Positions 1 to 33,740 of a DNA stretch of 33,740 bases are shown piece by piece. The translations under genes and the position numbers were made by a program. Source of the DNA: Clostridia bacterium (GTDB taxonomy: Bacteria > Bacillota > Clostridia > Oscillospirales > CAG-272). Position 1 is the first letter of the stretch, and each line of letters begins with the position of its first letter. Location of the stretch: contig JAFYBI010000032.1 of assembly GCA_017540285.1 (NCBI GenBank), forward strand, positions 1-33,740. Direction: 5' to 3'. Below the pieces are notes generated by a model, which saw only the letters and a list, made by a program, of their open reading frames with translations, did not search any database and was not told the DNA's origin.

Positions 1-1712
1 AACAGCTTCCCCTCTCCGTTGATGAAGGGCGTATCGGAAGCACAATCCCCGGTGATTTTATCCCAAGTCTTCTGCCGGATCGACACGCTGTACCGCATAA
101 CACGCCTGGCCAGATCGGAACCGATCCTCTCCGCGGCTTTCATCCGTTCGTTTACAAGCGCGTACAGCGACGGCGGCAGAAACGCGATCCGAACGCTGTC
201 CTCTCCGAGTCTGGTTTTAGCGGCCACCCATGAATCCTCGTCATCCAGGAACGGAGAGCCGGTTTGGGAAAGCAGAAAATCCTCGGGATCCGGCGGCTTC
301 AGTTCATATGTTCCCGCCTGCGCTGATTTGAATTTGTCACCGTACTGCTGTCGATAGAAGATTTCCGCTTCGTTTTCATTGAGAATCACCTCGGAATAGA
401 CCTGATTGACCAGTTTCGGAATATCCTCCGGTATGGAAATGACCGGATGCCGCGCGAGGATGTCCCTTGTCCGCTTCAAAAAGAGTTCATAATAAATCGC
501 GCCGGACGCGCCGAAATCGTCGCCCTTCGGGACAAGGACAGTCACACTCGGTTTGCGAAGAGCTTCAGGGCGGACGGTATTCTTATGTCTGTACAGACGT
601 CCCAACCGCTGGAGGAGAAGATCGATCGGAGCGAGCTCCGTAATCATGGTGTCAAAATCCAGATCGAGGCTCTGCTCCACCACCTGCGTCGCTACCAGAA
701 TCACCCGGCGCGGTCTGTCGGTATGATCCTTCCCGAACAGGCGGAGACATTCTGTTTCGATTTCCTCTCTCCGCGCGGCGGAAAACCGGGAATGGAAAAG
801 CATGATCGGGCAGTCCGTGCCGCTGTTTTTCAGCAGTCGGTAGATTTCCTGCGCGCGTCCGACCGTGTTGACCAGCAGACACAGACAGCCGCCGTCCCTC
901 GTCTTTTCCAGCGCAAGCTCGACGACTGGCATATTGTCGTCCGGACTGCATGTCAGGCAGGAAACTTCTACGCGGTTGCGCTGTTCGCTTCCCTGTACCG
1001 GGATCTGTTCAATCCTGCCGTCCGGATATACGGACGTGATCAGAGGATATCCTTCCGTCAATTCGGTTTTCTTCCCGGGTTCGCGGTATACCTCTAAAAA
1101 CGCGCTCTTCTTCTCTGCCGGAAGCGTCGCCGAGAGCATCACGACAGGGATCCGCAGAACGCGGCACCATTCAAGAAGCCGCACAAGGATATTCGACATA
1201 TAGGCGTCGTACGCGTGAACTTCGTCGATCACCAGAACCTTGTTCGCCAGGCCGAGAAGCCGAAGCACGCCATATTTGATGTGCAGAACCGCCATCAGCG
1301 CCTGATCGACCGTACCGACTGCCCAGGGAGAGAGAAGAGCCCGCTTGCCCGGCTTCAGCCAGTTTTCAAGGCCGTCCGAGGAATCCGAGCCTTCGCTCTG
1401 ACGCAGTTCTCTGTCATCGTCTTCTTTCAGCCATGCCATGCCGTGCATCAAACGTGCTCCGGGGATCCCGTGTTCCTGCAGAAAAGCATTGACCCGGTCA
1501 TACATCTGATTTGAGGTGGCGGCAGTCGGCATCGCGACATACACGCCGGTTTTCCGCCAGAATCGAGCCATCTTCACTGCCGCGAACAATCCGGCTTCCG
1601 TTTTCCCCTCTCCCATCGGCGCTTCGAGAATGGTCAGAAAGGGCATTTCGTCCTGTTTCCGAAACTTGTTTTCCATGGCTTTTTGCAGAGGACGCAGCGA
1701 GTCTTCCGTCAT
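1..1712 (-). CDS. cas3: CRISPR-associated Cas3 helicase part (Cas3', SF2 DEAH-type), 3' end cut by window edge
   Basis: Minus-strand frame opens at ATG 1712..1710 and runs off the left edge with no stop, so it is missing from the ORF track. My translation shows LEAPMGEGKTEA (Walker A), AVGTVDQAL, VIDEVHAYD (motif II), VMLSATLP (motif III), LVNTVGRAQEIY, FHSRFSAARREEIE and VATQVVEQSLDLDFD..ELAPIDLLLQRLGRLYRH. This is the canonical Cas3 helicase motif series. Confidence 0.85.
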   Translation of the reverse strand, partial: MTEDSLRPLQKAMENKFRKQDEMPFLTILEAPMGEGKTEAGLFAAVKMARFWRKTGVYVAMPTAATSNQMYDRVNAFLQEHGIPGARLMHGMAWLKEDDDRELRQSEGSDSSDGLENWLKPGKRALLSPWAVGTVDQALMAVLHIKYGVLRLLGLANKVLVIDEVHAYDAYMSNILVRLLEWCRVLRIPVVMLSATLPAEKKSAFLEVYREPGKKTELTEGYPLITSVYPDGRIEQIPVQGSEQRNRVEVSCLTCSPDDNMPVVELALEKTRDGGCLCLLVNTVGRAQEIYRLLKNSGTDCPIMLFHSRFSAARREEIETECLRLFGKDHTDRPRRVILVATQVVEQSLDLDFDTMITELAPIDLLLQRLGRLYRHKNTVRPEALRKPSVTVLVPKGDDFGASGAIYYELFLKRTRDILARHPVISIPEDIPKLVNQVYSEVILNENEAEIFYRQQYGDKFKSAQAGTYELKPPDPEDFLLSQTGSPFLDDEDSWVAAKTRLGEDSVRIAFLPPSLYALVNERMKAAERIGSDLARRVMRYSVSIRQKTWDKITGDCASDTPFINGEGKL

Positions 1713-2474
1713 TCATGACCAGAAATCCGTCATGCTTTCTCCCGTGACGGACGGGCACTTATCCAGTCCGATCTTCTGAAGAAAAGCGCGGATTTGTTCC
1801 GTTAGAGCGTCTTCGGGGATTGGTTCCGCGTTACCGGCGAACGGAGAGGATGAGGCGATCCAGTCCGTCAGGATCAGAAGCGCGGTCATCGTCGTACACG
1901 CGGCGTCCACATGTTTGAGCTGATCGAAACACATCACCGGAGGGGTAAAACGGTCGCGAATCCTTTTCTCGATCGTATCCTGAACCTGTACCCAGTCAGG
2001 ATAAGCGCTTGTCAGAGCAGGGACGACATATCCGCCTTTTTTCCCCTGATGATGGAGCTGCAGGATCTGGGAAAAGCAGATTCGCAGATCCGTATCGAAC
2101 AAACCTTCTCTTTTCCATATTCTTTTAACGATTTCCGCACTCCCTCTCTCATGACGGTACGTATTTTCTGGTATCCATACGGAGAGTTCGGGGTGTTTTT
2201 CCAAAAACACCTGTACAAAGCCGACGAGTTTATTGAAAGCAAAATACGGGAACGCCTTTCCTTCGTCATGCATCCCGGCAAGATACTGCGCCAGACGAAT
2301 CGTGTCCTCCTCCGACAAGCCCAGCCACTCCGCCAGATCCGGCAGCAGGTTTGAAAAAACGCTGTTTGTCAGCAAGATCTTGATGACGATCGCCGCCTCA
2401 TACAGGTGGCACTCCAGCGATTTCCGCGGCTCGCTCTTTGACCAGACAAAACGATCAAGTTCACTATTCACCAT
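1713..2474 (-). CDS. cas3: Cas3 HD-nuclease domain protein (Cas3''), separate ORF
   Basis: ORF 1713..2513. SLECHLYEAAIV, AGMHDEGK and LQLHHQGK fit the HD phosphohydrolase motifs of the Cas3 N-terminal domain. It ends at TGA (1715..1713), directly followed in the same frame by the helicase ATG. Start set at ATG 2474 (GGAGAG a few nt upstream). ATG 2486 and GTG 2513 are alternatives. All three overlap the 3' end of the WYL gene. Confidence 0.75.
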   Translation of the reverse strand: MVNSELDRFVWSKSEPRKSLECHLYEAAIVIKILLTNSVFSNLLPDLAEWLGLSEEDTIRLAQYLAGMHDEGKAFPYFAFNKLVGFVQVFLEKHPELSVWIPENTYRHERGSAEIVKRIWKREGLFDTDLRICFSQILQLHHQGKKGGYVVPALTSAYPDWVQVQDTIEKRIRDRFTPPVMCFDQLKHVDAACTTMTALLILTDWIASSSPFAGNAEPIPEDALTEQIRAFLQKIGLDKCPSVTGESMTDFWS

Positions 2475-3480
2475 CAGACTCTCCATCACACTTTGATTCC
2501 GTAATCTTTTCACAAGCAGCCCTCAGCATTTCGGAATAGGCTGTCTTACTCTGTTCCGGCGCCATGATCCGCACCCGTCCGCCAAACCCGAACACCCAGC
2601 TGTAAAACACATGGTTGACGGCGATCTCAACTTCGATGACGAACTCCGTTTCCCGGTTCTCCGTGACCTTCACGTCCGTCCCGAAGCGGTCGATCATGGC
2701 GTCCATGAGGTCGTTGTCGCAGGACAGCGTAACGGTCTCCCGTTCCGTGCTGTACATCCGGAACATCGTCCCGACATAATCGGAAGGGGAGAAGTCCTCC
2801 GGCGGCGGGACGGCATCCTCGTCCAGGATTTCCGGTGTCCGATATATTCGCTCAATCCGATAACTGCCCATCCCGCCGTGCGTGTCGCACCATCCGATCA
2901 TGTAGTAAAAGTCCCCATTCCAGACCAGGGAGCAGGGGCTGAACACATACGGCTCCCCGTCCCGTTTCAGCTGTTTGTTTTTGCAGGCGTCGTACTGATA
3001 GTACTGAAAGCGGATCTTCTTTTGGAGCCGGATCGCGCGGGACACGGTGTCGGCGATGTAGTATATCTGCTCGTTTTCCGGCTTCCGGTCCGGCGTCGTG
3101 ACGAAATGATGCCGAAGTTGGTCCGCGCCGCCGACGCTGGCGAGTGTCAGCAGCTTATCCGTCAGGGCCTTGCTCTTTTTCTCCGTCACAAAGCGGGAGG
3201 ATCCCACGGCGTCGATCAGAAGCTGCAGCTCGGGAAGCTCGAAGAGGCGGTGGGAGACATAGTACCGGTTCTGAGTCGAGCGCACCGTTTCAATACACAT
3301 CCCGACTTCTGTCAGAAAGCGGATGTCCTCATGGATCGTCCGCGCGTCGGAGGACAGACCGTATTTTTCATTGAGAATCCGGTTTATCTGTGCTGCCGAA
3401 AGCATGTGCGTTTCGTCCGTCTGTTCATACAGCAGCTCCGCGATGCGCCAGAGCCGTTGTTTTCCGGGATTTTTGACCAT
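2464..3480 (-). CDS. WYL-domain transcriptional regulator (N-terminal HTH, central WYL, C-terminal extension)
   Basis: 338-aa ORF. The N-terminus RLWRIAELLYEQTDETHMLSAAQINRILNEKYGLSSDARTIHEDIRFL is a DeoR/HTH_11-like wHTH. The centre IRFQYYQYD...PYVFSPCSLVWNGDFYYMIGWC...YRIERI is a typical WYL core. GGGAGGA RBS lies 5 nt before ATG 3480. Sits immediately upstream of cas3. Confidence 0.8.
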   Translation of the reverse strand: MVKNPGKQRLWRIAELLYEQTDETHMLSAAQINRILNEKYGLSSDARTIHEDIRFLTEVGMCIETVRSTQNRYYVSHRLFELPELQLLIDAVGSSRFVTEKKSKALTDKLLTLASVGGADQLRHHFVTTPDRKPENEQIYYIADTVSRAIRLQKKIRFQYYQYDACKNKQLKRDGEPYVFSPCSLVWNGDFYYMIGWCDTHGGMGSYRIERIYRTPEILDEDAVPPPEDFSPSDYVGTMFRMYSTERETVTLSCDNDLMDAMIDRFGTDVKVTENRETEFVIEVEIAVNHVFYSWVFGFGGRVRIMAPEQSKTAYSEMLRAACEKITESKCDGESDGE

Positions 3481-3506
3481 ATCCGTCCTCCCTGTTTTTT
3501 GCCCAT

Positions 3507-3535
3507 ATTATACCATTGCTGTCATGGAATGTCAA
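3507..3535 (-). promoter_or_regulatory. Consensus sigma-A type promoter for the WYL-cas3 transcription unit
   Basis: Minus strand reads TTGACA (3535..3530), exactly 17 nt, then TATAAT (3512..3507), about 25 nt upstream of the WYL start codon. Confidence 0.6.
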
Positions 3536-3686
3536 TCAAGATTATCGCTCCGAAGAGGAGGATGACATTTTTTTGTCGACCTCCCGGATCCGCAAAGAAA
3601 TATCAGAGAAAGTGTGCACGCCCAAACCATTTCCGTAAACTTTACCGAAAATTTACGCCTTCCGTGCTTTCTTTTCTGAAATCTTG

Positions 3687-3715
3687 TTGATTTTTCCCGC
3701 GCGATGCGCTACAAT
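3687..3715 (+). promoter_or_regulatory. Sigma-A type promoter for the 3744..5389 gene pair
   Basis: TTGATT (3687..3692), 17 nt, TACAAT (3710..3715), in an AT-richer intergenic patch. It lies downstream of the TTG at 3684, which argues for ATG 3744 as the real start. Confidence 0.5.
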
Positions 3716-3743
3716 ATCCTCGTATATCCCTGACTTTTCCCGA

Positions 3744-4670
3744 ATGAGGATGACCATGCGCCAGAAAATCCGCCGTATCCTTGCTTTCGTGATCGCCGCC
3801 GTCCTGATCCAGGGGCTCGCGCTCCTTTTCTTTACTCCCGCCGGGATCGAACGGCTCCTCTTTCTTCCCCTCCGCCTCCACGCGGAGAAATTCAAACCGG
3901 ACAACAACGCCTACGCCGTCTATTACGACACCCGCACGGACGTCGCCGCAGCCGATCTCATCGTCGTCGGCATCGACACGCACGTTGCGGAGTCCTACGA
4001 CGCCCTCGGGCATTTTTCCCGCTATGTCAAGCAGTACAACGACTTCTCCGCCGTGCTCATGCCCTTCACCCGCGCGCAGATCACCATCACGGGTTCGCTG
4101 ATGAAGCAGACCGACGAGGAGAAGTTCCGTAAGCGCATCCAGTCCCTGAACGAGAGCTACGGTCTCTCCGCCGACTGCTGCGACTATCTCTCCGAGCTCT
4201 TCTATGTCAACACCACCATGTCCGCGGCGAAGAAATTCAACGTCGTCTCCTTCTCGGACGATGCGGAAGGATCGGATACCTCCCGCCCCGCGCAGATCGC
4301 CGAGGCCTACCGCGAGACCGAACGGAGCGCGCTCTGCGTCGTCGATACCGCCTTCCTGAAAGAAGAGGCCGATGAGCTCGCCCGTCTTCTCCCGGACGCG
4401 ACGATTCTCACGATCGGGATGTACTACGACCGCGACACCGTCTCTCCGTGGACGCACGAGGCCGTCACCTTCCCGGATTTCTCCGCCGGGCCCGCCTGCT
4501 TCTTCGTGAAAAACAGCACACTCGGCCGGTATTACCGCTACTACCATTTCGTGACGGATCTCTTCGACGCCGAGCGCGAGGATCCCGTCGACGCCCGCTT
4601 CACCGATTACTTCTTCGTCATCGCGAACGGAACGCCCGCCACCCCCGGCGGAGAACTGGAGACCCCATGA
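3744..4670 (+). CDS. Hypothetical membrane-anchored protein (N-terminal signal-anchor helix, no family recognised)
   Basis: In-frame ATG at 3744 within ORF 3684..4670. The N-terminus MRMTMRQKIRRILAFVIAAVLIQGLALLFF is a basic stretch plus a hydrophobic helix. The stop overlaps the next start (ATGA at 4667..4670). Confidence 0.6.
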   Translation: MRMTMRQKIRRILAFVIAAVLIQGLALLFFTPAGIERLLFLPLRLHAEKFKPDNNAYAVYYDTRTDVAAADLIVVGIDTHVAESYDALGHFSRYVKQYNDFSAVLMPFTRAQITITGSLMKQTDEEKFRKRIQSLNESYGLSADCCDYLSELFYVNTTMSAAKKFNVVSFSDDAEGSDTSRPAQIAEAYRETERSALCVVDTAFLKEEADELARLLPDATILTIGMYYDRDTVSPWTHEAVTFPDFSAGPACFFVKNSTLGRYYRYYHFVTDLFDAEREDPVDARFTDYFFVIANGTPATPGGELETP

Positions 4671-5389
4671 TCGTTCTGGAAAACCGTGAATTCGAAGCAT
4701 CCGTTTTCGCGAAGGACTGTCCGCTTGCCGTTCCCGTCGAGATCACCGCGGAGGAGGGCGGCGGACTCACGCTGCTCGTCTATTCCTTCTGCGTGGGGAT
4801 CGCGCGGGAATTCGAAGAGCGATTCTCCGCCGATCCGCTCAGGGACGCGGCGATCGGCTGGCTGCGGGACGAGCTGAGCGGGAAGATGCTCTCCCTCGGC
4901 TACGACGAGTGCGATATTGAGAGCTATCCGCTGTACGATTACCGCCCCGACCGGCTCGATGGGGACGCCGTCCTCCCGGGCTGCGAGATCATCGCGACCC
5001 TCGACGGCGAGAAATGGGAGGACTTGCCCCTCGACGAGTTTGTCCTCGATCCCGCCGATCCCGCCGACCGGATGGCGGTGATCCGCGAGGACGGAAGGAT
5101 CGTCTGCTATGCCGGGATCAACGACATTTCCGAAGAGGACGGGTGCTGCGAGCTGACGGTCGAATGCGAAGAGGCATGGCGCCGCCGCGGATACGGCGCA
5201 TCCTGCACGGTCCTGCTCGCCGATCATCTTCTGCGCCTCGGCAGGTCCGTCCAGTATGTCACCTCGCACCTCAACGAGCCGTCGGTGAAGTGCGCCGAAC
5301 GCGCCGGTTTCGTCCGCCGCAGATCCGTATTTCCCTTTGTCTTCCGCAAATCCGGCGTCGACGACGGCGAATTCTTTGACTTTACCTGA
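4667..5389 (+). CDS. GNAT-family N-acetyltransferase with N-terminal domain of unknown function
   Basis: Internal ATG 4667 of ORF 4448..5389. The upstream part of that ORF is Arg-rich junk overlapping the previous gene. The C-terminal VECEEAWRRRGYGASCTVLLADHLL...VKCAERAGF matches the GNAT acetyl-CoA binding motif (R-x-x-G-x-G/A). Confidence 0.65.
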   Translation: MIVLENREFEASVFAKDCPLAVPVEITAEEGGGLTLLVYSFCVGIAREFEERFSADPLRDAAIGWLRDELSGKMLSLGYDECDIESYPLYDYRPDRLDGDAVLPGCEIIATLDGEKWEDLPLDEFVLDPADPADRMAVIREDGRIVCYAGINDISEEDGCCELTVECEEAWRRRGYGASCTVLLADHLLRLGRSVQYVTSHLNEPSVKCAERAGFVRRRSVFPFVFRKSGVDDGEFFDFT

Positions 5390-5436
5390 ACGGAATACGG
5401 CCCCCATTCTGAATTCTTTTTCTCAAAAGGTGCTCT

Positions 5437-7200
5437 ATGGCTTACGATGCCGCAATGCTCCGCTTCGTCGTGCACGAGATCAACGAAAAGCTGACGGGCG
5501 GAAAAGTCGATAAAATCTACCAGCCGGGACATGACGAGGCGGTCTTTGTCATCCGCTGCGGAGGCGAGGAACACCGCCTTGACCTCTCCGCGGGCGGGAA
5601 CGGCTCCCGCATGAACCTCACCGCGCTCAGGCCGGAGAATCCCGTCACGCCGCCCATGTTCTGCATGATGCTGCGCAAGCACTTCTCCGGAGCGCGCTTT
5701 GCCGGAGCCGAACAGCTCGGATTCGAACGCGCCGCGCGCCTCACCTTCGATACCCACGACGAGATGGGCTTTTCCACGCAGAAGCATGTCATCGTGGAAC
5801 TGATGGGGCGGTTCTCGAACATCATCATCACGAACGCAGAGGACAAGATCATCGGCGTTCTCAAACCCGTCGATTTCACCACGAGCGAAAAGCGGCAGGT
5901 CCTGACGGGGATGACCTACGAGCTTCCCCCGAAGCAGGACAAGGAGGACCCGCTCTCCGAAAAGGTCGACGAGCGGTTTTTCAAGGCGCTCGCCGCCGCG
6001 GAGGATCCGGACCGGCCGGCCGAGAAATTCATCATGTCGCATTTCGCCGGACTCGCGCCCGTCATCGCCCGGGAGATCGCCTACCGCGCCGCCGGAAAGA
6101 CCGACGCCACCATGCGGGAGGCGTCCCGCGACCTCACGGAACAGTTTTTCCGGATGATCGGACGCATCCGCGGCTTCGACGGCGTCCCCACCGTCGTGAA
6201 GGATGACACGGGCAAGCCCGTCGAATACGCCTTCACGGAACTGCGGCAGTACGGCGGCCGGATGCGCACGGAAACGCTCGATTCCTGGGGCGCGCTCATC
6301 GACACGTATTACGGCGAGCGCAGCCGGGAGGAGAGGCTCCACCGCAAGGCCGGGGACATCTTCCGCCTCCTCACGAACGCCGAAGCCCGCATCACGAAGA
6401 AGATGAACCTCCAGCGGGACGAGCTCGCAGCCTGCGACGACGGCGAGCGGTACAAGCTCTGGGGCGATCTCATCACGGCGAACATCTGGCAGCTCTCCCG
6501 CGGGATGACCGCGTGCACCCTCCCGAACTGGTACGACGAGGCGGGCGGCGAGGTGACGATCCCGCTCGACAAGAGACTCTCCCCGCAGGCGAACGCGCAG
6601 GTCTATTACAAGAAATACAACAAATCGAAGACCGCGCGGGTGCACCTCACCGAACAGCTCGCGGCGGCGGAGGAAGAACTACAATACGTCTACACGGTCC
6701 TCGACGCGCTGAGCCGCGCGGAAGGGGAACGGGAGCTCGGCGAGATCCGGGCGGAGCTCTGGCACAGCGGCTACGCCTCGAAGATGAAGAACTACACCGA
6801 GCACCGCGCCCAGACCCCGACCCTCGCCCGCTACCGCACCACGGACGGCCATACGGTCCTCTGCGGGCGCAACAACGTCTCGAACGATTACCTGACGACG
6901 AAAGCCGCGGCCCGGAGCGACTGGTGGTTCCACGTGAAGAACCAGCCGGGCTCGCACGTCGTACTCGTATGCTTCGAGGGGGAGAGCGATCCCCCGGAAG
7001 CGGCGTTCACCGAGGCGGCCGAGATCGCGGCGTACAATTCGAAGGCGCGGGGCGGGGTGATGATCCCCGTCGACTACACCCGCGTCGCCAAGGTCAAGAA
7101 ACCGGCCGGCGCGAAGCCCGGATTCGTCATCTACACGACGAACTGGACGGCCTACGTCACCCCCGACGAGGACAGGATCCTCGCGATGAAGCAGAAATAA
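5437..7200 (+). CDS. rqcH: Ribosome-quality-control protein RqcH (NFACT / FbpA family)
   Basis: 587 aa. NFACT-N start MAYDAAMLRFVVHEINEKLTGGKVDKIYQP, ELMGRFSNIII, a central coiled-coil region, and C-terminal DWWFHVKNQPGSHVVL (NFACT-R/DUF814). Confidence 0.85.
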   Translation: MAYDAAMLRFVVHEINEKLTGGKVDKIYQPGHDEAVFVIRCGGEEHRLDLSAGGNGSRMNLTALRPENPVTPPMFCMMLRKHFSGARFAGAEQLGFERAARLTFDTHDEMGFSTQKHVIVELMGRFSNIIITNAEDKIIGVLKPVDFTTSEKRQVLTGMTYELPPKQDKEDPLSEKVDERFFKALAAAEDPDRPAEKFIMSHFAGLAPVIAREIAYRAAGKTDATMREASRDLTEQFFRMIGRIRGFDGVPTVVKDDTGKPVEYAFTELRQYGGRMRTETLDSWGALIDTYYGERSREERLHRKAGDIFRLLTNAEARITKKMNLQRDELAACDDGERYKLWGDLITANIWQLSRGMTACTLPNWYDEAGGEVTIPLDKRLSPQANAQVYYKKYNKSKTARVHLTEQLAAAEEELQYVYTVLDALSRAEGERELGEIRAELWHSGYASKMKNYTEHRAQTPTLARYRTTDGHTVLCGRNNVSNDYLTTKAAARSDWWFHVKNQPGSHVVLVCFEGESDPPEAAFTEAAEIAAYNSKARGGVMIPVDYTRVAKVKKPAGAKPGFVIYTTNWTAYVTPDEDRILAMKQK

Positions 7201-7222
7201 ACCCACGCAAAGGAGACGCACC

Positions 7223-7948
7223 ATGGAGAAAAAAGTATTTGCATTTGACCTCGACGGAACGCTCACCGAGCACCGGACCTGGATCACCGACGAAAACCTC
7301 GCCGTCCTCGACGATCTCGCCGGGAGAGGGATCCGCGTCGTCATCGCGGGCGCGGGTCAGACCCGGCGGATCTTCACGCAGATGCGCGAGCACCCGGTGG
7401 ACATCATCGGCAATTACGGTCTCCAGTACGCCGAATACCGCGACGAACGCGGGGACCTCGAGATCCTGCGCGATCTCACGCTCCCCTGCGACCGGGAGTC
7501 CGTCGCCGAGCGTATCGAGCGGCTGCGCGGCGTCATCGGCTTCACGGATTACGTCGGCGGAAGCGTCGAATTCCATCCGTCCGGGTGCGTGACCTTCCCC
7601 CTGCTCGGGACCAAGGCCGACATCGCGGACAAGCTCCTCTTCGATCCCACGCGGGAAAAGAGGCGCGCGGTCTTCTCCGAGGTCGCCGCCGCTTTCCCGG
7701 AATATACGGTCTTCGTCGGAGGCTCCTCCTCCTTCGATATGGCGCCGAAGCCCTACAACAAGGCCTATGCGCTCGACCTTTTCTGCCGCGAAGAGGGCTA
7801 TGAGCACGCCGAGCTGACCTATTTCGGCGACGACTACGGCACGGGCGGAAACGACGAATGCGTCTATCTTTCGGACTTCGATTTCGTCCCGGTCGACAGA
7901 TACATCCGGCTCCCGGAGATTGTCTCCGCCTATCTCGCGTCTCTCTGA
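7223..7948 (+). CDS. HAD-superfamily hydrolase (subfamily IIB-like phosphatase)
   Basis: FAFDLDGTLT (HAD motif I) at the N-terminus, late GDDYGTGGNDE (motif IV), AGGAGA RBS. Confidence 0.75.
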   Translation: MEKKVFAFDLDGTLTEHRTWITDENLAVLDDLAGRGIRVVIAGAGQTRRIFTQMREHPVDIIGNYGLQYAEYRDERGDLEILRDLTLPCDRESVAERIERLRGVIGFTDYVGGSVEFHPSGCVTFPLLGTKADIADKLLFDPTREKRRAVFSEVAAAFPEYTVFVGGSSSFDMAPKPYNKAYALDLFCREEGYEHAELTYFGDDYGTGGNDECVYLSDFDFVPVDRYIRLPEIVSAYLASL

Positions 7949-7977
7949 TCATCTTATCCGACACCGGGGAATGACAC

Positions 7978-9087
7978 ATGAAGATCCTGATTCTATCCTG
8001 CTCTACCGGCGAAGGCCACAACGCCGCCGCCCGCGCGCTGATCGAAGCGGCTGAGCTCCGCGGTGACCGGGCCGATCTGCGCGATCCCGTCTCCTTCGGC
8101 GGGGAACGCGCGAGACGGGCGGTTGCCGGCGCGTACAACGGCATGATCCGGCGCACGCCCGTTCTGTTCGGCGCGGTCTACGGCATCGGCGATCTCGTCG
8201 ACCGCACGAACCTGACCTCCCCCATCTATCTTGCGAACGCGCTGTACGCCGAAAAGCTCTCGCGCGAGATCGTGCGGGAGGGCTACGACGCCGTGATCTC
8301 CACCCACCTCTACGGCGCGGAGGCGATGACCGCGGTCCGGCGGCGCGAGGGGAATCCGATCCCCTCCTACTGCGTCCTGACGGACTACACCATCATCCCG
8401 TTCTTTACCGAGCCGGACGCGGACGCGCTCTTCATCCCGCACGCCGATCTCATCGAAGAGGGGATCGAGAAGGGCGCCGTGCCCGAAAAGCTGATCCCGA
8501 CGGGGATCCCGACCTCGCCGCGGTTCCCGTCCCCCGTCAGCCGGGAAGAAGCCCGCAGACGCCTCGGCCTCCCCCCTGCGGCGCGGGTCTATCTCTGTAT
8601 GTCCGGCGGCGTCGGATGCGGGAATATGAGCCGGCTGTGCCGGAGGCTGGCGGAAACGTAGGAGGGCGATGACTGGCGCGTCTGCGTGCTCACGGGCCGG
8701 AACGCTGGCATGAAGGAGGCGCTCGAAGCGCGGTTTCCCGGCAACCATGTGACGGCGGTCCCGTTCACGAAGGAAGTCCCCCTCTGGATGCGCGCGTCGG
8801 ACGCGGTGATCTCAAAGGCCGGCGGTCTTTCCTCGACGGAGGCGGCGGTCGCGGGGGTCCCGCTCATCCATCTCATGACCATTCCGGGATGCGAGACGAG
8901 AAACGCGGCGTTCTTCGAGGCGCGTGGCATGTCCCGCCGGACGAGGAGCGAATCGGAAGCGGCGGAGGCTGCGGCAGCTCTCATGAGGGACAGCGCGGCA
9001 TCGGAAGCCATGCGGGAAGCGCAGCGGCAGAACACCCGCGCGGATGCCGCAGAGAGGATCCTTGCCTATGTGGCCGACCGTCTTTGA
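7978..9087 (+). pseudogene. GT28 glycosyltransferase (UgtP / MGDG-synthase-like diacylglycerol glycosyltransferase) interrupted by in-frame TAG
   Basis: ORFs 7978..8661 and 8686..9087 are in the same frame and separated only by TAG 8659..8661. The N-part MKILILSCSTGEGHNAAARAL is an MGDG-synthase N-domain. The C-part VCVLTGRN...ISKAGGLSSTEAAVAGVPLI...PGCETRNA is the Glyco_tran_28 C-domain. No good in-frame start follows the TAG (first is GTG 8686). Confidence 0.7.
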
Positions 9088-9691
9088 ATTTCCGCGAGCC
9101 GAATGGATCCTCTGGGTCCTGCTGACCGTCGGCGGCTATCTTCTCGGAAGCGTGCATTTCTGCCGCTGGATCCCCCTCCTCGTGAAAAAGGTCGACGTCA
9201 CGAAGGACAGCCGGGACGGCAATCCCGGCGCGGCGAACGTGTTCATGACCTGCGGCTGGAAGACGGGGCTCTTCTGCCTCTTCTGCGACATGGCGAAGGG
9301 GTTTCTACCGGTATTCGCCGCGACGAAATGGCTGCCGTGGCATCGCTGGCCGATCGTCATGGTGATGCTCGCCCCGGTTCTCGGCCACGCGTTCTCCGTG
9401 TTCTGGCATTTCCGCGGAGGGAAGTGCATCGCGACGATCTTCGGCGAGATGAGCGCGCTGCTCTGGCACACGCCCGTCGGACTGATCCTCGCGGGCCTGT
9501 ACATCTTTTTCTCCGTCGCCGTGAAGATCGATCCGCACCGCCGCCGGAGCATCGTCACCTTCGCGCTCTTTCTCCCGGCCGCCGTCATCCTGGAGCTCTG
9601 TCTTCACCAGACTGCCGTCGGGATCGGGTGCGCATGCGTCTCCGCCGTCGCGATCGCCAAGCACGCCGTGATGAAGGACGACGGCGCGTGA
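9068..9691 (+). CDS. plsY: Glycerol-3-phosphate acyltransferase PlsY
   Basis: GYLLGSV...SRDGNPGAANV and HAFSVFWHFRGGKCIAT match PlsY motifs. Multi-pass hydrophobic protein. ATG 9068 chosen, ATG 9044 possible. Confidence 0.8.
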   Translation: MWPTVFEFPRAEWILWVLLTVGGYLLGSVHFCRWIPLLVKKVDVTKDSRDGNPGAANVFMTCGWKTGLFCLFCDMAKGFLPVFAATKWLPWHRWPIVMVMLAPVLGHAFSVFWHFRGGKCIATIFGEMSALLWHTPVGLILAGLYIFFSVAVKIDPHRRRSIVTFALFLPAAVILELCLHQTAVGIGCACVSAVAIAKHAVMKDDGA

Positions 9692-9700
9692 ATCAAACGG

Positions 9701-9748
9701 AAAACCCCCGCCATGGGATCGCGATCCCGGACGGGGGTGATTTGTTTT
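9701..9748. terminator. Bidirectional rho-independent terminator between convergent plsY and dmpA-like genes
   Basis: AAAA-CCCCCG..GGGATC-GC-GATCCC..CGGGGG-TGATTTGTTTT. A long GC-rich nested hairpin flanked by an A-run and a T-rich run. Confidence 0.7.
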
Positions 9749-9756
9749 GCCAATAT

Positions 9757-10803
9757 TCAGTTTTTCAGCCGCGCTTCGAGACAGTCGCCGAGGCTCCTGA
9801 TGATATGGCCGTCCGGCGCGGCGGTCTCCTTCGCCGTGACCATCGAATTGAGGATCGCCTCCTCGGTCGCTTCCCCCGCTGCCCGGAACAGACGGTCGAG
9901 GCGATCCTCGCGGACAGCGGTGAAGGAGAGCATGTCGCCGTCACCCGGGCGGATCACGTTCGCCGTCGAGAAGCCGAGGAAGATCTCGCCGCTCCCGTGC
10001 CCGATGTACGAGCCGCAGCGCGCGATGCCGACCGAGCAGCGGCGGATCACCCGGCGGAGCTGACGGGCGGTCAGCGGGACGTCGCAGGCGAGGATTACCA
10101 TGATCGAGCCCTGGTCGCACGCCTCCCCGCGGATCCGGCGGCTGATCTCCTGTCCGACCGGTTCGCCGTTGATCTGCAAGTCGGCCGTCGCGCCGTAATT
10201 CGACTGCACGAGCACGCCGACGGTGCAGTCCCGTCCATCGAGCGTGATGACCCGCGACGCCGAGCCGATCCCGCCCTTCAGGCCGTAGCAGGTCGTTCCC
10301 GCGCCGGCGCCGACCGCACCTTCCTCGAAGTCCGCCGACGCCGTCCGGAGTGCCTCGAAGACGTGCTCCGCCGTGACGGCCCGGTCCGCGATGGCGTTCA
10401 GCGAGGCATCGTTGCACTCTCCGACGACCGGGTTGACGGAGCGGAGCGCGATCCCGTCCTCTTCGCACCGCCGGAGCATCCAGGCGACAACGGCGTCCGA
10501 GACCGCCCCGACGTTCAGGGTGTTCGTCAGCGCGATCGGGGTCTCGAGGGTGCCGAGCTCGTCGATCTGCACGGTCCCCGCGGTCTTGCCGAAGCCGTTG
10601 TGGACGAACGACGCCGCGACGAGCTTGTCCCGGAAGATGTTGCCCTCCGACGGCTGAATGACGGTGACGCCCGTGTTGTGACGCTCGTCCCGGATCGTCG
10701 CGTGTCCGACGGTGACGCCCGGCACGTCCGAGATTTTGTTCCGCTCTCCCCGCGGCAGCCTGCCGATATAGATCCCGTAGTCTTCGATGCGCTTCTGTTT
10801 CAT
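9757..10803 (-). CDS. DmpA/peptidase S58 family aminopeptidase
   Basis: C-terminal 348 aa of the artefactual 1338-aa ORF, starting at ATG 10803 (MKQKRIEDYG). NKISDVPGVTVGHATI...HNTGVTVI and GAGTTCYGLKGGIGSAS are characteristic of the DmpA/L-aminopeptidase family. GGGAGGCGGAGAG RBS. Confidence 0.75.
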   Translation of the reverse strand: MKQKRIEDYGIYIGRLPRGERNKISDVPGVTVGHATIRDERHNTGVTVIQPSEGNIFRDKLVAASFVHNGFGKTAGTVQIDELGTLETPIALTNTLNVGAVSDAVVAWMLRRCEEDGIALRSVNPVVGECNDASLNAIADRAVTAEHVFEALRTASADFEEGAVGAGAGTTCYGLKGGIGSASRVITLDGRDCTVGVLVQSNYGATADLQINGEPVGQEISRRIRGEACDQGSIMVILACDVPLTARQLRRVIRRCSVGIARCGSYIGHGSGEIFLGFSTANVIRPGDGDMLSFTAVREDRLDRLFRAAGEATEEAILNSMVTAKETAAPDGHIIRSLGDCLEARLKN

Positions 10804-10832
10804 CTCTCCGCCTCCCGCGCTGTGATAGAGAT

Positions 10833-10861
10833 ATTGTATCACATCCTCCCGCATTTTGCAA
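10833..10861 (-). promoter_or_regulatory. Sigma-A type promoter of dmpA-like gene, with overlapping inverted repeat
   Basis: Minus strand reads TTGCAA (10861..10856), 17 nt, TACAAT (10838..10833). The inverted repeat TGTGATA-N9-TATCACA (10821..10843) overlaps the -10. Confidence 0.5.
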
Positions 10862-11067
10862 CGGTCCGCCGCGATTTTTCTGCCGTATCCGGAGTCGGCT
10901 TCCGGCGTGAAATCATGGAGGAGGCGGGTCACGCCTGCCAATGCTTCAAGGTCGAGAGGAACATCCCCCAGCCCTGACGGCGTTCGTCGTCGGGTACCGC
11001 CGTCTCCCTCATCGCAAGAAATGTTACAATTATTTATTTTCTCCTGTGGATTTCCGGTGCCGGTTTG

Positions 11068-11076
11068 TGCTATAAT
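11068..11076 (+). promoter_or_regulatory. Extended -10 promoter element upstream of lon
   Basis: TGcTATAAT in an AT-rich patch about 58 nt before the lon ATG. The -35 region is poor (TGGATT). Confidence 0.4.
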
Positions 11077-11133
11077 AAAGAGTAAGCTACCCGTAAAATG
11101 CACTTCCCTGTTTTCCGGAAAGGAACCCCATTC

Positions 11134-13575
11134 ATGCCTACATACCGTGAAAATGCCGCCCGGCAGACCCTCCCCCTCATTCCCCTGCGCGGGATCGTCG
11201 CCTTCCCCGGCAACAATATCAATATCGAACTGGAACGCGATCTCTCGAAGAACGCCTGCGAAGCGGCGCTTTCCTCGGAGATGGTAGTCTTTCTCGTCAC
11301 GCAGAAAGACACCCGCGTGGACGATCCGACCGCCGACGATCTTTTCGTCACCGGCACGGTCGCCCGCATCCGTCAGTCCGTGAAACACCCGAAGACGGGG
11401 ACCTTGCGGATCGTGGCGGAGGGCTTCTGCCGCGCGACGCTTGTTGAAATGCGCATGACCGACGGCTACTACACGGCCGAGGTCATCACCAAAACCGTCA
11501 CCGCCGATTTTTCTTCGCGCGACATCCGCACGGAAGCCATGCTCGCCGATCTCATGCAGAGCCTCGGCGAAATGCTCCGCTACCGTCCCGCGTTCTCCCA
11601 GAATTTCGAGATCGCCGCGCGTTCCATCAACAATCCCGGCCTCCTCGCCGACTTCATCGCCGCGCAGCTCTTCGTCCGCTATGAGGACAAGCAGGCCGTG
11701 CTCGACATCTTCGATCCCATGCGCCGCGCGGAAAAGACCCTGCTCCTCATGGAATCCGAGATCGAGCTTATGCAGACCGAGCTGGAGATCCACCAGAAGG
11801 TCAAGCAGGCGATGGACGACAACCAGCGGGATTACTATCTGCGCGAACAGCTCCACGCCATCGAATACGAGCTCGGCATCGGCGAGGACGGGGACGAACT
11901 GAAAAAGCGCATGGAGGACCGCAAGCTCCCGAAGGAAGTCCGTGAGAAGCTCGATCGGGAGATCGTCAAGCTCGGGCGCATGTCCCCCGGCTCTCCCGAG
12001 GCGAACGTCATCTACAACTACGTCGACACCTGCCTGAACATCCCGTGGGAAAAGCGGACCCGCGACCGCGTGGACATCGACGCCGCCCGGCGCATCCTCG
12101 ACGCGGACCACGACGGACTGAAGAAAATTAAGGAGCGCATCCTCGAATTCCTCGCCGTCAAGCAGCTCAACCCCGATCTGAAGAACCAGATCCTCTGCTT
12201 CGTCGGCCCGCCCGGCGTCGGCAAGACCTCCCTCGGCGCGTCGATCGCCCGTTCGATGAAGCGCAAGTACGTGCGCGTCTCCCTCGGCGGCATCCGGGAC
12301 GAGAGCGACATCCGCGGCCACCGCAAGACCTACATCGGCTCCATGCCCGGCCGCATCATCGAGGCGCTCACGCAGTGCGGCACGCTCAACCCGGTCATGC
12401 TCCTCGATGAGGTCGACAAGATGTGCGCGGACGTGCACGGCGACCCGGCCTCCGCTCTTCTCGAAGTGCTCGACGGCGAGCAGAACAGCGCGTTCCGCGA
12501 CCACTTCATCGAGCTGCCCGTCGACCTCTCGGAAGTCCTCTTCATCTGCACCGCCAACACGCTCGACACCGTTCCGCGGCCCTTGCTCGACCGCATGGAG
12601 GTCATCGAGCTCAACACCTATACGCCCTCCGAAAAGCTCGCCATCGCGAAGAACCACCTTCTTCCGAAGCAGCTCAAGCGCCACGGCCTCAGCCGCCGGA
12701 CGCTGAAGATCACCGATGAGGCGATCGAAGAGCTGATCGACGGCTTCACCCGCGAATCGGGCGTCCGCAACCTCGAGAGAGAGATCGGCGCGCTCTGCCG
12801 CAAGGGGGCCAAGGTCCTCGTCGAAGAGGAGCGCAAGAACCTCGTCATCGACAAGCCGGATCTGGAGAAGTATCTCGGTCCGCGCCGCTTCCTCGACGAT
12901 GAGACCGCGAAGACCGATCTCGTCGGCGTCACGAACGGTCTCGCCTACACCGAGGTCGGCGGCGATCTCCTGAAGGTCGAGGTCCTCCCGGTCGAGGGCA
13001 GCGGCAAGATCGAGCTGACCGGCACGCTCGGCGACGTCATGAAGGAATCCGCGCACATCGCCGTGACATGGATCCGCGCGCACTGCGCCGAATACGGCAT
13101 CGCGCCGGACTTCTACAAGACGAAGGATATTCACATCCACGTTCCCGAAGGCGCGGTCCCGAAGGACGGTCCGAGCGCGGGCGTCACCATGACGACCTCC
13201 CTCGTCTCCGCCCTCTCCGGCATCCCCGTCCGCTGCGACATCGCCATGACCGGCGAAATCACCCTGACGGGCCGGGTCCTCGCGATCGGCGGCCTCAGAG
13301 AGAAATCCACCGCCGCCTACACCCGCGGGATCCGCACCCTGCTCATTCCGAAGGACAACATGCGCGACATCCCCGAGCTCGACCAGAACGTCGTCCGCGA
13401 GATGACCTTCCTCCCGTGCGAGACGCTCACCGACGTTCTCTCCCGCGCCCTGCGCTGCCCCGCCTGCGAAGAACGCCTGCCCGTCCTGGAATGCGCCGAA
13501 GAGCCCGGGACCGACACGAAGACCGCCGCCATCCTCCCTCCGCTGGGAGAGCCCGCGCGGTACAACCGGATCTGA
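11134..13575 (+). CDS. lon: ATP-dependent Lon protease (LonA)
   Basis: [14 protein letters not shown] (LON N-domain), [11 protein letters not shown] (Walker A), LLDEVDK (Walker B), [11 protein letters not shown] (catalytic Ser motif), [21 protein letters not shown]. Start at ATG 11134. Confidence 0.95.
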
Positions 13576-13579
13576 CATT

Positions 13580-14179
13580 ATGAAACCGAACCTCAACAAC
13601 GCCGCCCTCAAAATGTCCGCGGGACTGCCGAAGCAGTTTCCCGCCGACCGTCTGCCGCAGGTCGCCTTTTCCGGCCGCTCCAACGTCGGAAAGAGCTCCC
13701 TCATCAATTCCCTCCTCGGGCGCAAAAGCCTCGCGCGGGTCAGCGGCGAGCCCGGCAAGACCATCACCGTCAATTTCTACGATATCGACAAAAAGCTCTA
13801 CCTGGTGGACCTTCCGGGCTACGGCTACGCGAAGCGCTCCCCGGAGGAGAAAAAGCGCTGGTCCGCGCTGACCGACGGGTATTTCACGAAGAATCCGAAC
13901 ATCGATTCCCTCAAGCTCGTCTGTCAGCTCGTCGACAGCCGCACCGGTCCGACCGCAGACGACCTCGACATGCTTTATTATCTGCGTGAGACGGGCATGC
14001 CGCACCTGCTCGTCGCGACGAAGACCGACAAGCTCAACGCGACGGAGACCGGGGAATTCCTCGCCGCCGTCGCCGGAGAAGCTCTGACAAAGGATCTGCC
14101 GCTCATCCTCTATTCCGCGAAGACCAACCGCGGCCGGGACGAGCTCTGGCGCAAGATCTTTGAGACAACGGGGATCTGA
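13580..14179 (+). CDS. engB: Ribosome-biogenesis GTPase EngB/YsxC
   Basis: GRSNVGKSSLINSLL (G1), DLPGYGYA (G3), ATKTDK (G4). Conserved lon-engB synteny of Firmicutes. Confidence 0.9.
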   Translation: MKPNLNNAALKMSAGLPKQFPADRLPQVAFSGRSNVGKSSLINSLLGRKSLARVSGEPGKTITVNFYDIDKKLYLVDLPGYGYAKRSPEEKKRWSALTDGYFTKNPNIDSLKLVCQLVDSRTGPTADDLDMLYYLRETGMPHLLVATKTDKLNATETGEFLAAVAGEALTKDLPLILYSAKTNRGRDELWRKIFETTGI

Positions 14180-14229
14180 AAACGAACAGCCGCACCCATG
14201 ATCCGGGAGCATCCCGGGAGGAGCAATGT

Positions 14230-15528
14230 ATGATCCTGCATCCCACCTATGATGTCAACGCCGCAGGTCACCTCACCGCCGCCGGTCTCGACACCGTCGA
14301 GCTCGCGCGCGAATTCGGCACCCCGGCCTATCTGCTCGACACCGACGCGGTCCGCGCGATGTGCCGGCTTTACAAAAGCGCGTTTCACGACTTCTTCGGC
14401 CCCGCCTCCACCCCCGCCTTTGCCGGAAAAGCCCTGTGCTACAAGGGACTCTACCGTCTGATCGCGGAGGAAGGTCTCGCGGCCGACTGCGTGTCCCCGG
14501 GCGAGCTCGTCACCGCGCACGCCGCCGGATTCCCGATGGCGAAGGTGTTCTTCCACGGCAACAACAAGACGGACGCGGACCTTGCGCTCGCCCTCGACCT
14601 CGGCGTCGGACACATCGTCGTCGACTCCCCGGACGAGCTCGAAGCGCTCGCGCAGATCGCCGCCGGAAAAGGTGCGAAGCCGCGCATCCTGCTCCGCATC
14701 ACGCCCGGCATCGACCCGCACACTCATAAAAAGATCATCACCGGGAACGTCGATTCGAAGTTCGGCATGGCGATCGCCACCGGACAGGCGGACAGCTTCG
14801 TGAAAGCCGCGCTCGCCTGCCCGTTCGTGACGCTCGACGGGTTCCACTGCCACGTCGGCTCGCAGATCTTCGACATCGAGCCCTTCCGCGACGCCTGCGA
14901 CATCATGCTCGCCTTTCTCGCGCGCACACGGCAGACCACGGGCTTCGAAGCGCCGGTCCTCAACATCGGCGGGGGCTTCGGCGTCCGCTACACCGAACGG
15001 GATCCCGCAATCGACTATCGCGCCAACATTCAGGCGCTCGGCACGGAGATCGACCGCATGTGCGCGCTCCACGGCGTGAAGAAGCCCGCGATCCTCATGG
15101 AGCCGGGCCGTTCGATCGTCGCCGCCGCGGGCTGCACGCTCTACACCGTCGGCTCGGTGAAGACCATCCCGGGCTTTCGCAGCTACGTTTCGGTCGACGG
15201 CGGCATGCCGGACAACCCGCGCTACGCGCTCTACCAGTCCGCCTACACCGTCGTCAACGCCTCCCGCGCCGCTGAAAAGGCAGCGTTTCCCTGCACCGTC
15301 GCGGGCCGCTGCTGCGAGAGCGGAGACCTGCTCGCCGAGGACGTCTCCGTCGCGAAGCCGTCCCGGGGCGACATCCTCGCCGTCCTCGTCACCGGCGCGT
15401 ACAACTACTCCATGGCCTCGAACTACAACCGCATCCCCCGGCCTCCGGTCATCGAGCTCTCCGGCGGGAAAGCGACCGTCGCCGTCCGCCGCGAGACCTA
15501 TGACGACCTCATCCGCCTCGACGTATAA
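14230..15528 (+). CDS. lysA: Diaminopimelate decarboxylase
   Basis: 432 aa. FGTPAYLLD, FAGKALC (PLP-Lys region), HCHVGSQI, GGGFGVRY, EPGRSIVA, CESGD. Confidence 0.9.
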   Translation: MILHPTYDVNAAGHLTAAGLDTVELAREFGTPAYLLDTDAVRAMCRLYKSAFHDFFGPASTPAFAGKALCYKGLYRLIAEEGLAADCVSPGELVTAHAAGFPMAKVFFHGNNKTDADLALALDLGVGHIVVDSPDELEALAQIAAGKGAKPRILLRITPGIDPHTHKKIITGNVDSKFGMAIATGQADSFVKAALACPFVTLDGFHCHVGSQIFDIEPFRDACDIMLAFLARTRQTTGFEAPVLNIGGGFGVRYTERDPAIDYRANIQALGTEIDRMCALHGVKKPAILMEPGRSIVAAAGCTLYTVGSVKTIPGFRSYVSVDGGMPDNPRYALYQSAYTVVNASRAAEKAAFPCTVAGRCCESGDLLAEDVSVAKPSRGDILAVLVTGAYNYSMASNYNRIPRPPVIELSGGKATVAVRRETYDDLIRLDV

Positions 15529-15562
15529 ACCTGCTCTGCCCATTACCCATATCATCTGAATC

Positions 15563-16240
15563 ATGTCATCCTCACTCATCCACACCATCACCGAGCTCCT
15601 CTTCGTCATCCCCTGCGTGCTCGTCGCCCTGAGCGTTCACGAGGTGTCGCACGGGTGGATGGCATACCGGCTCGGCGACCCCACGGCGAAGAACCTCGGG
15701 CGGCTCTCGCTCAACCCCCTGAAGCACCTCGATCCCGTCGGCACGCTGTGCATGATCTTCTTCCACTTCGGATGGGCGCGCCCGGTGCCGATCAACACGC
15801 GGTATTTCAAGAACAACCGCCGCGACACCGCCCTGACCGCGCTCGCCGGACCGCTCTCGAACATCGCGCTCGCGTTCCTCGGGACGATCCTTTTTCACAT
15901 CATCTACGCCGTCGGGTCCCGCGCGACGATCCGTTCGGAGTTCTCCTACAACGTCTTCGTCGCCGCCCTCACCCTCTTCAGCTATTTCCGCTCTCTCAAC
16001 CTGGCCCTTGCCGTCTTCAACCTCATCCCCGTTCCCCCGCTCGACGGATCCCGGATCTTTCTCGTCTGGCTCCCGCCGAAGTACTATTTCGGCGTGATGA
16101 AGTACGAGCGGTACATCCAGCTCGGGCTGATGATCCTGCTCTGGACGGGCATCCTCTCCCCCCCGCTTTCTCCCGTGGTGAACGCGATCGGGAGCGGCAT
16201 GGACTGGCTCGTCGAGCTCATCCCCTTCTTCCGCCGATGA
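15563..16240 (+). CDS. Site-2 protease family (peptidase M50) membrane metalloprotease
   Basis: HEVSHGW (HExxH) and NLIPVPPLDGSR second motif. Polytopic hydrophobic protein. Confidence 0.8.
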   Translation: MSSSLIHTITELLFVIPCVLVALSVHEVSHGWMAYRLGDPTAKNLGRLSLNPLKHLDPVGTLCMIFFHFGWARPVPINTRYFKNNRRDTALTALAGPLSNIALAFLGTILFHIIYAVGSRATIRSEFSYNVFVAALTLFSYFRSLNLALAVFNLIPVPPLDGSRIFLVWLPPKYYFGVMKYERYIQLGLMILLWTGILSPPLSPVVNAIGSGMDWLVELIPFFRR

Positions 16241-17031
16241 TCGAAACCACACCGATTCAATTCAAGCTCGAAAACTTCGAAGGACCGCTCGACCTCCTCG
16301 TCGCGCTCGTCGAAAAGCACAAGCTGGACGTCGCGGACATTCCGATCGATTTGCTGTGCGAGCAATACATGGAAACCATCAAGGACGCCGAGGAGCGCGA
16401 CATCGAGGTGGCGTGCGAATTCCTCTCGATGGCGTCCGAGCTGATGCTCATCAAGAGCCGCATGCTCCTGCCCCGCGATCCCTCGAGAGACGAGGACCCG
16501 CGCAAGCCCCTCGTCGACGCGATCGAAGAGTATCAGCGCACCAAGCTCGCCGCCGCGGAGCTCGCCGACCTCTTCTCGGTTTACGGCACGCGCGCCGCGA
16601 AGGAGGAGGACGACCTCTCGCCCGACCCGACCTACGTGGCCGATCACTCCGTCGATCTTCTGCGCGCCGCCCTCACGAAGATCTACACCGAGACGCGTCT
16701 CTCCGAAAAGACGATGAAGGAGGATTTCTCCGCCATCGTGAACATCCCGCGCATCCCGATCGAGACCCTCATGACACAGCTTCTGGATACGCTGAAAACC
16801 AGACGTTCCGTCCCGCTCGGCGCCTATCTGCGCGAATCGGAGAACCGCCCTGCCCTCATCGCCCGCTTCATCGGGATCCTCGAGCTCCTCAAGGCCCGCC
16901 TCGTCTCCGTCGAAGAGCCGGACGGCGCGGTCGAGGACGGCGTGACCGACATGCTCTCCGAAGTCCGCGTCGTGCTCACGGCGACGGAAGAAGAGATCGC
17001 GGACGCAAAGCTCGAGAGCGGCATGTACTGA
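16237..17031 (+). CDS. scpA: Segregation and condensation protein A
   Basis: Internal ATG 16237 (ATGA overlap with the M50 stop). FKLENFEGPLDLLVALVEKHKLDV..I..L..QY is the kleisin ScpA N-terminal signature. Confidence 0.85.
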   Translation: MIETTPIQFKLENFEGPLDLLVALVEKHKLDVADIPIDLLCEQYMETIKDAEERDIEVACEFLSMASELMLIKSRMLLPRDPSRDEDPRKPLVDAIEEYQRTKLAAAELADLFSVYGTRAAKEEDDLSPDPTYVADHSVDLLRAALTKIYTETRLSEKTMKEDFSAIVNIPRIPIETLMTQLLDTLKTRRSVPLGAYLRESENRPALIARFIGILELLKARLVSVEEPDGAVEDGVTDMLSEVRVVLTATEEEIADAKLESGMY

Positions 17032-17079
17032 TATTCCATCACCCCCGCGCAGCTCCGATCCGCGCGGAAAGGACCGCCC

Positions 17080-17709
17080 ATGAAAGTGACCGCATCCCCG
17101 CAAGAGGAAACAGAAATCCGCGCCTACACCCCCGAGGAACAGTTTTCGATCATCGAAGCCTGTCTCTTCGCCGCCGGACACCCCCTGACCTACGCCCGGC
17201 TCGCCGAAGTGCTCGGGATCACCCCCGCCGCCTGTGCCGACGTCGTGGAGAAAATGGCCGTCGTCTACAACAACGCCGACGCGTTTCCCCGCGGCATCCT
17301 GCTCGTCCGGTTCCCGGAATCCTGCCAGCTCGTGACGCGGGAGGAATGGGGCGCCGAAGTGAAGGAAGCCCTCGGGATCCGACGCGGCGGCAATCTCTCC
17401 GCCTCGCTGCTCGAAGTGCTCGCCGTCGTCGCCTACCATCAGCCCACCACCCGCACGTTCATCGACACGGTGCGCGGCGTGGATTCGAGCTACGCCGTCG
17501 GCGCGCTGACCGAGAAGAATCTGATCGAGCCCTGCGGCAAGCTCGACGCCCCCGGCCGCCCGACCCTCTACCGCACGACGACCGACTTTCTCCGGGTCTT
17601 CGGTCTCTCGCGCCTCGAGGAGCTTCCCGCCGTCACGCTTAAGACCGACGCGGGAGAGGTCGTCGAGATCGTCCCGGAGACGGAACAGACCCCGGCGGAT
17701 CCCGCATAA
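17080..17709 (+). CDS. scpB: Segregation and condensation protein B
   Basis: IIEACLFAAGHPLTYARLAEVL, EVLAVVAYHQPTTRTFIDTVRGVDS, GRPTLYRTTTDFLRVFGL. Confidence 0.85.
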   Translation: MKVTASPQEETEIRAYTPEEQFSIIEACLFAAGHPLTYARLAEVLGITPAACADVVEKMAVVYNNADAFPRGILLVRFPESCQLVTREEWGAEVKEALGIRRGGNLSASLLEVLAVVAYHQPTTRTFIDTVRGVDSSYAVGALTEKNLIEPCGKLDAPGRPTLYRTTTDFLRVFGLSRLEELPAVTLKTDAGEVVEIVPETEQTPADPA

Positions 17710-17760
17710 TCATATCGCTTCGAAATAACTCTCACATCGATATTCTGCAAAGGAGACGGC

Positions 17761-18483
17761 ATGATCGCATTATACATCATCCTCGGCATCGTGCTCTTCT
17801 TCGCGCTGCTGTTTTCGATGAAGATCAAGTTATACGTCCGGCTCACCGACGAGCTGCGGATCCGCGCGGGCTTCGGCCCCGTGCTCCTCACCCTCGTCCC
17901 GAAGAAGAAAAGAGCCGTCCGCGCCGAGGATTTCACGTTCAAAAAGCATGAAAAGCGGCTGAAAAAGGAAGCCGAAGCGCGGCGGAAAAAAGCCGAAAAG
18001 GACGCCGCAAAAGCTGCTGAGAAGGCGGAGAAGGCCCGAAAGAAGGCAGAGGCCGCCCGGCTCGCGAAGGAAGCCGAAAAGGCAGCCGAGGACACGGAAG
18101 CCGACCGCGACGCGAACAAGCTCGAAACGATCCTCTCGCTCGTCTCCTTCGCCTTCGACGAGATCCCGCGCTTCGTTTCGCATTTCGAGACCGACTTCCG
18201 GATGCTCTCGGTCACGGTCTGCGGCAGGGACGCGGCGGACACGGCGGTCAAGACCGGAAGGATCTCCGCCGCCGCCTCGCTCCTCCTCGAACTGCTGCGC
18301 GCGAAGACCCGTCTGCACATCGCGCGCGGCGCCCTGATCGACGTACAGCCCGATTTTGTCGGCGAGAAGACCCGCTTCGAGGTCGATTTCCGCTTCCGGC
18401 TCCGGCTCTTCTCCGTCGTCCGCGTCGGCTGGCACACGCTCGTGTGGCTCGTGAAGAAAAAGAGCGAAGAGGCGCGTGCCTGA
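17761..18483 (+). CDS. DUF2953/YtfI-like sporulation-associated membrane protein with K/A/E-rich insert
   Basis: N-terminal TM helix, then a charged KKEAEARRKKAEKDAAKAAEKAEKARKKAEAARLAKEAEKAAED segment. Positioned directly upstream of the GerW/YtfJ-family gene, as in the ytfI-ytfJ pair. Confidence 0.6.
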   Translation: MIALYIILGIVLFFALLFSMKIKLYVRLTDELRIRAGFGPVLLTLVPKKKRAVRAEDFTFKKHEKRLKKEAEARRKKAEKDAAKAAEKAEKARKKAEAARLAKEAEKAAEDTEADRDANKLETILSLVSFAFDEIPRFVSHFETDFRMLSVTVCGRDAADTAVKTGRISAAASLLLELLRAKTRLHIARGALIDVQPDFVGEKTRFEVDFRFRLRLFSVVRVGWHTLVWLVKKKSEEARA

Positions 18484-18526
18484 ATGAACCAACCACGATT
18501 CCAATTTTCCCATCGGAGGTATTCCC

Positions 18527-18958
18527 ATGGCTGACAACAACCGCATCGGAGAGATCGCGAAGACCTCCCTCGACTCCATCCGCTCCATGCTCGACGCCAA
18601 CACCATCGTCGGCGATCCCATCGAGACGGCGAGCGGCACCACCATCATCCCGATCTCCAAGATTTCCGTCGGATACGCGTCCGGCGGCGTGGACTACGCG
18701 GCGAAAAAGGACGTCTCGAACAAGCCGAACAATTTCGGCGGAGGCGGCGGCACCGGACTGACCGTCACGCCCGTGGCCTTTCTCGTCGTCTCGGCGGACG
18801 GGAACGTCAACATCCTGAACGTCAATTCGCCCGCGACCTCGACCGCGGCTCCCGTGGATTCCGTCGCGCAGGTCGTCGGATTCCTCGAACGCTCCCCCGA
18901 TCTGCTTGAACGTCTCAAGGGCGTTTTCTCCAAAAAAGGCGAGGAAAACAAGATCTGA
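18527..18958 (+). CDS. GerW/YtfJ-family sporulation protein
   Basis: IRSMLDANTIVGDPIETASGTTIIPISKISVGYASGG...GGGGGTGLTVTPVAFLVV is the typical GerW/YtfJ pattern. Confidence 0.8.
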   Translation: MADNNRIGEIAKTSLDSIRSMLDANTIVGDPIETASGTTIIPISKISVGYASGGVDYAAKKDVSNKPNNFGGGGGTGLTVTPVAFLVVSADGNVNILNVNSPATSTAAPVDSVAQVVGFLERSPDLLERLKGVFSKKGEENKI

Positions 18959-19033
18959 CGAAAAGTCCCCCGTATCGCGGCGCATCCGTCTGCGCATGAT
19001 AGAGGCAAAACCACTCTGTCACGGAGGATGCGC

Positions 19034-20170
19034 ATGAAACGCTTTTTATCCGCCTGCCTTTGCCTGCTTCTGCTTGTCCCGCTCACGGCGCCGACGCATG
19101 CCGCCGAGGTATCCGCCGCGTCCGCGATCCTGATCGAAGCGACGACAGGCACCCCGCTCTACGAAAAGGACGCCGACCGCCGCCTGCCGATGGCATCGAC
19201 CACCAAGATCATGACCGCGCTCGTCGCCCTCGAGCACACGGGCCCCGGGACGGTGATCGAAGTGCCCGCGGATGCCTGCGGCGTGGAGGGATCGAGCGTC
19301 TATCTGACGCCCGGCGAGCGGATCACGGCGGAAGACCTGCTCTGGGCCGTCCTGCTCGAATCCGCAAACGACGCCGCAGTTGCGCTGGCGATCTCGGTCG
19401 GCGGGAGCATCGAGGGCTTCGCCGCGATGATGAACGACAAGGCGGCCTCTCTCGGCCTGTCCGACACGCATTTCACCAATCCGCACGGCCTCGACGACGA
19501 GGAGCACTACACGACTGCCCGCGATCTCGCGAAGCTGACCGTCGCCGCGATGGCATTTCCCGCCTTCCGCACGATGGTCTCGGCCCGGCGTCACACGATC
19601 GAGCGGGAGGGCGGCGCGCGGGTGCTCATCAACCACAACCGCCTGCTCCGCATGTCGGACGACGTCGTCGGCGTCAAGACCGGATTCACGCGCAGAAGCG
19701 GCCGGTGCCTTGTTTCCGCCGCGGAAAAGGACGGCGCCGCGCTGGTCTGCGTCACGCTGAACGCGCCGGACGACTGGAACGACCATCTGCGTCTCTATGA
19801 GGAAGGCTTCGCCAAGACGCACGCCGTCACGCTTGCCCGCCCCGGGCAGTTTTCCCACGCGATCCCCTGTCCCTATGCGGACGACGGCGCCGTAACGGTC
19901 TCGAACCGAAGCGGCCTCGCGCGGGTTTTCTTCGGCGATGTGCCGCGGATCGAAACGGTCGTCGAAGCCGAGCGTCTCCTCCTCAGAGACACGAAGCCCG
20001 GCGACGTGCTCGGACGGGTCGTCTTCAAAGCGGACGGCCGGGAGATCGCTTCCCTGCCCCTCACGGCGGAGGAGCGGGCTGCCGTCCCGGAAAAGCCCTC
20101 CTTTTTCAGCCATTTCACCCGAAACGGATCACAGACAGAATGGAACCCATCCGAATCCAGAAATACCTGA
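19034..20170 (+). CDS. D-alanyl-D-alanine carboxypeptidase (peptidase S11, low-MW PBP)
   Basis: Signal peptide, ASTTKIMTA (SxxK), ESANDAA (SxN), VKTGFT (KTG). Start at ATG 19034 (GGAGGA 5 nt upstream). ATG 19028 overlaps the RBS. Confidence 0.85.
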   Translation: MKRFLSACLCLLLLVPLTAPTHAAEVSAASAILIEATTGTPLYEKDADRRLPMASTTKIMTALVALEHTGPGTVIEVPADACGVEGSSVYLTPGERITAEDLLWAVLLESANDAAVALAISVGGSIEGFAAMMNDKAASLGLSDTHFTNPHGLDDEEHYTTARDLAKLTVAAMAFPAFRTMVSARRHTIEREGGARVLINHNRLLRMSDDVVGVKTGFTRRSGRCLVSAAEKDGAALVCVTLNAPDDWNDHLRLYEEGFAKTHAVTLARPGQFSHAIPCPYADDGAVTVSNRSGLARVFFGDVPRIETVVEAERLLLRDTKPGDVLGRVVFKADGREIASLPLTAEERAAVPEKPSFFSHFTRNGSQTEWNPSESRNT

Positions 20171-20880
20171 CTGCGTGCGGGGTCATGTCCCGGCGTGCGG
20201 CTGAGCGGGAGATCCTCTCAGGCGGCGTCACCGTCAACGGTCTCCCGGCGTCCCTCGGCATGAAAGTCGTCCCGGGCGAGGACCGCGTCGCCGTCCGGGG
20301 CAAAACGATCCCGTGGCGGGAAACAGCCGGGGACCGTCCCCATACCTATATCCTTCTCAATAAACCCGTGGGATACGTCACCACCATGTCCGACGAAGCG
20401 GGCCGGAAGACCGTTGCCGATCTCATCGCGGACGTCGGGACCCGCGTTTACCCCGTCGGACGGCTCGATCTGTATTCCGACGGGCTTCTTCTCTGCACGG
20501 ACGACGGCGAGCTGACCAACCGCGTCATGCATCCGTCACACGAGATCCCGAAGCGGTACCTCGCCACCCTGAACGCCCTGCTCACGGACGAGGACATCGA
20601 AGCGCTCGCGGAGCCGTTCGAGCTCGAGGGTTACATGCTGAGGCCGTTCGGCGTCGAGTTCGTCCGGTACGCGAAGCCCGACGGGATCCCCTCGACCGTC
20701 GTGCAGTTCACCCTGTACGAGGGCAGAAACCGCGAGATCCGCAAGATCTGCGCGCATTACGGCGTGAAGCTCTCCCGCCTCACCCGCATCGCGATCGGGG
20801 AGCTCAGTCTGCGCGGCATCCCGAGCGGCAAGTGGCGTCCTCTCACCGACGCCGAGCTCGCCTATCTGAAATCCGTTTGA
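20140..20880 (+). CDS. rluB: 23S rRNA pseudouridine synthase (RsuA/RluB family)
   Basis: S4 domain IRIQKYLTACGVMSRRAAEREILSGGVTVNG. Catalytic VYPVGRLDLYSDGLLL. KRYLA, REIRK. Confidence 0.85.
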   Translation: MEPIRIQKYLTACGVMSRRAAEREILSGGVTVNGLPASLGMKVVPGEDRVAVRGKTIPWRETAGDRPHTYILLNKPVGYVTTMSDEAGRKTVADLIADVGTRVYPVGRLDLYSDGLLLCTDDGELTNRVMHPSHEIPKRYLATLNALLTDEDIEALAEPFELEGYMLRPFGVEFVRYAKPDGIPSTVVQFTLYEGRNREIRKICAHYGVKLSRLTRIAIGELSLRGIPSGKWRPLTDAELAYLKSV

Positions 20881-20934
20881 CCCCCCTTTCCCCCTGTTCC
20901 CCTATCCGACCGTTATTCTTTCCCGGAGGTTCCC

Positions 20935-21390
20935 ATGTTCCAGATCCAGCCCGTCCGCTCCCGCGAGCTTCAGAAGCAAATCGCCGATGCCGTCGGCGCG
21001 CCGTATTTCGCCGATACGTTTGCCTTTTACGCCGCTGAGCTCACCGACGACGCACAGTCCATGACCGCGCTCCTCGGTCTCTGCCAGTTTACATACGCGC
21101 CTGACGAGGCCGTCATCCGCTCCGTCGCCGCCGCGCCCGGTTCCGAAGAGGATGAGGCGATCCCCGTCATGGTCCGCGCGGTCATGTCGTTCCTGAACCA
21201 CGCGGAGATCCCGTTCGTCTTCATCGACGAGGGAGCCGCCGACGCGGACCGGATCAAAAAATGGGGCTTCCGCCCGCTGGCGTCGGATCCCGCCGGACGG
21301 CTCGGCATCGATCTCGCGAAATTCTACCGCTCGCCGTGCCGCTACGACAAAGGGGAAACGGACAAAAATGAAAAACCAGAAGAAGATTAA
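20935..21390 (+). CDS. Hypothetical protein (151 aa, acidic C-terminus)
   Basis: Good RBS (GGAGG). Coding strand supported by the flanking co-directional genes. No motif recognised. Its 3' end overlaps the glycerate kinase start by 23 nt. Confidence 0.45.
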   Translation: MFQIQPVRSRELQKQIADAVGAPYFADTFAFYAAELTDDAQSMTALLGLCQFTYAPDEAVIRSVAAAPGSEEDEAIPVMVRAVMSFLNHAEIPFVFIDEGAADADRIKKWGFRPLASDPAGRLGIDLAKFYRSPCRYDKGETDKNEKPEED

Positions 21391-22537
21391 CGTCGCCGCC
21401 GCGCTCGACTCCTTCAAAGGCTCCCTCACGTCCCGGGAAGCCGGGGAAGCCGTCCGCCGCGGCGTTTTGTCCCGCATCCCGGACGCGGAGGTCTCGCTCT
21501 CCCCGGTCGGGGACGGCGGAGAAGGGACGGCGGACGCCCTCTGTGCCGCGCTCTGCGCCGAACGCCGCTTTGTGACCGTTTCCGATACGCACGGAGAACC
21601 GGTGAGGGCGGAATTCGGCCTGTACGCCCGGGACGGCGTCCGCACCGCGGTCTTCGACATGGCGGCCTGCTGCGGTCTCCGGTTCGCGAAATCGCACGGC
21701 CTCGATTACGCGCGCTCGACGACCCGGGGCGTCGGAGAGATGATCCGTCATGCGCTGGACCTCGGATGCCGCGAGATCGCCGTCGGTCTCGGCGGAAGCG
21801 GCACGGGGGACGGCGGGATCGGCGCGCTGGCTGCGCTCGGAGCGCGTTTCACGGATCGCGGCGGGCAGGAGATCGCCGATCCCCGCACAAAGGACCTCGG
21901 GCGTGTCGCCGCGGCGGATCTCTCGGTCCTGGCGATCCCGCCGTCCGTGCGGCTCACGCTGCTCTGCGACACGGACGTCCCGCTGAACGGAGAATGTGGC
22001 GCGGTGCGGATGTATGCCCGGCAGAAGGGTGCGCTCGAGGAAGAGATCCCTCAGCTCGCCGAAGAGATGGAGCGTTTCTCCGCCGTATGCGACCGGGCGG
22101 CTGGCTCTCCGGTTTCCGCGCTTCCGGGCTCCGGTGCGGCGGGCGGGCTCGGCTACGGGCTCACACTCGTGGGCGGGCAGATCACGCCGGGGGCGCCGTA
22201 CGTGCTCCGGGCCGTGGGATTCTCCTCCGCGGCTCCGCATTTCGATCTCGTGATCACGGGCGAAGGGCGCACGGACGCGCAGACCGCAACGGGCAAGCTC
22301 CCGATGGCGGTGGCGCGCGCCGTCCGGGATGCCGGCAATCCCTGCCCCGTCGTCTGCCTCTGCGGGATCGACGACAGCGTCCCCGCGCTCTATGAGGCCG
22401 GCATGGACGCCGTCTTCGCGATCGCGGACCGTCCGATGACGGCGGAGGAATCGATCGCCCGCACGGCGGCCCTGCTCGAAAAAGCCGCGGGCAATGTCGC
22501 CGCCGCAGTCCTGGCCGCCCGCCGGGCAACAGAATGA
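21368..22537 (+). CDS. Glycerate kinase
   Basis: INVAAALDSFKGSLTSREAGEAV N-terminus, GDGGEGT, GEGRTDAQTATGK: the glycerate kinase family pattern. Confidence 0.8.
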   Translation: MKNQKKINVAAALDSFKGSLTSREAGEAVRRGVLSRIPDAEVSLSPVGDGGEGTADALCAALCAERRFVTVSDTHGEPVRAEFGLYARDGVRTAVFDMAACCGLRFAKSHGLDYARSTTRGVGEMIRHALDLGCREIAVGLGGSGTGDGGIGALAALGARFTDRGGQEIADPRTKDLGRVAAADLSVLAIPPSVRLTLLCDTDVPLNGECGAVRMYARQKGALEEEIPQLAEEMERFSAVCDRAAGSPVSALPGSGAAGGLGYGLTLVGGQITPGAPYVLRAVGFSSAAPHFDLVITGEGRTDAQTATGKLPMAVARAVRDAGNPCPVVCLCGIDDSVPALYEAGMDAVFAIADRPMTAEESIARTAALLEKAAGNVAAAVLAARRATE

Positions 22538-22549
22538 CCGACGCGAAAA

Positions 22550-22586
22550 CGCGCCCCGGGAGAACATCCGCGGAGCGCGCTTTTTT
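22550..22586. terminator. Rho-independent terminator between convergent glycerate kinase and fucosidase genes
   Basis: CGCGCCCCG / CGGAGCGCG GC-rich stem (one mismatch), about 12-nt loop, followed by C-TTTTTT. An A-run lies on the other side. Confidence 0.55.
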
Positions 22587-22600
22587 CATTTGATTTTCGC

Positions 22601-23887
22601 TTATTTCAGATAGATTTCGAGGACCGGGATCTCCGCGCCGAGCGGCTTGTACACCGGGAGCGGGATATCGACCGTGCGGTTTTCGGCGTTGTAGTGGAAC
22701 CGCATCTCGGACGCGTCGGAGAGGAGCTGGATATAGTCGACGTGCTCGGCGACCTCGCCGCTCAGGCGGATCTTGCCGAACGGCCAGGAATACATGTGCA
22801 GGTACAGCCGCTGGGTCTCGGGGTTGTAGGTGTAGCGGCAGTCGCGCGGGCATTCGAATTCCGCGGGCGCCTGCGTGCAGCCGTAGATCGAACGGGAATA
22901 CCGTCTCATCCACTTGCCGATGCCGCGCAGTCTCTCGTATGCGCGCTCGTCGAATTCGCCTCTGCCGGTCGGGCCGACGTTGAGCAGCAGGTTGCCGCCC
23001 ATGGACACGCCGTCGATCAGCATCTTCAAAAGCTGATCCACGCTCTTCCAGCTCTGTTCGTCGCGGTAGTAGCCCCAGGAACCGGAGAAGGTGTGGCAGC
23101 CCTCCCAGACGACCGGCGTACCGTTGACCTTCACCCATTCGTCCGGCATGTACTGCTCGGGCGTCTTGACGTCCTGATCGATCTGGAGGCGGTCGTCGAT
23201 GATGATCTTCGGGTTGATCGCGCGGATCTTCGCGAGAAGCTCTTCGCTGCGCCAGGTCTCCTTGCCCTTGCCGGCAAAGCGCGCGTTCGGGCCGACGGAG
23301 AAGTCGAACCAGATGATGTCGACGGGATCGTAGCGGCGGAGAAGCTCTTCGGTCTGATTGTGGAGATACTCGACGTAGCGGGTGATGTCGCGGTCCTTGT
23401 CCATCGCGATGTAGTCCTCGTTGTCCCGCATCGGGTGGCAGGCGTCGACCGTGTAGTCCGGGTGATGCCAGTCGAGGAGCGAGTGATAGAAGCCGACGCG
23501 CAGGCCGTTCGAACGGAACGCGTCCACCATCGGGGTGAGAACGTCACGGCCGTACGGCGTGTTCGGCGCCTTGTAGTCGGTGTAGGCGGAATCCCAGAGG
23601 CAGAAGCCCTCGTGATGCTTGGTCGTGACGACGAAATACTTCATCCCGGCGTCCCGCGCCGCCTTCGCCCAGAGCTCCGGATCGTAGAGATCGGGATCGA
23701 AGTGCTTGAAATACTTCGTGTCGTAGATTTCCGTGGGGATCCGTTCGTAGTTCTTCAGCCATTCGTGGCGTGCGCCGAGGGCGTAGAGGCCCCAGTGGAT
23801 GAACATGCCGAACCGGTCATGGGTGAACCAGCTTGTGTCGCCCGGCGTCGGCGCCGGTTTGGTGACAGTCAGATCTTCCAGTCTCAT
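22601..23887 (-). CDS. Alpha-L-fucosidase (GH29)
   Basis: RFGMFIHWGLYA, AGMKYFVVTTKHHEGFCLWDS, FYHSLLDW, IIWFDF: the classical GH29 signature blocks. Confidence 0.9.
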   Translation of the reverse strand: MRLEDLTVTKPAPTPGDTSWFTHDRFGMFIHWGLYALGARHEWLKNYERIPTEIYDTKYFKHFDPDLYDPELWAKAARDAGMKYFVVTTKHHEGFCLWDSAYTDYKAPNTPYGRDVLTPMVDAFRSNGLRVGFYHSLLDWHHPDYTVDACHPMRDNEDYIAMDKDRDITRYVEYLHNQTEELLRRYDPVDIIWFDFSVGPNARFAGKGKETWRSEELLAKIRAINPKIIIDDRLQIDQDVKTPEQYMPDEWVKVNGTPVVWEGCHTFSGSWGYYRDEQSWKSVDQLLKMLIDGVSMGGNLLLNVGPTGRGEFDERAYERLRGIGKWMRRYSRSIYGCTQAPAEFECPRDCRYTYNPETQRLYLHMYSWPFGKIRLSGEVAEHVDYIQLLSDASEMRFHYNAENRTVDIPLPVYKPLGAEIPVLEIYLK

Positions 23888-24015
23888 AAATACCTCCGTG
23901 ATCGTGGATTCGTTTCGGGCTGCTTGGCTCTCCTATATCTTTACCATATTTCCGGGCGGAATGCAAGACTTTTTTGTGAATTTTTGAAAATCCGCGCGCG
24001 ACGATCCCGGCGCCT

Positions 24016-25311
24016 TCACCCGCGGGCGTTCTTCGCGCGATCCTTACGCTGCTGCCGGGCGACGCCGACCATGCGGAAGATCGAGGAGACGACGAGCATC
24101 CCGACGGCGAGCAGACCCGCGGCCGCGGCGGTCCTCACACCCTGCTCCACCGACTGCATCCTGCTTCCCTGCAGAAGATACTCGACGGTGTAGTAGACAC
24201 CAGCCCCGGGCACGAGCGGCAGAAGCGCGATCACGAGATACGAGAACGCCGGGAACTTGCGGACCCGCGCCATGATCTCCGCATAGAGCGAGATCACGGC
24301 CGCAGCGGCAAAATACGCGAACAGCCCGGACGCCGTCACCCGCTCCGCCGCAAGGAACGCCGCCCATCCGAGCCCGCCGCCCGCCATGCAGACGAACATG
24401 CCCGGGATGCGGATGTTGAAGAGGATGCAGTATCCGCAGCAGGCAAGCGCGGCAAAGGACACCTGGATCCACCACGGATAGGGGACGTCCAGACTGATGC
24501 CGACGGACGCGACGTCCCAGAGAAGGTGGCTCAGCCTCAGCGCGGTCCCGGTCCCGAGGAGCAGCGCGGCGGCGGTCAGCACGACCTGCACGAATTTGTT
24601 GATCCCGGACAGCGTGTCGCCGTAGATGATGTCCCGCATGCTGTCGGTCATCATCATCCCCGGGACGAGGAGCATCAGAGCGCCGATGGCCGTCGCGTCC
24701 GCGTAGCGGATCACATGAAAATGCGTCAGGGTCTGGCTGACGACGGCGATGAGGAAGGAGGCCGTCATCGTCTGGAAAAACGCGTTCACGCGCAGCCTCG
24801 TGAGAAGGCGGAGAAACGCGCCGGTGAATACGCCGAGGACCCCCGCGAGGAGTCCGTCGGAGAGCGTTCCGCCGAAGAAAACCGCAAAGGCAGACGCCGC
24901 GAGGAAATACGCGAGATAGAGGACCGGGACGGGATAGCGGAGATCGACCTTCCCGATCTCGTCGAGACGCCGCTTCGCCTCCTTTACGGGCGGGACCTCG
25001 GCGCACAGGGCACGCGCGAGCGAATAGGTCCGCTCGAGTCCGTCGACGTCCGTCCCGTGCGGGGCGATCCGGCGAAGCCATGTCACGGGTTCCGACCCTT
25101 CCGGGCAGACCGTGACGATCAGGCTGCTCGGGATGGCGAACACGTCGCCGGGGACCCCGTATGCCTGCATCAGCCGCGTGACGGCCTCCTCGACCCGGCT
25201 GATCTCCGCGCCCTCCGAAAGAAGCCGATACCCGAGCGTCACCGCGAGATCGAGAAACTCCTCCGCTTCGCTCCGTGCGGCAGTCTTTGTGATCCTATTC
25301 GTGCCGTTCAC
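24016..25311 (-). CDS. ThrE-family (threonine/serine exporter-like) membrane protein, fused ThrE + ThrE_2 halves
   Basis: FLDLAVTLGYRLLSEGAEISRVEEAVTRLMQAYGV is the ThrE/DUF1212 N-terminal signature, followed by about 10 hydrophobic segments. Start proposed at GTG 25311, which forms a GTGA overlap with the upstream PAS gene stop. The ORF-track start 25380 would overlap it by 73 nt. Confidence 0.7.
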   Translation of the reverse strand: MNGTNRITKTAARSEAEEFLDLAVTLGYRLLSEGAEISRVEEAVTRLMQAYGVPGDVFAIPSSLIVTVCPEGSEPVTWLRRIAPHGTDVDGLERTYSLARALCAEVPPVKEAKRRLDEIGKVDLRYPVPVLYLAYFLAASAFAVFFGGTLSDGLLAGVLGVFTGAFLRLLTRLRVNAFFQTMTASFLIAVVSQTLTHFHVIRYADATAIGALMLLVPGMMMTDSMRDIIYGDTLSGINKFVQVVLTAAALLLGTGTALRLSHLLWDVASVGISLDVPYPWWIQVSFAALACCGYCILFNIRIPGMFVCMAGGGLGWAAFLAAERVTASGLFAYFAAAAVISLYAEIMARVRKFPAFSYLVIALLPLVPGAGVYYTVEYLLQGSRMQSVEQGVRTAAAAGLLAVGMLVVSSIFRMVGVARQQRKDRAKNARG

Positions 25312-25706
25312 TGCGCTTCGGCCTCCGCCCGTCCCGTCCAGTAGTCTCCCACCGGCTCCTCCGCATGTTCTCTCGTCCACGGGACCTCGTGGCGCTCGAA
25401 ATAGCCGATCACCCGTCCCGCGTCATCCCGGACCGGAACGAAGAACTCCCGCTCCCCGGTCCTGCCGTTGTACGCCTCGAACATTTCGTCCTCGCCGAGG
25501 TCGGCGCGGCGGAGGAACGCCTCGATCTTCGGACGCGTGCGCTCGTTGTGGCAGCCGAAAATGCTGCTCCCGATCCGGACCGTGTCCCCGTAACGGCGTC
25601 TTGCCGCGCGGTTGAGCCAGCGGACCGTGTGCGTCCGGTCGACGAAGACGATCTCATAGGGATAGGCGTCGAGGATGCCGGTGAGTACTTCTGCGGTGAT
25701 GTCCAT
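25308..25706 (-). CDS. Small stand-alone PAS-domain protein
   Basis: 132 aa. ILDAYPYEIVFVDRTHTVRWLNRAA...FFVPVRDDAGRVIGYFE resembles a single PAS fold. AGGAGGA RBS. Confidence 0.6.
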   Translation of the reverse strand: MDITAEVLTGILDAYPYEIVFVDRTHTVRWLNRAARRRYGDTVRIGSSIFGCHNERTRPKIEAFLRRADLGEDEMFEAYNGRTGEREFFVPVRDDAGRVIGYFERHEVPWTREHAEEPVGDYWTGRAEAEAQ

Positions 25707-25754
25707 GCTTTTCCTCCTGAAACTCTGTCTGCTTTTTTAAGCCGCGGGGCCGGA

Positions 25755-27269
25755 TCAGCCGCCGTTCTCGTAGAATTCGTTGACCGTGTTGATCATGCGG
25801 CCCGCGATCGATTTGCGCTTCTGGACCAGGGCGGAGATGTTCGGGGACGCGCCCTGCACGATGTCCTTCATCGAATTCTTGAGCGCGCCGACCTGATAGA
25901 TCCAGCCGAGGTCATAGGCGCGGGTCGAGAAGATGATGTCGAGCATCTGCCCGGATTCCTCGTCGCGCGCCGCCTTGCGCTGCAGGGTGATCTCGTAGTA
26001 GGCGGGCATGACGTACCGCTCGGAGAGACAGGCCAGCGCGTCGAGCACGATGCCCGTGAATTCCGGGTCGGACATGACGATCGGGACGGAGAGGAGCACG
26101 CCGTCGTTCTCCGCGACGCAGCTGCGGTAGACGGGCTGTTCCTCGTTGAACTTGGGCATCGGGAGCACGCCGAAATCGGCCTCCATATCGCGGAAGGCGG
26201 TGATCCGGTTGATCTCCTGCATGTAGAACAGCGCGTGGTTCCCTGCGAATAGGTCGTAGGAGCTGTATCCCTTGAAGATGTAGTCCGCGGTGATCTCCGG
26301 ATCGGCGGCGAAGGAGATGAACTTGTCGACGATGTCCTGCACGCGCTCCGTGTCGAGCGTCAGGGCGAGCAGACCGTCCTCGCCGACCTGCGCGCAGTAT
26401 TCAAGCCCGGAGTTGACCGCTCCCGTGATCGAATCGACCCAGAGGCAGAGGCCGAAGAGATCCTTGTCGTCCATTTTGCCGTTGCCGTCGAGGTCGGTCG
26501 AGATCCCGGTCATCATGCCTTTGAGGGCGTCATAGGTCCACTTGCCGTCGAGAACGTCCTGATAGGGCGATTCGAGGTGATACTCCGCCGCTAGCTCCTT
26601 GTTGAAGAGGATCGCGAAGGTGGCGTTGTACGACGCGATGCAGACCGCGTTCACCGCGTGATAGAGCTGGCCGCGGATCGTCATGTCCTCGACCGAGCGC
26701 GCGTCCCACCACGGCTCGCCGAGCGAGACGCCGGGGAGGGTCGTGAGATCGGCGAAATAGCCCTCGAGGGTGATCTTCGCGGCGTCGGTGCAGCAGAGCT
26801 GGGTGGAATTGTAGATCTCGTCGTTCGCCTTGACGGCGGCCTTGAGCTCGCCCATGACGATGCCGCCGTTGCCGAACTGCTCGATCGAGGCGAGGGTGAC
26901 GTTCAGGGTGTCCTCGACCTCGATGTTGCGGTTGAAGCGGCTCGAGTTGATGATCTCGGGATTCTCGGCGTCGGCGTCGATGTTGTTCTGCCGCCACTCG
27001 CCGTTGTCCATGCCGCTGACGAGGACGGTGTAGGTCCGGCCCTCGAAATCATGCGCGCCGAGGTATTCGAGGGGTCTTGCGGGTTCGGTCTCGGGTGTCC
27101 CGGCCTGGTCGCTGCCGGCATCCGCCGCGTCGGGTTCCGTGACGGCGGGGGTATTCCCGGGATCGGCGGCGTTCTTTTCCCCGTTCTTCGCGCAGGACGC
27201 GGAGAGGAGGACAAGAACCGCCGCGAGGAGGAGGCTGAGGGCTCGCGCCGCTCCGTTCGGGTGCTTCAT
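25755..27269 (-). CDS. ABC-transporter extracellular solute-binding lipoprotein (large family-1 SBP, probably glycan-binding)
   Basis: Start at ATG 27269 (AAGGAG RBS). Lipoprotein signal MKHPNGAARALSLLLAAVLVLLSASC followed by a low-complexity linker. About 500 aa, SBP-like. No permease or ATPase genes adjacent. Confidence 0.65.
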   Translation of the reverse strand: MKHPNGAARALSLLLAAVLVLLSASCAKNGEKNAADPGNTPAVTEPDAADAGSDQAGTPETEPARPLEYLGAHDFEGRTYTVLVSGMDNGEWRQNNIDADAENPEIINSSRFNRNIEVEDTLNVTLASIEQFGNGGIVMGELKAAVKANDEIYNSTQLCCTDAAKITLEGYFADLTTLPGVSLGEPWWDARSVEDMTIRGQLYHAVNAVCIASYNATFAILFNKELAAEYHLESPYQDVLDGKWTYDALKGMMTGISTDLDGNGKMDDKDLFGLCLWVDSITGAVNSGLEYCAQVGEDGLLALTLDTERVQDIVDKFISFAADPEITADYIFKGYSSYDLFAGNHALFYMQEINRITAFRDMEADFGVLPMPKFNEEQPVYRSCVAENDGVLLSVPIVMSDPEFTGIVLDALACLSERYVMPAYYEITLQRKAARDEESGQMLDIIFSTRAYDLGWIYQVGALKNSMKDIVQGASPNISALVQKRKSIAGRMINTVNEFYENGG

Positions 27270-27436
27270 CGGGAGATCTCCTTCGGGTTCCGATCGGATT
27301 TTTGTGAGTTTTCCGCACATTCCGAATTATTATAGCACACGGCGGGCGATCCGTCAAGAGAGGATATGGACGGCGGGAAAACGCGGATGGCAGGGGGAGG
27401 CGCGCATGAAAACTGACGCATTTCCCGCATTCGCTC

Positions 27437-27465
27437 TTGACAGGATTTCCCGAATGAGATATAAT
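27437..27465 (+). promoter_or_regulatory. Perfect consensus sigma-A promoter of the MtmB-like/permease unit
   Basis: TTGACA (27437..27442), exactly 17 nt, TATAAT (27460..27465). About 48 nt upstream of the GTG start. Confidence 0.65.
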
Positions 27466-27513
27466 GGTGTCGAAAACAACGGATATATCCCATCTGCCAC
27501 AGGAGGACGGAAC

Positions 27514-28872
27514 GTGCATTTTCTGGAAATTGTCAACCGGGGCTATACCGGCGAAGCGGTGTCCAAGGATGACTGGGACATGGACCACGTGGTCATGCCG
27601 ATCATGGATATCGTCGAAGAATTCGAACTCGAGAGAGAGGACGGCGCGCTCCTGCTTCATGACCGCGAAGAGGCGAAGCGCTTCTTTGACGCGGGCGTCG
27701 AGCTGCTCGTCCGGTCCGGCGTCTACAACCAGTCCACCGGCCGCGTCATGATGTTCACGCGCGAGGAGATCCTCGAAGCCGCCGCGAACATGCCGAAGTC
27801 CGTGACCGTCGGACAGGGGAAGGACGCCTACACGTTCGTCCCCCGCCACCCCGACGACACCCGGCTTCCCGGCGTCGTGGCGGGCAATCCTGGCTGTCCC
27901 ATGTCGGAGGAGCTCTTCTGCAAGACCGTGACCTCGTGGGCGAAGGAACCCGTCGTCGATATGGTCACCTGCGGCTCCATCGTCGAGGTGGACGGCTTCG
28001 ACGTCGTCCGCGCGTCTCCCTCCGAGGTGATCGCCCTGCGGCGCGAGCTCCGTTATCTGAACGAGATCTGCGAAAAGGTCGGGCGTCCCGGCATCGGCAG
28101 GCTCGCGGCGGAAAGCTCCGTCTCCGAGATCGGCGATCTCGCGGCGATGGCTCCCGGCGGATTCCATCCGGGCGACGCGCACCTCATCGCGCTCAACAAC
28201 GAGCTCATCATGACGAACGACAACCTCATCCGCGTCGCCAACGCCATGGAGACGCCCGTCCTCAACGCCTCCCTCGCGTGCGTCATGGTCGGCGGTCTGG
28301 CCGGAGGTGCGGCGGGCGCGGCGGTCTGCATGATCGCTTCCCTGCTCGCGGACTCCCTCGTCGGCCGGGCGGACTACCATCTCTGTCATCCGATCCACAT
28401 CAAACACATCGCCACCTCGACGCCCGAATGCATGTGGCTCTCGAGCGTGGTCTGTCAGGCGTTCGACGCGGGGCTGCCCGCCGTGATCATCTGCGACATC
28501 TACCCGAAGAGCGGCGCGGGCACGAAGGAGCTTCTCGAAGAGGTCGCCGCGAACGCGCTCGCCATCACCGTCTCCGGCGGCAACCTCGAAGGCGTCGGCT
28601 CCTGCGACGGGCTCAAGCCCAACTGCTCCGGCCTGGAAGCGCGCCTCATGGGCGAGGTCGGAAAGGCCGCCGCGGCGCAGGGCATGACCCGGGAAGAAGC
28701 CGAGCCCATCATCGCCGCGCTCGTCGCAAAGTACGGGCACATCTTCGAGACCGGCAACGAGGGCCTCTCCTTCGACGAGGTCTACGGCGAGGACGGCGAA
28801 CCGCGCGACTTCTGGCTGGCCATGTACCGGGAGGTCCGCGAAGAGCTGATCTCGCTCGGCGTAAAGCTGTGA
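27514..28872 (+). CDS. Monomethylamine methyltransferase (MtmB) family protein, non-pyrrolysine form
   Basis: Start at GTG 27514 (AGGAGGA 6 nt upstream, downstream of the promoter). 452 aa. GEAVSKDDWDM, FFDAGVELLVRSGVYN, VGQGKDAY, GRPGIG, LNNEL and GLEARLMGEVGKA parallel Methanosarcina MtmB blocks as I recall them (GEKCTQDDWDL, LFKAGFEMLLECGIYC, GRPGMGV-Pyl-GPETS, GMEARMMGEVARA). The ORF has no internal TAG. Confidence 0.7.
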   Translation: MHFLEIVNRGYTGEAVSKDDWDMDHVVMPIMDIVEEFELEREDGALLLHDREEAKRFFDAGVELLVRSGVYNQSTGRVMMFTREEILEAAANMPKSVTVGQGKDAYTFVPRHPDDTRLPGVVAGNPGCPMSEELFCKTVTSWAKEPVVDMVTCGSIVEVDGFDVVRASPSEVIALRRELRYLNEICEKVGRPGIGRLAAESSVSEIGDLAAMAPGGFHPGDAHLIALNNELIMTNDNLIRVANAMETPVLNASLACVMVGGLAGGAAGAAVCMIASLLADSLVGRADYHLCHPIHIKHIATSTPECMWLSSVVCQAFDAGLPAVIICDIYPKSGAGTKELLEEVAANALAITVSGGNLEGVGSCDGLKPNCSGLEARLMGEVGKAAAAQGMTREEAEPIIAALVAKYGHIFETGNEGLSFDEVYGEDGEPRDFWLAMYREVREELISLGVKL

Positions 28873-28923
28873 TCCCGCGCGGAGAGTCCGCGCAGAAATA
28901 TATCATTCAGGGGGAAAACAACC

Positions 28924-30510
28924 TTGGAAGCAAAAAAGAAAAGCCTGATCCCCTTCTTCACGAAGGGTGACGTCGGCGGGTTGACGTATATGATCACCAA
29001 CAATATCGTCAACTACATCATCATCATCGCAACCCTCGAGGGCTTCGGATGGCCGTCCGAGATCATCTTCGGACGCGTGATCCCCGGCCTGTCCATCGGT
29101 CTGATGTGCGGCGGCCTCTACTATGCCTGGATGGCCCGGAAGCTGTCCGCCAAGCTCGAGCGTCCCGACGTGACCGCGCTGCCCTCCGGCATCTCGACGC
29201 CCGCGATGTTCGTCATCCTGTTCGGCGTCATCAGCCCGATCCACTACGCGATCGGCGATCCCGAAACCGAATGGGGCGCGGCGATGGCTGCCTGCTTCAT
29301 CGGCGGCTTCGTCGAATTCCTCGGCGGCTTTATCGGCCCGTGGGTCAAGAAGCATCTGCCCCGCGCGGCGCTTCTCGGCACCGTGGCCGGCATCGGCTTC
29401 ATCTGGATGGCGACGCAGGGCGTGTTCGACGTCTTCGGCGATCCCGTCGTCGGCCTCCCGATCCTCGCGGTCGCCATGCTCGGCCTCTTCGCCGGTTATC
29501 TCTTCCCGAAAAAGATCTCTCCCTTCATGGTGGCGATCGTCGGCGGCATCGTGTATGCGATCTGCCTCGGCCGCACCACCTTTGACTTCACGCAGGTGGG
29601 CTTCTATTTCCCGAACCCCGTGAACACCATCCAGTCCCTCGTCAACGGCTTCGCGTACGTCGCTCCCTACCTGACCGTGGTCATCCCGGTGGAGATCTAC
29701 AACTTCATCGAGACCATGGACAACGTGGAGTCCGCGAACGCGGCGGGCGATCCCTACAACGTCCGGGAAGCTCAGTTCGCCGACGGCTGCTGCACGATGA
29801 TCTCCTCCCTCTTCGGCGGCGTGGTCCCGAACACCGTCTGGCTCGGCCATCCCGGCCTGAAGAAGACGAACGCCGGCGCGGCTTACAGCTGGATCAGCGG
29901 CGTGGTCCTCGGCCTGGCGGGCATCTTCGGCCTCTTCACGGTGCTTGACGACCTCGTTCCTCCGGCAGTCGTCGCCATCACCTTCCTGTGGTGCGCGGTC
30001 ATCATGGTGGCGCAGGCCTTCAAGGAATGCAAGCCGAAGCACTACGCGGCCATCGCCATCGCCATGGTTCCCTCCATCGCCGACTATCTCTTCACGCAGG
30101 TGGAAGCGGCTCTCGCGACCGGTTCCATGGCGGAAGGCGGCTGGGGCATCTGGTCCGAGGCGCTCGATTCCGGCATCAAGGGCTTCCAGCCTGAGATCTC
30201 CGAAATGCTCATCGCCAACGGCGCGATGTGGAACGGCGTTCCCGCGGTCAAGGCCGGCGCGATCATCATCGGCATCCTGCTCGGCTCCATGTGCGTCTTC
30301 ATGATCGAGCGCAAGCTGAGAAGCGCGTCCCTCATCGCCCTGGCCGGCGCGGTGCTCTCCTTCTTCGGATTCATCCACCACGCGGCCCTCGGCATCTACC
30401 TGACCTCTCCCTTCATGATCGGCTGGCTCATCGTCGCGGTGATCCTCTTCATCCTGAGCTTCGGAGAAGGCAAGTGGTTCAAGGCCCAGGACGACTTCGA
30501 ATACGTATAA
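28924..30510 (+). CDS. Polytopic permease, probably NCS2/AzgA-like (xanthine/uracil permease superfamily)
   Basis: 528 aa, about 12-14 hydrophobic segments. TTG start at 28924 (GGGGGA 8 nt upstream), kept because the conserved-looking N-terminus FFTKGDVGGLTYMITNNIV would be lost with the next ATG. PVEIYNFIETMDNVESANAAGD resembles the AzgA-type mid-protein motif. Family assignment is tentative. Confidence 0.55.
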   Translation: MEAKKKSLIPFFTKGDVGGLTYMITNNIVNYIIIIATLEGFGWPSEIIFGRVIPGLSIGLMCGGLYYAWMARKLSAKLERPDVTALPSGISTPAMFVILFGVISPIHYAIGDPETEWGAAMAACFIGGFVEFLGGFIGPWVKKHLPRAALLGTVAGIGFIWMATQGVFDVFGDPVVGLPILAVAMLGLFAGYLFPKKISPFMVAIVGGIVYAICLGRTTFDFTQVGFYFPNPVNTIQSLVNGFAYVAPYLTVVIPVEIYNFIETMDNVESANAAGDPYNVREAQFADGCCTMISSLFGGVVPNTVWLGHPGLKKTNAGAAYSWISGVVLGLAGIFGLFTVLDDLVPPAVVAITFLWCAVIMVAQAFKECKPKHYAAIAIAMVPSIADYLFTQVEAALATGSMAEGGWGIWSEALDSGIKGFQPEISEMLIANGAMWNGVPAVKAGAIIIGILLGSMCVFMIERKLRSASLIALAGAVLSFFGFIHHAALGIYLTSPFMIGWLIVAVILFILSFGEGKWFKAQDDFEYV

Positions 30511-30536
30511 TCCCTCCTCCCCGCATCAACGATATG

Positions 30537-30588
30537 CTCCCTCCGGCCGCGGCGGTATCCTGCCGTCCCTCCCCGGAGGGAGTTTTTT
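30537..30588 (+). terminator. Rho-independent terminator after the permease gene
   Basis: CTCCCTCCGG (30537..30546) pairs with CCGGAGGGAG (30573..30582), followed by TTTTTT (30583..30588). Confidence 0.65.
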
Positions 30589-30601
30589 CGTCCCCGGACG
30601 C

Positions 30602-30630
30602 TTGCAAGCGCCGCGCCGTTGTGCTATAAT
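30602..30630 (+). promoter_or_regulatory. Sigma-A type promoter (with TG-extended -10) of the tandem GNAT genes
   Basis: TTGCAA (30602..30607), 17 nt, TATAAT (30625..30630), preceded by TGc. Confidence 0.55.
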
Positions 30631-30663
30631 GGAGAAAAATCAATGAAATCCGGAGATTCTGTC

Positions 30664-31176
30664 ATGGAAAAGGACTCTGCCCGCATCACGCTGCGCCCGA
30701 TCACGGACGCCGACCGTACCGACTGCTTGGCGCTCTTGCGCGACAACACGATCAACCGCACCTATCTGCTCCCCGATTTCGAGAATGACGAGGCCGCGAT
30801 GCCCCTCTTTTGCCGCCTGCGCGATCTCTCCGCCGATCCCGCGCACTTTGTCCGCGCCGTGTCTCTCGACGGCCGCATGATCGGCTTTGTCAACGACGTC
30901 ATGATCAAAGGGGTGACGGCGGAGGTGGGTTACGTCATCCGGCCCGATCTGCACAACCACGGCTACGGTACCGAGGCCCTGCGCCTCACGCTCGACGCCC
31001 TGTTCGCGCGCGGCTTCGAGACCGTCCGCGCCGGATTCTTCGAGGAGAACGCCGCCAGCCGCCGCGTCATGGAGAAAAACGGCATGACGCCGACGGGCGA
31101 GGAGGAGACGATCGACTGGCGCGGCGCGGCGCATCGCTGCCTCTACTATGCGATCCGGCGGGAGGATGCGCGATGA
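30664..31176 (+). CDS. GNAT-family N-acetyltransferase (RimJ/RimL-like)
   Basis: ITLRPITDADRTD start typical of RimJ-like GNATs. HNHGYGTEALRLTLDALF, AASRRVMEKNGM. ATG 30664 preferred (GGAG 8 nt upstream). ATG 30643 is possible. The TTG 30619 of the ORF track lies inside the promoter. Confidence 0.75.
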   Translation: MEKDSARITLRPITDADRTDCLALLRDNTINRTYLLPDFENDEAAMPLFCRLRDLSADPAHFVRAVSLDGRMIGFVNDVMIKGVTAEVGYVIRPDLHNHGYGTEALRLTLDALFARGFETVRAGFFEENAASRRVMEKNGMTPTGEEETIDWRGAAHRCLYYAIRREDAR

Positions 31177-31622
31177 ATCCGATCCGCCCCGCGCGCGCGG
31201 AAGATGCCGTCCGTGCCGCCGAGATCCTCGTCTTCTGCTACCGGTTGAATTTCTATCCGATCTTCCGCGACGACGATTTTTACTTCCGGGAGCTCACCGT
31301 GCCGAACGTCGCGCAGAGGCTCGCGGTCGCCGGCTTCCCGGAAAACACCCTCGTGTACGACGACGGCGCGGTCAAGGGCTTCGTCACCCTCGACGGCGAG
31401 GAGATCCGCAAGCTGTTCGTCGAGCCCTGCCTCTGGAACGGGAGGATCGGGTCCCTGCTGCTCGAAGCCGCGGTCTCACAGGGCGGGCGGCGGCTCTGGG
31501 CGCTCGAAAAGAACGCAGGCGCGATCCGGTTCTATGAGCGGCACGGCTTCGTCCTCACCGGCCGCAGAAAGCCAGAGGAGGACACGGACGAAATGCTCGC
31601 CGAAATGGCGCGCGGGGAATGA
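31173..31622 (+). CDS. GNAT-family N-acetyltransferase
   Basis: Internal ATG 31173 (ATGA overlap with the preceding stop, GGGAGGA RBS). IRPARAEDA, LFVEPCLWNGRIGSLLLEAA, GAIRFYERHGF. Confidence 0.75.
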   Translation: MNPIRPARAEDAVRAAEILVFCYRLNFYPIFRDDDFYFRELTVPNVAQRLAVAGFPENTLVYDDGAVKGFVTLDGEEIRKLFVEPCLWNGRIGSLLLEAAVSQGGRRLWALEKNAGAIRFYERHGFVLTGRRKPEEDTDEMLAEMARGE

Positions 31623-31638
31623 TATACCCGCAACACGC

Positions 31639-31672
31639 AAAAATCCGCCTCCCGGAAGAGACGGATTTTTTG
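31639..31672. terminator. Bidirectional rho-independent terminator between convergent GNAT and serpin genes
   Basis: AAAAATCCGcCTC..loop..GAGaCGGATTTTTT. A stem flanked by an A-run and a T-run. Confidence 0.7.
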
Positions 31673-31690
31673 TTGTGCGGAGATGCCGTT

Positions 31691-33040
31691 TCATTCCGCC
31701 GGCATGTTGACGATCCCGACGAAGACCGGGAGACCGCCCTCGGTCACGGCGAAGAGGAACGGGCGGTCGAAGGTGAGCGTGATCGGTTCGGGCTCCCAAT
31801 CTCCCGCGCCGTCCATTTCGAGGAACACATACGACGCCGCCGTGCATCCCTCCTCGTCGATCGCCACCCGCGCGGCATGCTCCGCCCTGGTGAGGTAAAC
31901 CGTCGTCGCCTCCGTCAGCGGAGAGAAATCCGCCGCCGCTTCGTCAAGCACATCGGTCACGCCGAGGGTCTGCAAGCCGTCCATGAGGTCGGTATCCGAG
32001 GAGACGTCGAACTTCGGCAGGGCCAGCTCGATCCTGGCTTCGATCTGTCCGTCAAAGCTCATCCAGTCCGCGATGAGCGCGAGGAATTCCGGATCCCCGG
32101 CAAGCTCTTCCGGCGTCACGCCCTCGTCCGGGAGGAGGAAGAACATCTGCGCATTCATCGTGAAGGAACGGGCAAACGCCGTGAACCGTTCGCCGCGGAA
32201 CGCGACCGAGGTGAAGGTGTCATGCATGAAATCGGCTGTCACGTCCCCGTCCTGTGCGTGAAAGACGCCCGGCGCGGTGTTTTCTTTTTGGAATTCATCC
32301 GTCCAGCGGCCACGGAAATACACGGTCGAGGCGAGGGTCATCACCCCGCGCGGATCGAAAGCATGACCTGCGATGTGCTCCGCGAGGAGGTTCTCCGTCT
32401 GCCGGTTGATCCAGTCGGCAAAGGCCCGGTCGTATTTTTCGTCCCCCATGCGCCCGCTGTAAGTCGAGGCGAAGTAATCGGCCGCGAGGCGTTCGGGGAC
32501 GTCCCGCTTCAGATCGGCCGCGTCGTTCATCCAGAGGGAGTTCGCGAGCAGGCATTTCCCTCTGTCCGAATCCCGGAAGGCCTTCTTCCAGACCATTGTG
32601 ACCGCCGTCCGCTGCGCTTCGAGGTTCCCCTCTCCGAGGAGGCTGAGGATCTGTTCCCTGCTCTCCCCGTCGGTGCACTCGGCGAGCATCCCGAGCGCGA
32701 CGTAGAGGTTGACGGGCGAATACACGCGGTTCTTCCCCGCTTCGCCGCCGAGGAATACGGGAATGCTCTTTTCGAGGAATCCGAAAAGCCCCGCGGGCGT
32801 CTCCGTCACTCTTTCGACAGACGCCGGATAGACCGCTTCGGCGACGGCATAGGCGGGCGTCGCGCTCTTCGCGAAGGCCCAGACGACCGCCGTCACCCCG
32901 ATGAGGACCGCCGCCGCGGACGCTGCGTACCGTTTCCAGCTTGCTTTTCGTTTCCGTGCGGGCTCTTCCCCCGCGCCGATGGCAAGATCCTCGCCGATCT
33001 CGCCGATGGCCCGATACAGTTTTTCGCTCTTTTCGCTCAT
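31691..33040 (-). CDS. Single-pass membrane protein with extracytoplasmic full-length serpin domain, putative anti-sigma factor
   Basis: 449 aa. Short charged N-terminus, then TM helix YAASAAAVLIGVTAVVWAFA. Serpin blocks follow: SPVNLYVALGMLAECTDGESREQILSLL, LANSLWMN, WINRQTENLL, LASTVYFRGRWTDEF, MFFLLPDEG, LALPKFDV, HAARVAIDEEGCTAAS (hinge), FDRPFLFAV. The start ATG overlaps the sigma stop (ATGA). AAGGAGGGG RBS. Confidence 0.85.
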   Translation of the reverse strand: MSEKSEKLYRAIGEIGEDLAIGAGEEPARKRKASWKRYAASAAAVLIGVTAVVWAFAKSATPAYAVAEAVYPASVERVTETPAGLFGFLEKSIPVFLGGEAGKNRVYSPVNLYVALGMLAECTDGESREQILSLLGEGNLEAQRTAVTMVWKKAFRDSDRGKCLLANSLWMNDAADLKRDVPERLAADYFASTYSGRMGDEKYDRAFADWINRQTENLLAEHIAGHAFDPRGVMTLASTVYFRGRWTDEFQKENTAPGVFHAQDGDVTADFMHDTFTSVAFRGERFTAFARSFTMNAQMFFLLPDEGVTPEELAGDPEFLALIADWMSFDGQIEARIELALPKFDVSSDTDLMDGLQTLGVTDVLDEAAADFSPLTEATTVYLTRAEHAARVAIDEEGCTAASYVFLEMDGAGDWEPEPITLTFDRPFLFAVTEGGLPVFVGIVNMPAE

Positions 33041-33597
33041 AATCCGATCCCCTCCTTTTCGAGTGCCGCCTTCAGCTTCTTTCTGAGGCGGAACATCCGC
33101 TGCGCCAGCCGTGCCGCATCCTCGCCGGATGCCTCGGCCAGCCGGTTCAGCGCGTCGCCGTACCAGTACCGCCGCAGAAACAGTCTCCGGTCCTCTTCGT
33201 CAAGCGACCGCAGCCACCGGTCCACGGCGAGGCCGATCTCTTTCGCCTCCGCCGCATTCTCCGGTCCCGCCGACGGGTCCGGGACGCATTCGTCCAGCTC
33301 GCTGAGCAGCACGTCGAGACGCCCGTCCCGCTTCTGCGCGCGGTTTCGGCGAAAGCGGTCGACGGCGATGTTGCGCACAACCCGTCCGAGCCATGCGCGG
33401 AGATTCTCCGGCTTTTGTTCGGGCATCGACGTCCAAGCCTCGTAGTACGTGTCGTTCACGCACTCCTCCGCGTCCTCCCGGGTGTCCGAGAGATTCCGCG
33501 CGAGCGAGAGGCAGAACGCGCCGTACTTGCGCTCGGTCTCGGGGATCGCGTCCTCGCTCCGCTGCCAGTACAATCCGACGATCTGATTGTCGTCCAT
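33037..33597 (-). CDS. ECF-type (sigma-70 family, regions 2 and 4) RNA polymerase sigma factor
   Basis: Start at ATG 33597 (AAGGAG 6 nt upstream). DAEECVNDTYYEAW (region 2.1-2.2), WLGRVVRNIAVDRFRR (2.3-2.4), LSLDEEDRRLFLRRYWYGDALNRLAEASGEDAARLAQRMFRLRKKL (region 4 HTH). Confidence 0.85.
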   Translation of the reverse strand: MDDNQIVGLYWQRSEDAIPETERKYGAFCLSLARNLSDTREDAEECVNDTYYEAWTSMPEQKPENLRAWLGRVVRNIAVDRFRRNRAQKRDGRLDVLLSELDECVPDPSAGPENAAEAKEIGLAVDRWLRSLDEEDRRLFLRRYWYGDALNRLAEASGEDAARLAQRMFRLRKKLKAALEKEGIGL

Positions 33598-33740
33598 ATC
33601 CAACTCCTTTCTCCGGATCGCTCCGGTGGTCTTCATGGAATACAGTCGGATTTTTGCGCACGATATTGGCGTCATGAGCGAAATTTCGGGTCAGGATTCT
33701 GTTTTTTCGAGGATCCGGATCCTCCGGCCCTCCTCGCGGA

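What the first reader, a model, noticed from the sequence alone, without database searches (positions are those of the whole stretch)
27437..30588. Non-pyrrolysine MtmB-family methyltransferase paired only with a permease, under a perfect consensus promoter
**Seen**
- This is a self-contained unit: a TTGACA-17-TATAAT promoter, an AGGAGGA-GTG start, a 452-aa protein, a 528-aa polytopic permease, then a strong terminator.
- The protein shows several blocks collinear with archaeal monomethylamine methyltransferase MtmB.
- The ORF has no internal TAG. In the GRPGIGRLAAESS block, the position I align (from memory) to pyrrolysine in GRPGMGV-Pyl-GPETS is a Leu codon (CTC, about 28102..28104).

**Established**
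- MtmB uses pyrrolysine to activate monomethylamine and needs a cognate corrinoid protein (MtmC), a second methyltransferase and an activase.
- Non-Pyl relatives of the unrelated MttB family turned out to be quaternary-amine (betaine, carnitine) methyltransferases.

**Inference**
- No corrinoid protein, second methyltransferase or activase gene lies within the window.
- This may therefore be an uncharacterised enzyme acting on whatever the adjacent permease imports, and it may not be a methylamine methyltransferase at all.
- I know of no characterised non-Pyl MtmB homologue.
Basis: partly seen in the sequence, partly recalled or inferred. Interest (0 to 1): 0.7.

Follow-up and report, generated by a model that had tools for sequence, protein, structure and literature searches.

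The report
Pyrrolysine-free MtmB enzyme tied to adenine uptake
A two-gene operon in a rumen Clostridia bacterium pairs a purine-type importer with a pyrrolysine-free relative of the methanogen enzyme MtmB, and comparison with relatives suggests it strips methyl groups from imported methylated adenine using vitamin B12 chemistry, a substrate class not yet reported for this enzyme family.

Summary
**Observation.** It is confirmed in every detail:
- a perfect TTGACA-17-TATAAT promoter;
- a GTG start;
- a 452-aa full-length Pfam MtmB protein with Leu (CTC 28102-28104) at the pyrrolysine position;
- a 528-aa permease and a terminator;
- no corrinoid, second-methyltransferase or activase gene in the window.

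**What is not new.** Pyl-free MtmB homologues are a large known group. One, MtqB (tetramethylammonium/choline), was characterised in 2026.

**What is new: the context.**
- Across 80 species, the orthologue sits next to this permease (36 loci) or a Bmp-type nucleoside ABC transporter (28 loci).
- It sometimes also sits next to adenine deaminase or adenine phosphoribosyltransferase.
- It never sits within 10 kb of a B12-binding protein.
- The permease family is otherwise preceded by tandem adenine deaminases.
- Deeper relatives (41-48% identity) share the same active-site signature, HLCHP[IV]H.
- These relatives lie in complete corrinoid operons (corrinoid protein, MtrH- or MtaA-type second methyltransferase, RACo activase).
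- Two of those operons (L175, L178) also carry a true adenine deaminase and a purine-type transporter.

**Best reading (about 0.55).** This is the importer plus substrate-specific methyltransferase of a corrinoid-dependent N-methyladenine demethylation system, with partners encoded elsewhere. The substrate is inferred, not shown.

The parts
27437..27465 (+). Sigma-70 promoter, TTGACA-17 nt-TATAAT, perfect consensus
   Evidence: It matches 12/12. An exact match is expected 0.00 times by chance. It is conserved in L011, L012, L015 and L016.
27502..27508 (+). Ribosome-binding site AGGAGGA, 5 nt before the GTG start
   Evidence: Read directly from the sequence.
27514..28872 (+). Pyl-less MtmB-superfamily TIM-barrel protein (452 aa), HLCHP[IV]H subfamily; predicted substrate-specific methyltransferase (MT1)
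   Evidence: It matches Pfam PF05369 at E 2.8e-86 over the full length and PDB 1L2Q at E 1e-58. The AF2 model has pLDDT 92.9 and TM 0.95 to 1L2Q. There are 902 homologues.
28102..28104 (+). CTC codon for Leu197, the residue aligned to pyrrolysine-202 of M. barkeri MtmB
   Evidence: Shown by the HMMER alignment to 1L2Q and by the sequence. Leu197 is invariant in 20 homologues.
28378..28398 (+). Subfamily signature H289-L-C291-H292-P-I-H295 on barrel strand beta-6 (MtmB has HLDGPVH); possible metal or substrate site
   Evidence: These columns are invariant. The strand is E288-295 in the model. The motif is shared with the corrinoid-linked relatives P0241, P0242, P0398 and P0394.
28877..28893 (+). 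Intercistronic GC-rich hairpin (7-bp stem GCGCGGA/TCCGCGC, loop GAG) just after the MtmB-like stop codon, with no T-run
   Evidence: Seen in the sequence. RNAfold gives -18.7 kcal/mol for 28869-28925. Its function was not tested.
28924..30510 (+). 528-aa polytopic permease (TTG start, RBS GGGGGA 28910-28915); 7+7-TM nucleobase/anion-transporter fold; family otherwise co-transcribed with adenine deaminases
   Evidence: It has no Pfam or NCBIfam hit. Source databases name it an AGZA/xanthine-uracil permease. Foldseek hits are BicA, SLC26, UraA and UapA. Its neighbourhood is shown.
30566..30588 (+). Intrinsic terminator (TCCCTC-CCCG-GAGGGA, then G + T6)
   Evidence: Found by the terminator scan and seen in the sequence.

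Best explanation
**What the operon is.** It is the substrate-specific module of a corrinoid-dependent demethylation pathway for an imported N-methylated adenine. N6-methyladenine is the prime candidate.

**Proposed steps**
1. The permease brings the adenine-type base into the cell. It belongs to a distinct 7+7-TM family that elsewhere serves adenine deaminase operons.
2. The Pyl-less MtmB-family TIM barrel acts as methyltransferase I. It moves the N-methyl group onto the Co(I) of a corrinoid protein.
3. In this organism the corrinoid protein, the methyl-corrinoid:tetrahydrofolate (or thiol) methyltransferase and the reductive activase are encoded outside the window.
4. The product adenine is then salvaged by Apt or deaminated by adenine deaminase.

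**Why no pyrrolysine is needed.** In MtmB, pyrrolysine forms a ring-C-NH-CH3 adduct with methylamine. In methyladenine the methylamino group is already attached to a ring carbon next to a ring nitrogen. The purine itself would therefore play the role of pyrrolysine. The pocket has made room for it: Pyl becomes Leu197, and the positions aligned to MtmB Glu229 and Glu259 become Leu224 and Leu254.

**Shown:** family membership, fold, absence of Pyl, gene neighbourhoods, and corrinoid operons in sister lineages.

**Inferred:** the substrate, the methyl acceptor, and the existence of partners in trans.
For: **Family and fold**
- The protein is a full-length MtmB by Pfam and PDB, and its model superposes on 1L2Q.
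- Both characterised family members, MtmB and MtqB, are methyl:corrinoid methyltransferases (PMC13044021).

**Neighbourhood in 80 species**
- 36 loci have this permease directly downstream on the same strand.
- 28 loci have an adjacent Bmp-family nucleoside-type ABC transporter.
- 7 loci have an adenine deaminase.
- 4 loci have adenine phosphoribosyltransferase, which passes the NCBIfam equivalog cutoffs.

**Permease family**
- In 80 metagenome loci, it is preceded by adenine deaminase genes in 65 (in most of them as the ADE1-ADE2 tandem) and by the MtmB-like gene in 8.
- The same arrangement with deaminases is seen in C. paraputrificum and Desulfonispora.
- ADE2 passes the adenine deaminase equivalog cutoff and ADE1 does not.
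- When the MtmB-like gene co-occurs with a deaminase, it is never the ADE1 type: ADE2 is always the better match, at 62-69% in L024, L085, L088 and L127 but only 39-43% in L059, L080, L086 and L090.

**Relatives sharing the active-site signature lie in complete systems**
- L175: permease homologue (53% identical) - adenine deaminase (TIGR01178 657 > 472) - corrinoid protein - MtaA-type MT2 - MtmB-like - PocR/AraC.
- L178, 'Ca. Formimonas warabiya': NCS1 nucleobase transporter - corrinoid protein - MtmB-like - MtrH/MtgA-like MT2 - adenine deaminase (625 > 472) - PucR.
- L172: RACo activase - corrinoid protein - MtmB-like - ECF transporter.
- L179: ECF transporter - corrinoid protein - MtmB-like - MtrH.

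**Precedents**
- Several MT1 enzymes can share one set of partner proteins. E. limosum MtyB, MtcB and MtpB all use the same MtqC, MtqA and RamQ (PMC8604678).
- Adenine-deaminase-family enzymes that act on N6-methyladenine are known (PMC8643624).
Against: - No B12-binding domain lies within 10 kb of the gene in any of 90 loci of the close clade or in the window. The same search finds the sister-lineage corrinoid proteins at 1e-21 and 1e-17. If partners were needed, some clustering would be expected.
- The whole genome could not be searched, so partners in trans are assumed.
- The substrate is inferred from neighbours only.
- The permease has no significant sequence similarity to a proven adenine permease: E. 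coli AdeQ gives E 0.26 by BLASTP and 0.13 by hhalign.
- Two transporter types found in relatives resemble hydroxymethylpyrimidine transporters rather than purine transporters: the PF09819 ECF S component and a CytX-like NCS1.
- A neutral amidine N-methyl group is a poorer methyl donor than a quaternary amine.
- The roles of MtmB Glu229, Glu259 and Gln333 are recalled from memory (Hao et al. 2002). They could not be verified in the held literature.
Confidence: 0.55

Rival explanations
1. The substrate class is the same (an imported adenine-type base), but in this clade the enzyme works without any corrinoid protein. It could transfer the methyl directly to a metal-activated thiol such as homocysteine, as BHMT, MetE and MtaA-type chemistry does. 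Alternatively it could act hydrolytically at C6, as an N6-substituted adenine deaminase, filling the slot of the divergent deaminase paralogue ADE1.
For: - No corrinoid protein, MT2 or RACo appears in 90 loci, so the conserved unit is just transporter plus enzyme.
- The gene occupies the operon position that adenine deaminases hold upstream of the same permease family.
- The clade-specific invariant Cys/His residues include an H-x-C motif like the zinc motif of thiol methyltransferases (that motif is recalled from memory). The residues are C153, C256, H289, C291, H292, H295, C306 and C327. They lie on barrel strands.
Against: - The HLCHP[IV]H motif is equally present in the relatives that do have adjacent corrinoid proteins, so it is not a replacement for corrinoid chemistry.
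- No family member is known to have such an activity.
- C327 and C306 are not conserved in P0241 or P0242.
- Co-occurrence with a true adenine deaminase argues against simple redundancy.
Confidence: 0.17
2. The enzyme is a corrinoid-dependent demethylase, but for a different imported heterocyclic amine. Candidates are a methylated or methoxylated aminopyrimidine (thiamine-pyrimidine analogues, N4-methylcytosine) or a methylated nucleoside. Adenine deaminase would then be only loosely linked.
For: - Relatives use a PF09819 (YkoE-like) ECF S component.
- One relative uses an NCS1 transporter whose best NCBIfam match is the putative hydroxymethylpyrimidine transporter CytX.
- Bmp-type ABC systems usually carry nucleosides (established knowledge).
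- The Bmp protein here weakly matches a 'putative B6' binding protein model.
- The permease is not demonstrably an AzgA-family member.
Against: - True adenine deaminase equivalogs sit inside the operons of L175 and L178 and next to the gene in 7 of 80 loci.
- Adenine phosphoribosyltransferase is present in 4 loci.
- The permease family follows adenine deaminases in 65 of 80 metagenome loci.
Confidence: 0.12
3. It is a genuine methylamine methyltransferase that works without pyrrolysine. It would use methylamine released inside the cell from imported N6-methyladenine by an adenine-deaminase-family enzyme (6-MAD type).
For: - The family name and fold fit.
- Deaminases of this family can release methylamine from N6-methyladenine (PMC8643624).
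- A deaminase and the MtmB-like gene share operons in L175 and L178.
Against: - Pyl is replaced by Leu. The positions aligned to acidic residues of MtmB are also Leu, which is a poor pocket for a small cation.
- MtqB, the one studied non-Pyl member, shows only trace methylamine activity (PMC13044021).
- Most loci, including the window, have no deaminase nearby.
- The deaminases present are adenine deaminase equivalogs.
Confidence: 0.05
4. It is an MtqB-like quaternary amine (tetramethylammonium, choline or similar) methyltransferase, and its pairing with the permease says nothing about purines.
For: The only characterised non-Pyl MtmB homologue has this activity (PMC13044021).
Against: - The protein is only 30% identical to MtmB.
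- It lies far from the representatives closest to Pyl-MtmB, whereas MtqB branches near the Pyl-MtmBs.
- There is no adjacent MtqC-type corrinoid protein.
- The link to purine genes is systematic across four transporter types.
Confidence: 0.04

Closest known systems
MtmB, monomethylamine:corrinoid methyltransferase of Methanosarcina barkeri (PDB 1L2Q/1NTH)
   Same: It has the same Pfam family and length, and the same TIM-barrel fold (TM 0.95, rmsd 1.6 A). GRPG, D221/H223, E200, E230, H289 and H295 are conserved.
   Different: - Identity is 30%.
- Pyl202 is replaced by Leu197, and there is no UAG.
- The positions aligned to E229, E259 and Q333 are Leu, Leu and Asp.
- HLDGPVH becomes HLCHPIH.
- There is no adjacent MtmC.
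- It is bacterial and paired with a permease.
MtqB, non-Pyl MtmB homologue of Methanococcoides methylutens Q3c (tetramethylammonium/choline:corrinoid methyltransferase; PMC13044021)
   Same: It is a Pyl-less MtmB-superfamily member. It is the precedent that such proteins are real methyl:corrinoid methyltransferases whose substrates mimic the Pyl adduct.
   Different: - MtqB is reported to branch next to the Pyl-MtmBs and to sit beside its corrinoid protein MtqC.
- The window protein belongs to a distant branch, has no adjacent corrinoid protein, and is linked to purine rather than quaternary-amine genes.
- No MtqB sequence was available for a direct comparison.
Non-Pyl MttB-superfamily methyltransferases of Eubacterium limosum (MtpB, MtcB, MtyB) with shared MtqC/MtqA/RamQ
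   Same: The logic is the same: a Pyl-less relative of a methylamine methyltransferase takes a larger methylated amine. Several MT1 enzymes also share one set of partner proteins (PMC8604678).
   Different: They belong to a different protein family. MttB is only a distant structural neighbour (Foldseek E 1e-10, TM about 0.54). Their substrates are quaternary amines, not nucleobases.
Adenine deaminase / N6-methyladenine deaminase operons (E. coli adeD-adeQ; Bh0637/Bsu06560 6-MAD)
   Same: The permease family here is co-transcribed with adenine deaminase paralogues in most genomes, as adeQ neighbours adeD in E. coli. 6-MAD enzymes provide another route for disposing of N6-methyladenine (PMC8643624).
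   Different: The enzyme here is not an amidohydrolase. The permease shows no significant sequence similarity to AdeQ.

Membership tests
MtmB superfamily (Pfam PF05369) | Full-length match to the family HMM above the gathering score | tested here: met
   The score is 290.5 bits against a cutoff of 25, covering positions 4-449 of 450.
MtmB superfamily (Pfam PF05369) | MtmB TIM-barrel fold | tested here: met
   The AF2 model has pLDDT 92.9. Foldseek to 1L2Q, 1NTH and 1TV2 gives E 4e-44, TM 0.95 and rmsd 1.6 A.
Pyl-dependent monomethylamine methyltransferase (MtmB proper) | In-frame UAG / pyrrolysine at the position of Pyl202 | tested here: not met
   Leu197 (CTC 28102-28104) aligns to Pyl. It is invariant in 20 homologues.
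Pyl-dependent monomethylamine methyltransferase (MtmB proper) | Adjacent cognate corrinoid protein MtmC | tested here: not met
   No B12-binding domain is found in the window or in 90 related loci.
Pyl-dependent monomethylamine methyltransferase (MtmB proper) | pylTSBCD genes in the genome | not testable with these tools
MtqB-type tetramethylammonium/choline methyltransferase | Membership of the clade next to the Pyl-MtmBs, with conserved Met/Cys pocket residues (PMC13044021) | tested here: inconclusive
   Identity to MtmB is 30%. The query does not group with the representatives closest to MtmB (P0271, P0303, P0290). No MtqB sequence was available.
MtqB-type tetramethylammonium/choline methyltransferase | Adjacent MtqC corrinoid protein | tested here: not met
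   No B12-binding domain was found near the gene.
Three-component corrinoid methyltransferase system (MT1 + corrinoid protein + MT2 + activase) | All components encoded together or at least in the genome | tested here: inconclusive
   Only the MT1 homologue is in the window. Subfamily members in L172, L175, L178 and L179 have adjacent corrinoid protein, MT2 and/or RACo. The genome-wide search was not possible.
Three-component corrinoid methyltransferase system (MT1 + corrinoid protein + MT2 + activase) | Methyl transfer from substrate to Co(I) | not testable with these tools
   This needs a biochemical assay.
NCS2/AzgA-type purine permease | Match to Pfam Xan_ur_permease or significant similarity to a characterised member | tested here: not met
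   There is no Pfam hit even at E <= 10. E. coli AdeQ gives BLASTP E 0.26 and hhalign E 0.13. Only the source databases name it AGZA family.
NCS2/AzgA-type purine permease | 7+7 TM inverted-repeat (UraA/UapA/SLC26) fold | tested here: met
   Foldseek hits BicA, SLC26Dg, UraA and UapA at E 1e-5 to 1e-7. The model is only moderate (pLDDT 69, TM about 0.4-0.5).
NCS2/AzgA-type purine permease | Genomic association with purine metabolism | tested here: met
   Adenine deaminase genes lie directly upstream in 65 of 80 metagenome loci, in most of them as the ADE1-ADE2 tandem, and in two named genomes.

The most novel reading that the evidence does not exclude
The HLCHP[IV]H subfamily of Pyl-less MtmB proteins would be an anaerobic, corrinoid-dependent demethylase for the epigenetic base N6-methyladenine (or another N-methyladenine). 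It would be the first nucleobase-demethylating member of the methylamine methyltransferase superfamilies. In it the purine ring of the substrate itself replaces pyrrolysine as the carrier of the methylamino group. In rumen and gut Clostridia the enzyme has been reduced to an importer + MT1 module that draws on shared partners.
Probability: 0.4. Interest if true: 0.85.

Novelty: new variant of a known kind. Interest (0 to 1): 0.65.

Why it matters
**For the enzyme family.** Non-Pyl MtmB homologues number in the hundreds of sequence clusters, yet only one has an assigned function. A purine-linked subfamily would give the second function and a new substrate class, nucleobases rather than simple or quaternary amines.

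**For the pyrrolysine question.** It would offer a concrete chemical rationale for why pyrrolysine is dispensable, because the substrate resembles the Pyl-methylamine adduct.

**For ecology.** It would describe an oxygen-independent route by which gut and rumen anaerobes recycle methylated adenine from degraded DNA and RNA. This route would run alongside hydrolytic N6-methyladenine deamination and would feed methyl groups into one-carbon metabolism.

**For experiments.** The prediction is directly testable with cultured carriers and standard cob(I)alamin assays.

Tried and rejected
**Searches that found nothing**
- NCBIfam gave no hit for either protein.
- Pfam at E <= 10 gave nothing meaningful for the permease. 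A PDB sequence search for the permease found nothing.
- Rfam found no riboswitch or other RNA family in the window or in six related loci. No purine riboswitch supports the substrate call.
- There is no tRNA, and so no tRNA-Pyl, in the window.

**Comparisons that were uninformative**
- Direct comparison of the permease with E. coli AdeQ was not significant. AzgA membership is therefore not claimed.
- PDB searches with the two deaminase paralogues both hit only A. tumefaciens adenine deaminase. They could not tell whether ADE1 is a 6-MAD type.
- The contexts of two further sister representatives, P0244 and P0249, sat on contigs under 3 kb and said nothing.

**Literature checks**
- Searches for MtmB plus adenine, and for the Pyl-contact residues Glu229, Glu259 and Gln333, found nothing usable. 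The role of those residues rests on memory.
- A non-Pyl MtmB-superfamily protein, Ga0180325_111810, is the most strongly DCM-induced protein of 'Ca. Formimonas warabiya'. I could not establish whether it is the purine-linked copy or the second, unrelated homologue in the same region.

**Idea set aside**
- I considered that the enzyme simply replaces adenine deaminase. I rejected it as the leading idea once corrinoid operons were found in relatives carrying the same signature.

Full report
**1.

The region 27437-30588 is a compact two-gene operon.
- A perfect TTGACA-17-TATAAT promoter lies at 27437-27465. It matches 12/12. An exact match is expected 0.00 times in 100 shuffles.
- The two hexamers are kept in relatives L011, L012, L015 and L016 while the flanks diverge.
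- AGGAGGA (27502-27508) precedes a GTG at 27514.
- The 452-aa product aligns from residue 1 with 452-aa homologues.
- It matches Pfam MtmB end to end, E 2.8e-86, and M. barkeri MtmB (1L2Q) at E 1e-58.
- The pyrrolysine of 1L2Q aligns to Leu197, codon CTC 28102-28104.
- An AlphaFold2 model (pLDDT 92.9) superposes on 1L2Q with TM 0.95 and rmsd 1.6 A.
- A 7-bp hairpin follows the stop codon.
- The 528-aa permease starts at a TTG at 28924 behind a GGGGGA site.
- A 6-bp stem plus T6 terminator ends the unit at 30588.

**2. The window**

It is 62.7% G+C. It carries Firmicute housekeeping genes:
- RqcH/NFACT, Lon, EngB, LysA, ScpA/B, a spore protein, DacB, RluB and glycerate kinase;
- a fucosidase, ThrE, a PAS protein, a lipoprotein, two GNATs, a serpin and a sigma factor.

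No corrinoid protein, second methyltransferase, activase or tRNA is present. The closest genome is a goat-abomasum Clostridia MAG, whose MtmB-like protein is 97% identical.

**3. What is already known**

Non-Pyl MtmB homologues are not new.
- A 2026 paper built a tree of 1,061 MtmB sequences, most of them Pyl-less and of unknown function.
- It showed that one, MtqB of Methanococcoides methylutens, demethylates tetramethylammonium and choline with an adjacent corrinoid protein MtqC (PMC13044021).
- My exhaustive search found 657 clusters at 50% identity with E <= 0.001. The residue at the Pyl column is highly variable.
- The window protein is 30% identical to MtmB. It does not group with the representatives nearest to Pyl-MtmB.

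**4. Neighbourhood of the close clade**

A scan of one genome per species found 161 species with relatives. The best 80 loci (50-97% identity) are rumen and gut Lachnospiraceae, Oscillospiraceae and Christensenellaceae, some Spirochaetes and one Desulfobacterales. The neighbours are as follows.

| Neighbour of the MtmB-like gene | Loci out of 80 |
|---|---|
| The permease, 12-222 nt downstream, same strand | 36 |
| An adjacent Bmp-family ABC transporter | 28 |
| An adenine deaminase | 7 |
| Adenine phosphoribosyltransferase at the head of the ABC operon (passes three NCBIfam equivalog cutoffs) | 4 |
| An aldo-keto reductase fused to a 4Fe-4S domain | 7 |

- Spirochaete loci carry an ECF transporter instead.
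- Unbiased clustering of all flanking ORFs found no other recurrent partner.
- A phmmer search with the E. coli MetH B12 domain recovers MtmC, MttC, MtaC and MtgC-like proteins from the PDB.
- The same search found no B12-binding domain in 7,797 reading frames from 90 loci plus the window, even at E <= 1.

**5. The permease**

- It has no Pfam or NCBIfam hit.
- It shows no significant similarity to E. coli AdeQ.
- Source databases call it an AGZA/xanthine-uracil permease.
- A moderate model (pLDDT 69) matches the 7+7-TM fold of BicA, SLC26, UraA and UapA.

Its genomic company is decisive.
- In C. paraputrificum and Desulfonispora it follows two tandem adenine deaminase paralogues.
- Among 80 metagenome loci, 65 have adenine deaminase genes directly upstream (most as the ADE1-ADE2 tandem) and 8 have the MtmB-like gene. 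The remaining 7 lack the upstream flank or are unclear.
- ADE2 passes the adenine deaminase equivalog cutoff (630 > 472). ADE1 does not (390).
- Where the MtmB-like gene and a deaminase co-occur, the deaminase is never the ADE1 type: ADE2 is the better match, at 62-69% in four loci and only 39-43% in four others. The MtmB-like gene therefore occupies the slot of the divergent paralogue.
- Members of this deaminase family are known to act on N6-methyladenine and N6-methyladenosine (PMC8643624).

**6. The decisive relatives**

The close clade and four deeper relatives share one active-site signature: N125, D221-x-H223-L224, N251-x-x-L254, H289-L-C291-H292-P-[IV]-H295 and D328.
- The four relatives are P0241 (48% identity to the query), and P0242, P0398 and P0394 (41% each).
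- An unrelated MtmB homologue in the same Formimonas region lacks the signature.
- These residues lie on the barrel strands.

The relatives sit in complete corrinoid systems.

| Locus | Source | Gene order |
|---|---|---|
| L172-L174 | Three assemblies | RACo activase - corrinoid protein - MtmB-like - ECF transporter |
| L175 | Metagenome contig | Permease homologue (53% identical to the window's) - adenine deaminase (657 > 472) - corrinoid protein - MtaA-type methyltransferase - MtmB-like - PocR/AraC |
| L178 | 'Ca. Formimonas warabiya' | PocR/AraC - NCS1 nucleobase transporter - corrinoid protein - MtmB-like - MtrH/MtgA-like methyltransferase - adenine deaminase (625 > 472) - PucR |
| L179 | Thermoanaerobacteraceae MAG | ECF transporter - corrinoid protein - MtmB-like - MtrH |

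- The B12 search that found nothing in the close clade finds these corrinoid proteins at 1e-21 and 1e-17.
- Homologues of the L175 MtaA-type gene lie about 1.5 kb beyond the permease in two Christensenella MAGs.

**7. Interpretation**

- The subfamily is a genuine methyl:corrinoid methyltransferase I.
- Its substrate arrives through purine or nucleobase-type transporters of four unrelated families.
- Its product is handled by adenine deaminase or Apt.
- The simplest substrate is an N-methylated adenine, with N6-methyladenine first among the candidates.
- Chemically, the methylamino group on purine C6 mirrors the methylamine-pyrrolysine adduct of MtmB. This extends the substrate-mimicry idea proposed for MtgB and MtqB (PMC13044021).
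- In the window's clade the partner genes are not nearby. E. limosum shows that several MT1 enzymes can share one corrinoid protein, MT2 and activase (PMC8604678).
- Zero of 90 loci with a nearby partner is still a real caveat. A corrinoid-independent variant is therefore the main rival.

**8. Limits**

- The substrate identity is inferred.
- The roles of MtmB Glu229, Glu259 and Gln333 come from memory.
- The ECF and NCS1 transporters of some relatives resemble hydroxymethylpyrimidine carriers. A related aminopyrimidine substrate is therefore not excluded.

**9. Verdict**

Its hunch that the enzyme acts on what the permease imports, possibly a nucleobase, is supported. Its claims that no non-Pyl MtmB is characterised and that the unit is self-contained are not. 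I rate this a new variant of a known kind, with interest 0.65.

Noticed in passing
L002:11592-15764 (also L003, L004): In the lineage of P0044 (66% identical MtmB-like, 327 member sequences), the permease is split exactly between residues 254 and 255. The cause is a 2.6-kb insertion carrying a group II intron reverse transcriptase on the opposite strand. The intron could not splice from the permease mRNA, so the permease is probably inactivated there while the MtmB-like gene stays intact.
   Followed up: partly
window 3507-3535 (- strand): A second perfect TTGACA-17-TATAAT promoter lies 27 nt upstream of a WYL/WCX-domain regulator gene (2464-3480, -). That gene is followed by a stand-alone Cas3 HD-domain gene (1713-2513, -). 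Two perfect consensus promoters occur in 33.7 kb against 0.00 expected.
   Followed up: no
window 27329-27357 (- strand) and 25755-27320 (-): A divergent near-consensus promoter (TTGACG-17-TATAAT with an extended -10 TG, 11/12) faces away from the MtmB-like promoter. It drives a 521-aa lipoprotein that has a signal/lipobox-like N-terminus and no Pfam or NCBIfam hit.
   Followed up: no
window 31691-33040 (-) and 33037-33675 (-): A bacterial serpin (Pfam Serpin, E 1e-52) is translationally coupled, with a 4-nt overlap, to an upstream sigma-70 family (ECF-like) factor. Serpins are uncommon in bacteria.
   Followed up: no
L102-L171 (metagenome loci), L007, L008: A very conserved three-gene operon is widespread in human-gut metagenomes and in Clostridium paraputrificum and Desulfonispora. 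Its order is divergent adenine deaminase paralogue (ADE1, below the equivalog cutoff), true adenine deaminase (ADE2), then the 521-aa permease. The role of ADE1 (possibly an N6-substituted adenine deaminase) is unknown.
   Followed up: partly
L178:15347-18385 ('Ca. Formimonas warabiya' CP017634.1): Directly after the purine-linked MtmB system and a PucR regulator lies a second system: corrinoid protein, a different non-Pyl MtmB homologue (25-31% identical, lacking the signature) and a pterin-binding methyltransferase. A non-Pyl MtmB-superfamily protein, Ga0180325_111810, is the most dichloromethane-induced protein of this organism (PMC9768040). Which copy it is could not be determined.
   Followed up: partly
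L040, L052, L067, L074, L075 (e.g. L067:8785-9972): An aldo-keto reductase fused to a 2x[4Fe-4S] ferredoxin domain sits immediately next to the MtmB-like gene in 7 of 80 loci. Its role is unexplained. It might be an electron-transfer or activation partner.
   Followed up: no
window 28877-28893: A GC-rich hairpin without a T-run lies between the MtmB-like stop codon and the permease ribosome-binding site. It may stabilise the mRNA or tune the ratio of the two products.
   Followed up: no

What the first reader, a model, noticed from the sequence alone, without database searches (positions are those of the whole stretch)
31691..33597. ECF sigma factor translationally coupled to a membrane-anchored serpin: candidate protease-sensing anti-sigma factor
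**Seen in the sequence**
- The sigma gene stop and the downstream start overlap (ATGA at 33037..33040), so the two are co-translated.
- The downstream protein has an anti-sigma-like layout. A charged N-terminal segment of about 37 aa (..LYRAIGEIGEDLAIGAGE..) resembles the IGEIDD-type N-termini I recognise in Clostridial proteins encoded directly after ECF-like sigma genes.
- That segment is followed by one TM helix.
- The entire outside portion is a complete serpin with all recognisable blocks, including the hinge and FDRPFLF.

**Established knowledge**
- ECF sigma factors are normally paired with single-pass anti-sigma factors whose external domain senses the signal.
- Inhibitory serpins undergo a large irreversible conformational change when a target protease cleaves the reactive-centre loop.

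**Inference**
- The serpin could be the sensor module. Attack by an extracellular protease (host, competitor or self) would then be converted into sigma release.
- A more modest alternative is that the sigma factor simply controls a surface-tethered protease inhibitor.
- I am not aware of a described serpin-domain anti-sigma factor.
Basis: partly seen in the sequence, partly recalled or inferred. Interest (0 to 1): 0.8.

Follow-up and report, generated by a model that had tools for sequence, protein, structure and literature searches.

The report
Serpin built into an anti-sigma factor
A gut Clostridia bacterium encodes a sigma factor translationally coupled to a membrane protein whose outer part is a complete protease-trapping serpin and whose short inner tail always travels with that sigma factor, which suggests an undescribed way for bacteria to sense and answer attacking proteases.

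Summary
On the minus strand, an ECF-type sigma gene (33037-33597) overlaps by 4 nt (ATGA) a 449-aa protein (31691-33040). That protein has a 37-aa charged N-terminus, one TM helix and a full serpin with an inhibitory-type hinge.

The arrangement is a large family in gut Oscillospiraceae and Lachnospiraceae, not a one-off. In 80 genome loci, all 49 serpins carrying the N-terminal module had the sigma gene adjacent, and 41 of 48 showed the same 4-nt overlap. Twenty-nine serpins without the module, many with lipoprotein signal peptides, had no sigma. The same module precedes unrelated outer domains after sister sigmas that are 56-61% identical. A conserved ECF-like promoter lies upstream of the sigma genes, including this one.

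These results make the N-terminal tail a strong candidate sigma-binding (anti-sigma) module, with the serpin outside the cell. Binding itself could not be tested. It also remains inferred that protease attack on the serpin is the releasing signal. RsiV/lysozyme and the tengpin N-terminal clamp give mechanistic precedents. I found no paper linking serpins to anti-sigma factors.

Verdict: a new variant of a known kind, with high interest.

The parts
33629..33669 (-). ECF-type promoter-like site upstream of the sigma gene. The -35-like CCAATAT is at 33663-33669 and the -10-like TCCGAC at 33645-33650. The site starts 67 nt before the ATG.
   Evidence: A Gibbs motif was built from 52 upstream regions of sigma genes: tTGTcAcAT-N~12-tttTGCGACTtTAnAGgTGAAAGG. 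The best hit of that matrix on either strand of the whole window falls here, at 13.3 bits against 10.8 for the next best. The window site is a weak copy.
33604..33610 (-). Ribosome-binding site (AAAGGAG) of the sigma gene
   Evidence: Read directly from the sequence.
33037..33597 (-). ECF-type sigma factor gene, 186 aa
   Evidence: Sigma70_r2 2.8e-10 and TIGR02937 1.7e-21. The closest solved structures are M. tuberculosis SigH/SigE and CnrH. 3649 homologues were found.
33037..33040 (-). ATGA overlap of the sigma stop codon and the serpin start codon (translational coupling)
   Evidence: Seen in the sequence. The same 4-nt overlap occurs in 41 of 48 related loci.
33051..33057 (-). Ribosome-binding site (AAGGAGG) of the serpin gene, inside the end of the sigma gene
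   Evidence: Read directly from the sequence.
31691..33040 (-). Gene for the 449-aa membrane-anchored serpin, the candidate anti-sigma factor
32930..33040 (-). Cytoplasmic N-terminal module, aa 1-37: motif SEKLYRAIGEIGEDLAIGA followed by the basic run RKRKASWKR. Candidate sigma-binding segment.
   Evidence: The motif is conserved across homologues. A profile of the module finds 3069 representative proteins, always at residues 1-55. It co-occurs strictly with the sigma gene. AlphaFold2 leaves it disordered when modelled alone.
32873..32929 (-). Single transmembrane helix, aa 38-56
   Evidence: The AlphaFold2 model has a helix at 35-57. Six Lys/Arg residues lie before it and an acidic stretch follows, which gives an N-in, C-out orientation.
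32756..32872 (-). Juxtamembrane extension, aa 57-95. It contains the conserved AYAVAEAVYP with three overlapping A-x-A motifs (A63-A65, A65-A67, A67-A69).
   Evidence: Y71 and P72 are invariant, and A65 and A69 nearly so. An A-x-A motif lies between the TM helix and YP in 98 of 110 homologues. pLDDT is about 77 and a short strand forms at 65-67.
31700..32740 (-). Serpin domain, aa 101-447
   Evidence: Pfam PF00079 at 1.4e-52. The AlphaFold2 body has pLDDT about 90. The top Foldseek match is tengpin, with TM-score about 0.8.
31784..31855 (-). Hinge and reactive-centre loop, aa 396-419: E396 (P17), G398 (P15), C399 (P14), A401-A402-S403 (P12-P10), predicted P1 Ala412 and P1' Gly413.
   Evidence: Numbering follows the alignment to the conserpin/alpha-1-antitrypsin loop. 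The hinge E-E-G-(C/V)-T-A-A-A-(Y/F)-T is conserved in 115 homologues. pLDDT is low at 405-417.
31636..31669 (-). Intrinsic-terminator-like hairpin with a U-tract, 22 nt after the serpin stop codon. It marks the end of the two-gene operon.
   Evidence: RNA fold energy is -18.6 kcal/mol (centroid) to -23.8 kcal/mol (minimum), with z = -4.0 against shuffles. The simple terminator scan did not list it.

Best explanation
This is a two-gene ECF sigma/anti-sigma operon in which the anti-sigma factor's extracytoplasmic domain is an inhibitory serpin.

**Proposed working**
1. The sigma factor and the serpin protein are made in about 1:1 amounts, because their genes are translationally coupled.
2. The 37-aa cytoplasmic N-terminal module holds the sigma factor at the membrane.
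3. The serpin is displayed on the outer face of the membrane. There it acts as a suicide inhibitor of extracellular serine proteases. The predicted P1 residue is Ala, which points to elastase-like, chymotrypsin-like or subtilisin-like targets from the host or from competitors.
4. When a protease cleaves the reactive loop, the loop inserts into the serpin body. This irreversible stressed-to-relaxed change, or the removal of the spent molecule, exposes the juxtamembrane segment (AYAVAEAVYP, with A-x-A motifs).
5. A site-1 protease cuts there, followed by intramembrane cleavage. This is the route known for RsiV and lysozyme.
6. The freed sigma factor transcribes its own operon from the conserved ECF-type promoter, and in some genomes further serpin genes. 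Consumed inhibitor is thus replaced in proportion to the protease attack.

**Status of each step**
- Shown: the operon structure, the membrane topology, the serpin identity with an inhibitory-type hinge, the strict module-sigma linkage, the portability of the module, and the conserved promoter.
- Inferred: module-sigma binding, the protease trigger, and the proteolytic release pathway.
For: **Operon**
- The two genes overlap by 4 nt, each has a ribosome-binding site, and a terminator hairpin follows the serpin gene.

**Linkage of the module to the sigma gene**
- Among 80 genome loci from many genera, 49 of 49 module-bearing serpins have the sigma gene adjacent.
- Three more have divergent modules plus the sigma.
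- None of the 29 module-less serpins has a sigma. Many of these carry lipoprotein signal peptides.

**Portability of the module**
- Sister sigmas 56-61% identical to this one are closer to it than the median serpin-linked sigma (47%).
- These sister sigmas are followed, with the same overlap, by proteins that carry the same N-terminal module and TM helix but unrelated outer domains with no Pfam match.
- A profile of the module finds 3069 cluster representatives, always at residues 1-55. Of the 59 long top hits, 45 are serpins and 14 are not.

**A second, independent fusion**
- Serpins with a different N-terminus follow a different ECF sigma in L061 and L070. That N-terminus gives weak RsiV and 'anti-sigma' hints.

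**Promoters**
- A conserved bipartite promoter lies 45-90 nt upstream of most sigma genes, including those of non-serpin pairs. The best hit in the window is at the expected place.
- A stand-alone serpin in L015 carries the same promoter.
- Eight of 17 stand-alone serpins carry a canonical GGAAC-N16-CGTCT ECF promoter, against a background of 0.017 per 700 nt.

**Serpin competence**
- Pfam Serpin scores 1.4e-52, the predicted fold matches tengpin, and the hinge is inhibitory-type in 115 homologues.

**Precedents**
- RsiV binds lysozyme and is then cut by signal peptidase at an A-x-A junction and by RasP. LbpA is an RsiV orthologue without the sigma-binding part (PMC9044953).
- The juxtamembrane N-terminal extension of tengpin clamps the native state and is coupled to loop insertion (PMC1905895).
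- Serpin expression in B. breve is induced by proteases (PMC8012564).
Against: - No direct test of module-sigma binding was possible.
- The module is only about 37 aa long. It has no zinc motif and no match to any Pfam or NCBIfam anti-sigma model. The only hits are sub-threshold hints, with E from 6e-5 to 0.01 and scores far below the curated cut-offs.
- The conserved AYAIAEAxYP segment is also kept in lipoprotein serpins. Its conservation may therefore be structural rather than reflect a cleavage site.
- Relaxed serpins are hyperstable, and serpin-protease complexes are bulky. How such a complex would become a substrate for a site-2 protease is unclear.
- The window's promoter copy is weak, at 13.3 bits.
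- No protease, site-1 protease or RasP-type gene is linked to the operon. The only M50 peptidase in the window is a small one 17 kb away.
Confidence: 0.5

Rival explanations
1. The protein is an anti-sigma factor, but the serpin is only cargo and not the sensor. The N-terminal module sequesters the sigma. The operon answers some other cue, such as general envelope stress, growth phase or turnover of the membrane protein. The serpin merely serves as a surface-tethered inhibitor. Fusing it to the anti-sigma module gives stoichiometric negative feedback on its own synthesis.
For: - The same sigma/module pair carries several unrelated outer domains, so the module works independently of the serpin.
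- Stand-alone serpins sit behind a canonical envelope-stress-like ECF promoter, GGAAC-N16-CGTCT.
- No mechanism for release of the sigma has been shown.
Against: - In characterised single-pass anti-sigma factors such as RsiV and RsgI, the outer domain is the input (PMC9044953, PMC6056542).
- Serpins were joined independently to two different sigma/N-terminus types. This is easier to explain if the serpin state is informative.
- Tandem operons exist in which a module-bearing serpin is followed by a module-less one (L037, L070). This looks like a sensor plus effector arrangement.
Confidence: 0.25
2. The system senses proteases by 'shaving', without using the serpin mechanism. Extracellular proteases cut the exposed juxtamembrane linker directly. 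The stump then goes to a site-2 protease. The serpin only protects the neighbourhood against the proteases it can inhibit.
For: - Many family members have long, low-complexity linkers between the TM helix and the serpin. Examples are about 150 aa rich in Thr, Ser and Glu in L084, and a Pro/Ala/Gly-rich linker in L070.
- From general knowledge rather than a tool result, truncation of the ectodomain is the usual requirement for cleavage by a site-2 protease.
Against: - The window protein has a short linker that AlphaFold2 packs onto the serpin body, with pLDDT about 77.
- The strict conservation of an inhibitory hinge would be unnecessary for a simple bait.
Confidence: 0.15
3. The N-terminal segment is not an anti-sigma domain. 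It is a signal anchor or an extended signal peptide with a conserved cytoplasmic motif that serves targeting or secretion. The sigma factor is simply a dedicated activator that is co-transcribed with its target gene.
For: - There is no significant match to any curated anti-sigma model.
- A-x-A motifs after the hydrophobic stretch resemble a signal-peptidase site.
- AlphaFold2 gives no structure for residues 1-35.
Against: - The motif is found only where the sigma gene is adjacent: 49 loci with the sigma against none without.
- Paralogous serpins are exported perfectly well with ordinary lipoprotein signal peptides and then have no sigma.
- The motif accompanies the sigma onto unrelated outer domains.
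- A 4-nt overlap giving 1:1 synthesis is the classic sigma/anti-sigma layout.
Confidence: 0.1

Closest known systems
SigmaV/RsiV of Bacillus subtilis, Enterococcus faecalis and Clostridioides difficile
   Same: - Both are ECF sigma factors paired with a single-pass anti-sigma factor that has a short cytoplasmic N-terminus.
- In RsiV the outer domain directly binds a host attack enzyme (lysozyme). Site-1 cleavage is by signal peptidase at an A-x-A or V-x-A site at the junction of the TM helix and the ectodomain, followed by RasP.
- A paralogue without the sigma-binding part (LbpA) acts as a membrane-bound binder (PMC9044953). The lipoprotein serpins here stand in the same relation to the module-bearing serpins.
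   Different: - The outer domain here is a serpin, not the RsiV fold.
- The sigma factor and the N-terminal motif belong to a different clade.
- The ligand would be a protease that becomes covalently trapped, so the receptor is consumed irreversibly.
- Nothing has been tested experimentally.
SigmaI/RsgI pairs of cellulolytic clostridia
   Same: In both cases Clostridia use multiple paralogous sigma/anti-sigma pairs that share a cytoplasmic module. The extracellular modules vary and define the signal. The operons are autoregulated (PMC6056542).
   Different: - SigmaI is not a canonical ECF sigma, and the RsgI N-terminal domain is a defined Pfam family.
- The RsgI sensor modules bind carbohydrates, whereas here the outer domain is a protease inhibitor.
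Protease-inducible serpin of Bifidobacterium breve, controlled by an adjacent two-component system
   Same: Both involve a serpin of a gut commensal that is thought to protect against host proteases. In B. breve, transcription is induced by proteases through a dedicated regulator encoded next to the gene. The B. longum serpin is predicted to be anchored by an N-terminal TM domain and is cell-associated (PMC8012564).
   Different: In B. breve the sensor is a separate histidine kinase and response regulator. Here sensor and effector would be a single polypeptide coupled to a sigma factor.
Tengpin (Thermoanaerobacter tengcongensis) and the siropins (Eubacterium siraeum)
   Same: - Tengpin is the top Foldseek structural match and the closest natural serpin by sequence; engineered conserpin scores higher by sequence.
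- Tengpin has a 56-aa N-terminal region that clamps the metastable native state, and it inhibits leukocyte elastase (PMC1905895).
- The siropins are gut Clostridia serpins that inhibit neutrophil elastase and proteinase 3 (PMC5127057).
   Different: No link to a sigma factor has been reported for these proteins. Their N-terminal regions were removed or left uncharacterised. Whether their genes sit next to a sigma gene was not checked here.
CnrH/CnrY, a sigma factor with a short ('class II') anti-sigma domain
   Same: In both cases a very short cytoplasmic peptide on a single-pass membrane protein is enough to hold an ECF sigma. CnrH is among the closest solved relatives of this sigma factor (E = 4e-7). 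The description of CnrY as a short anti-sigma domain rests on memory.
   Different: No sequence similarity between the module and CnrY was shown. CnrY works together with a separate periplasmic metal sensor, CnrX.

Membership tests
Serpin superfamily (PF00079), inhibitory type | Significant match to the serpin profile over the whole domain | tested here: met
   PF00079 scores 1.4e-52 and 179.6 bits over residues 101-447, covering profile positions 19-370 of 370.
Serpin superfamily (PF00079), inhibitory type | Serpin fold | tested here: met
   The AlphaFold2 model has pLDDT about 90 over the serpin body. Foldseek against the PDB gives tengpin, alpha-1-antitrypsin and PAI-1 at E about 1e-29, with target-normalised TM-scores of 0.80-0.87.
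Serpin superfamily (PF00079), inhibitory type | Hinge compatible with loop insertion: P15 Gly, P14 small or uncharged, P12-P9 short side chains, no Pro or charged residue | tested here: inconclusive
   The hinge reads E396-E-G398-C-T-A-A-S-Y. P15 is Gly in 115 of 115 homologues and P12-P10 are Ala/Ala/Ala(Ser). P14 is Cys or Val, and P9 is Tyr or Phe, which is bulkier than usual. The hinge is mostly canonical.
Serpin superfamily (PF00079), inhibitory type | Forms an SDS-stable covalent complex with a target protease | not testable with these tools
   This needs recombinant ectodomain and protease assays.
ECF (group 4) sigma-70 factors | Small sigma with only sigma-2 and sigma-4 regions, scoring above the family threshold | tested here: met
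   TIGR02937 scores 76.5 bits against a cut-off of 42.9, over residues 24-179. Sigma70_r2 scores 2.8e-10. Many homologues also hit Sigma70_r4_2.
ECF (group 4) sigma-70 factors | Autoregulated from a conserved non-sigma-70 promoter upstream of its own gene | tested here: inconclusive
   A conserved bipartite motif lies upstream of most of the 52 sigma genes. The best hit in the window is at the expected place but reaches only 13.3 bits. Recognition of the motif by this sigma factor has not been shown.
Membrane anti-sigma factors of ECF sigmas | Encoded next to the sigma gene and co-transcribed with it; single-pass, with the N-terminus in the cytoplasm | tested here: met
   The genes overlap by 4 nt here and in 41 of 48 related loci. 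All 49 module-bearing serpins have the sigma gene adjacent. The positive-inside rule and the lipoprotein paralogues place the serpin outside the cell.
Membrane anti-sigma factors of ECF sigmas | Recognisable anti-sigma domain (class I four-helix or zinc-binding HxxxCxxC; Pfam zf-HC2, RskA and similar) | tested here: not met
   Residues 1-80 give no Pfam hit even at E <= 10. NCBIfam gives only sub-threshold hints: CU044_5270_fam at E = 0.007, 16 bits against a cut-off of 100. The module has no Cys/His motif and is only about 37 aa long.
Membrane anti-sigma factors of ECF sigmas | Physically binds and inhibits its cognate sigma factor | not testable with these tools
RsiV-type activation (ligand-gated signal-peptidase site-1 cleavage followed by RasP) | A-x-A signal-peptidase motif at the junction of the TM helix and the ectodomain | tested here: inconclusive
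   The motifs A63-Y-A65, A65-V-A67 and A67-E-A69 lie 7-13 residues after the TM helix. An A-x-A motif is present in 98 of 110 homologues. A similar segment is conserved in lipoprotein serpins, so a structural role is equally possible.
RsiV-type activation (ligand-gated signal-peptidase site-1 cleavage followed by RasP) | Ectodomain homologous to RsiV | tested here: not met
   The ectodomain is a serpin. Only the alternative N-terminus of the L070 serpin gives a faint RsiV hint, at E = 0.011.
Tengpin-like prokaryotic serpins with an N-terminal clamp | An extension N-terminal to helix A that packs on the serpin body and stabilises the native state | tested here: inconclusive
   A conserved 35-40 aa extension lies between the TM helix and helix A. 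In the model it has pLDDT about 77 and a short strand at 65-67. It shows no sequence similarity to the tengpin peptide, and its function cannot be tested here.

The most novel reading that the evidence does not exclude
The serpin acts as a single-use receptor for active proteases. Cleavage of the reactive loop and its insertion into the serpin body displace a tengpin-like N-terminal clamp next to the membrane. This unmasks an A-x-A site for signal peptidase and triggers intramembrane proteolysis, which releases the sigma factor. The cell would thereby count catalytically active proteases one by one and replace each consumed inhibitor molecule. This signalling principle, a mechanism-based suicide substrate used as a transmembrane sensor, has not been described for any sigma/anti-sigma system.
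Probability: 0.3. Interest if true: 0.9.

Novelty: new variant of a known kind. Interest (0 to 1): 0.78.

Why it matters
- **How gut commensals perceive proteases.** Pancreatic and neutrophil serine proteases are a major stress for gut bacteria, and bacterial serpins are being explored as anti-inflammatory agents. How gut Clostridia perceive these proteases is unknown. If this reading is right, thousands of Oscillospiraceae and Lachnospiraceae genes encode a built-in 'protease attack leads to more inhibitor' circuit.
- **A new kind of input for anti-sigma factors.** The input domain would be a metastable, irreversibly switching protein. The system also offers a genetically simple way, with two genes and one promoter, to test whether a serpin's conformational change can be transmitted across a membrane.
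- **An uncharacterised module.** The work defines a large N-terminal module of about 3000 cluster representatives, with a matching sigma clade and promoter, that current domain databases do not cover.
- **Possible applications.** A protease-responsive gene switch could be useful for engineered probiotics.

Tried and rejected
- **Search for known domains.** Pfam and NCBIfam found no curated model for the N-terminal module. They also found none for the non-serpin outer domains. The repeated weak hits to NF038083 (CU044_5270 family), and to the RsiV and 'antisigma' models for the L061/L070 type, fall far below the cut-offs and were kept only as leads.
- **Non-serpin partners in the 80 serpin loci.** None was found there. 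The one candidate, in L033, turned out to be a second, truncated serpin. Non-serpin partners were found only by starting from the sigma factor and from the module profile.
- **Promoter discovery.**
  - A strict regular expression matched only 10 of 52 upstream regions.
  - The first Gibbs sampler timed out.
  - The vectorised version worked.
  - Enriched TGAAAGG k-mers close to the start codons are partly ribosome-binding sites.
- **Promoter and terminator scans.**
  - The simple terminator scan did not list the hairpin after the serpin gene, so I folded it directly.
  - The sigma-70 promoter scan found nothing upstream of the sigma gene. This is consistent with an alternative-sigma promoter but is not evidence for one.
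- **Long-signal-peptide reading.** I considered that the TM helix plus AYA is just a long signal peptide. I rejected this as the sole explanation because the cytoplasmic motif tracks the sigma gene.
- **Longer sigma ORF.** I rejected the longer sigma ORF starting at 33675, because homologues start at the MDD position and the promoter motif would lie inside the longer ORF.
- **Literature.** Searches for serpin together with anti-sigma, sigma factor or extracytoplasmic function found no relevant paper. Neither the gut serpinome review nor the ECF re-classification paper makes the link. No supplementary files were held for the ECF paper.


Full report
**1. What is in the window**

The last 2.1 kb of the window carries a compact two-gene unit on the minus strand.

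- **Sigma gene.**
  - The first gene (33037-33597, 186 aa) matches Sigma70_r2 (2.8e-10) and the ECF superfamily model TIGR02937 (76.5 bits, cut-off 42.9).
  - Its closest solved relatives are M. tuberculosis SigH/SigE and CnrH.
  - A longer ORF begins at 33675, but 51 homologues begin at the equivalent of MDDNQIV, with the pattern M(E/D)D..I(I/V)xLY.
  - An AAAGGAG ribosome-binding site precedes 33597.
- **Overlap.** The sigma stop codon overlaps the next start codon (ATGA, 33037-33040), and an AAGGAGG lies at 33051-33057.
- **Serpin gene.** The second gene (31691-33040, 449 aa) matches Pfam Serpin over residues 101-447 (1.4e-52).
- **Terminator.** A hairpin with a U-tract follows 22 nt after the stop codon (-18.6 to -23.8 kcal/mol, z = -4.0) and closes the unit.
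- **Neighbours.** The adjacent genes are convergent GNAT acetyltransferases and ordinary chromosomal genes such as Lon, EngB, LysA, ScpB, a D,D-carboxypeptidase and a fucosidase. This is chromosomal, not mobile, DNA of a bacterium with 63% G+C.

**2. Anatomy of the serpin protein**

- **Cytoplasmic tail.** Residues 1-37 are charged and end in RKRKASWKR.
- **TM helix.** Residues 38-56 are hydrophobic, and the AlphaFold2 model built with 33 homologues has a helix at 35-57. The six basic residues before the helix and the acidic stretch after it give an N-in, C-out orientation.
- **Extension.** Residues 57-95 form a conserved extension (AYAVAEAVYP...) with pLDDT about 77.
- **Serpin body.** The body has pLDDT about 90, and residues 405-417 have low confidence, as expected for an exposed reactive loop. 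Foldseek against the PDB returns serpins only, led by tengpin, with target-normalised TM-scores of 0.80-0.87.
- **Reactive loop.**
  - By alignment to a conserpin that carries the alpha-1-antitrypsin loop, the hinge is E396 (P17), G398 (P15) and C399 (P14).
  - The scissile bond falls at Ala412-Gly413 (FLEMDGA|G).
  - In 115 homologues the hinge reads E-E-G-(C/V)-T-A-A-A-(Y/F)-T. P15 Gly and the Ala-rich P12-P10 positions are essentially invariant.
  - The P4-P3' stretch is rich in Gly, Ala and Met and is variable. This is the signature of an inhibitory serpin with a small P1 residue.
- **Location.** Close paralogues carry classical lipoprotein signal peptides (...LTAC...LAAC) in place of the N-terminal segment. 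The serpin domain of this family therefore works outside the cytoplasm.

**3. The pairing is a family trait**

- **Family size.** The serpin protein has more than 2790 homologues. Most of the best 120 cover the whole query and share an N-terminal motif with consensus xEKLYDGITDIRDDLIxxA. A basic run and a TM helix follow the motif.
- **Genome survey.** A scan of one genome per species returned 80 loci. They come from Oscillospiraceae, Lachnospiraceae and unclassified Clostridia, mostly of animal and human gut origin.
- **Contingency.** I searched six-frame ORFs with the window sigma, a sigma-family HMM and a motif HMM:

| Serpin type | Sigma adjacent | No sigma | Contig edge |
|---|---|---|---|
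| Module present | 49 | 0 | 0 |
| No module detected | 7 | 29 | 2 |

- **The seven 'no module, sigma adjacent' cases** are accounted for:
  - Three have divergent modules (L010, L051, L064).
  - Two are serpins that merely precede the next sigma-serpin pair (L014, L033).
  - Two carry a different N-terminus (L061, L070).
- **Apparent exceptions.** L046 has a sigma fragment at the contig edge. In L071 the gene order is reversed, with the sigma gene after the serpin gene.
- **Overlap.** In 41 of 48 pairs the genes overlap by 4 nt, as here.

**4. The N-terminal module belongs to the sigma, not to the serpin**

- **Sister sigmas.**
  - I looked up the context of six sigma homologues that are 56-62% identical to the window sigma.
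  - Three are followed by serpins (L084, L089, L090).
  - Three are followed, with the same 4-nt overlap, by non-serpin proteins of 411, 524 and 467 aa (L081, L087, L088).
  - These begin MKLFRSITDISDDIIESAQ, SEALFRAITDLPDERVEEA and SEQLYRGITRIDDDLLEEA, followed by a TM helix. The two scanned (L081, L088), and P0288 and other hits that share the L087-type 'FMSYAGPVFPLT' domain, match no Pfam family.
- **Ectodomain exchange.** Those three sigmas (56-61% identical) are closer to the window sigma than the median serpin-linked sigma (47%, range 36-60%). Outer domains have therefore been exchanged within one sigma/module lineage.
- **Module profile.** A 54-position profile of the module was searched against 1.84 billion cluster representatives.
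  - It found 3069 proteins at E <= 0.001, always matching residues 1-55.
  - Of the 59 top hits of at least 250 aa, 45 are serpins and 14 are not. The non-serpins include a recurrent 'FMSYAGPVFPLT' outer domain.
- **What this means.** A short cytoplasmic module on a single-pass protein, always encoded right after one sigma clade and carrying interchangeable outer domains, is the genomic signature of an anti-sigma factor. Pfam (2025 copy) and NCBIfam (2026) have no model for it, and only sub-threshold hints appear.
- **Second fusion type.** In L061 and L070 a clearly different ECF sigma, with strong Sigma70_r2 and r4_2 hits, is followed by serpins that begin (M)KRYQKANEGIxAPxELKxR plus a TM helix. 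Of the two N-termini, only L070's gives a faint RsiV hit (E = 0.011); both give faint 'anti-sigma factor' hits (E = 0.002-0.005), all far below threshold.

**5. Promoters**

- **Family promoter.**
  - Gibbs sampling on 52 upstream regions of sigma genes found a bipartite motif: tTGTcAcAT, about 12 nt, tttTGCGACT, then tTAnAGgTGAAAGG.
  - It usually lies 45-90 nt before the start codon.
  - It is also present before the non-serpin pairs L081 (22 bits) and L088 (26 bits).
  - In the 33.7-kb window the best hit on either strand is at 33629-33664, where it is expected. It is a weak copy, at 13.3 bits against 10.8 for the next best.
  - A CGAC/CGTC-type -10 element upstream of an ECF gene fits the classical autoregulated ECF promoter. 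Recognition by this sigma factor is inferred.
- **Stand-alone serpins.**
  - One stand-alone TM-anchored serpin (L015) has the family promoter at 25.7 bits.
  - Eight of 17 stand-alone serpins with enough upstream sequence carry a canonical G(G/A)AAC-N16-CGTCT promoter at a fixed distance. The background is 0.017 per 700 nt.
  - Serpin genes in these Clostridia thus appear to be under ECF-type control in general.

**6. Mechanism**

- **Supported steps.** The sigma factor and the serpin protein are made together. The serpin faces outward. The N-terminal module is the sigma's partner. The operon probably drives itself.
- **Trigger (inferred).** The most economical reading is that the outer domain provides the input, as in other single-pass anti-sigma factors.
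- **Precedent 1: RsiV.** RsiV binds the host enzyme lysozyme. It is then cut by signal peptidase at an A-x-A or V-x-A site at the junction of the TM helix and the ectodomain, and afterwards by RasP. LbpA, an RsiV orthologue without the sigma-binding part, is a membrane-bound lysozyme binder (PMC9044953). The family here shows the same pattern: module-bearing serpins alongside lipoprotein serpins, and A-x-A motifs 7-13 residues after the TM helix in 98 of 110 homologues.
- **Precedent 2: tengpin.** This is the closest natural serpin by sequence and the top structural match.
  - Residues 37-56 of its N-terminal region pack across helices D and E and against helix F, and they trap the native state.
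  - Removing them sends the serpin into the loop-inserted latent form. Strands s1A-s3A and helices E and F move during that transition (PMC1905895).
  - Loop insertion and the state of a juxtamembrane N-terminal extension can therefore be thermodynamically coupled in this kind of serpin.
- **Proposal.** Protease attack leads to loop insertion. This loosens the juxtamembrane segment, which is cut at site 1 and then site 2. The released sigma factor drives new synthesis of sigma and serpin. Because serpins are consumed stoichiometrically, the loop would replace the inhibitor in proportion to attack.
- **Biological plausibility.** Protease-inducible serpin expression is known in B. breve, where a separate two-component system does the sensing (PMC8012564).
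- **Weak points.**
  - The AYAIAEAxYP segment is also conserved in lipoprotein serpins, so it may be purely structural.
  - Relaxed serpins are very stable, so removal of the ectodomain needs explaining.
  - No protease or RasP-type gene is linked to the operon.

**7. Comparison with what is known, and novelty**

- The parts are known kinds: an ECF sigma, a single-pass anti-sigma layout and a bacterial inhibitory serpin. Their combination is what is new.
- Full-text searches for serpin together with anti-sigma, sigma factor or extracytoplasmic function found nothing relevant.
- The gut serpinome review does not mention sigma factors or transmembrane anchoring. The ECF re-classification paper does not mention serpins.
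- I therefore file this as a new variant of a known kind: an ECF sigma/anti-sigma system with an unprecedented outer domain and an N-terminal module absent from the Pfam and NCBIfam copies searched.
- It fails one defining test for classical anti-sigma factors, since it has no recognisable class I or zinc anti-sigma domain. The claim is thus 'works like an anti-sigma factor', not membership of an existing anti-sigma family.

**8. Verdict**

The anti-sigma architecture is strongly supported by comparative genomics, with a probability of about 0.75-0.8 (my own estimate). Protease sensing through the serpin mechanism is plausible but untested, at about 0.3-0.5.
- Interest is 0.78.

Noticed in passing
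L005, L009, L017, L054, L056, L059, L063, L072 (about 390-470 nt upstream of the serpin core): Stand-alone serpin genes (most with clear lipoprotein signal peptides) that have no adjacent sigma gene carry a canonical ECF-type promoter, G(G/A)AAC-N16-CGTCT, at a fixed distance. This holds for 8 of 17 genes, against a background of 0.017 per 700 nt. A different, distal ECF sigma factor probably drives them.
   Followed up: partly
L061:5044-7152 and L070:4944-8614: These loci hold a second, independent kind of sigma-serpin pair. A canonical ECF sigma, with strong r2 and r4_2 hits, is followed by a serpin whose N-terminus is (M)KRYQKANEGIxAPxELKxR plus a TM helix. That N-terminus gives faint hints to the RsiV and 'anti-sigma factor' models. 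In L070 a third gene encodes a further TM-anchored serpin.
   Followed up: partly
Upstream of the sigma genes in most loci, e.g. L035, L057, L014 and L002 (about 10-30 nt after the -10 element): The sequence just downstream of the -10-like element, TATAGGTGAAAGGGCC, is strongly conserved. It is often continued as a palindrome, TTGAAAGGCCTTTTCAA. It could be a leader RNA hairpin or an operator. The window copy lacks it.
   Followed up: no
L087:3555-5129; also P0288, P0342, P0345, P0348-P0350, P0363, P0371, P0375: A recurrent outer domain with no Pfam match, marked by 'FMSYAGPVFPLT', is attached to the same N-terminal module and sigma clade. It is an uncharacterised family of candidate anti-sigma sensors.
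   Followed up: partly
L084:4055-5920 (also L085 and L086): This 621-aa family member has a low-complexity spacer of about 150 aa, rich in Thr, Ser and Glu, between the TM helix and the serpin. The spacer may carry the serpin through the cell wall.
   Followed up: no
L071:5895-7909: The gene order is reversed here. The module-bearing serpin comes first and the sigma gene follows immediately.
   Followed up: partly
L014, L029, L033, L037, L038, L058, L067: These loci contain tandem serpin genes. In several, a module-bearing serpin behind the sigma gene sits next to a module-less copy, which looks like a sensor plus effector arrangement. L038 has two complete sigma-serpin pairs in a row.
   Followed up: partly
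window 15563-16240 (+): A small M50 (site-2 protease family) peptidase of 225 aa, with no PDZ domain detected, lies between lysA-like and scpB genes, 17 kb from the operon. It is probably a housekeeping gene. No link to the sigma-serpin pair was shown.
   Followed up: no
window 27139-28872 (+) and 28924-30510 (+): An MtmB-family methyltransferase homologue (6e-86) has no in-frame stop codon across the matched region. It is followed by a 528-aa polytopic membrane protein with no Pfam hit, possibly a substrate transporter. The annotated ORF start overlaps the upstream minus-strand ORF and is probably too long.
   Followed up: no
window 31691-33040 (-), model mde4f23acc314, residues 398-405: AlphaFold2 drew the proximal hinge as a beta-strand, and the best Foldseek matches include latent and cleaved serpins. 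The model therefore leans towards a partly loop-inserted state. This is a known tendency of such predictions and is not evidence about the native state.
   Followed up: no
window 2464-3480 (-): This ORF encodes a regulator with WYL and WCX domains. The neighbouring ORF at 3684-4670 (+) has no Pfam hit.
   Followed up: no
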